Source: Peribolospora baueri
Lineage: Eukaryota
Length of the DNA stretch: 64,000 nt
Direction: 5' to 3'
Assembly (NCBI GenBank): GCA_029717555.1
Contig: JAMDHS010000027.1
Span: forward strand, 124,001-188,000
The notes below the pieces were generated by a model. The model searched no databases and was not told where the DNA came from. It saw only the letters and a list, made by a program, of their open reading frames with translations. Shown here one piece after another: positions 1 to 64,000 of the stretch (positions are counted from its first letter, which is position 1; the number at the start of each line of letters is the position of its first letter). The translations under genes were made by a program, and so were the position numbers.

Positions 1-565
1 GGCGCGCCATGGGCGGTGCTCTGAGTGGACGTCGGGGGCGAGAGAGAGGAGGTAGAGTCGTCCGGTGCCGTCCGAGACGAGCCACAAGCGGGGGTCGATG
101 GCATGCGCGGAGGGTGGCTCGGAGCTTGTGTCGGACGAAAACGACGAAATGGGGGAGGGGAGGGTGAGGAGCGTGGTCAAGGAGGGAGTGGTAGAACGCT
201 GGTGAGGGGAGAGGGATGAGCAGCGTCAGGAACGGTCGGGTCGCTCAGGCGGAAGGGCCTCTGTGTGGCCTCGGCGAGGGAATGCGCACCCCTGTAAAGT
301 AGACGAGCACGACGTTGAGCTCTTGGTCGACGTACATCGCCTGCCCGGGCGCGCCAACGCCGAGATGGTTGTGTAGCAGGGTGCTCTGCACCTGCTTGAA
401 GCCGATGGTCTGTGCGGTGCGGCCGAATGCGAGGCCAGGAGGGGGGAGCGGGTGGGCAGCGACGACATGGTCCTGGTCAAGCGCGGCGTCGAGCCTGTAC
501 GCCTCGAAGTGCGGATTGAGGAGCGTACGATTGCGCCGCATCGGGTCGACGTGAGCGGCCGCCAT
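1..565 (-). CDS. NUDCD1: NudC domain-containing protein 1-like (5' part; gene runs off the window start)
   Basis: ATG at 565. MAAAHVDPMRRNRTLLNPHFEAYRL...LLHNHL...AMYVD resembles the NUDCD1 N-terminus (LLxPxFExYxL). Donor GTGCGC at 289, branch-like CTGAC near 229, CAG acceptor near 199. Confidence 0.7.
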
Positions 566-1363
566 GATGGATAGAGGGAGGTGAGTGGAAGCTTGGTCAC
601 GCACACACGCACGAACCGCACGAACGTCGCTCGCTCGGACGCTCCCTTGCTCGCGCGCACGTGATCGGATCGCCGTTGCGCCTGCCGCAGTCGGCGACAT
701 TCATCGATCACCGGCGGCCCATTTGTCTTCACGTGGCGCGCGGGCTGCTGACAAACCGGGCGGGTAGATTGAAATGGTGGTTTGAATTGGCGAATAGAGG
801 GATTGAAAAGGGAGGTTAAGATTATGTCATGGTTGAAACGGTCTGACGCCGTCCGGCTCGCCTCCTTCGCTCCTCTCCTCCTGGCGGTGACCGGACGGTG
901 ACGACCGTCGTCTCTTTCCTCTCTCCTCTTCTCGACGCTCACATCTCGTCCCCCTCCTACTCCCTTCCTCCTCCTCCTCCTCCTTCTCGCCTCTCGGACC
1001 GCCGCCACGCTCCTTCCATCTCACTCGTCGCCCACACGCAGCCCGTCCTCGCCGCCTTCGCTGCGCCGAACCACACGCCGTCTTCGACCGCATCTTGCGT
1101 GCATCGCTGCCGCCTCCTCCATCCATCCATCCCATCCCCCTCCCTCCAGCCCATCGTCCGTCTTCCTTCCTCCGCCCCCCATATTCACTACCATCGGATC
1201 GCCCACGGAAAGACAGAAGAGAAAGCTCACGAGCGCCCGCCCCATCGTCCACGCCAGCAACCACCCTGCCATCCGCCGGGGCAACTACCCTGTCCCAGCC
1301 TGGCCGTAGGACACCCTTCGCTTGCGGATACAGACCTGCTCGCTGCCGGGGCCCCTCCGAGAG

Positions 1364-3788
1364 ATGCCCGATCATCTCCCCCTGCCCCGCCAGCTCTCTC
1401 GTATCGTCTCCCCCTCGCCTCCTCTCTCCCACTCTCGGTCCGCCGTCGACCACCACCTTCACCCCTCAGACGCCTCCGCTTCTTCTTCCCTCTCTGCCGC
1501 CGGCCCCGCCGTTAGTGGATCTGCCGCAGGACCCTCCAGTTCCGCCTCTCATCTGCCCCCAGGCATGTCCGCTCCCGGTGCAAGCGCTTCTGCCGGCCCC
1601 GGAGATCAGAGAAGTCCGAGATACCCCGGGCCGGGAATGGCGTATCCCAGTGTGCCTTACGGTGAGCTCTCGCCCTCTTTCGTCTTCGATCATTCCACCC
1701 ATCCTTCGCCTCTGCCCCATTGCCTCTCCCGTTTCAGAGGGTTTTTTTTCTTCTTTCGTGAATGTTCGTTCAATGGTAGAGCAACGCCTAGCCGTTCACC
1801 ATGTCCGCCCGCCAGTGACTGGAGGGGGATCATGGCTGGGGCGTTCTACGGCGTGCCGGGCAGCGGACAAGCTCGTCCGACGGTATTGATTGGTCGTTGT
1901 TCATACCGACTGCCTAGACGAATACCCTCTCACACCTCTTCTTTTTCTTTTTCCTTCTCGCGCGATCCTTTGTTTACGTCACGGGATGCGACCTCGGCTC
2001 CCAACGTGAACAGGTATGCCTTCTTTTCTTTACTCTCATTTGCTCTATCGTAGCCTTGGCTCAGCAAACCATTCTTCTCCCCGTATACCCCATTCTTCTC
2101 GCCGGACCTCTAGGCACCTCCTACCCACCCCACTCTCTGCCCAGTCCAGGCATCTCGAACCTCGGCCGCTCCAGTAGTCCTTATGTCCCCGGCCATGGTA
2201 GCTTTGCACCCTTTCCTCCCTATCCTCCATACCCGCCCCAGGAAGGCTACTCCCACTCGGAGAATGCAGCAGCGGCAGCAGCCATAGCCGCCGCGCAAGC
2301 GGCTGCCGCCGCAGAACGTTCCTCGGATGCGCCGCCAGCCAAGAAACCTCGAACCAGACGTGGTGTCGCTTCTAAAGCCCGCGATGCCGGCCTCGAGGCT
2401 GGCGAGAACGAGTCGGATGCATCGCCAACACGAGGAACCGGCGGCAAGGCCAAAAACCGACGTGCGAGCACGACCAGCGCAGCTAGCCTCCCGATGGGCG
2501 CCAGCTGGAGCGGCGATTCGGACGGACAGCAGCAGCTCCAGCCGCAACCGTTCCCGTCGGCGGAGAGCGGCGCCAGCGTCGCGCCCGGTGAAGGTAGTGC
2601 GGCGGCGACATCCACGACGACGAGGACGGGGAGCACGAGGGTGCTCAGCACGAGCAAGAGGGCCGCCCAGAACCGTGCCGCTCAGAGGGCTTTTCGGGAG
2701 AGACGCGATCGGTGAGTGTCGGTGTAAGCACGCTGTGTGCGGCATCTCCGGGCCTCGCCGCAGGTTGGACGGACGATCAAGATGAAGGAGGAATGTGTTT
2801 CCTCACTCCGCTTCGTTCCTCCCATCCTCTCATCCCTTCGCGTGCGCCGGCGTACGCGTCCCCTTTTTCTTCATCCGGATGAACCTGTCGCAGATACGTT
2901 AAAGAGCTAGAGGAGAAAGCGAAGCAATTGGCCGAAGCCCTCCTGTCGGCTGAGCAACACCAGAAGCGCTACGCCGAAGCGCTCGTCACTATCGAAGGCT
3001 TGCGCTCCGAGAACGCCGCGTTGAGGACCGCGCTCGCTGCGGTGGGCGTGCCTTGGAACGCCCCTCCCGTTGGCGGTAGCAATGGAGGCCCGGGTGCGAG
3101 CGGCTCCGCGCAGGGAGGACCGACGTTGCCGCCCATCCACGGCCAACATGCCTCCATGTGGCGTCCTCCTGGGAGTCAGCCGGGAGGCGGTCCGGATACG
3201 ACGACGACCAGTGGCGCGCCTCCGGGCAGCGCGGGCGGTCAAGCCGGCTTCGACTCGTCCGCCACCGCCGTCGATCCTTTGCTCCCTCCTGCCGCCAGCC
3301 GCGCCCCGCCGTCAGCCGCCCCCGGAGGAGGAGGCCAAACAGGATCTACCTACCTCTCCCCTCTCTCCGCTTCCCACCACGGCGGCGTAGCGGCGTTCGT
3401 CGGGGGAGCGGGAGGAGCCGGCGGTCCGGCAGCGGGGATGGAGAGGAGCCCGAGCTTGGCGAGCTTGAGCGCCGCCGCCGCCGCCGCCGCTGAGGCTGCA
3501 GAGGCTGAAGAAAGGGAGGAGAGGGAGAGGGAGGAGAGGGAGAGAGAGAGGGAGGAGAGGGAGAAGGAAAAGGAAAAGGAAAAGGAAAAGGAAAAAGAGG
3601 AGGAGACGGAGAAAGAGAGAGATCGGGAGAGTGGTAGCGGTGATGGCGGTCAAGTGGCGGAAAAGGAGAAAGACGGAAACGTCATGGTGAAAGATGATGG
3701 CCGTAGCGGGGGCCGAGGAGGAGGAGGAGGAGAAGGAGCAGCGGAGGGCGGAGAGACCCAGCAGGAGCGGGACGGCGTCAGTCGATGA
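1364..3788 (+). CDS. bZIP transcription factor, Yap/AP-1-like basic region
   Basis: KRAAQNRAAQRAFRERRDR spliced (intron 2712-2893) to YVKELEEKAKQLAE...LRSENAALRTAL zipper. Likely exons 1364-1661, 2114-2711, 2894-3788. The start codon is less certain. Confidence 0.85.
3511..3625 (+). repeat. Coding hexamer repeats (GAGAGG/GAAAAG) encoding an E/R/K charged tract
   Basis: EEREEREREEREREREEREKEKEKEKEKEKEEE in the bZIP C-terminus. Confidence 0.85.
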
Positions 3789-4602
3789 CCGGCTCCGTCC
3801 GAGTCGTGGCGTTCCTGCCGTTCGTCCGTCCCGTCGGTTGGTCCGAGCTCGACTCGTGCGCGCGTGTGATGGAAGGTGAGTTGGGAGGTTCGTGTTCGGT
3901 CTGCGTGGACCGATCAGTGACCTCACATATTGCCTTTGTCTCTTTTTACCGTTCAAGGGGCCGTACACGCTCCCACGTCTGTCCCGCTTGCAACGTGGTT
4001 CGGCTCGGAATCCTCTCTTCTCTTACCGCGTCTGGCTTGCCTTTTTTCAGTCGTCTTCCGACCCCTCCCCTCGCGGAGCGCTGCAGTCGCATGTTCCTGC
4101 CCAGCGTAGTTTACATCCCTGCCCGCTCTGATCCCTCTTCGACCGTCCGGCTTGTCTAGAGACGTGCGTATGTATGCCTTCAGGGCGATCGAAAGAGTGG
4201 TCACGGATCCCTCCGACGAGACCCACTCCTTTTCCTCGCCCCCTTCCTCCTCCTCCTCCTCCTCTAATTCTTCTTTCCTTCTACCAGCAGATCAGCAATC
4301 GTCCTGCATATCCCCGCGTCGTCTGTCGTCTCTCGGCCCGGCCTTGTACCGCTTGTACTTAAAGAAAGATATGTCCCCCCGCTTCGCGCGCGATGTTTCG
4401 TTTCTTGCTTCATCATGGAATTAGCAGAAAAACAAGAAGGCTAGCTCGCAGCTCGAGGTTTCGCCTTGGGCCAAGCTTGGCCTTGGCCTTGTCTTTCCAT
4501 GTCCGTTCAAAGTCTAGTGGCTTTGCATGCACACCTCTATCTGGTATGGAGTAGACGGAGCCCCTCCTCGCATTCGTGACCGAGCCCTACGGAGCAGCGC
4601 GC

Positions 4603-4628
4603 GTACGGTACGGTACGGTACGGTACGG
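4603..4628. repeat. (GTACG)n pentanucleotide microsatellite
   Basis: gtacggtacggtacggtacggtacgg read directly. Confidence 0.85.
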
Positions 4629-5261
4629 CCATCGGCGTGACAGACGCCGCCGTTCCACTCCTTCTAGTCTAGCCGTCGTCCTTTCCGTCCGTACCTAGTA
4701 CATACTCGCATGCAGGCCGTGTCCTTCAGAGCGCGCGGCACGGGCGTCTGTCAAGGTCGAGCAACGGATGTGGAATCGATCGCGGACGGCTTCGAAGTCC
4801 CCCCTTCCCCCCCCACCCCCATGGCGCTCTCCTCCCCGTTTGTCTGCCTCGCTTTGGAGAGAGGACTGTGTGTGGTAGGCGAGGTTTGACACGAGAGAGC
4901 AGATCCCACGCGGATGACGGTCGAGACAACGCACGTTCGTTTCGTTCATAGGATGGTATGCTCGATGCTTGCATGTGTGTGGTCTATTACAAATTCATGG
5001 TCAAGATGGGGAGCGTGCCGTTGCTTGGCGGACGGCGCGAGGACGGGCATAGCGTTCGTCGCCGAGCAAAAGGGAAACTATCAGAAAAGCGACCAAAAAA
5101 TAGCGGCGAGCATAAAGGTGAAGTAAGGCAGGGAAGCAGAAAAGGACGAAGAAGAGGCAGAAACAAACATAAAAGTAATAGACAAGAAGGCTGCGCACAG
5201 TCCGATCCGACGTGAGGCGACGTTGGCTGGGGGTCGAACCCGGCTTCGAAGCCCGCTGCCT

Positions 5262-8200
5262 CTAGCGGTACGCCTCGGGCCAATCGTGCCTCCTCCTCCA
5301 CTCGCCGTAGGGACCGAAGCGAGGGTTCATCGGGAAGGATAAGCCGTCGCCTGGTGACTTTCCGATGGGAACTACAAAATGACATGGGTGCAAGACACTC
5401 AAAGGCGTATGAGTAATGGGAAATCGGGTGCGGCGACCGATGGCCTCGGGGCAGAACCAAAAGCGACTCACGCATCCATCCAACAACGCTGGGGCCCATG
5501 ATTTGCTCGAAGTTGACCCTCCAAGCGCTCCTGCTTCCACTCACTCCAGGCGTCCCCTCTTGCTGTTCCCCGGCGGCGGTGCGTATCTCCCCGTTCGCCT
5601 CCTTGTCCCCATCGAGCCACCAAGGATGTCCCTCATGCTCCAGCCTGCCCCACTCGGCATCCCAGGCCTTTCGCATCTTCCTCTGAGCCCTAAGCTTCGC
5701 TCCCAGATTCGTCGCAGCCTTCCCCACCATCCTTTCTTTCTCTTTCTCGCCCTTGTCCCCATCCTTCGGAACTCCTGCGGCGAACTCCCAGTCCGCGCCA
5801 GACCTCACCCAATCCTTCCACCCTCCCTTCACTTCGAACCACTTTCCGACGAGGAAATTCTCCCGACTCCGAGTGCGATTGACGTTCAGGTGCTCGATCG
5901 TCGTGAGGTTCAGGCTGGCAAGTCGGATGTGCACGGCGCTGAGAGAGCATGTGAAGAGCGTGAACACGAAGCCGCTTCGACAGGTAGACAAGGTTGGGGG
6001 ATGTCACAAGTGAGCTCAAAACGATGCACGACCGATCTTTCCAAATGCGACAGAGACTGAACAACACTCACAGCGGAATGAGGCTGATGACCGTTCCATC
6101 CAGCTTTGCATGCCGGACATTCCTCCTGGCCAGCGGCACGAGGACGGAGAGGAAGATATATGAAGTGAAGACGGTGGACCAGATCACAAAGTTGACAAAG
6201 AACTTGTAGTTGTGGTGACCTACGCAACCCCCCACCCAGGGCTTTCATTGTGCGTTCATCCAAAGGGCATTCATATGGAGTCGAATGCGAGTCCAAAAAG
6301 TTCGACGAAATGGCGAAACCGATGTCGAATGTAAGTTCGGCAAATAACGATACGGAAGGGACGATTCAGCGCAAAGGCGCAATAAAATAGAACGAGAGGT
6401 AGAAAGCGATTACGACAGGAAACAGAACTCACGCAGTGATGATCCATCCTCAGGACGCACTTCCCGCAGTGCTTGCAATGATGGGCCCTAGGAGGCTTCT
6501 GAAGGCCTTCCTTGAAGCAATACCTGTTCTCCGGTGCCAAAGGTGAGGTTCCTGGATCTTGTGGCCTTCTGAACGGCGGTGGAAAGAGCGCCTGGGAAGG
6601 TCGAGCGGGAGCGGTGGGAGGGGCCGACGCCGTCGGGGGCGCAGGAGAAGGGGACGAAACTGCGTTGGTCCCCGAATCGACCTCGGGATCGGAGCGTGGA
6701 TGGCTTGAGGCCATCCGGTCCACTTCTTCGCCTACCATGGCTCCAGTAGTATGAGACCCTACAACGGTAGGCAGAGTAGAATTCATTTCATCTTCTTCCT
6801 CGTCCTCCTCGACCCGTTGCCCGATGCCTAAAACGGCCTCGCTGCTTGCGTTTTTCATCGCCCCACCCCCATCCCCGGTGCCAGTCCCAGTCCCACCTCC
6901 CTCGCTCTGCTCCTCCGCCGTCAGTTGCGCCAGACTTGTGCTCCGTGGAACGTGTTGTAAAGGAAGTGAGTCTTGAGATCCGGATGGGATGGGAGATCTC
7001 GATGCTAACGTGGGAGATTGCGGTTGACCAGTGCTGGAGCGATCAAGACGAGTCGGAGAATCATCGTTGCCGGATATGCTCCTAGCCCCAAGTGAGTTGG
7101 GTGTCCAGCCATTCGCGGCTTGAGGCGAAGAGGCAGGAGCGGTATCGATCTTTCCTAGGTCTGTTTCGGTGCTCTGGCCTCGAAACGCGGACGTTGTGCT
7201 AAGACATTGAGCTGACGATTTCGGGGACGGGGGGAGTGGAGCCGTGGAGCTCCAGCTCGGATAACGCATATGGGAAGCTTCGGGGATTGCAAGAGCGGTA
7301 AGAGCAGACTGTGACCGGTCCTCCACCGCCTCTGATGTGTGTAGGCTGGGCCATCCGTGTCCAACGCTGGAGTCGGCCACCTGAGTGGACATTGCCTTTT
7401 CTTCGTCGGCTGTCCCAGGTCCAGGATGTGCGCCATTCCCAGGGGCCGAGGAAAAATGCGACGCGGAAGGGAGGGGAGGATCCGAGTGAGGGATGTGCTG
7501 CACATACGACATAAAAATGGGCCTTTAGTGCAGCACTCAAAGAAGCGCAAATCCAACATCAGGAACTCACGTCGCTGGCGTACCCTGGCCCGGTGCTAAT
7601 TACTTTGAGGTACGTCCACATGACTGTAGAAAGGAGGCGTCAGATTAAAAAGGCAGATTGCACTCTCTCATCAGCGGTTGGAAGAACCCTGACTGTGCTC
7701 CGCCGGTGAGCGTACTCACACATCAGCCAAAAAACGTTGAAGAAAACGAGGAGAACGACTGCAGAGGAGAAATCATCGGTATCAGCTTAGGAGGTCCATT
7801 CCTCACATGCACAACACGCAAGCTATGCTCACTTCCAAGCTTAGGACTGCCCAACGCTTGCGGTGTTTGGTGGAACATGGCCGTCGCAAATCGATAGGTG
7901 TACACTGCGGCGCAGCCGTGAGATTGATGGAGCGGGCGTTAGCGAGACGTAGAGCTCGAGAGATCCGCCATCGTGGCCGGCTTCCGAGGAGAGCTATCCC
8001 GTCCGCCCATGTATAGAGCAGTCTATCTGCTCGATCGCGCAGAACAGCTCACTTACCGATATAAACATAAATCACGATGGCGAACACGACTCCCACGACT
8101 AGCTTGCGTTGGAACCAGCCGTCGGGACGGTTCAGCCTCTCCGCCTTCTTCGTCTCCACTCGCTCGTTGAAACCGGCGATGTTGTCCGAGCAGCGGTCCA

Positions 8201-8420
8201 TGCAGTTGATGTACCCTGCTATGCAGGACGGCATATCGGCCATCGCCTCTGGGGAGCGTCGTCGGGCCCGTCGTTGCGAGTGCTTAGTGCCAGCCTGCGC
8301 GGGGGCACTGGCAGTCCCCTGAACGCCGGGCTGTCCCGGGGCTTGCTGCGCGGATCCAGGAGGAGCAGGGGTCGCCGCACCGTCCACCTTCACAGAACCG
8401 CCCTTCTCCTCATCAACCAT
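5262..8420 (-). CDS. DHHC-type protein S-palmitoyltransferase (Pfa3/Pfa5-like), multi-exon
   Basis: YCFKEGLQKPPRAHHCKHCGKCVLRMDHHC (~6430-6530) spliced to PWVGGCVGHHNYKFF. Also TM segments, NLTTIE (TTxE), NFEQIMG and PIG...GDGLSFPMNP. Probable ATG at 8420 (MVDEEK). Confidence 0.92.
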
Positions 8421-8691
8421 GGCGCTCGTGAAGACGTGGACGTCGTCGTCGTCGTCGTCGACGAATGCGTTCAGGCCGTTGTGAACGATGTCTCTTAGCA
8501 ACTCACTGAGTTATCCCCGTCCGATCGCGCCTAACGCCGTCGACAAGCGAGGCGAGGCGTCGGATTTCATGTTGGAAGCGATCTGACGTCGGCGGACATG
8601 CTTTCTCCATCTCTCCCATCCATGCTCGCAACTTGCTGACTGCTGCGACTGCTGAATCCGCGCTCTGGGAGACGCGGAGTGCCAAGCGATC

Positions 8692-11600
8692 ATGGAGGAC
8701 GTATGGGTCAACGCATGGTTTTCGACGGACGACTCGTCCTCCTCCTCCCCCTCCACCGCCAAGCCGTCCAGCTCGCCTACCCGCTCTTTCGCAGCCGCCG
8801 ATCTTGCGCCTAGCTGGGGAGCCGATGATGGAAGCAACGTTTGGGGAAGTAGCGCGGACACTCTGGGGAATGGGGAGGCAGAGGTGACCCCGATGGAGAG
8901 GCCAGCGCAGGCTCGAGCGGCAGATGAGGAGGACGAAGAGAATCCGTACGGACTGACTTCACCAGCGCGATCGGATCGAGGTGCAAGTGCGGACCACGTC
9001 CTGGACGGAGGATGGGGCTCATCTCTAGATGATTCCCCTCTGCCGGCGGAGCATCTCCCAGACCCTTCTCGAAAAGTAGACGATTTGCAAGCCAGCGTGA
9101 CCGGTCTATCGATGGCCTCGGTCGACTTTGCGTGGTCACAGTCGTATTCATCTCCTGCTTCGCCTGTCAAGCTCCGGGACGAGCAATCGTCTTTGTCTAC
9201 GGGCACGGAAGCTGCTACGGAGCCGTATGTCAGCGCAAAACGCTCTACGACGGATTTGGGCGGCTGGGCGAGCCTCGGTGCAGCAGGGCCGTCTGTTTGG
9301 GGTGGTGCTCCTTCCAGCCCAGGAATGGCTAAAACAGCAGACCTCTCCACCCCTTCTGGTACCGATGACACTACCATAGGAGAGGACAAAGAGGTGGCTT
9401 CCAAGCCTACAGCCGTGACCGTCGCTTCGCCTCAAGGAGAGACCAGTCCTACTATCAGCCGAACTCTGGCGATCGCGTCTCTCCCGGTGCCAGCTGCTCT
9501 CGGATCTTCCAGTGCAGGCGCATGGGGCGGAACGAGCTCTGAAGACGGCGGGTGGGGATCTGTGTCGGCTGTAGGAGCTCCTTTAGGGGATGCCGGTTTC
9601 GCTGAAGTCGACGGTGGTGTCGGCGTTTCGACCTGGGACGGCGCAGAGACGAGCGAAAGGAACGAAATGGTGGAAGAGGAGGCAGGAAATGCTGGCGATG
9701 CGTGGGCGCAAGAGAGTCAGGCAAGGGCGTTCAACAGGAAGCCGTTGGTAAGTATCTCGCACTAGGCAACTCGCTGCTTCGATGAGCTGACGCATTGCTC
9801 GGATCGCGCTGTCCTTCATCCTCTTCACGGTCACCTCGCAGCCACATGACTTTCTCGACACCATGTATGCGAAATCTCGCGAGTTTATCCGAGTCGATCT
9901 TCCCGCCCCTCAGATCTCCTCTTTCCGACAAGCGGGAATGGACGAGTCCTCGGCCATTGCCGATATGTTTTCCCCCGCCGCCTCTTCAACATCGGAGGAT
10001 GAGGAAAAGCTCCGCACCATCTACGCCTTGTTTTCTCGCCCGCCGCCGAAACTCCTCAACGAATCGGGACTGGTCGTTTCGGCCTCTGCGCTTTGGACGG
10101 AGAACATGTCGCCCGCTACATATTCGCATGTCCAAGAGGCGATGAAACGGACGGAGCTACAGGGCAAAGTGTGGGGCGCGCCGCTCGCCACTGCCACGGC
10201 TAGCGTGGCCTCGGGTGCGGCGTCCAGGAAGGCAGGAGCGGGCTGGAAGATGATGGGGGTTGCAGCCGGTAGAATGGGTGCCCACGGTCGGCACGGGTCC
10301 GGATCGTCGTGGACGTACGACAGCCAGGGTGCCCCGGCCTCGGTCGACCTGCAAACGGACCGAAAAGCACTTCAGCGTCAGAGCTTCGATATTAGCAGCC
10401 TCAACCCTGCCGAACGGATGCAGGCTACTGGGAAGGCCTTGTTGGGCATGTTGGGTGGCATTGCGGGGCCGAGGCCCATGGAGATTGTGGACGGGAGTCT
10501 GGGAGAGGATGATCCCGACCTCTTCGACGATACCTCCAATGGCACACGGGCAACACAGGCCGGACCATCCACGGCAACCAAAGCTCGTCCTCTCTCCGCT
10601 GGCGAAACACCCGCGAGGAGTCCATTCCCGTCCCTCTTCTCTACCTTCTCGTCTTCCTCGTCCTCAGTGGCTCCTTCCGTCCAACCCCCAGATCTCATCT
10701 CCACAGTGCCGCAACCCACAACGTCGGCCGCTCCAGCGTCTCAGCAGAGCGGATCTGCCGTCTCCCGCTTCCTCGGAAGACTGCGAAAGCCGACCGCCAA
10801 CAAGGCAGATGGTAACGTGACTTTCTCGGAGGGCGATCTCGACTTTCTGGACACTACGTCGCCGAGCGATTCCAGTGCCGGGTTCGATGGGAATGCTGGT
10901 GCTGCGGATGCGGGACAAGACTGGGAGGAGTTCTTCTCCGCCGCGAGTCCGGGAATGGGCGTCGCCAACGCCAACGCAGTCTCGACGACTTCGACAGCCG
11001 TACCTCGAGCAATGACCAAGGATCATCCGCGCGCTGCGCCGGTCGTACCCGTTCTCGCCCCGCCACCGTCTTCGAGTGCGAGTACCGTGCCGCCGAGGAT
11101 AGCCAGCCCACAGGCTACGTCTCGGTCAACATCGGTGCCGACCGGTTCGCAGAAGATGACAGGTAATGGCGGGGCGGGGCTAGGTTTGGATGATTTGGAC
11201 GACTTGCTTTCGGATGGAAAGGCGCCTGCGTTTGCGTCGTCTGCGGCGACGACGTCTCGACCTTCATCTCAGATCCTTTCCTTCGGGGCGCTCCGATCTC
11301 AGCCAACCTCTACGGGCGAAGCGCCGCGAGCAGACGGCTCGACATACGCCGGGCTCAGTATACCGCGCGCAGGCGAGAGAGATGCTGCGTCGTCTCCTCT
11401 CCACTCCGCCACCGATGAGTTCTTCCCCATCGCTTCGATCTACAATCCTGCTCAGCCGCCGATGAGCGACGCGCCGGGGATGTCATTGACAGATTCAAGG
11501 AATGTGGTGGTCACCGGCGGAAGAGAACAGCGGCGCGGCGGGCATTCACGCCAGGACAGCCTGATCAAGGGTCGGTATCGCGGGAGGACGAGCCTGGATG

Positions 11601-12601
11601 CGGAGTCAGTGACGCAGCCCACCTTGGGTCCTCGCGGCATTCTTGCTCCCAACAACATGTCCAGTTATGGCTCGAGCCCGTTGGGACGACGGTACGACGG
11701 CTTGGACGGATCAACAGAAACGGGCGTCTCGGACGAAGAACGGGAAGGGGATGGATTTGGAGGATACAAGAGCAATCGAACGAGCCCCATGGTGCAAAAC
11801 TTCGCGAACATAGGAAACTTGCTCCCTCATCTGGGGATCGCCGGTGGTGGGTCGAAGAACTACGTCGGAGCCAAGGATAACTTGTTCATCGGACGTGGAC
11901 GGGAGGAGCAAGACGACGGATGGGGTGGATTCGAGGATGCGAGTACGGCTCTGGGCGTGGGAGGAGGCAGTGGTCAAAGTGGCGGCCAAGGCGGCACGGG
12001 GAAGAGGGATGAGGGTGGGGAAGAGGAGGACGAGTACGACTGGGGATGGAGCGCCGTGCCGTCGCACCGCCAGTCGGCGTCTGTGGGCCCGGCTGGGAGT
12101 TCTTCCAGTTCACAGGACTTTCGCTTTGCGCCTCCCCCCCTTTCCGCATCTCCGTCGCCCAAGAGACCAACCGCGAAGGCGACGGTGTCCGCAAAACGCT
12201 TATCCGCCCATTTGCCTCCCCCGCCTACGAGCTCGCCTTCGACCGCGACGGTACCGACGACGCGACCTCCTCCATCACAGCCCGTCATCCCGCTCGTGCC
12301 CCCACCGCCAGGGCCAAGCTCTACTACCATCCGACCTCTTTCTCCCCCCGCCGCATCGTCCGCCCGCTCCGCGTCCCTATCGCCAGCGCCACCACCACCT
12401 GTGGCTGACGACCTGAACGCTCTCTTCGGCGACTTTGCTTTCGCCTCTCCGGCCGCCTCGGCGACTGGTTCGGCCGTGCAGCGCAAGCCAGTAGTGACCT
12501 CACCGGCGCCTGCGAGCTCGTCGACGCAGACCGTCGGCGGGAAGGCGACAGGGGGGGGCGGCTTATCGGCGGCCGACCTGAGCTTTTTCGACAGCTTGTG
12601 A
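8692..12601 (+). CDS. Large intrinsically disordered protein with acidic aromatic adaptor-binding-like motifs
   Basis: Two exons, 8692-9747 and 9842-12601, joined in frame by a GTAAGT...CAG intron. S/P/G/D-rich; ends GLSAADLSFFDSL. Confidence 0.8.
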
Positions 12602-13950
12602 GCGCGCGGCGGATGAAAGGCGCGGGCCGAGCAGAGCGATGGCGAATGAATGAGTTTTGTTTGGCTTTTGCTTGGCGTTGGTGGGTCGTCCGTTCGTCCG
12701 TTTGTTCGGCCGGCGGCTCTTGTTCTGCTCTTTCCTGATTCTCCCGCCTATCTATCTATCTATGTATCTGCTCCGTCCCACCACCACCACCTGCGTGCTC
12801 ATCTTTCTTTTCGTTTCTCTGGTGCGTGTATGGAAGGAGTGCATCAATACCCATCTATTATCTTTCTTTCGCTCCATGGAGCTCTGTTCAGGCGTGGCAT
12901 CCGTCCTTCGGCGATTCAGATTCGCATCCCTGACGACATCGGGGCATCGTCGTTGAGTGGCCGCCATGTCGTCGTCAGACGTCACTCGTCCTAACCGCTT
13001 CCGAGACGGTGAAACAGATGGTGTGCAGCGTCGATCATGATATCATCGTGTCGCGAAGGTCGACCGACGTCCATTCGCTCGCTCTGCCCGGCCGGAACGC
13101 GGGGCCAGCAAAGGAGGGGCAAGGAAAGACGAACGAGTGATTTGAGACCGGCGGGGACGGCGTCCTGAACAACACAACCAACGGCGTTCCTCAAGACGAC
13201 TCCTCTTCCGCTTTCCCACTCTAACCACTGCCGGCCCGAAAGCGGAGCGCGGCTGGTTTATGCTGCGGCGCGCTACGCAAGACGCCCAGCACTGCACGAC
13301 CGCTCGGCTCGGCGAGGTGGAAGGAAAGGAAAGAAAGAGGAAAGGGAAGGAAAAGCGAGGACGGGCATTATTTGTCTAGCGGCCAGCGCCCAAGCCAAGT
13401 GAGCCATTCCTTCTTAGATCTACTACAACGCATGCACGCCAGTTACAGTGTTGGAAGACTCGGTTTGGTTCATGTCTACGCCCCGCGCCCTGCCCTGCCC
13501 TGCCCGCCTCTTGGCCCGCTCGCCGTTGATATGGTCTACGAAAGATACGCGACTAGAATCTACATGAGCTCATAGGATGCGCTACTTACATAAGTCCTCG
13601 TTGGCCGTTCGCGAGAGGACGCCAAGCCCGTGGGGGGACGCCTACGTGGCTCGACTGGCTAGCGACGGGAGAGAATGGCTAGAAAGAGTGCAGTCGTGGT
13701 GGAGCAAAGGAGAGCGGGCGTCGTCCCGGTGAGTGGCGACTCCACCTGGTCACTGCCGACTAGCAAATTGCTTGCCCTTGGCCTGCGACCGACCTGACCG
13801 TGTGTTGTGCGTTGGTGGAGGAGAGGAAGAAGGGAAAGAGGAAAGAGGAAGGGCGGTCCTGCTTAGAGCGTGTCTAATAAGCTGGTTTCCGGAAGCGGTC
13901 GATTTTTCGCGCCCCTGCCGCCGGCGATATATATGCGTCCTCCGCCGGTC

Positions 13951-13959
13951 GTATATAAG
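13951..13959 (+). promoter_or_regulatory. TATA box of the small secreted protein gene
   Basis: GTATATAAG, with a second TATATAT near 13928, followed by a pyrimidine-rich leader about 230 bp before ATG 14185. Confidence 0.55.
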
Positions 13960-14184
13960 CAGGGCCGTGCCCGCCGCTCGCCTCTTTGTTTCACCCCCTC
14001 AGATCTTCTCGCCCAACACCATCTTTTACTCGTCCTCTCCTTCCGTCCTCCACGTCGCTCCGTGCATCGTTTCGATACTGGTATCGCTTGTTTTGCTCCA
14101 CTTGCTTTAATATCGCTTTTTTTTTCTTGCGCCTTCTCTTGTCCCCCTTGCCCCACCTCATCCCTCACCTTTAACCTGCCCACC

Positions 14185-14905
14185 ATGATGACCACCCGCG
14201 CTTTCTCGCTTTTCTTCGTCGCCCTCGCCGCCCTCCTCGTCTCGCTCGTCTCCGCCGCGCCCATCCCGCGCGACCTCGTCGAGCGCATCGTCTTCAATCC
14301 CACCATCACGAGCCCCAACGCCAGCGCCGTCTGGCACCCTGGCCAGGTGAGCCGCCAGTCATAAACGGGAATAAGGACCTCTCTTGTCCAGCTTCGCTGA
14401 CCTCTCATCCTGCCATTCCTTTTGCCTTCGCACCTCCGTGTAGAACGCTACCGTGACGTGGAAGACGGACAACTTCCCTGAGGGCTTCGCCAACAGGACC
14501 GGCATGGTCCAGCTCGGCTACAAGGACAAGGGCTCCCTCAACGAGCACCTTTGTGAGTCTTCTTTGTCCAACGCTGCTTTCGTTTTCGGCTCGCACGCCA
14601 TGCTCACCCAACCCCTCTCTTCTCGTCTCCCTGCTGCCTTGCGCACAGCCACGATTCTCGCTCAGGACTTCCCCCTCAGCGACGGCCAGGTCACGTTCGA
14701 AGTGCCCCAGGACGCCACGAAGAGGACTAGTGCGTGTCTTCTGTGTTCCCGCGCCCCTCGATGGCGAACACGGTGGTCGTGTGTTCATGTGCGTTCCGGC
14801 ACTGACCCTTGCTTCCCTGATATATGCCTTTTTCCCTTACCAGATGCCATCATCATCCTTTTCGGCGACTCTGGCAACGCCAGCCCCGAGTTCACCATCG
14901 CCTAA
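14185..14905 (+). CDS. Small secreted protein, Ser/Thr-rich-GPI/Kre9-Knh1 N-terminal-like beta domain
   Basis: Signal peptide MMTTRAFSLFFVALAALLVSLVSA. Exons 14185-14346, 14444-14552, 14649-14729 and 14844-14905 have consistent phases. Motifs ITSP..VW..G..TVTW and FGDSGNASPEFTI. Confidence 0.85.
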
Positions 14906-15639
14906 GCCTCTCGTCCATCCATTCCCTTCTTTTTCTTTTGCCTGAGCTTGCACTCCCAAGTACGAGCGCATCATCCATTTGTTTTTCGGTACTCTCTTGC
15001 CTTCGCCAAATAACCAGTATCAGCAAAGAAAACGATCAGCACGCAAGCCAACCTTCGCCTTCACGACTTCGACTGCCTCTTCTTACGACAATTGACACTT
15101 TTAGCGCCTCTACCCTCCCCTCCCTGACATGTCAGCCGTCCTGTACTCAAGCTCATCCACCTGTCGTCGCCAGCAACTTCATACTTGGCAGCATCCCGAG
15201 CTGACGGACTCTCCGAACATACTCCTTCCCGATCCCTGCCCGATTCGCCGTATCCGGCTATCTATCTTCCTTGTGTGTAAATATGTGCATACATTGTCGA
15301 TAGATAGTTCTTCTACTTCTTGCTTTGCCGTCAATGGACACTATTCAATGTGCGACGCGTGCTTATTTTATACGAGGACCTGTGTTTGCCCACGACTTCG
15401 CACGACTTCGCTTGAATGAAAGCACGTGCACCGTCGTCATCGAATTCTTCGTCAAGCCGTCGTAGATGCCCTCCGTCGGCCTCAACTAATCTCCTTTTCT
15501 CATTTTCTTCACGACCATTTCCCGCCTACGTGCCCTTTTTCCTCTGAACGGAGGACACAACACATAACCCTTAGTGGCGAATCAATCCGCCAGGTAACAG
15601 CATCGACGTCGACCGAGCTCGACAGACACAGACAGGTAC

Positions 15640-17590
15640 ATGCTCCCTCGAACCGCCTTGCTGGACACGGCCGGTCAGCTCCGACTCCGGCTCGTCGAGC
15701 TTCTTCCCATCGCCGCCAATGTCCCCGCGGCACGGACACGGACACGAACACGGACGGTGGCCTCGACCAGGGTCGCCGTGCCGTCGCCGCCGCCGCTGTT
15801 TCGACTCGGAGCTGACCAACGTGGGATGACGACGGCGTCGACGCCGACGCCGACTGGGTGCGGCCGCGACGAACGGCAGACGCTTGCAGCCACCCTTTTG
15901 TCGCTGACGTCCTGGAGGAACAACGCCGGCGCAACTGCAGCACGGAATGGACGCTCGGGCGAAAGCGCGGTCGGCCTCGGTCTCGCCCCGAGATGGGCTA
16001 GGTCGAAGTCCTCTCTGGCCGCCTTCGTTTTTGGCTCGTGGCGAGCTTACTTCACGTCCACCTTCGCCGCCAACCGCGCCACTTCATCTCTTCGCTCCCC
16101 CCTTCCCTCTCCTTTTACCTCACCGTTCGTCTTCTCCCGCTTCAGGGGCGGCTCCACCCGCTCCCCACCGCCACCGCCACCTCGCTCATCACTTTCAGCG
16201 CGCCAAGCCTCGGACAACAAACTGTTCAATCGGCTCCGGAGACGAAGCTTTAATCCAGACTACGTGCTTTACGCTCTCATCGGCCTCAACGTCGCTGTGT
16301 GGCTCATCTGGCAATATGCCCATAACAGCTGGCAAAGGTTTGGCGATCCTCGTCCGTTTCAATTCAGTGAGTCTGTCGAGACGCAGAGCCGAAAGGGACC
16401 GCCGGATGACGGGTCGCTTCCGCTTGGGTTCTCTTAGGCGCTCGAAGGCTTCCGGCAGATCGGGTCGAATGAACACGCTTCCTTCTCTCTCTCTCTTCTC
16501 TCACCCATCCAGTGGTCAAAAACTTCTTGTCCGGAGAGCCGAACCTGAGGGAAGGAAGAATGTGAGCTGTTCTGCCCCGTTCTCGAGCTGTCCCTCCGCC
16601 CGGACGGTCGCCCCGGCCGCCTAGGCAAGCTTGGCTCTGTGTTCCACGGCTGAATTTGTCCCTCGGTCCTGGTGGCGCACGCCCAGATGGACCCTTTTGA
16701 CCAGCTGCATATCCCACGACTCGACCGGGCATCTCTTCGTCAATCTCTTGGTGAGCCCCTCCTCTTCCCCTCCCCTCCTTCCTTCCTTCTCTCATCCTGG
16801 CCGTCCACTCCTCCTCCTCCTCCAGGGCCTCTTCTTCATGGGCCAGCCTGTGATCCACCTCCTGGGGTCGGCGCGCTTCCTCGCCCTCTACTTCGGAGCA
16901 GGCACATTCTCGAGCCTCGTCAGCCTCACCTGGCACAGGCTCTTCGATCGCGGAAGCGGTCGCAGCGCCAATCTGAGGGAGTACAGTCACGGCGCGAGCG
17001 GTGAGTCTCGGGGGTGTGCGAAGGGCAGAGCCCGGTTTTCAGCTTTGAGATTCCGGACGTGGAGATGGACTGACTCGTCTTTCGGCTTGTTTACCTTCCG
17101 CTCTCTCTCTCTATGACCAGGCGCGATCTACGCGGTGATGACCACCTTTGCAGCAATGTACCCCAACGCCACCTTTCTCATTTTCTTCGTGAGCCTTTTC
17201 AGGTTCTCCTCGCGTAGGCATGCAAGGACGAGCGCTGATGGATCGCTGTGGCCTGCGACGTCGTTCCGTTTTCGTCGCTTTCTTCTCCGCCCGCGTCGCC
17301 CTCGACTGACTGACTGTATCCACAGGTCATCCCCGCTCCCGCTTGGGCATGTGTCGGCGGCCTCTTCGCCTGGGACCTGTACAGCGCTTGGCGCCGTCCG
17401 GTGAGCGATCTTGGGAGGCGTTGGCGGAACCAGGAGCGGAGGCCAGCGAGGTCGACTCGATGTTGACGTTCTTTTTCTTTGCCATCCGCAGGGCTCCCAA
17501 AAGGACTCTGCCGGTCACCTAGGAGGCATCCTGGCCGGTTTGTTGTTCTACCGCTTCCGTATTCGCGGCGGCGGCGTCGGTCAGTGGTGA
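15640..17590 (+). CDS. PCP1: Mitochondrial rhomboid intramembrane serine protease (PARL/Pcp1-like)
   Basis: Arg-rich presequence; WTLLTSCISH..GHLFVN; catalytic GASG (~16991); SAGHLGG catalytic His (~17510); multiple GT-AG introns; TGA at 17588-17590. Confidence 0.88.
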
Positions 17591-17696
17591 GCTATCTAAC
17601 GTCGCGTGAGCCGCCCGGGCGGGCTTGGTCGATTCGGTTGTGCAATGAACGAATGGGGCTATCATGTCATATCACCACTGCTCGCTCGGCTGGAGG

Positions 17697-17749
17697 AAAA
17701 AATAAAAAAAATAAAAAAAATAAAAAAAAAGAATAAAAAAATAAAAAAA
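17697..17749. repeat. A-rich tandem repeat (AAAAAAAAT-like)
   Basis: aaaaaataaaaaaaataaaaaaaataaaaaaaaagaataaaaaaataaaaaaa downstream of the rhomboid stop. Confidence 0.8.
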
Positions 17750-18866
17750 GTTGGCCAGTGCGGTGGAGTCTCCGTCATGGTTTTCTTTCGCACTGAGGCT
17801 GACCGACTGAGACTGGGAAGCTGAAGCCGAGTTGAATGAGTGCAATGAGGCGGACCACGCCGCGCCGTCCGGCCCAGTGGGCACGGCACGACCTTCCCAT
17901 AAGCAGGGATCGATCCACCCTCCGGAGGAGTCAAGGTCGACCACGTCGACCTTTGCGGTCGAGAGAACGAACGAACGAACGAACGAACGGACGAGTGTGG
18001 TAGCATGAAATCCCCGCCACCGCGCTCATCGTCTTCCTCCGCTTGACCCCGTCTCTTCTTCCGTCCCCACTAGCCTCAGTGACCCTACCCCGTCCTCTTC
18101 TGACCCCGTCCTGGGCGAGGGCGGACGGTGACGGCGGCGGCTCAACATGGCTGGCGGGCCACTCAAAGACAGACAGGCGGGACGCCGTGTACGCGGCGCA
18201 GCGCAGCGTAGAGGAAGGACGGGAGCGAGCGATATGGACGAGTGCGGATGCGGGACGGCGCATGGACCTTCGACGGAGACGAGAGGAGGGACAAACGACG
18301 AACGTCCGAGTGAATGTAAACCGAATCGAATCGTCCAAACCCAATGAAATCACATTCCATCCACAATACATGTAACCCCCTCGCCCCCGCCCCCGCCCCC
18401 GCCCCCCTTAGCTCATCCGTCCATCATGCCCTCCCCTCTTCCTTTCGTCCCCTTGTCCGAAGGAAAGCGGAAAGGGAAAGAGGAGACGAAGGGCGTTGAG
18501 GGCGTTGCGGCCAGGGGAAAGAAGAGAGGAAAAGAAGGAAAGATGATAGGAAAGTGATACATTCAGCGTCCGTAGCTGGTCTGGTCGACGAGATCGTCCG
18601 CGGAAAAAGAAGAAGACGGAAGGACGTCCGGGGTGGGCGGGGCGAGGAACGCAAGCGAGTAAGATGCGGGCGGGAGGAAGCGAGAAGCGGAAAGGGATGA
18701 GAGGAGAGGAGCAAGAAAGGGTTTGATAGGGTCGGAGGAGGATGGGCTCATCGGCAGAGGGATCGGTTATAAACGAAGACGACGTGAGCAAGACGAGATG
18801 AGATGTTGAGAGAGGCAAGGCGAAGATGGGGAACGGAGGACTATCGGCGGCAGTAGTAGCGTCCCT

Positions 18867-21062
18867 CTATTCGCCTGGGTTGGCGACCTGGAAAGCCAAC
18901 GAACGCATCAAAAGTCAGCGGCCAGCCCGACTCGATGGATGGCGCGCCGCGCACGACCCACCGTCAAGATCTTCCTCGAGTAATCCTGATCGTCCTTGAG
19001 GCTGTGCGAGCTCCCGTTCTCGTGCGTCCTCTGCATCGCCGCCATCGGGTCTAGCCGCGCGTCCGGCCCGGTCCCTTCAGGTCCCGCGGGAGGCGCGCCA
19101 ACGGCGCCGGCGCCGGCGCCGTCGCCGTCGAAAGGAGATGGCTGTCCGCTGTGCGGGTTGCTTCCCGCGAACCACGTCGCAGGCGCGTACTCCGCACCGC
19201 CGCCGGCGGCGGCGGCGGCGGCGCCTCCTTGGTCGACTTCAGGATGACCGTACGCCATCGCGGCGTCGTACGGGCTAGAGTCGTAGGCGATTCCTCCCAT
19301 GCCGCCGGCATAGCCTGGCGAGTTCATGAGGTAAGCCGTGGGCCCCTGCTGCGAACCGCCAGAGCCACCGGAACCAGCCTCGGCGCTGTTGCCGTTGCCA
19401 CTGCCGCCCGGTCCGCCGGCGCCGTAGTAGTGGTTCTCGCTCGAGCTCGGGTTGCGTCCCAAGTTGACCGGCTGCTGCTCCGGGCTGTTTCCTCGCTGCT
19501 GCTGGCCCGCCGCGTAGTAGCCCGCGGCGGCGGCCGGGCCGTACGCGCCCATGCCGGCCATACCAGGTCCAGATGCCGAGTACTGGCTCGGCTCGTAGCC
19601 CTCGGCGCCGTAGCCGGCGTAATAGTTGGCCGGGTAGCCGCCGCCTACGACAGGACCGGCGCTGTAGCCAGCGTCGGCGTACTCTCCGGCGCCATAACCA
19701 CCGGCAGCGGGGCCCGGGTGAACAGGGGCGGGACTGGCCTGCATCATGTTGAACTCGGGGTCGTCGTCATCGAACGGCGTCCGGTGGCTCGCCGCGGCGG
19801 CCGAAGCGGCGGCGGCCACGTCGGCGTCCATCTGCGAACGCTTACGCTTCCTGTACAGGAAGTAGGCAGCGCCGATGATGAGCGCGGCAGCGGCAATTCC
19901 CACGACGGCGAAGACGCCAGCGACGGCTCCCTTGTTGTTGAAAAAGCCAGAGCCGCTACTGCCGCCACGGCCGCCGTTCAGGTTGGGGCTACTGCTCGGG
20001 GTCTGAGTCGAGGTCAAGGTCTGCCCATTGTCGGTGATGGTCACGACCGAGACGTTCTCCGTCTGCGTCGAGGTTCCCACGGCCGTCGTGCTATCATCGC
20101 GACCGGAAGAGAAGTCGGAAGATGAGGAATAATTAGAAGAGAGGGAATGGGAGGCAGAACTGCTGTAAGACACGCGGTTTTAAAAGACACATGCGCCAGT
20201 GAGGTAAAAACGGGTCGCAATCGGCGGGACGGAGAAGAAGTGCGTCGACAGGCACCGACGATCGTATAAGCGAATAGAGGAGTCACGACTCACCTCGTCG
20301 GCTGTGTAGACGACGTGGTGCTGGTCGTCGTTCTGGTGGAAGAGGTTGTGGACGAGGTCGTCGCTGACGAGGTGGAGGTGGTGCTGCTGCTGGTCGTAGT
20401 CACCGGCGTTGACGAAGTAGTCCTTTGCGGTGGTGATGGGGATGAATCGGAAGAGGTGAGGGGAGGAGAGGAAGAGGAGGACGACAGCGGCGGGCGGGGA
20501 GAAGAGGAGGTAGGGGAGGTAAAGGAGGAAGAGGAGGAGGGGGAGGAGGATGAAGGTGAGGAGGAGGCGCTTCAAGGAAGGTGCAAAAGGGGCGGAGGCG
20601 CCCGCAGCGGGGCAGCACGGTCACGAACGAAAAAAAAGTGACCAACGAGACCTCAGGGGTCCGAGAGCAGGCAAAGAGCCACTGCAAGAGGTAGCGGGAC
20701 GAAGAGCATATAGAAATGACTTACGATGTGCTGGTGGTCGAGGTAGTGGAGGTAGTGGAGGTAGTAGGATCAGGCGAGGAAGAGGTGGTTGACGGGCTCG
20801 GCGAGGAATTCGGACTGGAGATAGTAAAGGGGTCTAGGAAAGAGGGGGAAAGGGACAAAGGATGAGGCTACGTTTCACGGGAGACGATAGGCCAGACGAC
20901 GAGTCCAGGCGAGTCCTTCCGCCGCGCTGTCGGACGGCTGACGGGCACGCCATGCGAGGTCGTCGCACGCATGAAGGCAGAGAAGACGGCGGGATGGATC
21001 GTTCACTCACTCGTCGACTGGTCGGTCGAGGCGCCAGCCCGGCCAACGGTGAAGGAGGACAT
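18867..21062 (-). CDS. Mid2/Wsc-like single-pass cell-surface sensor (Ser/Thr-rich stalk, TM helix, Tyr/Gly-rich tail)
   Basis: Exons ~21062-21011, 20833-20725, 20569-20294, 20162-18962 and 18887-18867 are phase-consistent. TM GAVAGVFAVVGIAAAALIIGAAYFLY followed by RKRKR. C-terminal DYSRKILTVANP resembles Wsc-family tails. Confidence 0.8.
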
Positions 21063-21708
21063 GATGCGAACGGGTCACTGCGGGGGCGATGACGATGGGT
21101 GGAGAGGAAAAGACGGGGAGGATGGTAAGAAAGGAGGGCCTTGCTGGGGGCACACGATTAGGTCACTGGCGACGACGCCGACGCCGACGCCGACGCGGGG
21201 TACGGGAACGGCTGGACAAGGTACGAGGGGGCCGGACGAGTGGCTTGGCGGGCGACGTCGACGCGGCGCGGCACGATGACGGCGGCGTCGGCGCTCACCT
21301 GGACAAAGACGAGAGAATGAAGGGGGGAGGAGACGAGGTAGGAGGGACGACGCAGGGTATCGAACGTCGGCCGTTGCTTCTGCCTCTTTTAATTTTTTCT
21401 GTCCCTACGAAACGATGCCGGCGCGGTGTCTCGCGTGTCTCTTTTTTTGTCCCACCTCTTGCGGGGGAAGGCTGCGTCGAGGGAGAAGGGCGAAGGAGGG
21501 AATGAATGAGCAGCGGGGGACGTCGGGTGGCGGTCGCAGTCGGTGCGAGTGGAGGGGGGACGGGGGGCAGAGAAGGAGTGGATGGAAAGAGAGAAAGACT
21601 AAACTGGGGCGATGGCGGTGAAGGGAAGGGCGGGGCTGGGGCTGGGCTGGGGCTGGGGCTGGCGCTTGAGGGGGAGCAGAGCAGGGGGCGGCGAAGAAGA
21701 AGGAGGAG

Positions 21709-21762
21709 GAGGTGGTGGTGGTGATGGTGATGGTGGTGGTGGTGGTGGTGGTGGTGGTGATG
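21709..21762. repeat. (GGT/GAT)n trinucleotide microsatellite
   Basis: Run of ggtggtggtggtgatggtgatggtggt... read directly. Confidence 0.85.
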
Positions 21763-22740
21763 ACGATGGCGGGTGTCAGGTGAGGAGGAGGAGGAGGACG
21801 GGTCTGAGGTGAACTGACTGATGGGCGATGACGGCGGACGATGATGACGATGATGATGTGGGCGCCTTAGGCCCGGTTAACGGCCCATAGCTGCGACTAC
21901 AAGTGATATTACAAGTGTGATTACAACGGCGACGGCCGCCAATACAAACGCCCAACCCAACCCAGGCCCAGGCCGCCGGACTCCGTGGTCCGCCTTTCGT
22001 CCCGCCGGCGGCGTCGCTTGGCGTTGCAGAAGTAGCAGAAGCAGAAAGACCTACGACGAGAGCAGACAGAGCACACAGCATAGCCCAGCAGATCACACCT
22101 GTCTACGACGCCGCTGACGGCGCCCTTGACGGACAAGGTGCTCCATAAAGGCCATCCAGTGTCTTGGCCAAGCGAGCCAGCCGGTGCGCAATCCGTCGAA
22201 CCACCGTCCACCGTCCACCAACCGCCCTTGCCCCATGACGCATCTGCGATGCCGCCGTAGGCCGCCGCGCCGGTGAGCCAAGCCCTTCCTTCCTTCTTTC
22301 CTGCTCGACTTCGAAAAAAAAAAAAAAAATTCCCCGTACGTCCGCCCCTTTCGATGCCCTTCGATTCGATTCGCAACATCGCCCCGCGCGCGTCCTTCCT
22401 CACCCTCGCCCCCGGTGGTCCGCCCGGAGAACGGCTGGCTGTTTTCGTCGCTCCCCTCCCCCTTTCCCTCGAGTTTCCCTTTTCGGACGAACGCGACCGA
22501 CGACGGAGGAAGGCGTATCGACCACGGCTGCGGTGGGGGGGAGGGGATGGGATTACATAAGCGGCACGCTCGCGATCTCTCTTGGCCACGCTTCCTTTCT
22601 TGCGCACTTCTTCGTGTCGGCCGCGAGCGATCGACTGCGGCGTCGCGTTTCTTCCTGGCCGACGTCCCGACGTCGCTGTCCGAGCCGAGTGGAAGGAAGG
22701 AGGGAAGGAACGTCGCTGGCTCGTTCCACGATCACACGCA

Positions 22741-23721
22741 ATGCCTCTTCGACAGCCGAGTCTCCCATCTCCTTCCACCGTCGCACGCCTGCCCTTGCCT
22801 TTGTTCGCCGGCGCCCGCGCACGGCCGGGCCCTTCGTTCTTCTGGACCACCGGCCATCGAGCCCTCGCCGCACGACCACGACCGCCGTCGACGACGACGG
22901 CGACGGCGACGACGACGGCGACGGGCGTGTTTCTCCTGCCTTTCGCCAACTTCCGCTTGCCGTCCTCGTCGACCGGGATCGTTGACGACCGTTTGCGAGC
23001 GAGCCGACGGAGATGGACGACGGGTCATTCTACCTTGCGCGCCTTTTCCTCCTCTTCCTCCTCCGTCCGCCGCGACGCTGACGGCATCGTCGTCTACGAA
23101 GGCCCGCTCGCGAGCACCTTCCGCCGTCTCAAGCTATTCTCCCTCTCCTCACTCGGCCTCTGCACGCTCTTCTCTCCATTCCTCCTCTTCATCGACTCCA
23201 CCCTCCCCTTCTCCGCCCGCCTCTTCCTCATGTCCACCGCCCTCCTCACGAGCGTCACTAGCACGGCGCTCATCGGATGGGTGGGAAAGCCGTACGTCAA
23301 CTCGATGTGCGAAGTAGACGAAGACGTAGACGGCGGCGCTGCTGGGAAAAAAGTGCTGGACGTCTATACGACCGACGTCTTCCTCCGCCCCCTCCGCACC
23401 ACCATCGTCGAGCCCCACTTCCTCCGCCGACACACCAACCGTCCTTTCGCCACATGGGAGCTCGACGTCACCTCCCCCTCTCCCTTCCACGGTGAGACGA
23501 CGGCGACGCTCGTGAGCGAGACACGCAACCTCAAGACCGGCAAAATCGTCGGACGGATCTGGATGCATGCCGACGCCGACGCCGACGGGGGTGAAGGAAA
23601 AGTCGAGGTCAAGGTGGAAGGAAAGCCGGTGAGGCACTTTAACGTGCATGAGGAGGTGTTGCGCCAGTGGCAGGCGGAGGAGGGGGAGGGGGAGGGGGAG
23701 GATGTGCGCAAGGAGAAGTGA
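22741..23721 (+). CDS. TMEM70/TMEM186/TMEM223-family mitochondrial membrane protein
   Basis: Single-exon ORF with an Arg/Ser-rich presequence, VYEGPLASTFRRLKLFSLSS, two TM helices and WVGKPYV, all typical of the TMEM70 family. Confidence 0.7.
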   Translation: MPLRQPSLPSPSTVARLPLPLFAGARARPGPSFFWTTGHRALAARPRPPSTTTATATTTATGVFLLPFANFRLPSSSTGIVDDRLRASRRRWTTGHSTLRAFSSSSSSVRRDADGIVVYEGPLASTFRRLKLFSLSSLGLCTLFSPFLLFIDSTLPFSARLFLMSTALLTSVTSTALIGWVGKPYVNSMCEVDEDVDGGAAGKKVLDVYTTDVFLRPLRTTIVEPHFLRRHTNRPFATWELDVTSPSPFHGETTATLVSETRNLKTGKIVGRIWMHADADADGGEGKVEVKVEGKPVRHFNVHEEVLRQWQAEEGEGEGEDVRKEK

Positions 23722-24705
23722 CAGCGGTGGGGTGGCTTCCCTCCTTCGTTCGTCTGCTCTTTTCAAGAGGGTCCCCGGTCGCTGATATCATATAGACTTA
23801 TAAGCCATTCATCAGCCGGCGCGCTTTAAAGGGGGTTTTGGCTCCCATGAACGACGACGACGAGGTTCACACCAGTACCAGTGACCGACACGAGGTCGGA
23901 ACACGCTTCGAACGAACGATCGATCGATCGATCGAACGAGATGGTGTGAAAAGAGTACGAAGTGCGAGGGTTGGACCAGGGGTACGTTGATTCTAGAGGG
24001 TACCTGAACGTGACCTGACGGACGGACGGACAGAGGGACGGGAGACGACGGTGAAGACAGGTGTGAAACCCAGGGGAGAGAGAAAAAGCCGACCGACAAG
24101 ACAACCACCCAAACCAAGCCAAGATCAAGCCAACACCAAGCCAAGCGAGCCCGAAGATGAACGAAAAGAGGGGGAAACGAAGGAGAAGGAGAAGGGTCTT
24201 GTGGCAATAGGAGGAAATAGAGAGAAGAGAGAATGATGAGAGCCCGACGGAAAAGAGGTGAAGACCCGGATATGAGCGGAGAGGAGGCCCAAAGACGGAG
24301 GGAAGATGAGACGAGACGAGATGACGACGGTGGAGGAGAGACGAGAGGAAACTGCGGGGGAGACGTACGACCCGAGAGCGTTCCTGAGCCGAGGTGGAGC
24401 GAGATGACGAGACGGGAGACGACGACGCGAGGCGACGGCGACGCGACACGATGCGACCCAACATGAGGACGAGGAGGAGGAAAGATGTACCGAGAAGGGA
24501 AGACAGCACGGGAGAGAGGAGGGAGGCGAGCGGAGGACGAGCGAGCGAGCGAACGAGCGTGCGAGCGGGAACGCTGGCAAGACGGAGTGCGGACGGGCGG
24601 AGGATGACTGGATTGTGTGAGTATGGATGGATGGACGGATGGATGAAAGTACGAGGGAACGGAGCGGGGACATGGAATCCGTTAAGAATCGAATGGAACA
24701 TGACG

Positions 24706-24748
24706 GAATAGAATAGAATGGAATAGAGTAAAATAAAATAAAAAAAAA
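24706..24748. repeat. (AATAG)n/(AAAAT)n AT-rich repeat
   Basis: gaatagaatagaatggaatagagtaaaataaaataaaaaaaa, 3' of the riboflavin kinase gene. Confidence 0.75.
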
Positions 24749-25069
24749 TGCCCGACGCCTGGACGACCGTAGAATACCGACAGAGACGGGATGACCGGAG
24801 CGGGGAGAGAGGAGGCATGAGGCCGAGATAAAGAAAGGGAATAAATCGAAGACAAAGGCGAGGAAGGGGTGAGGTGGCCAATACGTCTTCCGTCAGCGCG
24901 GAGACGCGGCCGATCCTCTTTTGGAGAGCGCCGTCCAACGCGGCCCACCCGGGCGAACGAACGAGCGAACAGTGGATGCGACGTATGACGGTCGGCGCGT
25001 CTAAGAGAAAACGCCAAGTCGGTCGGGAGAGATCGACGGAAAGAAAGCGCGGCGGCAGTGGATGTGGAA

Positions 25070-26401
25070 TCATTGGCGGCCGAGGAAGGGGTCCCAGGCG
25101 TAAGCCTTGTAGGCACCCCTGTCGAGCGAGCGCAGCGCCACAGCCTTGTCCGTCTCGATGTCGGCGATGAGCGCCTCTGCGGTGCGGGTCAACCGTCAGC
25201 GAAACCCGCGCCGCCTGACCGAGATGAAGAAAAAGGGCACAGCTCACCTCGACTGACGTAATTGAACTCTGGCCGGATGTAGCCCAAGACGACGACGCGG
25301 ACCTCCATGTCGTAAAAGTCGCCGGAAAAGCGGTGCATGATGTGGACCTCCTGGAGAAACGGCAGGGCGAGAATAATAAAAAAAGGAAGCGCTTCGGATG
25401 AGCTGATCGCGCGCCGCCAACTCCTTGGGGGTCGTGCCCACGACGAAGCGCTCTCGCTCACCGCCGTCTTGGTCTTGTTCTTGTAGAACGGGTTCCACCC
25501 GACGCTCATGACCATGGGCCACACTCGATAATCGTCCTCTGCGAGCCGCGAGCGCTTGGTGGGTGCGTCGCTGAGCACTTCGTCGTCGGCGTCGTCATCA
25601 TCGTCGTCGTCATCGACCTTGTCGTGGTTGTCGCCCTTCTTACCGTCCTTGCTGTCCGTCGCATCCGTCGCGCAAGCGCGCTGCCGCGCTCCCGTTCCCC
25701 TGGCGCTGATGGCCCGTCGAAGGCTGGCGCCGACGAGACGACCGGCGGAGCCGGAAAGAGAGGAGCCGGATTCGTCGGCCTCCTCTTGCGGGAGGACGCG
25801 CGCCCAGCCGAAGTAGACGCCGGTGCGCAGCGCGGGGTCTCGGTTTTGGAGGACGCGATCTGGGAGGTTGGCTGAGCGGGAAAAAGAAGGAAAGAAAGCA
25901 TGGATGAGAAAAAGGGGCGGGAAGATGGAAAGGAGATGGAGATCCTCGCCTGACTGGGGACTCACCGGTAGGACAGCCGAGCTCCTTGCCTCCCCTGCCA
26001 AAGCCCCTCTGGACCTTGCCCCTGAGGTAGATGGGGTAAGGCCTCTCGGGATGGTCTCCTCCGCAGATGCTCTTCCTCCTGCTCCTCGGACTGCCAGGCA
26101 TCGAGTTGGGCCGGGAGGAGTGGAGACTAGAGGTCGTCGCGGCTGGCGACGTGGAGGCAACGCTGGCGTTGGCGTTGGTGTTGGTGTCGGCGTCGGCGTT
26201 GTTGCCGCCGGTCGTGCTCCCGCTGGCGCTGGAGCCGGCGGTGGCGGTGGTGGAGACGTTGGAGGAGGAGACCGAGGCCGGTTGGGCTTGGTATGGGGAG
26301 TAGTTTGCTGGAGGAGCAGCGGCTGCGGAGGTGGCAGAAAGGGGCGAGGAAGGGTGGGCGCCGAGACCAGTCGAGCCGATGGGCTCGTGGCCGCTGCTCA
26401 T
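25070..26401 (-). CDS. FMN1: Riboflavin kinase
   Basis: GKVQRGFGRGGKELGCPT|ANL, GVYFGWA, MVMSVGWNPFYKN, EVHIMH.F..DFY, LGYIRPE, ALIADIETD; three introns; TGA at 25070. Confidence 0.95.
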
Positions 26402-27000
26402 GGTCGGTTTTGTCTATGATATGCGTGTGTGCGTGTGAGCGGATCGACTGGCCTGGTCTGGTCGTTCGACCGAACGCCAAGGGTTTGCCAAGCTCTCTTT
26501 CTCGAATGCGAGACGGTGTCGGCCGGGCGAGAGTGGGTGGGATAAGGGCGAGTGGGGGTTGGGTGTCGGTCGGCCGACGTCGGTCGGAGCCTTGGGAGAC
26601 GGTGTGCGGCGGCGGTGGAGGTGAGGGGAAAGAAGGTGGGAGGGAGGAGAGGGCGTGGCGGAGCGAGGCGAGCGGCGAGTGGGTGGGGTAATAAAAGATG
26701 GGGGACGGTGGGATAGATATGGATGGTGGTGGGAAGGAGTGAAAGATGGAGTGGTCGGCGGTGATCGAGAGGGGAAAGGAAAGAAAGGGAAACGCAAGAA
26801 GGGTCCGCCGACGGCGAGGAGCGGAAGAAAGTGGGCCGTGCAAAGGGCAGGGCAGGTGGAGGCGGTGAAGGTGGTCGTTGGTCGTTGGTCGTTGGCGGTG
26901 GTCGTCGACGTCGTGGTGGTGATGATGATGGTGATGGTGGTGGTGGTCGTTGTCGCCCTCCTCGTCCTCCTCCGTCGTCGTCGTCTGTCTACGTCTTCTG

Positions 27001-27028
<28 letters not shown>
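27001..27028. repeat. (GTC)n microsatellite
   Basis: Nine GTC units read directly. Confidence 0.85.
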
Positions 27029-27031
<3 letters not shown>

Positions 27032-30000
27032 GTCTGTCGCCGGACTCGTAAGTCGTCTCGTCGGACTCCGGGTCCGAGGCCGGGTCCGGCTGGGGCGGCG
27101 TGGTGGAGCGAAGAGGGGGAGAGGAAAAAGGGTGGCCACCCTCGTTCGCTGAAAGCGAGGAGGAGAAGAATACAAGCTGGAGGAAAGAAAGAATGAAAGA
27201 AAGTTGTCTGAGACGAACTTGCCCCATCACCAGATCAACCCCCTCCCCTCTCCGCGCCCGCGACAGGCCCATCAGCAAAGCAAGCAAGCAATCAAGCAAG
27301 CGATCAATCAAGCAATCAATCAATCAAGCAAGCGTCCTCTCGCCCCGTCTCCCTTCCTTCCTTCCTTGCCCTCGTCGCCGTCCGCGGCTCGTTCGCTCGT
27401 CCCTCTCGGACACATACGTACGTCCGTACGACCGTCTGCAGACGCCCCGGAGCGCCCGTCCATTCGGTTACAGTTGCCACATGAATCAAGCATCTCCCCA
27501 TTCGCCCGCACGCCACACCACGCCACGCCTTTTGCCAAAAGCCAGACAACGACCTTCTCTCTATTATTTTCCTCGACTCGTCGTCCAACGCAACGCAACG
27601 GGAGCGAGCGGAGAGAAATAGAAATTGGATTTCATGGCTCTGCATCCCATCCAAGCCAAGCCAGATCAGGTAAGGTCAGGTCAGGCCAAATGGTGGAGTA
27701 CTGTACGGTACAGGGACAGACAGACAGACAGACAGACGGCACCATGGACAACCCTGCGCACAGGCATCGGTCGGTCGGGTCGGGTCAGGTCGATCCATCT
27801 ATGCGCGCGTCGAATCGCAATCGCAGCCATCTTTCTTTCTTTCGGTTTTCCATCCGCGTCCATCTTGCCAACAAACTTGCCCCGCCCCCGCCCGCCTGCC
27901 TGCCTGCCGCCCGTTCCGCCTTGGCTCGCTTGTGCGGCGCAGAGCGAAGAAAGAAGAGCAGTCGCATCCGATTGCGCGAGCGAAGAAGGATAGCTGCCTG
28001 CCGCGTTTCATCCGAGCGGGTAATAAGCAAGAGAAGAGCGACACGCTCGTGTGCGCTTGCTTGCTTGCTTGATCACTCGCTCGCTCTTGCCTGCGTGTGT
28101 GTATATGGCAAGACAAGGCAAGGCAAGCACATGCACATTCGCTCGACTAGTCATGCCGAGCCGAGGCGCCCTCGGCCGTCGGCGCGGACGCCCGACGCGT
28201 TCACCGTTCGCCAAGTAACCAACCAAGTGTAGGTTTCCATCCTTTCCTTTCCTTCCATCCCCATACCCCTTTTCCCGGCCGAGCCGCCCGTCCCACTCGT
28301 CGCTTCGCCTAGCAGTCCTGACCTGACCTGACCTAGCCAGGGCCGCACAATACATACGTACATGCACACACACGCACCCCACCTTCCGCCCCTTTTTTTG
28401 CCGGCGGCGACCGCACGGAAACGCGCGTCCGTACATGCCGTACATGCCCGTCGTTCGTCCGCACGGCAACGACAAGCGGGAGAAGAGAACAAGAAAAAAG
28501 GGACAACGGTCTCCTTTGACGTGACCTGACCTGACATATCCCCCTATCCGCCCGTCGGGCCCAGCCAAGCCGAGCTGGCCTCACCGTGCCTGACCCTCGC
28601 CGGATCCAAACTTGACCCGACCTAAGAACGTCCGACCGAACGAACAAACGGACGCCGTCCTCGGTTTTTTTTTCTTTTATTTCAACGCCCACCTCGCTTT
28701 TCTTCCTTCCATACGTCTACCACCGTCCGCATTTTCTTTTTTCTTTTTTCTTTTACTTTCGGCTCAGATTGCTCGCCAGTCAAGTCGCGATGCGATCCCC
28801 CACGGACGCGATAATCGACAAGGACAACTGGCCAAGCAGACAAAGACGGACACGATTGATACTCATCATCCTCCACCGGACGTAGTAGATCCCCCAGGTG
28901 GCCTGGATGCCTAGCCAGCCCGACGTCGCCTTCTTCCCTCCTCCCGCCGCCCGATGTACGGACAAGGCCGTCATATGACGAACGGGTGCGCTCGTAGACT
29001 CACGATGGCGTACCAGAACGAGACGTGGCGTCGCCGGACGAGCCTTTATTGAAAACGTGGGCGGGATAGGACTTAAGGTCGCGGCGCAGCGCAGCGCAAA
29101 GGCCGGCGTCCCCAACAGTTTCGTGCTCGACCACGCTCGGACCCCAAGGCACCTCTCGGGTCACGCCAGCTTGTCCGACCGCGACGACGGCTACGATGGT
29201 TGCCCAGCGCCGAGACGGCAACCAGAGCGGGGAGGGGAGGACGCCTGGCTCCGGCGTCGTCTCCGAAGACGTGCGTTGAAGAACAGCGCGCCCGCCGATG
29301 GCTAGGGTGATGGGCGACCAGAGTCGGAGCGAGCGTCTTGACCGGGCGGGGGGTTTCTCGTTGACGACGTCGTTGCCGTTGTTCCAGCCCGTGAATGAAA
29401 ATACAATCTTCACCAGCGACGTGGGCCCATGCGTTCCCGTTCCCGCTCGTCCCTTTGAGAGCGTCTCGAAAGTGGGCGTAAGGATCCTCGACGTGGAAAG
29501 ACCATGTGGTGGACGTGGCGATGAGCAAGCGCCCTCTTTCTCTCCACTCGGTCACCTCGGCGCCGCCGGCGGTGAGGATGTGACGAAAACGATGCGGTTC
29601 GAGCTGCTGAATGACAGCGAGACCGCCTGTAAGGCGAACGTGACTGAAAAAAAGGAGGTACAGAGGCCGAGGATTTCGAGGTACACCACCTCTGCTCCCG
29701 CCCAGTTCGGATAACAAATAGGTCGCAAACTCGGTGTACACCGCCCAAGCCAGACAAGCTGATCACGGTGCGGAGGACAGGACGGAGATCATGAGCGAAG
29801 CGCCGACCGAGCCGAGCGACTCGTTGACCGATCGGGGAGTGCTGAAGATGCTTGTTCCGGAGCCACCACGCTCGCCCATCCATCCCATCTGCTTGCCAAA
29901 CGGACCTTTTGCCCTTCCCTGCAAGAGCTCCTCCGGCGACGATAGGCTCTTGAAATCGTCGTCCACTCCCATTTTCTTCCAGCCCCGTTCTTGTTCTTGT

Positions 30001-31649
30001 TTTCCCGTCGAGCTGACCGTGGCTTGGAAAGAAACCGGCTCGTCGAGGTGGGCCGGCGCTCTGACGAGATCGAACTGGAGATGATATTACTGATAGGCTA
30101 GACTGCGCTCCTTCCCTCACGTACCGGGGCATGTGAGACGCAGACGGGGGCTGTTAGAAGGGTCGTCTGTCGTATTTGACGAACGATGATTTGCCATTTC
30201 GCGGGCTCGCTCCACGCAGCCGCTTCTCTTGTCCGTTGCCATAGGCAGCTGGGGCAGCGTTATATCGTGGCCATCATGGCACGATTCGTGTAAGCGTGGA
30301 AACGGGAAAAGAAAAGGCCAACAAGGGATGGTGTGAGCGAGAGCGAAAGGACGCGACCCTCGACGGCGGCGCCACGGAGCGAGCGAGCCGATAAGATAAC
30401 GAACGAACGGCCAGAAAAGCCGCCGGACACGACTGAGCCCCGTCACGTACCATGGTTGCTTCTCGATTCGCATCGGCTCGGCTTGGCTTCGATGGTACCT
30501 ACACACAACATACACTCCGATGCGCTCCCCCCGCTTACCTGCCTCCTGCTTCCAACGCAGCCCCATGCCCTCCTCGTCAAAGACCTTCTCTCTTATGAAC
30601 ACCGGTGTCATCGGCGGAGATGCGCAGCCGTCTTGTCGTCATTAGTGTAGTGGAATCAGCGGCCGACGTGGCAGCTCCGTTTGGGACGACGACTGGATGA
30701 GGCGGCGTGGCTCACCTCATCATACGCTCCATCCTTCTTACGCCGCCGCAAGAATGTCACCCGCCGCCCCTCTGCTTCTCGGTGCCCGCATCGACCCTCT
30801 TCCAGCGAGTAGAATACGTGGACGTGCAGCGTGACTTCACATCGCCAGATCGTCCCTGTTTTTGACAAACTTTTTCCTTTGTCAGAAGGCCAACCTCTGT
30901 CGGAAAGGAGAGGGGGGACATCTGTCGAAGCACGTAACGAACCTTCCGAGGAAAAACCGACTGTCTCCTGAGCAGTGGTGAAAAAAGGGGAGCTGGAGAG
31001 GGGGTGGTCAGACGCACCGTACCTTCTTTGTAAGTTTGACGTCGATCCTGTCCTCAAGAGAGCGAGCGGCCTGAGCTGGAGGGGAAGAAAGCTTGGAGCA
31101 AGTCAGTGGATGGTGGACGAATAGGAAATGCGAGAGAAAACGGCCGAGCAATTTCCCATTCCGCCTCCTATGCCCCGTCTTAGGCTCTGCAGGGTTCTCT
31201 CGCTTCGCTCTGCACACCACACTGAATGCTTTCGGATCGGGCGACGCACCCACGGTGAACCACCGCGGTTCACCTATCCCGCAAAGCTCGACCGACTCGA
31301 AAGAAAAGAAGAGCAAAACAATAAGATTTATCAATTACGAGACCGCACCGCCGCAGAATAAGAGGAAGAGGCAAGCGACCGGAAGAAGCTTTTCCAAGGG
31401 GGAGGAGAGGAGGGTATAGCTTAGTGTACATGCGGGTGTAGGTGGGCATGCACGCTGTGCCCTAGGCACACCGAGGTGGGCCCTCGCTGCGTGAAAAGGG
31501 GCGCGGGGGCGGGGGCGGGGTCGGGGAAAGCAAAGCCACGAGCAGGTAGGAGGCTCAGGAAACAGCGGTCGTTTGAGCTGGAACACCCGGGTCGGTGGGC
31601 AGTCAAGTCAGCCGGCCACCGTCAACGGTGTGGTCATACGAAAAACCGA

Positions 31650-33206
31650 TCACTGAGCCAGCATGGCGATGCTCTGAGGCATGTCGGCCTTGTTCTTCTT
31701 CAGCACGCCCAGAATGTTTTGGGTCGTCCGCACGAGGGGCTGGATCGACGGCGCGTCCTGGGCCGAAGGGTAGGCGAAGGCGGCCTTGGGAGGCGCCTTG
31801 GCAGCCTGCTGGGCGGCCCTCTCCCGGTGGTGGTGGCTACGGCGGCGCTCGAAACGGACGGACTCGTGCCTCTTCTTCTGCTCGGGGCTCTGGACGGGAA
31901 TGCCGATGCGAGTGGATGGGCGCTCGATGGAGACCTCGTCGTCACGGGGGTGCAAGTGGTTCACGTTGTTAATGTGGCCGTAGAGACCCTGGAGGAAAGT
32001 GTAGAAGGAGGCCCAAGGACCGCTGAACTCGGTCGACGGGTCGCCGTTCGGAGAGCCGACGGAGGAACGGAGGCCAAGGCCCGAGAGGGCGCCGAGAGGA
32101 CCGGCGGGCTTGACGGAGGGCTTGCCAGAGCCAGAAGGCTTGGCGGAAGAAGAGGAAGAGGTGGGCGAAGGTGCGGGGGTCGAAGCCGAGGTCGGCGGCA
32201 AGGGAAGAGCATTGGCGACCTCGTTCGGGCCGTGGCCCATGTTCGCCTCGATGATGAACCTCTGGAGCGAGTAGTCGAAGTCTGCGTACGCCTGGGTCGG
32301 GTCCGACGCCTTGGGGAAGAGGGAGCTGGCGAACTTCTGTCCCTCAGTCGAAAGGGTTGCGGTGTTCGAGTTCTGACGCTTGCCGTGCAGCGCATTAGTG
32401 AGGCTGCTCAAGGGGCCGCCGCCCTGCTGGCTCGGACGAATGGTATAGGCGGCGTTGATGGTGTCCTGGAGTGCCTGGGTGTAAGCGTTGACGCTCTTGC
32501 GACTGTAATCTGCGGGCGGGGGGGGAAGGGAAAGGCCGGTGACCTCTTTCTTCACCAGTCCGCCCACGTAGGTGAAGTCATCCAACACGCTCTTCTTGTC
32601 GGGAGACGCGTTGCCGATGGCCTCCTTCCAGGAATGCACGTAGTCCAGGGCGCTTCCCGCGCTAAGCCTTTGGGGCACCGGCGGAAGGGAAATACCGGTG
32701 TTCTGCATCGGAGCGTCCTGAGGAGTCGCGGGGTTCTGCACCGGAGCGTTCTGTGCCGGAGTGACGACCTCGTTCGGAGTGTCCTGACGCCGCAAGGGGA
32801 CGCCGAGGTTCCTAATCGCGTCCATGTTCGACTTGCCGAGGCCGCCGTCGAAGGCCTTGCCGATGCCCTGCATGTACTGGTTGGAGCCCTTCTGGGTGAG
32901 CATCGACGGGGGGTCCGGGAGGGGCAAGCCGGCCAACGTCGCCTCGCGTCGAAGACCGGCGGGAAGGAGGCCGTGAGGTTGCTCGGTGTGCGCCTGCTGC
33001 TGGCCCTTCTTGAGACCCTTGAGGGCCGAGAGGTCGGGCGTCATCTGGTTCGCGGAGATGCCGGGCGTAATCGAGCTGCCGGAGGGAAGGTTCTGGAGCG
33101 ACGGTCCCGACTCGGGCAGTCCCTGCATCGCCGGTCCCGGGCCGCCGGCCTGAGCGCTGACGGAGGCTGCACAGAAGGCGGCAAAGAGAGCGGTGGAGAG
33201 CAACAT
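31650..33206 (-). CDS. Secreted 518-aa protein with internal repeats and dibasic (Kex2-type) sites; effector/KEP candidate
   Basis: ATG at 33206; signal peptide MLLSTALFAAFCAASVSA; intronless ORF with strong GC3 codon bias; LRR, LRR and GKR sites. Confidence 0.85.
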   Translation of the reverse strand: MLLSTALFAAFCAASVSAQAGGPGPAMQGLPESGPSLQNLPSGSSITPGISANQMTPDLSALKGLKKGQQQAHTEQPHGLLPAGLRREATLAGLPLPDPPSMLTQKGSNQYMQGIGKAFDGGLGKSNMDAIRNLGVPLRRQDTPNEVVTPAQNAPVQNPATPQDAPMQNTGISLPPVPQRLSAGSALDYVHSWKEAIGNASPDKKSVLDDFTYVGGLVKKEVTGLSLPPPPADYSRKSVNAYTQALQDTINAAYTIRPSQQGGGPLSSLTNALHGKRQNSNTATLSTEGQKFASSLFPKASDPTQAYADFDYSLQRFIIEANMGHGPNEVANALPLPPTSASTPAPSPTSSSSSAKPSGSGKPSVKPAGPLGALSGLGLRSSVGSPNGDPSTEFSGPWASFYTFLQGLYGHINNVNHLHPRDDEVSIERPSTRIGIPVQSPEQKKRHESVRFERRRSHHHRERAAQQAAKAPPKAAFAYPSAQDAPSIQPLVRTTQNILGVLKKNKADMPQSIAMLAQ

Positions 33207-33401
33207 GGCGAAGCCGACTGACTGAAGCGAGAGAGCAGTCGGTCTAGCGAAAGCTGTAAAAGAGGGAAAGAAAAGGAGAGAGGGGTAAGGAGCGTGGATA
33301 TGAAAAGGGAAGGTGAGTTTTGAGGGGGGGGGTCCGGGCGAGGGAAATGACGGAAAGATGAGGAAAAGCAAGAAGAAGGGAACCCGGTCGAGAGCATGGC
33401 C

Positions 33402-33409
33402 TTATTATA
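33402..33409 (-). promoter_or_regulatory. TATA-like box of the secreted repeat protein gene
   Basis: TATAATAA on the minus strand about 200 bp upstream of ATG 33206, followed by a pyrimidine-rich leader. Confidence 0.45.
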
Positions 33410-34514
33410 CTGGCGAGCTGTTACGTGCGCTCGGGAGGGGACGCCGTGACGTTCCCTGTCTTGCGGTCTCTGTAAGGAGCGCGCCGGTCAAGGCATGCAA
33501 ATTCACATTTCCGCCGTCGGCGAGGCACACGGCCCGCGACGGGCTTGAAGTGCGGCTATGTGGAGCCGATCCGCACAAACGACATGTGTGGAGGAGGAAA
33601 AAAACAAAACCATAGGACGGTGCAACCGGCGGGAAGAAGGCTGGACGGGCTACGTGACAGGTGGCCTTTCCAGAAGGACGGACGGACGGCTTGGTCGGAC
33701 GCGACGCAAGGCGGGAGGGAGACCGCCGGAGTAGAGAACGGAGGTGTGAGGTGTGGACCTGCTTGCTAACTGCCCGGGGAGCGACGACGTACTCGATTTG
33801 ATGTCGAGGAATGAGAATGAGAGGACTGGAGCGAGCCGGCGGTCCGTCGAGGTGGTGGTGAAGGGAAGAAAGAGGTGATCGATCGGCACGCATAAGTCAC
33901 ATACCTCACAGGGGAGGGGGAGGGGGAGGGGGCGGGCTCACGACCGTCGCGCCAGCCTCGTTGCGTGTTCGTCTACTTGTCTCGTATCGCGTGTGTCGAG
34001 GAGGGGGTATCATATCATGTAAGCTATCTGATCTCGGAGAGAAATGACGTGCACAGCGACATGCCTGCCGGTGGTCTATCCTGGCTCGGAAGCAACACAA
34101 GGGTGGAAGAGCGAGATGGAAGCCTTGCGCGCCTTTTTTACGATAAACCTCATGAGAAGACTCGTCGTCGTCGACGGCCGTTCAAACGATGTGGACAGAG
34201 TTCATACCTCCGAACAACATTCACCGAGCTACAGAAAATTCACGGAAGAGGTACACATAGGGAGGCTTACTTTACAACACCGACTACGAGAGGGGAGCCT
34301 GGCGGGACGCTGCGGAGAGATTACAAGCATGAAGGGAGTCTTAAAGGAGTCTTAAATGAGGAGAAAGGAAAAGAAGAAGCCAGCGAGGAGGATCACGGCG
34401 ACGCCAGTGGGTGGACCGTCGAGTGGCCGGTGGCTCGTAGGGTAGGTACGGCGAACCCGAACGGAGCGCACACTCACAACTGCGTCGAGCCGAGCACGTC
34501 CATCAAGACCGTCG

Positions 34515-36003
34515 TCAGTCGGCCTTCTGCTTGCCGCCTCCAGATTCCGCGGGAGGCGCGCCGGGAGTAGCGGCGACGCCTCCCCAAAGCCAAGAGAATT
34601 TACTGCTGCTCGGAGAGTCGCTTGAGCCGGCAGCTGCAGCGGCAGCGTCGCCCTTGCCTTTATCCGCTTGTGTCCCGGCGGCTGCGACGATCTCCTCGTT
34701 CTCCAAGCCGTCTCCTTTCTCCACGCCGTCCCCTTTCTCCACGACATCATACCCAGCATCGCTGCTCCTCGCGCTCACAGACTCGCTGTGGTCGGAGGCA
34801 AAGGAAACGTCCAAGTTGAGAGTGTTGAGCTCGGCCAGCTCGCGCTCTAGTGCTTCCTTTCGAGCCCGCGCTGCCGCCCTCGTGGATGAGGTTGATGCCG
34901 TACGGGAGGAGCCGGCCTTGCTCTGCGAACGGGAGCTCGGCTGACGGGCAACGTCTGGATCAAGCGAGCTCGTCGCCTCCATGTCTTTCTCTGGGGGGCT
35001 GGCTGCGGCGGCAGCGGCGGCGGCGGAGGCAGCTCGCTGGTAGAGAGCGCTGGCCGTCGCGGCAGCCGCTGGTCCGTACTGGCGCAAGAAACCTCCAGCC
35101 AGGTTGAGGAGTTGGGACGTGGGCGCCGCCGCCGGTTGCTCGGTAGTTGGGGGATCGGCGGCAGGAGGGGGTATGCCCTGGTTCTGTTAGCGGGGCGACA
35201 CACAAGACAAAGGCGATACACACGAGGATCGATGAGCGACGCTTGTTCTGCTTCCGATGAGGTCATCACAAATGTTTCTCACCGCCATGGCTGCGCCAAA
35301 CACCGTCTCACGGACGAGACCCCAAGCTCGTCGTGACATGTCCATGAAAACTCCCTTGACGCGATCCTGGAGAGCTTCAGTGAATTGGCGGACGTCGTCC
35401 GCGTGCGCGGCTAGGAAGGGCATGATGTAGTTGATGTATAGCCAGGTTGACCCCTGCAAGAGGTGGTCGATATAACGGAGGAGCTCGATCAGAACGACTG
35501 ACTGCATTCTGGGGCGAAGATGGTCAATGCGGGCGGTCCCGAGCATCCACTCGCCTGAGTCTGAGGCGCTGCGAGCCAGATGATGAATGCCGCTTTGATC
35601 TCGGGGAAAAATGGAAACCTGTGGGGCGTGAGGACCAACTTGCGATCAGTGTGCTCTTGGTTCATCAACTCTATCGAGATTGCGCTCGAGGACGTCGGTC
35701 GCCCAGTCCGCCCACGGCGATCGGCTCGAGCGCTAGACGTACTCACCAGAAGAACAGCCAACCGACCAAGGCATCCAGCGTCCAAACGCAAGCCATACAG
35801 CTCCAGTACATCGCCCAGCGCTCCAAATCGCCCATCTGCGCCGCCACCTTGTCCTTGGCGCGGTCCCTCTCCTCTTGAGAGGCGCCGCGGCGGAGACGCG
35901 GGCGGTTTGAGTCGTCCGAATCGACGACGGCCGCGAAGGAGGCGAATAGGGGATATATATAGCCGAAGAGAACGACAACGACCGTGGTCAGTGGGCCAAA
36001 CAT
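34515..36003 (-). CDS. TB2/DP1/HVA22 (REEP1-4/Yep1-like) ER-shaping protein
   Basis: FGYIYPLFASF...WAMYW...FFW|FPFFPEIK..FIIWL..PQTQ|GSTWLY..YI.PFL..H. The short N-terminus and long disordered tail fit the REEP1-4 subfamily. Three introns. Confidence 0.9.
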
Positions 36004-36929
36004 GGTGACGGGCACGATGTGGCGAGAGAGAAAGGAAGAAAGGAGATGGAGATTGGAGATGGAGGCGGATGGGGGCGTTTGGGTCTGTCAAAGCCGAGAG
36101 CGATAGGAGATAGACGAGTCCGATCACGTTGTTACCAAGGCTGGCGGCGCCCAGCAACGGCGAAGCGGTCGATGGAGAGGGCCTAGCGTAGCTGAACGAG
36201 AACGGCGGCAAAAGAGAGAGCGTAAGAACAGGATCGAGGACGACGACGGCCTATGGGCGAGAGCAAGACGAGGGGTTGGATGGTGTGGGGAGGATAGGAG
36301 ACGTCGGGCGGGAGCAGTCGCAGGTGGTATTTCACTCGATCACGCCCGCCTAGACAGACAGACAGACCTCCACGCCACCACTGGTCACGGACAGGGGGCG
36401 TACACATCATCCTCGGCGTCAGCCCTTCACAGCCGCATTTTACAAAGTACCACGTCAGCAAAGCGATAGGAAAACCCTACACGTCGACGAGCCCCGTCGT
36501 CGTCAGACCCAACACCACCACCCGGGACAAGCAGACAGACGATCGCGCGTCAAATCAGGCGAAACATGCAATGGCAAACAGGTCAGGTCACACGAGACGG
36601 TGGACGCATGCCTATCTGATGTATGGAATGCCCTCCCATCCGTTCGTCGGCTACTGCACGAAGAACATTTTCTTCGGACGGCTCTGTCCGCCCTGTCCGC
36701 CCGCGGTCAAGACGGCAAAGATGGTAGAAGCACAAGGGAGGTTCATGTGTATTGCACAAGTCATGAGGATGACTACCCGAGGTAGAAGACGGGTCCGAGG
36801 AACGAGGCCTCGGGTCCGCGAACGCCGTCAAACCGAACCAGGCGTACCGCGAACGGGTTTTGAAATACGATGAGGGGCATGGAGCGTAAAGAAAAGAGGA
36901 GCGAAAGGAAACCAATGCCAGACATGGGT

Positions 36930-37899
36930 TTACACCTGTTGTCGTGCGGCACGCCAGCAGACGGAGGAGACGAGGTTGAATAAGAGAAGAGCGCTTGGAA
37001 AGGGCGACGACGCGGCCGAGGAGCGAAAGTCATGGCACTCACCGTCTCCAGAGGAGCGTGCTCCTTGAACGTCTCCGCCGCACCGACCTTCTTGCCCTTG
37101 TCGTCCACAGCCGTCTCACCGTGGAGCTGGAGGAGCGCGCTGACGTCGTACTTGGGCGCCTTAAGGATCTTGACCTTGCGCACGTATACGTTCGTCAACG
37201 GGTAGATGCCCTGGCACGCCTTCTCGATCTCACGGCCAATGACCTCCGGGATGAGCTTCTGGACGAGCTCCTTGAGGTCGCAAGACGAAGCCTCGCGCGT
37301 CATGATGTCGAACATCTTCTTGCGGATCTCGCGCACCTGCGACGACTTGGCGTACGTCGTCTTCTTCACCTGGTTCGGGCGACGCTTGGTGAAGCCGATG
37401 GCGAAGAGGCGGAGAACGTAGCCGTCGGTGGTCTTGACGTCGACGAACGCCTCGATGAGCGTTTGCCACTTGCGGACGAGCGAGCGGATCTTGTCAGAGG
37501 TGAAGTCCATGCCGTGGAAGTTGGTCAGGCAGTTCTTGCCCTGAACCTCGTCGATCCGGAGCTGGAACTTGCGGAACGCCTGCTCGTCATCCTTGTTCAG
37601 GTCTGCGAGCGAAGCCTCGAGAATCCGACCCTTCAAGGAGTCGTTGGCGTTCTTCATACCCTGCGAGCGGTTCACAAGGGTCTTGCCGAGGTTGCGGTTC
37701 TCGAAGAAGGAGGGGGCCTTCAGGTCGTACCAGTCTGCAGAGAAGGGAAATCGCCGCGTCAGCAGCGCTACCTTGCTCGTTCCAGGGTGCCTCCCATCCG
37801 CTGAGGATCACTCCACTTACCCTTCCTGGAGAAGGGGTCGACCTGCTTCCTCTTGCCGCCCTTGCCCTTTCCAAGCTTCTTGTTCTTGCCGACAGCCAT
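36930..37899 (-). CDS. RPS1: 40S ribosomal protein eS1 (S1/S3a)
   Basis: [12 protein letters not shown]...[14 protein letters not shown]...[26 protein letters not shown]. The terminal micro-exon 36930-36935 encodes V-stop. There is a 5'UTR intron at 37901-37995. Confidence 0.98.
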
Positions 37900-38265
37900 A
37901 CTGAAGAGCGGGGGAGAGCGACGAATGGATAGATGCAAAAGACCTATCAGCAGCCGTCTCTACTACGTCGAGCAAAGACGAAGAAGAGAGCTCACTTGTG
38001 ATGTTGAGTGAGCTTGAAGACGTCGAGGAAAGAGTTGGCGATGCGAGCGCGCGGGCCAGACGACGATCCGCCGACTGGATTGCTGATTCCCACCGGGCGC
38101 CGACTGCGGCAAGACGAAGGGGCTCGAATACTACACGCCCCGCAGCACGACGGCTATACAGTTTCTCTCGATCACCTGCTGGGCTGGGTCCGTGCGTGTC
38201 TCAGGTTTCGGCCGCTGGCCGTACGTCCGCCAGTTTCGCTTATCGTCGTCCGCGTCCATGCGAAG

Positions 38266-39408
38266 ATGACCACTCCATTCGTTGACGGTCGCCTCTCTCG
38301 TCACCAGTTCGAGCTCGCTTGTCAGGCGTACGTGGCCAAATATGCCGCTGCCCAAAGAGCGAAGGAGGATGATCGACCAGGCCCGAAAAGGATAGCGGAG
38401 GGATGGGGATGGAAGAAAGAGTCGCGAAGCAAGGTGCTTGCTCTCGTCACTATATTCTTCCCTTCCTCCTTCGCCTCTTCGCAGCCGCGCGTTCGAATTT
38501 CGTTTCCGATGCTACAAGCACGGACAGCGTAACTGAGTGTTCCCGCGCTCCCACCTCCCCTGTCTGTTGTCGGATTCGCAGTACATCGAAGGCAATGGCC
38601 ATCTGTCCCGTCGGTTGGACTACCACCTCTCGCGAACGTCTGTGCCTCAGCCAACGCCTGGCCCGTCGGATGCCGAAGTGGCTGCGTTGGAAAGTGATTT
38701 AGTAGAGGCGGTGGTGGACGGAGAAGATCTGGCTGCTGCAGACGCTGGACCAGGCGTAGACGCTTCGCCCTCTCGGCTTGCCCCTCCCATGCCAGCGTGG
38801 ATTACGTCCGAACAGAGCGTGGTATACTCGTCCACCTACCGGACGCCCGTGTTCTGTTTCACCGCACAGGACTCTTGTGAGCACCGATACACACAAAGGA
38901 AATCGAGAGCAGCGTGGGAAGCACCAAAATTGGAATACTGACGAGGGCGCCCTTTTGTCCCTTCCATCTCTCGCCTTCAGCTGGCTCGTCCCTTCCTCTG
39001 TCCGCTCTACTCTCCTCTCCCCTCTTTCACGCCGCCTCCTCTTCCTTCCGTCCTCCTCGGGACGGTCCGGACGGCGACGCGTGCGGCGAGGCGACGACGC
39101 TGTCCGAAGGTCGACCACGAGCCGTCGCCGATGATGACGCCGTGGGCACTCGATTGCCGCTGCTCTCCCAAGGCGAGCACCCAGAGACCGGCGTTCCCTG
39201 CTGGTCCCTCCACCCGTGCGAAACGGCGGGCGCGTTGTCCGAGGTGATGCGCGCCGAAGCTAACGGCGGCGACGGTCGAGAGGGATCGGTGCGCGTGGAC
39301 GGCGATCGGCCTCCCGTGACGACGACGACGGACGACGGCACGGAAGCGGCAGTTCACTATCTGGAGACGTGGTTCATGCTCGTGAGCAACGTTGTCGCGT
39401 TGTGGTAG
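38266..39408 (+). CDS. ATG10: E2-like Atg12-conjugating enzyme Atg10
   Basis: VVYSSTYRTPVFCF and SQGEHP..G.PCWSLHPCET (catalytic HPC), YLETWF; two introns (~38433-38581, ~38877-38980). Confidence 0.9.
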
Positions 39409-40297
39409 TGGGCGGACGGGACGATGAATGAACGAAGGAACGAAGAACGAAATGAATGTACGGCGAACTAGGGATACCCGTCGGCCGAAACGCAACGCAA
39501 TCGAACGTCTGGCAGCCGTCCAGCGCGTCCCTTTTTTCATGTCCTATCCTATCCTATCCTCAAAGACCGGACACACGAGCACGAAGTTATAAAGGAATAG
39601 CCTGCTGCCCGACGGACGACGGAAAGAGGGGGACGGGTACGAGATGAGGCGAACGGGAAACGGGGGGGTGAGCGAAAAAAAAAATGAAAAATAGGAAGCG
39701 GGAGGCGGGAAGCGGGCTCGAGGAGGAGAGTGGGAAGGTTTTGCGATTGCGAGATGGGAACGGGACGGGAAGTGGAAGGGGGGAGGGAGGTGGACGAATT
39801 GAATGCCCAGGAGCGAAGGGGGTGAGGGGGGCCAAGGAAAGGAACGAAGAAGGAATGAAAAAGGAAACAAAGAAGCAAGGCGAGCAAAGGAAGAAAAAGC
39901 GGGGCGAGGCGGAGGCGTCAACTTCGAGCTTACGAGGTGACGGGGCGACGTATCGTATCGTATCGTATGGGATGGGATAGGATGGGATAGGATTGGGCAC
40001 GCATGGGGGACGGGGACGGGGACAAGTTGGCACGGCGTTTTCGCGAAGGAGAGAACCGACCGGACAAGTTGGACGGGACGGAGGAGGGGAGGAGCGGGGT
40101 AATCGATCGACGTAGCCTACAATTCAACAAAGCCCAAAGGGACACATCTGAACGAATCCGGCACGCCCTCATGCTGATATGCTGGGGCGGAAAGGGATCG
40201 GACGCGCAAAAGGCAGGGAAGGGAGGGAGGTATGGCACACAGAGAGGGAGGAGATGGGAGGACAAGGCAAGAAGACGGGAGGAAGGGCCGCGTGCGA

Positions 40298-43022
40298 TCA
40301 CGCCCGCGCGTAGGACCATCTGCGGTCCAAAAAGGAGGAAACAAATGCGAGAGATCAGAAGCACGTCCGACGACATTAAGAGGAAAAAAGAACTCCGACA
40401 TACACTCTCGCCGTAAAGTCACCCGAGCCCGTAGCGAGCATGCCTCCCGCTGGGCTGAGGTTGATGGCGATGACTGTACGGCCGGGGCCGGGGCCAGGGG
40501 AAGAGATTAGCAAAAGGCTCGAGAGACTGCGCAAGAGGGAGACAAACTCACCGGAATTTTTGTGCCCCTGGAGGACGAACTGAACCTGGGCGGTCTGCGG
40601 GTCCCAGAACTGTACCCCTCGGTCCTTGGAGCCTGAGGCAACCCACTTGCCGTCCGGGGAGCAGGACACCGAGAGGACGTAATCCTGTGAGGAGAGATAA
40701 TTGAAACGAGTCCGGCGTCAGTCTTTGCTCGCGATCACAAGCTTCGAAGGAATCGCTGCCAACGCACCCTGTGCCCGACAAAGGTGGTGGAGCAAGTGGC
40801 GTGGCCGACCTTGTCCGCCGCGTCATCCGTTTCGTCCGTCTCGAGTGCCTTTGCAGTCGCCGTGAGGTCCCACGTCTTGAGCGTCTTGTCGAGGCTGCCG
40901 CTGACGAGCGACTTTCCGTCGGGCGCAAAGGCGACCGAGTAGATCGAGTCCTTGTGGCTCCGCAGACGCTCCAGGAGCTGACCCGTTTTCATGTCCCATA
41001 CGCGGACGAGTGTGTCGAGCGCACCCGCGGCGACCAGCCGGTTGTCCGAGCTGATCGAGATGGACGTGACGCCGGCCTCACACGGGCCGTGCTCCATGCC
41101 GGCCGAGGTGTACAACGTGTGCAGGCATTGCCCCGTCTCGGTGTCCCAAATGCGCACCGTCTTGTCCCCGCTACCAGAGGCGATGATCCGCCCGTCCCGA
41201 GAGTAGTCGAGCGAGTAGATCTCTTGTTTGTGCCCTTGGAACAGATGGCGAACCCGCTTCTTGGCAATGTCCCAGACCTGCAGGGTCGTCATCATCAGTG
41301 GATCAGTATTGTCAGCGTCAAACAGAGATCTACGTTGTCAGTAAATGCAGAGAGTAGTGACGATGCTCACCCGAATCTGCTTGTCCTCCGCGCCGGTAGC
41401 GAGGTACTTTCCATCCGGGCTGAAGCAAACACTGCGAATGTACAGATCGCCCTTGAAGCTGGGTGGCTGGTCCGACAAGACGCTGTAGAGGGAGAAGAAA
41501 CAAGCGCGAGAGTGAGAAAGGGGAGGACAAGCACAGCGAACGGCACAATGACTGTCGCTGCAAGGAATAGACGCGACGATACTAATGTACGACTGCCGAC
41601 ACCCACCAAGTCTTTCCGCCCGTCTTAGTGTCAAAGATCTGCGCGCTCTTATTGCACCCCGTGGCGAGGAATTTTCCATCGGGAGAGAAGCGGACGCAGC
41701 AGACGACGCTGTGTAATTGTTTGCAAAGCGAGCGGGGAGAATAGTCAGCGCTCCGTCGCGTCGGCCCGAAGGAAGCACGCTCACCTCTCGTGCACAAACG
41801 TATGCACCAAGTTGACGTCCAACTGCCTCTCAACCTTTGGATTGAAGATGATCATCCAATCGCTGCCCTCCTTCTTGAGCTCGCGCGGCACGTCGTCCGG
41901 ATCGAGGTCGATAAGGCTGTTCAGCGTCCCGCCCGGTGCGGGGAGTGCGCCGGGTGCTGGGTGGGAGGGGACAGGCGAGTCGTGATGAAGGGGGGGCGGC
42001 TTGGCGGCGGCGTGGGAGGCGTAAGGAGAGACATGAGACGAGCCTGGATGGGAGGAAGAGGATGGGCTGGTGGTGAGGGTGCCGGCCGCTGGCCAGTTAC
42101 GAAACCCATCGATCCATCGATCGCCAAACTGGGCGGCGCTCACCGTGCTCCGCGCCGTTGCGTTTCGGCTTGATATCTGGCCGGCCGTGCATCGGCGGAG
42201 GCGGCGGGGTCGCGCCGCCGTACATGCCCGGCCCGCCAGGGGGATTCGGTCCGGGATCGCCGGTGCGCATCCTCTTGCTGGGGTGATCCGCTCCGCCCAG
42301 TGGCATACCGGACCTTTCTCGTTCCCTGTCTCCGGGGCCGCCGTTCTGAGCGTCACTGGAGGGCAGAGGTTGCCCTGCACCACCCATGATGCCTCCAAAC
42401 AGACTTGCGCCGCTGTGTCCGACGTTAGGCGGCGTGGGGCCGCCAGGGTGTGGGCCGGCGGGCTGCTGAGAAGGGGGCGGGCCGTGGTGGGCCGAAGCGG
42501 GAGGGGGAAGGCCGGCGACGGCGGCTGCGGGAGGGGGACCGGGATGAACGCCTCGTGCCTCGAGCTCGCGTCGAAGGCGATCGACCTCGTCCTTGTACCT
42601 GGAGAGAGGGAGGGCGGCGGCGGGTGGGTTGATGCGACGCGCTCGCCTTTTTCTATTCCGGATCGATCGATCGAGCGGCTCGGTCACTCACCCTTTGGCC
42701 ATCTCACGGTGTCGGGCCTCGAGCTCGTAGAGACTCTGCTGGATGGCGGCGATTTCGGAGATCTGTGCGGTGACTGAGGAAAGGAAGGGGAGGGGGTTCA
42801 GGAGGGGAAGGAAGGAGGGAAGGAGAGGGAAAGCGCACCTCGGTGCTCGAACTCGTCCCTCTGGCCCTTGAGCTGGGCGGCGTCATTGCCGATGACCTCG
42901 AACTCTTGCTTGACAAAGTCGAGCAGGTCTGCGAGGCGGGCAGAGGAGGCGGTCTGGGAGGGTGCGGCGACGGGTGCGGCCTGGGGGACGAGGGCGCGGT
43001 GGTTGTAGATATTGGAGGACAT
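40298..43022 (-). CDS. TUP1: General transcriptional corepressor Tup1 (Tup_N coiled coil plus WD40)
   Basis: [15 protein letters not shown]-terminal domain; [72 protein letters not shown]. Confidence 0.96.
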
Positions 43023-44040
43023 GGCGTGGGCAGGCGAGCTCGAGCTGGGTGGTTGCGGTGGGCGGGGTAGGAGGAAGAAGGGAGAAGCCCAAAAGGGCGC
43101 GGGGGGGATCGTAGACGGCGCGGACGGGCGATGGAGGGAGGGGGAGGGGAAGGCGATGGGATGGGATGGGGACGGCGATCGGGTGGCTGGCGGTGCGGTG
43201 GGCGGAGGGAAGGCGGCAGGAGCAGGCACGGGCAGGGACGAGCGGGGAGGAGGGATGGATGGAGGGAAGGATGGATGGATGTTGCGAAGATGGAACGGGG
43301 GATGGCTCGGAGGTGATGGAGGTGATGGAAGTCGGAGATGGAGAGATGGATGGTGACGGCGATGGTCGATGGAAAGAGAGAGTTGAGTGAATGCAGGCCG
43401 CCGAGGCGGACGACGGCGCGCCGGTCAGTCACAGGCGGTGAGCGAGTGCGATGCGGTGCGGTGCCGTCGGTGCGAGCGAGCGGCGAGCGCGGCTAAGGCG
43501 GGACGGATGGACGACGACGGCGGACAGACGGACGGAAGGACCGACTGCGGCAGCCTCCGTCGGTGCTGCTTACTCCTCCCTCCTCCGTCGACGGGTTATC
43601 TCGGCCGTGCAATAATAAGTAGGTTTAGGGCACTCGCCCCGACTGCCCGCACTAGCGCACCGCTCCCACGTCCGCCCTTCAGTCGCAAATAACTAACATC
43701 CCCTAGCCCGACCCGGGCCCAGCCTAGACCGAGTCGCTCCAGCCAGCAGACAGACAGACACAAACCACCTCGGACGGCTCGGAGTCCAGTCGCATGTCGT
43801 CGCCGCAGCACGCCGCAGTCGCATACCGCCGCAGTCGTCGTCGCCCACTCCTTCGGCTCCGACGTCGAACCGCCCCTTGAAGTTCCCTGCTCGACTCGCC
43901 CTCTCCGTCCGCCGCAGCTGCCGCAGCACTTTTCGGACGACCCGACGCCGGGCACGGCCTGTCCAGCGCAGAGTTCGTCAGTGCACGGACGACAGACATC
44001 CTACACCGCCAGGTCGAAGCCGAAGTCGAAGAGCAAGCCA

Positions 44041-44095
44041 GCCAAAGCCAAGCCAGAGCAGAACCAGAGGCAGAACCAGAACCATAACCAGAACC
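44041..44095. repeat. CAGAAC/GCCAA-type short tandem repeats in the TUP1-MTF1 divergent promoter
   Basis: gccaaagccaagccagagcagaaccagaggcagaaccagaaccataaccagaacc. Confidence 0.7.
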
Positions 44096-44194
44096 TCGCC
44101 TCCCACACGCGACACGACGCGACGACGCGAGCACGTCTCTTCGCGCGCGCCGGCCTCCCTTCTCCTCTTTGCTCTCCGACGCCCGCTGACCACC

Positions 44195-46167
44195 ATGGCT
44201 GCCGCCGCCCACCTCTTCCGACGGCGCACCGCCGCCGCCCTCGCTCCCACCGTCGCGCTGAGCTTGCCCTTGCCTCGACCCGCTCTCCTTCGCGCGTCCG
44301 ATAGCCTCCTCCACCAAGCCTCGCTCGCCCCCCTCCATCGCCACCTCTCCACCACCGCCCCGCTCCGAGGACGCCCGCGCAAGGGCGTCAGGCTCAACAG
44401 ACGCACCTGGAGCAAACGCTCCACCTCCGACTCTGCCGTCATCTCCGCCTCCTACGGCGACACCGCTCACATGCAAAACCCCGAAGCTGGCCTACCTTGG
44501 CAACCCGTCGAAGAAGCCGTCCTACCCAAAGATCCGGCAGAGTGGGTCAATCACTTTCCTACTTCTACTAAAGGTACCTCCAATAGGTACTGGTTTAAGA
44601 GCGAACGCGATATGGACATCTTTCTTGAAGGCGTTGGCTTTTATGAGCATGCTGAGGCTGCCTTGAAGAACGGAAAGGGCCTCACCGTCATTGAGGCGTA
44701 TCCTGGTGAGTGGCCCTTGCCGCCTTGTTCCTTCTCCATCCCCGCTCATTGCCTTTTTTTTTTTTTTTTTTTTTTTTTTCTCTTTCTCTTCCTTCTTCCC
44801 TCCAGGTCCCGGCGCCCTGACAAGAAAGATCTTGGAAACGCCTGGCGTGGAACGGGTGATCGCGCTCGAAGGCGAGGTGTCCTACATTCCCTATCTTCAG
44901 GTCAGTCCGTGTCTGTGTCTGGTCGAAGCATATCCCCCGCTCATCTCACCCCCGCCCTCGCCACAGAACGCAGCTCTTGCCGACCCGCGCCTACATGTCA
45001 TCCCCGACTCGGCGTACAGATGGGAGGCGTACGACACCCTGGGAACCTCTGGTCTTCTCGATCATCTACCCACTTCCGAAACGCCCAAGACCGAGGAGAG
45101 TGGTATGAACGCTAGGGGTGTCCTTCACAGGCCAAATGAGAAGGGCAAGGAGGTGGAGACGACCGGCGGAGCCATGGGCCGCGGCTGGGAAGGTGCGCCG
45201 ATCCTCTACCGTCTTAGCGTTTCGTCTCCATACCTCCACCGGCTAAACAGCTCCCCATTGCCACGCATCCCGCTCCCACACAGAAACGCCACCGGTCTTC
45301 TTCATCGCCCAACTACCAGACACCGTACATGCCGAACAACTGTTCGCCCAACTCGTCGCCCTCGTCCCGACGCGCAACTGGCTGTGGAAGTATGGAAGGA
45401 TGCCGATGGGTCTTATGTGCTCTCGGGACCTTTGGATGGTGTGTACCGTTCTGTTGTGTTTTGTTGTGGGTTGGTCTGGCGGGTGTGCTCATTGCTCTTT
45501 CTTCTTCTCTTCTCTTCTCTTCTCTTCTTTTTCTTTTCTTCTTCTTCTTCTTCTCTTTTCTTCTTCTTCTTTCCAGCGCATGTCGGCCCTTCCCAGGACA
45601 ACCGAAAGGTGCAAGCTCGGGGTCATCACCCAGACCCTCATGGACAGCCGACTCGCCATCCCCGAAGACACCTTTGAGCCCCGCACCAAGCACTTCTGGC
45701 CGAGTATCGGCAAAAACGGCAAGCGCACCCTCGTCGGCGTCCGGCTCCAGCCCAGACGGGATACGCTCATCCGCAGGGAAGGCCTCGACTCGTTACAATT
45801 CTGCCTCCGCCACCTCTTCGTCACCCGTAAAACCGTGCTCGAAAGGACGGTCGGAGGCCTCGCACCCAACGCCCAGATCATCCTTGACAAGGTTGATGCG
45901 GCCAAGAACCCGGGTTTGCCGCCGGAGCGCGCCATCACGCGTCGCATGTGTGCCAGCGACCTTACGGTCGCGCAGTGGGTCTCCCTTGCGGACGCGTTTG
46001 ATCGGTGGCCCTTCAGACCTCAGGTGGGTTCGACGAGGAGCACGCGCGTCGACGGTTGCACCCGCTTGCTCTCCGCTCATCCCATTCCCCGGTCGCCCTC
46101 TCGTCCCTTCGCGCAGGTCCTTTTCCAAGAAGACCTCATGTCCATTCACGACGGTAAGCTCTTCTGA
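44195..46167 (+). CDS. MTF1: Mitochondrial transcription factor Mtf1 / rRNA adenine dimethylase-fold protein
   Basis: Presequence; TVIEAYPG|PGALTRKIL...VIALE; DSAYRWEAYD; WLWKYGRMPM; RCKLGVI; W..LADAFDRWPFRP; five introns. Confidence 0.85.
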
Positions 46168-46964
46168 GCGTCCCCGTCAAGCCATAGATTCGTACGAGCG
46201 AGCGTCCCTTTCTCCGCCCGTCCTCGCCTCTCCGTCTCCCCACCTCTTTCCGCCTCCTCCATCCCTCTTCCCTTCCGCGCTCGCCACTCCTCCCTCTCTC
46301 CGTTCTTCCTTCCCGGAATCTCCCCTCGCGTCCCCAGTGACGTCCGCACCGCCGATCTGTGATGTCATCTCGATGGATTTTTCAGTTCGGTTATCGTTAG
46401 CCACGGCTGGCTCAGAGTCCCCCCGGGACGCGTCACCTCCCATTGCTTCCTTCCGGCTTTGGTTCTAAAGACGGAAAGATGTCCGAACCGGGCCCGGCGG
46501 GCCTGAATTGTGCGAGTCGTGTGTGTTCGCCAACAAGGAAGCCGTCCCACCACCCAGGAAACCGACTAGATGCTCGTTCTGCATCATACGTAGCACTCGC
46601 CCATCCCTAGAGCACTCACTTCCGCCGGTCGCGCTCGGCCCAACAGAGGAAGCTCGGCTCGACCGCAGCCGGTTGCGCCGATCTCTCGCCGCTGGGCCCG
46701 ACAGCATTCGTTCCCTACTATCTGTCCATCATCGTCTCTCCTTGAACCCGTTCGAGAGCGCGAATGCTCGCAGCTTGGCTTGGCTTGGCTTGTCAGCGAG
46801 CGACCTTCGTCATTGTGACTCTGTCGTCGACATTTAGATTGGCAAGTCGTTATTTGTGTCTCGGCTCATCCCGTCGTTTTGCGAGTCTGCACGTAGAATA
46901 GGTCCCGAGCTCGCACTCGCACTCGCAGCTCCGAGGCACCACTCACACTCGCACCTCCCACGCC

Positions 46965-48348
46965 ATGGACGCGCACCTGGTTCATCCTCACTCTCTCTCC
47001 ATCGTCCTCGCCTTCGCCCGCCGGCCGTGTACGACCTGCCTCTCGGCCGCCTTCACTTGCCCTTCTCGTCGCCGCAAGTTGCACGCTTCCCCTTCTCGAT
47101 CCGCCGCGGCGGCGGCGGCGGCGGCGTCCGACCCAGCCGCCGACCGGGGCAGCAGCAGCTCTTCCCGACCTCGAACCCCTGCCTCTCCGCCACATCGTCG
47201 CCGTGGCAGTCATCGACCGGACGTGGATCTCTCTTTCCCTTCTCATCTCCTCCACCCCACCCCCTTCGACATCTTTCACCTCCCTCGAGGCCATCACCCG
47301 CCGTCGGTCATCAAAGGCAGATACTACGACTTGGTCAGGGCCCTCCACCCTGACGTCCTTCGCGGCCGGCAGATGCAGCAGCAGCAAGAGCGATTCGAGC
47401 AGGAGACCGCTAACAGCGGGGACGATCAAGGAAAGGGCAAGGGAAAGGCTCGCGACGATGGCGACGCGGCGAACGAAGAAGACGTCGCGCGGAAGAGGGA
47501 GGAGCAGTTCAAGCTCGTCATCGCCGCGTTCGATCTCCTCTCCGACCCGGCCCGCCGCGACCTCTACCTCCGCTCCGGCTATGGGTGGGGCGACAAGCCA
47601 CCGTCTTCGTCTCCCTCCCCTTACCCGCCACGCCGACCGGGCGCACCGAGAGCGGGGTGGGAGTACCGCGGCGACGTCCGTCCCAACGCCGGCTTTGGCT
47701 CCTGGTCGCAGTTCAAGACCCACGATGGTTTTGGCTGGCAGCGCGCCGCCGCCGCCGGGGAAGGAGGGTGGGGCCAAGGGGGCGTTGGCGACGATGGCAG
47801 GTTCTACGGGTTCTATGACGCTCATTATTATCAGAACGGGGGACAGCGCGGTGGTGGCGATGGCCCGGAGCTGTATGCGAGCAACAGCACGTTCATCGGA
47901 TGGGTCGCCGTCGCGGTGAGTCGACGATACAGTTCCTACTCCCGATTCTCTCGTCGCAACGCGGTGATCAGCCCAGGCTCTAAACCTCCCCTCCCTCTGT
48001 TGTCTGCCCCGCCCGCAGACCTTCATCCTCGCCATCGGCCAAGCCTTGCGTCTCCAATCAGCCGCAACGATGGTGCACGACGCGGCAGACCGTGCGCACT
48101 TGGACGCGGCGCTGAACCTGGAAAAAGCGCGGAACGAGGCAAAGCGGACGGGGAGGGAGAGACGGGAGATGATACGGAGGAGGGTTAGGGAGGGAAAGGT
48201 GATCGGCGAGCTTGATGATCTTCACGTCCACCATGTCCATCATGTCCACGGCCACGGCCGCGGTAGCGCCGGTCATCTGGGTTTGCCGGGCGTGGAGGAG
48301 GACGATGGAGAGGCCGCCGGTCGTCGTCGGCCTTCAGTAGATCGGTAG
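46965..48348 (+). CDS. Mitochondrial J-domain protein, Jid1-like
   Basis: PTPFDIFHL...IKGRYYDLVRALHPD (HPD motif)...FKLVIAAFDLLSDP.RR..Y; TM helix spanning intron 47916-48018. Confidence 0.85.
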
Positions 48349-48624
48349 TGAGCGCGCGCGCGAGAGCTTGACAAAGGTTCCGCCGAGAGCGACGACGGCG
48401 CCATTGCCTCGTTTCCGCGGGGATCGGAGCGGTGTTGCTGTCCGTATGTTCCCTTGCAAATGCGGCGGACGTGAAACTGTCGTTCTACTCCTCCGTCATC
48501 ACTACAGCCTGAGTGGGGAGCTACATACAGCACAGACGAGTTGGCGGCGTCGCCACATGGTCCCCTGCCCCCCCCCCCCCCGCGCACCGCGAACTTCTAA
48601 AACACCCCTCCCACCGGATCGGCT

Positions 48625-49887
48625 TCACTTCGCAACAGAAGCCTGCTTGGCTCCCGCGGCGGACGGAGCCTGACCGACGCCCTTGGCGATCACGGCCAAC
48701 ACGAATTTCCTATCCCGGGGGAAGACGCTCGGGTTTTGGCTCAGGGCCACGTCGGCGGTCTGCACGACTTCGTGGTCGTCCTGCCGTTCTCCGCGATGGT
48801 TGGCGGCCTGGTAGACGGAGTAGTCCCCTCCGCGCCGTTCCGCCAGGTCTTGCAGACGCTCTTCCGTCCCAGCGTCGGCGTGAAGGGGTGCGAGACGAGG
48901 GTGGGGCCACCAGCTGATCATGGAAGACGCCGAAGGCCAGGGCGTCGAGGTGGTGATGTCCGGCAGTTTCGACGCATCCACCGGCTCGGTTGGCTCGACC
49001 TTTCGGAGGCCTGGCAGCATGTCGTCCGAAGGAGCGTCGCGGAACCGACGCGGCTGGGACTGAGGCCGACCGCCCCTTCCGCCTCGCGGTCCGCCTGCGC
49101 TGGCGCCGCCGCGGCCGGGACCGTTTCGCTGTGCGCCGCGGCCGTAACCGTCTCGTCGAACAGGCGAGTTCGCACGGGCGCCACCACCACCGCGGGCGAA
49201 AGCACCTCGCGATCTTGGTCCGCCTCCGCCGATGATAGGGGTGTCCATCTGGATGAGATCGGCGTACGCCGTCTCGTCTCCTTCAGCCCCCGTCAAGCGA
49301 GAAGACAAGCGGCTCCGCCTGCCTTTAGGCTTTTGCCCCTTCGCGCCGTCCGTCGTCGTCGTCGTCTCCGCCGGATTTCGGTTGTCCCCTTCGATGGCGT
49401 CATCAAACTGGCCTCGCGCCAAAGCGGCCGAAAGGGAGCCCTCTTCCTTGGCCTTGTCCCGCCTCGGCGGCCTTCGGTGGCCATTGCGCACTCCCCCACG
49501 GCTGCGATTGTTGTAAGACGAAGAGTCGGGAGCGACGTTGCCGGATGCCGCCGCCCTGGCGTTGGCGTTGCCCACGTCGCCGAGGCGCCCTTGTCGTCGC
49601 AGTTCGGCCATATCGAGGCTTCGTCTAGTGAGCTCGACAATGTCGACGGTGGCCCCTCCGATCGTCAACGGGCCCTTACCGCGTCCGCGGCCTGCCCCTG
49701 CCCTTGCGGGCGGAGATGGCGAAGAGGGAGAGGCGGAAGAAGGCTCGGGCGCGGAGGCCGTGGACGAAGAGGCCGACGGGCCATCCGGAGGGGCGGCCGC
49801 GTTGGACAGCACCGGCGTGGCGCTGGAGAGCTGCCTGCGAAGGGTGTGCGGCCCCAGGCGGGCGTGTGCGACGGTCCTGCAGTACAT
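48625..49887 (-). CDS. Uncharacterised, probably mitochondrial protein with an RGG-rich region
   Basis: Intronless ORF from ATG 49887 (MYCRTVAHARL...RRQLSSA, presequence-like); ordered-looking C-terminus GGDYSVY...ALSQNPS. Confidence 0.72.
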   Translation of the reverse strand: MYCRTVAHARLGPHTLRRQLSSATPVLSNAAAPPDGPSASSSTASAPEPSSASPSSPSPPARAGAGRGRGKGPLTIGGATVDIVELTRRSLDMAELRRQGRLGDVGNANARAAASGNVAPDSSSYNNRSRGGVRNGHRRPPRRDKAKEEGSLSAALARGQFDDAIEGDNRNPAETTTTTDGAKGQKPKGRRSRLSSRLTGAEGDETAYADLIQMDTPIIGGGGPRSRGAFARGGGGARANSPVRRDGYGRGAQRNGPGRGGASAGGPRGGRGGRPQSQPRRFRDAPSDDMLPGLRKVEPTEPVDASKLPDITTSTPWPSASSMISWWPHPRLAPLHADAGTEERLQDLAERRGGDYSVYQAANHRGERQDDHEVVQTADVALSQNPSVFPRDRKFVLAVIAKGVGQAPSAAGAKQASVAK

Positions 49888-50103
49888 GGATGGGCGTGCG
49901 GTGGAGCGTCGACTTGACGGTGATGGAAGACGATGTGGACCGTCGAAGGAAGACGGACGGGCGGGTTCGGGCTGCGGCGACGGAAGGCCCGGAGTTAGGG
50001 TTACCGGCGCACGCACACGGAAAAGGAGGGATGAAGGAACGACGCGGGCGGGTCGCCGTGTCTGTCTTGCTTGCTTGTCTGTCGTCCGTGGGACGCTCCC
50101 TCT

Positions 50104-50163
50104 TTCAGCTTCAGCTTCAGCTCCAGCTCCAGCTTCTGCTTCTGCTTCAGCTTCTGCTCAGCT
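50104..50163. repeat. (CTTCAG/CTCCAG/CTTCTG)n hexamer repeat
   Basis: About ten degenerate hexamer units read directly in the divergent promoter region. Confidence 0.8.
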
Positions 50164-50923
50164 CGCCATCTCACGTCGGCAAAGCCTGCCAACGGCTCCA
50201 GCCAGCCCCAATCCAGCGAAGCGTAGCCTAGCGGCCTCGCCAGCGCCCGCAAACAAGCCCAGCGATACCGAGTCTCGTCGTCGATCTGGTCGTCGTCGTT
50301 ATCGTCGTTCACGCTCCGGTCGCACCCTTCCCTTCTCTCCCAGCCCAGCCCGCTGCGCTGGCTCCCCGTCGTCTTGTGATTCTCCAACATGCGCTGAGAC
50401 GGCCATTGGTGCACGGACATACACGGACGCAGTGCTGAGTGAGTGCGAAGCGAGCGAGCAACGGAGGGACGAAGCAGGACACGACGTAGTCACTAGCCCA
50501 GGTCGCGGAGTGGCTACCTCGTCACAGTCAAGTCGACTCCGTATGTCTCGCCCACCTTCCACCATTCCACCACGGCTTGGAGTGAAGGGGCGACGAGTGG
50601 AGTGGACGCGACAAAGGTCGCGCCTCGTCGTGTATCGTCGTGTCGTGCATCGCTCTCTCTGTCCGACGTGACTTAGACACGACGTGCTGATCACCTCGCC
50701 TTGCTTTCCGCAGCGACCGACGTTCTCTCCTTTATCGGCCCCGCCTTGCTTCTCCAGGTGAGCCCCTTCGCCGTCGTCGTCACCATCACCATCACCTTCA
50801 CCTTCCATCGCTGCTGTCCCGCGCCCTTTTACTTATTCAACCTTTTCCTACTTTCTCGCTCTCCCAAGAGTTACCCCCTTCCTCCCCGTTTGCCTCATTT
50901 GCCGCCTTTGCTCTGAACCCAAC

Positions 50924-53900
50924 ATGAGCAGTCTCGCTCTCGGAAGCGGCGCCGACGAACCCGTCAACGTCTCCCACAATTCTCCCAGACTTCATGGCTC
51001 TCACCACAACTTTGGCACCATCGGCGACTCGCGCCGCTCCTCCGTCTCCCGCGACGCCGCCGCTTCACCCGTCCCGTCACCCTTCTCCAACCGCCTCCTC
51101 GACGGCCCACGCGTCTTCACCGACCTCATCGGCAATGACCAGCCGCGCCAGCAGCCCGGCATCTCCCAGCGCCCCGGCCTCAGCAGGGGCTCCTGCGTTC
51201 GAGCAAAGTCTCCCTTGCCGATGCATCAGATCGTCGCCAGCGAGGACTCGGCTGGCGCAGTAGATTTCCATCGCGCGAAAGAGGGGAGCGACGGCGAAGA
51301 CAAAGCCGACGCGCAGTCGCCCAATAAGGCCGCCTCTCCCTCCGCTCCTGGCCCTGGGCCCGGTGTCATTGGCAGCGGGCTCAGTGCTAACCAGGGCGCG
51401 TCGCCCGTCGCGACCGCTCCGCCGATCGCGAGCATGAGCGGCGGTGGCATGCCGCAGATGTCCGAGTTTGACAAGCAGGCCAGGCAGAGTCCCTTTGTCA
51501 ATGATCTTCTCGACAGACTGATTCGCGTCGAGTTGGGCATGAAGTGAGTCTTTTCTGTGACGGATGGACGTCTTCGTGCCCGATCCCATCACTGCCGACA
51601 GACTCGCTGACCCTGGACTCGCTCGCTTTTCTCCTACGCACCCCCATTCACACCACACAGGGACATGTCTCGGCAACTCTCTACCCTTAACCGCAACGTG
51701 TCCACTCTCCTCGACCGCATGCAGCCTGGCGCGGCAGGAAAGGAGGCGACTCTGTCCAAGGCCCCGGGAGGTCCAGCGCCGTCCACTTACGCGCCCACGC
51801 TGTCCGGTTTCTCTGCCACCGGAGGAAGTGCGGCGCCCGCCGGTATGAATGCGCTGTCCGCCAACCTTGCCAATATGGGTCTGTCGTCCGTCCCCGGTGC
51901 CGCCCAGCCAAGCAGTATGACTTCATCGCAGCCTCCGCAGGCTGAGGGCGATTTCCGCTCCCTCTCTCAGCAGCTCTCGAGTCTCAGCAGCAGTGTGGCT
52001 CAGCTCCTCAGTATGCAAACCGGCACCCAAGCCGCATCGTCCGCCGTGCAGCCTGGCGGTCAGTTCGGTCTCGGTCTCGCCGGCTCGCTGGCTGGTCCCA
52101 ACCTCGTGCACCCTAACGACGCGTCCAGTCCTCTCCTCGGCGGCCTCAGTGCCTTTACCGCCGGCGGTCAGTCTCACCTGCTCAGTCCGAACCCGGAAAG
52201 GATGAGCAGTCCGCGCCCCGGTGCTGGCCCTATGCGCCCTTCCTGGAGCAACACTTCGCACGACAGCGGTCACGGAGGCTCTAGGGACCGGCGGTACAGC
52301 ACCTTGCCGCCTCAGGGTCGAAGGGAGAGCATGCCGGTTAGTGCCACCCCTTCTTCTACGCATTCGTTCGTCCCCTCGTTCGCGGCTCGAGCGCACATCT
52401 GCAGTGACCATCGTGTCTGACGCGCTTGCCTTTAAACAGAACACCGACGATAGTCGCTCGTACAGCATGGATTCGACGCCTACGGCGACCAAGTGGGAAC
52501 AGCTTAGTCTGCCTAACGACCTCCTTCGCGCTATCCAAAAGTATGGCTTGGGTCCGCCGAACAAGATTCAGCAGCGCGCCTTGCCTTTCCTCCTTCGAGG
52601 TGCCGACATCATTGCCCAGGCGCCGCCGACGCAAGAGAGGATCGCAGCGTACGTCATTCCGGCTCTGAACACGGTCCTGACGACGCTGCGCGACCCGGCA
52701 CACATGTCATCCGATCGCCCTCTCGGGCGCGGTCCGCTGGTCTTAGTCATTTGCACCACCGTTGATCAAGCGACGCAGGCTCAGCGTATGGCTCTCGGTC
52801 TCGGAGCCAACCTCGGCGTACGTGTCGGCACTGTCGCCGCCGTCGGCGTGGACGCGGCCACCGAAGCTCAGAACGTTCTCCAGATGGCTCCCCACATACT
52901 CGTGGGAACGCCGCAAAAGATGCATGACCTGTTCACATACGTCACTCCGCGCGGCGGCGTGCCCACCAACGACATCCGGCTCGTCATCCTCGACGAAGTC
53001 GACCAACTCATCGCTCGCAACATGTCCGACTTTGTTTCCAGCCTCCTCCGCCTGCTCCCCATCCCCCGAGCGGTCCCGCGCACTTCTTCTGCCGCCGGAA
53101 CGGCCACCCCTCCCGTTTTGAGCCCCGGAATTCCTTCATCCAGCGCATTCGCACCGTTCGATCCCAACGCCGTGTCTGGGTATCCCAACTCTGGAGGTCG
53201 TGGCCCCCAGGCGGTGCTCGAGTCGGATCGTCAGACGGCCATCTTCTCTAACACGGTCCCGCAGGACGTCTTGAACTTCGCGTCGAGCATCAACCTCCGC
53301 GAGCCTGTTCGCGTGCTTGTTCGCCGTGAAGGCGCCAACAGGGGTCTCGATAGCGCGTCTGAGCGGCCCATGTCCGGCAGCAGCACCAGTTCGAGCATCT
53401 TCGGCGGTGGAGGTGGAGCGACCACCGCTGACGCCCTCCTGCGCGGATTGAGGCACTACTATCTCTACGTAGCCGTCGGCAGCGCGGCAGCGGGCATGAC
53501 CTCGCCTGGCATGGGCGCCGCCTGGGGCCGGATGGGGATGGACAGCAGCATCATGCACGCCAAAGAGATGAAGCTCGACGTCATCACTGACCTCCTCGAG
53601 GATATTGAGTTCGGTCAAGCCGTCATCTACACTGCCAACGCGCAGACGCTTGAGGCGGTCACGTACAAGCTAGCAAGCAAGAACATGGAGGCGCTGGCGC
53701 TGGTGAGTGCTCCACCAGAAGTCGTAACGCGGACTTCTCCCCCCTTCCCCTCTTTGAACGCATCCATGAATGCTGATCGTCGCCGTCGTTTGCATCTTCC
53801 TTCGCCTTGTCCAGCATCAAGACCTACCGCTGACGACGCGCCAGACGGTCCTTTCCAAGTTCCGTGCGCCGGGCAGCAGCCTCATGCTCGGCGGCGGCAT

Positions 53901-54291
53901 GAGCCGTCCGGCGAAGAAGGCTTTGGTGGTGTGTGACCTCTTGGTCAAGCCTTCGGACGTGCATCAGGTTCCCTTGGTCGTTATGTACGACATGCCCCGC
54001 ACGGTGGAGGAGTACGTGCAAAAAGTCGCCTGCGCCGCTTCCACCGGCCTCGCTCGTCCTGGCGTGTGCATCAACGTCGTTACCGCTTCCGGCGGCAACG
54101 GTGGCGATGTGGACATGCTCAGGACCATCGAGAGTCACACCCGTATCAAAATGAGTGAGTATAGATCGTCGTCGTCGTCGTCGAAGTCGGACGGGTGTCT
54201 GGTCGTCCAAGCGACGTGCTGACAGACGTTGAGGGCCTCCGTCGTTTTGCCAGCCGAACTTCCCATGGACGCCAAGGCCCTCGTCGCTTGA
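50924..54291 (+). CDS. eIF4A-like DEAD-box protein with degenerate ATPase motifs and a long N-terminal extension
   Basis: Exons 50924-51543, 51661-52336, 52440-53702, 53815-54154, 54254-54291. Q motif PNKIQQRA, LDEVD, and an eIF4A-like end ELPMDAKAL. Confidence 0.9.
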
Positions 54292-55242
54292 GAACGATGG
54301 GTTTCGGCGCCCGCTGCCACTTCGCTCGTGGAGAATTTCCCCCATTTGTCTAACGATATTTGCACGGAGGCTTGAGGTTGCTCCCATCTCGATCCCCGTT
54401 TCCGTCTTCGCATTCGTCGACCGCCCGCCCTTCGTCATCATTCCGCCTTTGCCTACCTTGACTTCGTCTCCATGATCGTCCGTCGTCGTCAACAACAACA
54501 ACAACAACAACATCCTCTTCCCCTCACTCGCCGGACCCCTCGCAAAGACTCCCGTGTTTACTCGGCCCCTTTTCCCGGAACGCGCACAAGCTATTCTTCT
54601 CCTTCTCACATCCGTCCTCCATGCTCTCTCAGCAACGTCCCCGTTCTATTATACCCTCGGGTAACCTCCCGGTTGTGTTTCTAGTCGCCGTTTCCCTTCC
54701 CTCCTCCGCCTTGTCGTCGTCGTTCCGCCGTCGTGTGCGACTGCGTCATGTCCTCCAGAGTTCCCCTCTTTCCTCCTATTTTCTGCCATCGTGTCCCTGT
54801 GCAGCAGCCGGAAATTCCTACTTCTTGGCAGCAGAATCTCTCGTTTGCTCTCTCGTGAGTGAGTGAGTTCGTCGTTCGTCGTCCGTCGCCCGTCCCCTCC
54901 GCTCTCGTCTACGCTCTGCCTCGCCAGCGAGGCGATCGATCGATCTTTGGACTCCTCCCCCCCTATGTTCACTGTATGTAGCTATGCTCGTCCCGAAGGT
55001 CTCGGCAGCATGCTGTGGTCGTACCTTTGGCCTTTCCTCCTGGAATGTTAAGAAGCTCGAGTTCCCCCCTTCAGCCCCTGCCATCCGAGGCTCGACTCGG
55101 CGCGGGTGGTTAGGCCGGACGGTCGGAACGAAGGTGTGCTGCGGCATTCCCTGGTACGCACGGGCCCCTGTCACAGGTGAGCGCCGCGTCGCTTTCTCTC
55201 TCGTCTTCCCTCTCTCTTGCTTCTCAAGAGAAAGCGACGAGA

Positions 55243-57695
55243 ATGTGGTCCGACGAGCCCTCGTACCTCTCCGCCGCCGCCCTGGACGCGCTTGGCCGTC
55301 AGGACCCGCTCAAGTTTGTCGACACCTACGTTCGCCTGCAGGCTGTCCTCGCATCTCGCCGGTGCGCTTCACCCCCGTTCGCGGATCTGCCTCCATTCGA
55401 GGGCCTCTCCTCCGCGCCCGCCTCACCACGGCGATGGAGGGATGGGGATAGCGGCCGCGGCCGGGGAGGTAGGCGGGACCGTGGAGGTGGAGAGGGAGGC
55501 TCGTCTAGCCGCGACGGATCGGGCGATTCGAGCGTTCGTCGACGGAGGTGCACCGATGACCACGATCACGATCCTCCCGACAGCGGACGGGATGGAGAAG
55601 TCGCCGACGTCGACGCCGACGCCGGACGGATGGAGCGGGGGGAGAAGAGCATCGGACCGACGTCGAGGCGGCGGCCATCTCGTGCGAAGAAGACGTCACG
55701 CCAGGAGCGGGAGCGGGAGCGAAAGGGGAAGCGAAAGAAAGGAGAGGGAGGAGGGCATGAAAAAGAAGCGGGGGCTGGCGACGTCGTCGATAGACGCCAA
55801 GGTGGGTGCCGTGTGATCGCATCTCCTTCCGCCCCTTGAAATGGCCAAGGTGTTCTCGCGGACCGATCGGCTATAACCATCGCTTTCTCCCTTCCCTTAC
55901 TCCACTTCTCGCAACGCAGTGCTCGAAAGACGCAGAGACGCGCGTCGCGCCAAAGCCTTCATCGTCCAGGATCGCTCCAAGTCCGCCATCGCCCGGGCCC
56001 GTCACATGTCCGAGGGACGCGCCGCTGCGTCGAAATGTAGGCCGCGTGAAGGGGAGGGCTCGGACGGCGATGGCGGCTCGACAGCGTCCGAAGACGAGAG
56101 AAAGCGAAATCGATCCGACGGCGACAACAGGCACGCCAAAGCTCTTTCACGGGCTCAGAATCGCAACGAAGGTCTCTTGAGGCTCGCGCGGGAAGTCGAG
56201 AGGAGCAAGAATGTCGGCAAAACCTCAAGACTCACGGTGAGTGGCGGTCCGCTGGCTGTATGCGCGTGCCAAGGACGCCGAAGGTCGCTCATGGCCACGC
56301 CGTTCTCCCTCTGATGACTCGTCCGTCCTCCCCATACCCATGTGCCATGTACAACCTGGCCTCTAGCTCAAGGAACCTCGACTCGGCGTCTTCAACAAAG
56401 GCGTGGCGTCCAAATCTGTCAAGACGTTTGATTTCAGAGGCAGGAGACATGGTGGCGTATCCGACCTCGTCTTTAACGAGCTGACCTTCCTCAAACCGAG
56501 AGCGAGGCACCATGGTTCTTGGGCACGAGACGAGAGCTTGGGGAGCAAAGGAGGACCTTCAAAGAGCCGGGGAAAGGAGAAAGCGAAGGAAAAGGACCCT
56601 GCTTCGCTTCATCGCGCCGAAGGCAGAGAGCAGAAGCGCAAGAGGGGCGCGAATGAGGGCGAGGCTGGGGCGACCAGCAGGTTTTTCGACCGCCAGCCTC
56701 GAACCGTCCTGTCCTTGGCCAGTTCCGACGACGAGAACCCGCCGACGGAGGACGATCGTCCCGGCTCGTCTTCTTCTAAGTGTCCGGAGATTTCGGTCGA
56801 CGACGATAGCGACGGATTGACGGAGCCTCTAGAGCGCTGCCGGTTACTCAAAGAGAAGCGGACCCGGCATGCGGACGGAGCGCTTCATCCCAGAGATGTC
56901 AATTTGGCTTCGAACTCTCCTGGTCATCGTCTTATCGGTCACCATCTCACGGACACACGCTCTCGACACTTTGACAACGAACCTCGAGCTAAACGGCGCA
57001 GGACCTACCCTAACGCCTCGAGGTCTTCTAACTCGCGTACCGACGCAGCGGCACGGCGTTCGATCAGCCCTACGGAGCGTCTTATCAAGGCCTGCGAGCG
57101 CGGCGCTTTCTCCGAGGAAGACGTCGAGGCGGACACGCTTGGTAATTTAAAAGCACGCTTTGCGATCACGGAAGAGCGGCGGTCGTCCCCAGTCAGGTCC
57201 CCATACGGCGTTTCGCACTTTCTCGCCAGCCCAGGACCTCCACCGGAACGCATTGACTCGTTCACAAAGGCTATTTTAGGGCTCGCAGATTCTCAAGATG
57301 GAGAGGGTGGAGAGAGGCTCGACGGCGCTGAGCAGGAGCTGCCTGAAGATTGTCGGGATGCACACCCCGATCCTGCGTGCGAAGTACCCGTCTCGGCGGA
57401 GAATCGTCAAGACGAAGGCAACATGTTCGTGGACGGCGAGTACCCAGGCGGGCAGTTTTACGTCCCGACGTTTGCGCAGACCGGCGGCGTTCCAATTTCC
57501 CAGGGAGCATATTTTCATGCTCCGCCGCTTCGGGACGATGCGCCTCAGCCAGAAAATCGCCTTTTGGACAATGAAAGCGCGCTCGCGCGCTATTCTCCAA
57601 CGCTAGCGCAGTTGGAGGGCGGGACTCGAACGTTTGAGGGTCCGCGGCTGGAGAGCGAGGAATTGAGAGGTTTCTGGCGGCCTTTCAGGCCGTAA
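55243..57695 (+). CDS. Uncharacterised, largely disordered protein with an RLTLK..LGVFNKG / DLVFNE..FL motif
   Basis: Phase-consistent exons 55243-55801, 55920-56236 and 56367-57695. Confidence 0.72.
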
Positions 57696-58085
57696 CGCAT
57701 CCTTCCATAGAGATCGAGCAGGCATGAGTTGCGCCTAGACCTATGTCGGGGACGTTCTTTTTCTTTCGCCTTTTTCGACGACTCTTGGAGGGGGTAATAC
57801 GATCCGCCGACCAGTGTCTCGCAGCGGACACCGATTGCGCCCTCTCCGCCCCAGCAGACCCTCTCACTCTCCAAATACGCCCTCCCTGTCCTGCTCGTGG
57901 CGTTCTTGGCCGCCTCCTATCGGCGCCTCTCGTCGAGCGCCTAGTCATGTTGATATCTACCTCGACTTCCGATCAGGGATCTTGGGCTTTCTTGTTCGCT
58001 TACTCGTCGTGCGTACGCGGCCATCGCGATCTGTTACGATCGTCTCGGTTTGCTCGGGATCGTTCCCACCGTGCCGATCACAGCG

Positions 58086-58785
58086 TCAGATCTGAACGGA
58101 AGAGCGGAAGGTTGGCGGGCAGGCGAGGAGCTCAGATAGAGAAACTGTTTTGGAGAGCCGCGGGATCAAGGCATGTCCGTCCGGATGGGGACATGCACGG
58201 GACGCACCTTGGATGTCCTTCCCTCTTTGAGCGGGTTCCCGTACGGGACTTTTGTCCCGGCTCCCTTCTCGTAGCGTTACACAACACCGCGCCGGAACGC
58301 GTTTTCCCAAAGACTGGAGCAATTCCCCAACCATGGGAGAGAGGCGTTCGGTCATTCAGCACCTGTTGATCAACGCATCTCATTCCGATCGCCCGCGGGC
58401 GGAGGGAACTGAGGGCTGCACTCACTGAACTCGCGGGTATTGACATTTTTGGTGAATACGTAGATGGCGAGGGGCTCGAGTCTAATGGAGTCAGCGAGAA
58501 AACAGAACACAAAAGCGATACAAAAAAGAGCAGCAAGACGCCCTTGAGCTGCCCAGTTTCCGCAGTGAAGCGTCTCCAAACAGAGCCATTGAAGGGAATG
58601 ACCCACTGGGAGTGGACAACGTCGACAGCTTCAACCATGCTCTATGAAGACGAGGTGCGGATCAACTGATTAGGACCTGCGAAGAATGTCGGAGCCGTGC
58701 ACGCGAAAGGGAGGACCAACCCACCTTGACGGCGCCCGGCGGCGATGTCGGCGACGGGCGTGCACTGAAGTTGGGGCGTAGCCAT
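58086..58785 (-). pseudogene. Internally deleted paralog of the neighbouring aldehyde dehydrogenase
   Basis: MATPQLQCTPVADIA vs [10 protein letters not shown]; 35-nt exon 58607-58641 and 56-nt exon 58426-58481 (LEPLAIYVFTKNVNTREF vs [18 protein letters not shown]) with the same lengths and phases; FGKTRSGAVLCNAT vs [14 protein letters not shown]. The catalytic exons are absent. Confidence 0.85.
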
Positions 58786-59366
58786 GTTGGATGGTGGTAG
58801 AAAAAGCGAAGGCGTCCGCCCGCGGCGCTGTTCCGGCGGTGCTACATGTATATATATGGACCGGGCCGACCTTGAGGTGCAGTTCAGCAACCGACAAAAG
58901 TGAAGAAAACGGAGGCGAAAAGGTGAAAACGCCGATACATATCTCAGAAATTCGTGCATTCGGAAGAGCCGGCGAGGCGGATGCGCTTCACGTCAGACAC
59001 GGATCGCAACCTGCGATGGCGCACAGATCAATTAATGACGAACCTCGCCGGATATACGGATATACGGCCGGAATGGGAAAACGTGGACGATCAAGTTCAC
59101 ACCGCAATGTGTGATCATCTCATTCATGATCGAAAGGTGTCGTCGATGCGGCGAACAGTGCGGCCTCACGGTCGCCACGTGCATTTGGGAGAGGAAAAGC
59201 TTCACATTAAGTGCGGGAGGGAGTGACGATTAAATACATGGCACGAACGAGTAAAATGAACGAACGAAATGGCTCGGCGCGGTCGACGCAGGCATCAACG
59301 TAATCACGAGCGGAGCGGAACGGGGCACATGGGTGAACAAAGCTCGAACCGAGCACGGCAGGTATA

Positions 59367-60213
59367 TCAAAAGGATATCAGCCCACGCCGTCGGGCGAAG
59401 TAGAGGGCGAGGAGGATGGGCAGGAGTAGGCGGAGGAGGAGGCGCCTGATTCCCGGAGCACGGCTCACTGACTCTTGTGCGGACGAAGAGAAGCGAGAAG
59501 GATCAGTGTCCAGCATGTAGCCCCGACGAGTCAGGTGGGGGAGGAGCGAATGTGGGAAAATGGAGAGGGGGGAGAAGGAAGACGAAAGGTTAGATGGCAC
59601 GTCCGAGAAAAAAAAATGGCACGTCCGATTTCGCCCCTATAAAGCGCCCCCCAGATCACCCGCCACCCGCGCGAAAAGATTCAGTCGACGCACCTTTGCG
59701 TATCTGGTGGCCATCGCCTTCGAGTCGTTCGTCCCGTTGGGCTTGCTGAAGGGCAGGTTGGGTGCGACGCCGACGACGCGGAGCGCCATGCCGACCTTCG
59801 CGAACGTGTACGGCGGGTACCGCACGGAGAGGGCCTTCTCGACGAGCGACAGCGTGGGCGCGATGACAGTCGAGCGGTGGTGGCTGAAGAGCTCGAAGGT
59901 ATGCTTGCCGTGGTAGCCAAAGTTGCCCGATGGGCCCGTGCCGCCGAAGGGGAGCGAGGGGATAGTGAAGTGGACGAGCGTGTCGTTGGCTACAGCGCCC
60001 CCGGAGCGGGTGTTGTTGAACACTGATGGCAGAGCAGTGGCGGAGGGATCAGACGACGGTGGGGCAAGGCAGGGAGAATGGGCGCCCAGACCAGATGGGA
60101 CTCACCAAAGTCCCTGTTCTTGGAGTTGTTGGTGAAGACGTAGATGACGAGCGGCTGGTCGCTGGGCAGCGAAAAGGGAAGGAAGAGGAGACACATGGAT
60201 TACGGGTGAGTTT

Positions 60214-60247
<34 letters not shown>

Positions 60248-62078
60248 CACAAGCGGCCAGGCTGAGAAAAACCCTTTGTCACGCTCACTTGCTGTTGATG
60301 TAGTTGACGGGCTCTTCAATGTTCTGCGACAAGGGAACGAGGGGCACGGGTGTCGGTCGTCGGCACCATTTTTGTGAGCGTTCGCGGACACGTTACATGC
60401 CGGCGTTGTCGCCCAGCAGAACGAGAGAGCACTCACGTCAAAAGTCATGATGGGGAAGAGGGGCCCGAACAGCTCTCCCTTCATCAAACTGTCATCCTTG
60501 TTAACGTTCTTGATGACTGTGGGGCTAAAGTACTTGGTCTCCGGGTCCACGTCGCCGCCGAACACGATCTCGCCCTTGGTGTCATCCAGGATCTGCTTGA
60601 GCCGGTTGAAGTGGTTCCCGTTAATGATCCGACCGTAGCTTTCGCTCGCCTTGATGTCGCCTTTGACATCCCCGTAGTACTCCTCCTCGAGGACGGCTCG
60701 GAACTCCTTGATGAAGCTGTCCTGGACGGAGCGATGGACGTAGATGTAATCCGGCGCGACGCAAGTCTGGCCGACGTTCATCACCTTGCCCCACGCGATG
60801 CGACGAGCGACCAGGCGCATGTTCGTCACGGTCGAGTCGATGATGCAGGGCGACTTTCCACCGAGCTGCGTCGGACCGTATATATAGATAGGCGAAGAAG
60901 ACGTTAGATACGCTGGGGACGAGGTCGCTCTGCCGCCGAGGATCGGACGCTCACCTCGAGGGTGCAGATACCCAACCACTTGGCCGCCTTCTCTGCGACG
61001 ATCTTTCCGACAGTCTGATTGCCGGTGAAGAAGTAATGCTCGAAGCGCTGGTCGAGGAGCTCGGTAGTCTCTTTGACGGCGCCATTGACGATGGCGAAGG
61101 CGTCCGGGTCGAGGTACTTGGGGAAGAGCTCGGACAAGATCTTTGAGGTGTTTGCAGACACTTCAGACGGCTTCAAGATGGCCGTGTTGCCCGCTGCAAT
61201 GGCTCCGATGAGGGGAGTGATGGACAATCCGAGCTGTGAGAAAGGGAGAGGAGCGAGAGAGGAACGGGAGGTCGAGTGGAAGGAGAAGGGCAGGCGAGAG
61301 GGGGAAGGCGAATGCAAAGGAGGGAGAAGAACGATGGCCAGGGGATGTCAGCTTTGCAATCCTAACGTAGCTATGGGATCGTGGAACCCCTGTAGCCGTT
61401 TTACTTACGGGGTAGTTCCAGGGGCTGGGTGAGAAGTCGGTGAAGATGGGCTTGGTCAGCCGTCCGTCCGTCCGTTCTTTGCGGCCGCGTCGGAGGCGTT
61501 GCGGAACTCACGAGATGATCAAGACCGTTCCCTGGGGATCCTTCCTGATGTGCGGCCGGTGCAAGACCCAGGCCATTCCGGGCCACGGCCTGTCAGGCTT
61601 GGCCCAAGAGTCGAGGGAGCTGATGGTGTGCAGCAGCTCGCCCTTGACAAGGCCGAGCTCGGAGAGGATCGCCTCGGGGCCGGGCTTGCCGAGGTCTGCC
61701 TTGATGGCGGCGCAGATGGCGTCCTTGTTCTCATCGAGCAAGTACGCGAGCGCCTTGAGCTGGTCCTTGCGGTAGGTGAGCGGGCGCGTGCGGCCGGAGT
61801 GGAAAGTGGCGCGGAGTCGACGGACGAGCTGGCGGAGAGAGGAGACGGCGAGTGCGGAGGGCGTAGTCAGCATGTGCGCCTTCACCTCGCATATCTCCAT
61901 CGCCCTCATTGGTAATCGTCCGATGGTGTTTTTCTCTATGCCTCATTCTTTCATCCATCCTTTCCTCCATCCCTTCTTTCTCTTTCCCCGCACTGGAGTC
62001 GGATCAGACGACGGGCTGGCTCACCGGAGCGATCTCGTCGACCGGGGTGTAAACCAGAGTGCTGTCTTGGGAAGACAT
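59367..62078 (-). CDS. HFD1: Class-3 (fatty) aldehyde dehydrogenase, Hfd1-like
   Basis: [20 protein letters not shown]...GKIV, TLE|LGGKSP (catalytic Glu), [11 protein letters not shown] (catalytic Cys), GELFGP, LPFGG.G.SG..GYHG. The 3' end is ambiguous (see findings). Confidence 0.95.
60216..60246. repeat. Poly(A) tract (poly-T on the sense strand) inside an ALDH intron
   Basis: About 31 consecutive A. Confidence 0.85.
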
Positions 62079-62998
62079 GGCGAGAAATGGGTGCAGGGAC
62101 GTGGAGAGGAGGATGAGTGGGTAGCGGCGAGTGGTGGTGAGGTGAAAGTGAGTGTGAGGGGAGGCAGCGTCGGAGAAGGAAGGGGAAGGGAAGTAGACGG
62201 ACGAGTGCGGGGCCGTGACGGACCGGGCTTACGCGACGCTTTCCAAGCTGAGCCTCGAGCGGAGATGGGATTTGCACCTGAAAGACGCTGGGCACGTGAT
62301 CAGGGGTTCTTTCTCTTCGGAACCCGCTCGCCGCCTTGGCCGCGTCGCCAGGCCGACCTTGGCAACGACTTGCTCTAAGTAGCTACGTGGTCGCCCCACG
62401 CACTTATTATTTTCTATCTACTTACGCACTTGTTTGCTTAGTCTACTTGACCCCACCCGGCCGTCCTACTTGCCACTGTGCCGATCCGACGACGGCCTTC
62501 CCCACAAACCTCTCCTCGCGCCGTCACGCGCTTCTTGACCGACCCCACCCACCGAGGGTGCGGTACGTACATATACATACATACATACAGTATTCTGGTG
62601 TATGTACGTACGGTAGAGCAAGGGGTCGGACGACTAGTGCAACCGACGATCCGAGCGCATACGTCCTCGTTTTGTCCTGTGTAGGTCAATCCAGGTCGTT
62701 ACCACAGATCACACACACATACAAAGCCTGTAGAGTGCAGAGCCACGGAGACAAGCAGGGCGGGAAGGAGACGGTGGGGTATGTATGGACTCGTAAGTAT
62801 TCCGACCTATGGAAACGGATATGCACCTGTTGTAAATAGCAATGTGGTTGGACGGGACGCAGTAGTACCAAGTAGCAGTAGTAGTCATGACGTTATGACG
62901 CCGAGTTCCTGCCGCCTTTGGTGACGCAACATGAGGACGAATGGGTTGTCCTTCACGCCTCTCACCGGCCGCCGGACCCGGACCCCTAACATCCTCTC

Positions 62999-64000
62999 TC
63001 AACCCGACGTCGCTCCCTTCACGCAGTCTTGCTCCCCCTCTCTCTTCTTCTCCACCTCTGACGATCCCGACGAGCCCTCCGCCTGCCCACCTTCATCCCC
63101 TCCGTCCTCGTACACCTCCCTCCTCACCTCCGTCGGACTTTCCGTCAGCGCCCCACCACCTGCCCTGTCCCCCGCCTCCCTCGCAGAAGCCGCCGCCATC
63201 TCCGCACGCAGCGCGTTCAGCTCCTTCTCGAAGCGGGTGGCGAAGACCTGTCCAGTACGAGTGAAGTGCGATGCGAAACATCATCAGAAAGATCGATATC
63301 GCCCGTTCCAGTAGAGGAGGGTGAGGCACTGAACGACGCCATCGGAACTCACATCCACGTAAAAAGTCGCCCCGTTCCACACGCTCAGAGTGAAAATCCC
63401 GACCAGGAAGCAGGCCGTGGCGACCGACGAGTCGTAGAACACACAGAACGCCGGAAGCTTTTGCCGTACGAGCATAACGAGCGCGACGTAGCCACCACTG
63501 GTTAGACGGATCCGCGACGACACCTGCGGGAGGAGAGACCGAAGGGACTCACCATCGTCAAGATAGTATAAATAAATTGCATCGCTGGTTCACCGGGCAC
63601 GAAACGTCAATCCAGCTTTAGTTCTCGGTTGGGACGTCGGAAGAGACGTCCACCAGAACTCAATTTTCTCTCACCCATGAAGGTGAACTCGCGGTAATTC
63701 TCTGGAACTTTGCCGAGCACCTTGCCGATGGACGACTTATGGTCGCTCGCCTGCGTGTACATGCGCCCGGTATAGCCTGTCAGTGGGCGGAACTCCCACA
63801 CCACACGGGTAGCTTTATCGTGCAAGAGGGACCGATGAGCCCCTCACCAGGAAACTGAAACTCGTCATCCTCTGACCACGCTTGATCTTTTGTGCCTGGC
63901 GAACGCTCAGCATGCGCCAGTATCCGAGCTGCCATATCGAGTACCTAAACGAAGCAAGCATTGACGCGAGACGTCAGCCGATTTGCCATTTATTTCGCGC
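62999..64000 (-). CDS. GPC1: Glycerophosphocholine acyltransferase Gpc1-like (3' part; gene starts beyond the window)
   Basis: WQLGYW...QRMTSFSFL...IGKVL..VPENYREFTFM...YTILTM...SVWNGATFYVDV|FATRFEKELNALR matches the Gpc1 (DUF2838) C-terminus. Confidence 0.82.

Follow-up and report, generated by a model that had tools for sequence, protein, structure and literature searches.

A probable ATP-independent pseudo-helicase of eIF4A descent encoded in Peribolospora baueri and conserved across Basidiomycota

The window analyzed here, a 64,000-nucleotide stretch of contig JAMDHS010000027.1 from Peribolospora baueri, harbors a five-exon gene on its forward strand (50924–54291), the uninterrupted open reading frame of which is joined across introns that are all of the GT-AG type and encodes a product of 978 amino acids (Table 1). 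The extent assigned by a preceding sequence-only reading, 52470..54291, had captured a real gene but covered its C-terminal 55% only, missing an N-terminal half of about 440 amino acids. Likewise, the statement that the ORF is intact over five exons holds for the full gene, whereas the earlier range contains three exons. The ATG near 52470 (52467–52469) is an internal methionine, and the frame is open upstream of it via introns 2 and 1. Exons 1 and 2 are considered part of the gene because the two helix segments that they encode can be aligned to the N-terminal regions of homologs of 800–1400 amino acids, the spacing being exact over the exon 1/2 junction (LIRVELGMK joined to DMSRQLSTLNRNV, with an R/E/R/R spacing exactly as in the family described below). 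Further downstream, the intron 3 junction (EALAL/HQDLP) agrees with homologs, and the intron 4 junction (IKM/TELPMD) corresponds to CKMAELPMN of homologs.

Table 1. Exons, introns, and kept or replaced motifs of the gene (positions in the window).
Feature	Position	Strand	Description
Exon 1	50924..51543	+	first ATG of the ORF to GTGAGT donor at 51544; low-complexity N-terminus and start of conserved helix 1 (from ~51488)
Intron 1	51544..51660	+	GT...AG, 117 nt; sole acceptor restoring the frame
Exon 2	51661..52336	+	remainder of helix 1 (to ~51721), helix 2, and a linker that is disordered, rich in S/P/G, and contains RRYS and RRES
Conserved heptad helix 2 (exon 2)	51962..52009	+	LSQQLSSLSSSVAQLL
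Intron 2	52337..52439	+	GTTAGT...CAG, 103 nt, phase 0
Exon 3 (P0001, 421 aa)	52440..53702	+	RecA-like domain 1, interrupted by two disordered inserts, and start of domain 2
Invariant K-W	52491..52496	+	at the position of the upstream aromatic residue
Q motif	52551..52580	+	GPPNKIQQRA; kept, from alignments
Former Walker A (motif I)	52614..52643	+	AQAPPTQERI; canonical AQSGTGKT
Former motif Ia	52755..52772	+	TTVDQA; canonical PTRELA
Former motif Ib	52908..52919	+	TPQK; canonical TPGR
Motif II	52992..53003	+	DEVD; Walker B acids retained, followed by invariant QLIARN
Motif III	53247..53255	+	SNT; canonical SAT; S and T invariant
Intron 3	53703..53814	+	GTGAGT...CAG, 112 nt, phase 0
Exon 4	53815..54154	+	remainder of RecA-like domain 2; P0002 is the first 113 codons
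Former motif V	53947..53961	+	VKPSD; canonical ARGID; variable within the family
Former motif VI	54019..54042	+	QKVACAAS; canonical HRIGRGGR; no arginine fingers; variable in the family
Intron 4	54155..54253	+	GTGAGT...CAG, 99 nt, phase 1
Exon 5	54254..54291	+	(T)ELPMDAKALVA, then TGA stop codon at 54289–54291

The N-terminal half is long, disordered, and of low complexity, and carries two heptad helices that are conserved in the Basidiomycota family. A helix motif of this region (L..QV..LSTSVAQL, at residue 308 of the window protein) recurs in smuts, Pucciniomycotina, Rhizophagus, and Glomus and is present in 0 of 113 canonical eIF4As. A Pfam scan of the N-terminal exons yielded no match above any cut-off; a weak coiled-coil-type match to LPP was seen below it (E 0.0063). 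RRx[S/T] sites upstream of the core were considered as a hallmark of the family and rejected, since at least one such site occurs in just 63 of the 132 sequences scanned (one site in 54, two in 9, none in 69) and all Pucciniomycotina representatives scanned are devoid of them. A complex prediction pairing the core of the homolog P0050 (455–964) with its own N-terminal helix region (215–345) returned an uninformative score of 0.00, the partner fold being uncertain and the supplied alignment unused.

The motifs of the core were compared with the solved chains of human eIF4A-I and yeast eIF4A as well as with canonical eIF4As in the alignments. Exon 3 aligns with human eIF4A-I (phmmer E 1.1e-21) such that DVIAQAQSGTGKTATF lies opposite DIIAQAPPTQERIAAY and LVLAPTRELAQQ opposite LVICTTVDQATQ, followed, with the canonical sequence given first, by the pairs VGTPGRV/VGTPQKM, LDEADEM/LDEVDQL, and LLSATMP/IFSNTVP. 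Exon 4 aligns with the C-terminal domain of yeast eIF4A (E 9.9e-8), pairing LLARGIDV with LLVKPSDV and YIHRIGRGGRF with YVQKVACAAST (canonical again first), and the spliced C-terminus reads TELPMDAKALVA where canonical eIF4A has EEMPMNVADLI. Other residues stand in place of the P-loop glycines, lysine, and threonine, of the arginines of motifs Ia and Ib, and of every arginine of motif VI. Motif I of the window protein has no glycine, with arginine in place of the lysine and isoleucine in place of the threonine (GKT to ERI); motif VI reads HRVAPAI, EKISCAA, and similar in relatives. With respect to catalytic competence, the RecA-like domains and D-E-x-D are present, whereas motifs I, Ia, Ib, and VI fail to match. 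All eight motif statements of the sequence-only reading proved correct against these references, and its claim that the residues for ATP binding and hydrolysis have been lost is upheld at the level of sequence, no glycine-rich P-loop and no motif VI arginines being recognizable.

The underlying fold is readily identified. Exon 3 matches the Pfam DEAD family (PF00270) with 63.5 bits (cut-off 26; E 2.6e-17), and exon 4 alone scores 20.3 bits for Helicase_C, below the cut-off of 23.5, this domain being split by an intron and scanned in part. Among solved structures, the top sequence matches are eIF4A (Tif1/Tif2, DDX2) and eIF4A-III (Fal1, DDX48): domain 1 scores 80.5 bits against eIF4A-I, 66 bits against eIF4A-III, and 65 bits against yeast eIF4A, and domain 2 finds its best match in the yeast eIF4A C-terminal domain. 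The same proteins are the best structural matches of the family. An AF2 model of exon 3 reaches pLDDT values above 90 across most of domain 1 (203 residues at 90 or higher) and, according to Foldseek, superimposes on eIF4A DEAD domains with TM 0.84–0.87, an rmsd of 2.5–3.1, and 21–24% identity; in a model of a 577-aa homolog, both domains exceed pLDDT 90 and the top matches are eIF4A-I and eIF4A-III. The arrangement of the domains is left undefined (pTM 0.51–0.62). Pfam, AF2 models, and Foldseek matches thus agree with the earlier claim of a retained DEAD-box fold and, as modeled, show that two RecA-like domains of the eIF4A type are kept in the window protein and its family. In the exon 3 model, a strand ends at Q60 and a helix starts at T64, by which the eight-residue P-loop has shrunk to A-P-P, whose prolines would offer no backbone NH to bind phosphate. 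The family accordingly shares with eIF4A and eIF4A-III a minimal two-domain core, the Q motif, D-E-x-D, S-x-T, and an E-(L/M)-P C-terminal tail. It differs from them in the replacement of Walker A, Ia, Ib, V, and VI, in three disordered inserts within the core, and in the N-terminal extension with its two heptad helices. In the ESM Atlas, generic DEAD clusters only were retrieved, the first of which comprises 65 members under the name "hypothetical protein", most of them from Basidiomycota.

A homolog search returned 306 long homologs at E ≤0.001 (best 9.6e-117), with members in all three Basidiomycota subphyla (Ustilagino-, Agarico-, and Pucciniomycotina), that is, in mushrooms, smuts, rusts, and yeasts. 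AQAPPTQERI is identical in each of the 120 best hits, a set of top-scoring sequences and hence biased toward conservation; motif II in the same hits is DEVD in 117, DEAD in two, and DECD in one. Members from Pucciniomycotina differ at the Walker A site (AQAPAIQERI, SQSNPIQERI, AQAAAISERI). In an alignment of 57 diverse sequences from the three subphyla, 35 columns are invariant, nearly all of them where domain 1 formerly had its ATP/RNA motifs, and the window protein has all 35. They include E66-R67-I68 (57/57), T107, D109, Q113, G156-T157-P158, D185-E186, D188-Q189, S270, and T272, and the resulting domain 1 signature can be written as K-W, GxGPP, D..Q....ERI..Y, T.D...Q, GTP, DE.DQ..ARN, RQ....S.T.P..V, V..RR. 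Throughout the family, the substituted residues of domain 1 have themselves become invariant or almost so. Positions conserved to at least 95% make up 102 of 235 (43%) in folded domain 1, 23 of 166 (14%) in folded domain 2, and 8 of 440 in the N-terminus. Synonymous sites are expected to be saturated because even the closest relatives share just 56–64% amino-acid identity; selection was gauged by protein-level invariance, which indicates that the replaced residues of domain 1 are under purifying selection. The suggestion that the gene encodes a conserved protein and is no pseudogene is therefore well founded in a family that spans all three subphyla with 35 invariant columns. The predicted mislabeling by databases is also real, members being named eIF4A, TIF2, RNA helicase, or RRP3 and the smut orthologs "related to TIF2".

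In phylogenetic trees, the family is monophyletic (100/100), and its internal order matches the subphyla. Its stem is long, at 1.05 changes per column, and the branches within the clade are short. Four Glomeromycotina proteins form its sister group (100/99), and the clade made up of both sits beside the canonical eIF4A group (89/85) rather than nesting within it. The trees included no eIF4A-III/Fal1 sequence of verified name. The sister group consists of degenerate eIF4A-like proteins of 530–640 amino acids from Rhizophagus, Glomus, Entrophospora, and Paraglomus, labeled Fal1p, eIF4A, or RNA helicase; canonical eIF4A is also present in a glomeromycete. Like the family, these proteins have degenerate catalytic motifs (Walker A being AKAGKEKY, TQIGQEKI, or AMPSQERT) and no motif VI arginines, and they share with it a HYYLYVA-type sequence, K-M-x-E-M-P, and the N-terminal helix motif. 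Unlike the family, they are far nearer to canonical eIF4A (38% identity), their N-terminus is shorter, and the large inserts are missing. The motifs that replace the canonical ones differ from those of the Basidiomycota family and also from one of these proteins to another. The sister placement could in part stem from long-branch attraction, and several Glomeromycotina rows are of odd composition.

These observations are best accounted for by an ATP-independent pseudo-helicase derived from eIF4A, in which the former nucleotide cleft would now serve as a new conserved site, a reading that we regard as probable on the strength of the motif and conservation data. With the same probability, as part of the whole explanation, the family descended from eIF4A and has been inherited vertically in fungi, its sister group in Glomeromycotina being the less derived of the two. 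Judging from its residues alone, the protein would neither bind ATP in the canonical manner nor hydrolyze it, and would therefore lack the ATP-driven closure cycle required to clamp and unwind RNA. After a single burst of change, domain 1 may have had its former nucleotide/RNA cleft fixed as a functional surface of a new kind, be it a putative ligand site or a self-locked conformation, while the disordered N-terminal half with its two heptad helices might mediate assembly or partner contacts. Most likely, the protein would work without ATP as an adaptor or regulator in translation or in the biology of mRNPs, alongside the canonical eIF4A and Fal1 of the same fungi. Some non-canonical contact with a nucleotide or adenine is conceivable, as the Q motif glutamine, the invariant tryptophan, and the Walker B D-E are retained. 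A more far-reaching version of the pseudo-helicase reading, tentative and in our view more doubtful than probable, would place the gene before the Glomeromycotina/Dikarya split, with later loss in Ascomycota. A duplicated eIF4A would have lost its ATPase, upon which the basidiomycete ancestor would have rebuilt the cleft into an invariant ligand pocket (Q motif and aromatic lid, no phosphate loop) on a coiled-coil/disordered scaffold. The resulting protein would sense an adenine-containing or peptide ligand, or act as its adaptor, in lineage-specific regulation of translation or mRNPs.

Other functions have to be weighed against a rebuilt cleft. As the sequence-only reading had suggested, a dead eIF4A copy might act as a decoy, occupying the eIF4A site of eIF4G, Not1, Cwc22, or a related MIF4G/MA3 protein and thereby tuning translation or mRNP assembly. 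Descent from eIF4A, retention of both RecA-like domains and of the E-L-P tail, and the presence among the structural neighbors of solved eIF4A-family complexes with eIF4G-HEAT1, CWC22, CNOT1, and PDCD4 are compatible with such a role, as is the dominant-negative behavior of ATPase-dead eIF4A mutants. However, the main eIF4G contact of eIF4A is made by domain 2, whereas conservation in the family peaks in domain 1, at what was once the ATP/RNA cleft, and a core with so little identity to eIF4A also argues against mimicry; we consider the decoy rather unlikely. A grip on RNA that needs no nucleotide, resembling that of EJC-locked eIF4A-III, with the disordered N-terminus driving condensate or granule assembly, is unlikely as well. 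The invariant S-x-T of motif III, the arginine retained at the QxxR position of domain 2 in most members, and the long low-complexity N-terminus would fit a clamp of this kind, but the RNA-contacting arginine of motif Ia is replaced by valine, motifs V and VI are lost and variable within the family, and the models define no domain arrangement. In addition, closure of DEAD-box proteins on RNA normally requires ATP at the interface. Highly improbable is a protein that is still an NTPase by virtue of a non-canonical phosphate-binding loop: the Q motif, aromatic position, Walker B D-E, and S-x-T are kept and an arginine occupies the Walker lysine position, yet the loop has two prolines and no glycine and is predicted to be three residues long, the Mg-binding threonine has become isoleucine, and arginine fingers are absent from motif VI of every member. 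Finally, a decaying pseudogene or gene-model artefact, to which the lost catalytic motifs might have pointed, has a negligible chance of being correct and is ruled out by the intact five-exon frame, the long homologs, the invariant columns, and a gene tree that matches species groups.

DEAD-box proteins have their archetype in eIF4A, which is also a drug target. If the pseudo-helicase reading is true, an ATPase-dead paralog with a re-fixed cleft occurs phylum-wide in Basidiomycota, and probably one also in arbuscular mycorrhizal fungi, providing a natural experiment in the reuse of a helicase fold as well as a candidate for a regulator of translation or mRNP assembly that is peculiar to these lineages. 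The helicases of Ustilago maydis were surveyed in 2025; besides eIF4A (UMAG_05482) and Fal1 (UMAG_06129), the survey records two DEAD-box proteins that are specific to basidiomycetes and of unknown function (PMC12511879). One of the two, UMAG_05873, placed beside the eIF4A/Fal1/Sub2 group, has no orthologs outside Basidiomycota and is linked to translation factors by STRING; it is credited with "several canonical" helicase motifs (data not shown) and treated as a helicase, a loss of catalytic motifs not being reported (PMC12511879). This protein is probably the U. maydis ortholog of the family. The earlier suggestion of an undescribed protein stands in part, as that survey already contains a probable member but passes over its dead motifs (PMC12511879). 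In a literature search covering titles and abstract openings, no description of the family besides the U. maydis survey was found. A precedent for a conserved DEAD-box-like fold referred to as a pseudohelicase is Utp25/Def of the SSU processome (PMC9539457). In contrast to the lineage-restricted family, Utp25/Def is not derived from eIF4A, is universal in eukaryotes, and is nucleolar.

Hundreds of database entries carry the names eIF4A, TIF2, RRP3, or "RNA helicase", and the probable U. maydis member has been counted as a helicase (PMC12511879); relabeling would alter functional predictions for plant-pathogenic and symbiotic fungi. The long upstream ORFs of the window contain no RRM. Five entries among 120 listed matches are annotated with an RRM, and four gene models that were checked (Amanita, Tephrocybe, and two from Tulasnella) carry it at the N-terminus, where it may result from fusion with a neighboring gene in the gene model.

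The eIF4A-like gene of the window consists, according to frame reading and the testing of donor/acceptor pairs, of five exons on the forward strand, separated by short, fungal-type introns that are GT-AG in every case. The spliced coding sequence of 2937 nt encodes a protein of 978 amino acids—here called the window protein—which ends in TELPMDAKALVA, followed by TGA. The start at 52470 assumed in a sequence-only reading corresponds to an internal methionine (52467-52469), and the frame extends upstream over an intron at 52337-52439. The five exons counted in that reading are correct for the whole gene (50924-54291), but only three of them lie in the range 52470-54291 to which they had been assigned. 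Exons 1 and 2 are considered part of the gene because homologs of 800-1400 amino acids have N-terminal halves to which the two helix segments of these exons can be aligned, and because the exon 1/2 join restores exactly the distances that the family keeps between its conserved residues R, E, R and R.

Features of the gene and its surroundings, in window coordinates
Feature	Position	Strand	Basis
Exon 1	50924-51543	+	frame reading, donor/acceptor pair testing
Exon 2	51661-52336	+	frame reading, donor/acceptor pair testing
Exon 3	52440-53702	+	frame reading, donor/acceptor pair testing
Exon 4	53815-54154	+	frame reading, donor/acceptor pair testing
Exon 5	54254-54291	+	frame reading, donor/acceptor pair testing
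Heptad helix 1 (over intron 1)	51488-51721		heptad pattern
Heptad helix 2	51962-52009		heptad pattern
RRYS and RRES	52290-52336		kinase-consensus-like
DHHC palmitoyltransferase match	6274-7524	-	long ORF
Riboflavin kinase match	25192-26397	-	long ORF
Ribosomal protein S3Ae match (E 3e-78)	36776-37807	-	long ORF
DnaJ match	46902-48185	+	long ORF
RGG/arginine-glycine-rich ORF	48628-50157	-
(AAC)n microsatellite, caacaacaacaacaacaacaaca	54480-54510
Aldehyde dehydrogenase match	60203-61162	-	long ORF

Exon 3 matches the Pfam DEAD profile (PF00270; E 2.6e-17, 63.5 bits, cut-off 26), while exon 4, which covers only part of Helicase_C, reaches 20.3 bits, below the 23.5-bit cut-off. Among all solved structures (81 distinct sequences at E <= 1e-5), the top sequence matches of exon 3 are human eIF4A-I (E 1.1e-21), eIF4A-III (E 2.8e-17) and yeast eIF4A (E 4.4e-17); exon 4 (33 distinct sequences at E <= 0.01) is best matched by the C-terminal domain of yeast eIF4A (E 9.9e-8). 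Residue-by-residue alignment of both exons to the solved eIF4A chains bears out all that the sequence-only reading had stated about replaced motifs. Canonical and window residues are AQAQSGTGKTATF and AQAPPTQERIAAY at Walker A, APTRELAQQ and CTTVDQATQ at motif Ia, GTPGRV and GTPQKM at Ib, DEADEM and DEVDQL at II, LSATMP and FSNTVP at III, LARGIDV and LVKPSDV at V, and IHRIGRGGRF and VQKVACAAST at VI; the Q motif and D-E-x-D are retained. The lack of a glycine-rich loop and of arginine fingers, together with two prolines and an isoleucine at the Mg-binding threonine position, suggests that canonical DEAD-box-style ATP binding and hydrolysis would be impossible for the family protein and, with them, ATP-dependent RNA clamping.

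The fold is kept. An AlphaFold2 model of exon 3, computed from a 57-row alignment, has a mean pLDDT of 75.8, a pTM of 0.62 and 203 residues at or above 90, its low-confidence stretches being the inserts 215-259, 299-334 and 350-366 (exon 3 numbering). Only A-P-P separates strand 57-60 from helix 64-84 in this model. Foldseek aligns it to the eIF4A DEAD domains 2g9n, 5zbz, 3bor and 1qde in the PDB with TM scores of 0.84-0.87 (on target) and rmsd of 2.5-3.1. The model of P0128, a family member of 577 amino acids, contains both RecA-like domains (281 residues at or above 90, pTM 0.51) in an arrangement that is not fixed, with eIF4A-I and eIF4A-III as top structural matches.

A family search limited to longer proteins, in which 8000 candidates were scored, yielded 306 matches at E <= 0.001 (top 9.6e-117, 56% identity), the best 120 of which are 796-1718 amino acids long. 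Named matches among those listed belong to Ustilaginomycotina (Exobasidium, Meira, Ceraceosorus, Tilletiaria, Tilletia, Ustilago, Sporisorium, Moesziomyces and others) and Agaricomycotina (Mycena, Lentinula, Amanita, Coprinopsis, Rhizoctonia, Tulasnella and others). An exhaustive search of representatives gave 66 clusters at E <= 1e-30, of which distant ones add Tremellomycetes (Naganishia) and Pucciniomycotina (Sporobolomyces, Rhodosporidiobolus, Microbotryum, Pseudohyphozyma, Atractiella, Phakopsora, Cronartium). Names from Ascomycota—covered indirectly—or other fungal groups occur neither among the 120 listed matches nor among those family-level representatives for which clusters were consulted. 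One of the 120 bears a fern label, Adiantum nelumboides.

When the window protein is aligned with the best 120 matches, AQAPPTQERI is present in 120/120, VDQATQAQ occurs in all 12 commonest variants of motif Ia (118 of the 120), TPQK in 105 of the 108 sequences under the 12 commonest Ib variants, and motif II reads DEVD in 117, DEAD in two and DECD in one. Since top-scoring matches are biased towards conservation, a second alignment of 57 sequences was chosen over all three subphyla. It retains 35 invariant columns (K18, W19, G36, G38, P40, P49, D56, Q60, E66, R67, I68, Y71, T107, D109, Q113, G156, T157, P158, D185, E186, D188, Q189, A192, R193, N194, R264, Q265, S270, T272, P274, V277, V292, R295, R296, L411), most of them, by manual count, at or adjoining the former Q, I, Ia, Ib, II and III motifs. 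At Walker A, Pucciniomycotina carry AQAPAIQERI, SQSNPIQERI or AQAAAISERI, so that E-R-I is the core of the new motif common to all members. Positions conserved to at least 95% number 102 of 235 in folded domain 1, 23 of 166 in folded domain 2 and 8 of 440 in the N-terminal half; in domain 2, motifs V and VI differ from member to member.

The fold is kept, the catalytic residues are gone, the new residues are invariant and N-terminal helices are conserved. The alignments indicate strong constraint on the replaced motifs, and the earlier view that the gene is not a pseudogene is supported by 306 homologs and by constraint over three subphyla. The sequences argue for a real, conserved, eIF4A-derived pseudo-helicase family. 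Because conservation is concentrated there, the former domain 1 cleft is proposed as its working surface, which would serve as a new binding site or form a self-locked structural core. Since the glutamine of the Q motif and the Walker B acids are kept and the aromatic position holds an invariant tryptophan, a non-canonical adenine-type ligand is conceivable. The coiled-coil/disordered N-terminal half would mediate assembly. A dead eIF4A copy might instead act as a decoy binding MIF4G partners, as proposed from the sequence alone, but this conservation pattern does not favour that idea.

Outside the two heptad-pattern helices, the N-terminal half is disordered, and a Pfam scan of the N-terminal exons gave no real match. 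The helix 2 motif (LSQQLSSLSSSVAQLL in the window protein) recurs in smut, Pucciniomycotina (LTQQVNSLNSTVSNLL in Sporobolomyces), Rhizophagus (LTLQVATLSTSVAQLV) and Glomus members; it may be a partner-binding or dimerisation element. Its strict pattern is found in 73 of 121 sequences of the top family set (window protein included), 5 of 11 Tremellomycete and Pucciniomycotina representatives, 4 of 7 Glomeromycotina proteins and none of 113 canonical eIF4As. RRYS and RRES, basic RRx[S/T] sites, directly precede the helicase core; at least one such site occurs in 63 of 132 scanned members, chiefly as RRWS in smuts, and in none of the Pucciniomycotina representatives scanned.

In a careful maximum-likelihood tree (31 rows, 414 columns, without a verified Fal1, several long rows having odd composition), the 11 basidiomycete rows form a single clade (100/100). 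This clade contains separate groups of Pucciniomycotina, of Agaricomycotina plus Tremellomycetes, and of Ustilaginomycotina, the window protein being the earliest branch of the last (100/99). The family is vertically inherited. Its long stem (1.05 changes per column) and short internal branches fit a single rebuilding episode followed by constraint. The sister group (100/99) comprises four Glomeromycotina proteins (Rhizophagus, Glomus, Entrophospora, Paraglomus), and the canonical eIF4As group next to them (89/85). A quick tree from different sampling, likewise without a verified Fal1, is in agreement. With canonical eIF4A the Glomeromycotina proteins share 38% identity, yet their catalytic motifs are degenerate too (e.g., AKAGKEKY, TQIGQEKI, AMPSQERT at Walker A). 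This grouping implies either a pre-Dikarya origin with loss in Ascomycota or long-branch attraction; the heptad helix motif, present in both groups, supports kinship outside the helicase core. In seven eIF4A-like records from arbuscular mycorrhizal fungi (P0188, P0184, P0297-P0301; 530-640 amino acids), Walker A and motif VI are both degenerate; databases label these Glomeromycotina proteins Fal1p or eIF4A.

Labels on the family members themselves include "related to TIF2 - translation initiation factor eIF4A", "translation initiation factor", "ATP-dependent RNA helicase eIF4A", "RRP3" and "RNA helicase", much as the sequence-only reading had anticipated in its remark on mislabelling. A 2025 RNA helicase census of U. 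maydis (PMC12511879) assigns UMAG_05482 as eIF4A and UMAG_06129 as Fal1, and lists UMAG_05873 and UMAG_00835 as "basidiomycete-specific" DEAD-box helicases of unknown function, credited with "several canonical" motifs (data not shown there); a translation role is suggested for UMAG_05873 from STRING links. UMAG_05873, the candidate in U. maydis, is probably a family member. A literature search by title and abstract opening returned this census as the only related work and no description of the family as ATPase-dead or of its loss of catalytic motifs. For the concept of a DEAD-box-like pseudohelicase, Utp25 offers a precedent (PMC9539457).

Several individual records deviate. An RRM is annotated in five family gene models (P0063, P0089, P0096, P0100 and P0084, from Tulasnella (three), Amanita phalloides and Tephrocybe rancida). 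In the four scanned (all but P0084), it occupies about residues 70-170, at the very N-terminus; either an upstream RRM gene has been fused into these gene models or the RRM is a true variant. The very divergent pair P0163 and P0173 (AQAPPTQERM at Walker A, domain 2 much altered) lies inside the family clade on a branch of length 1.46. Outside the family, the eIF4A-like P0235 (Marasmius fiardii), P0178 and P0242 have a partly broken Walker A (AQSGIDKM, AQSGKEKT, AQSGTEET), which may reflect independent decay or sequencing/model errors.

The gene neighbours form an ordinary eukaryotic housekeeping context. Spurious long ORFs are numerous on both strands of the GC-rich window sequence. The divergently oriented arginine-glycine-rich ORF upstream of the gene, which has no Pfam match at E <= 1e-4, might encode an RNA-binding or mitochondrial protein, and the 3′ flank carries the (AAC)n microsatellite.
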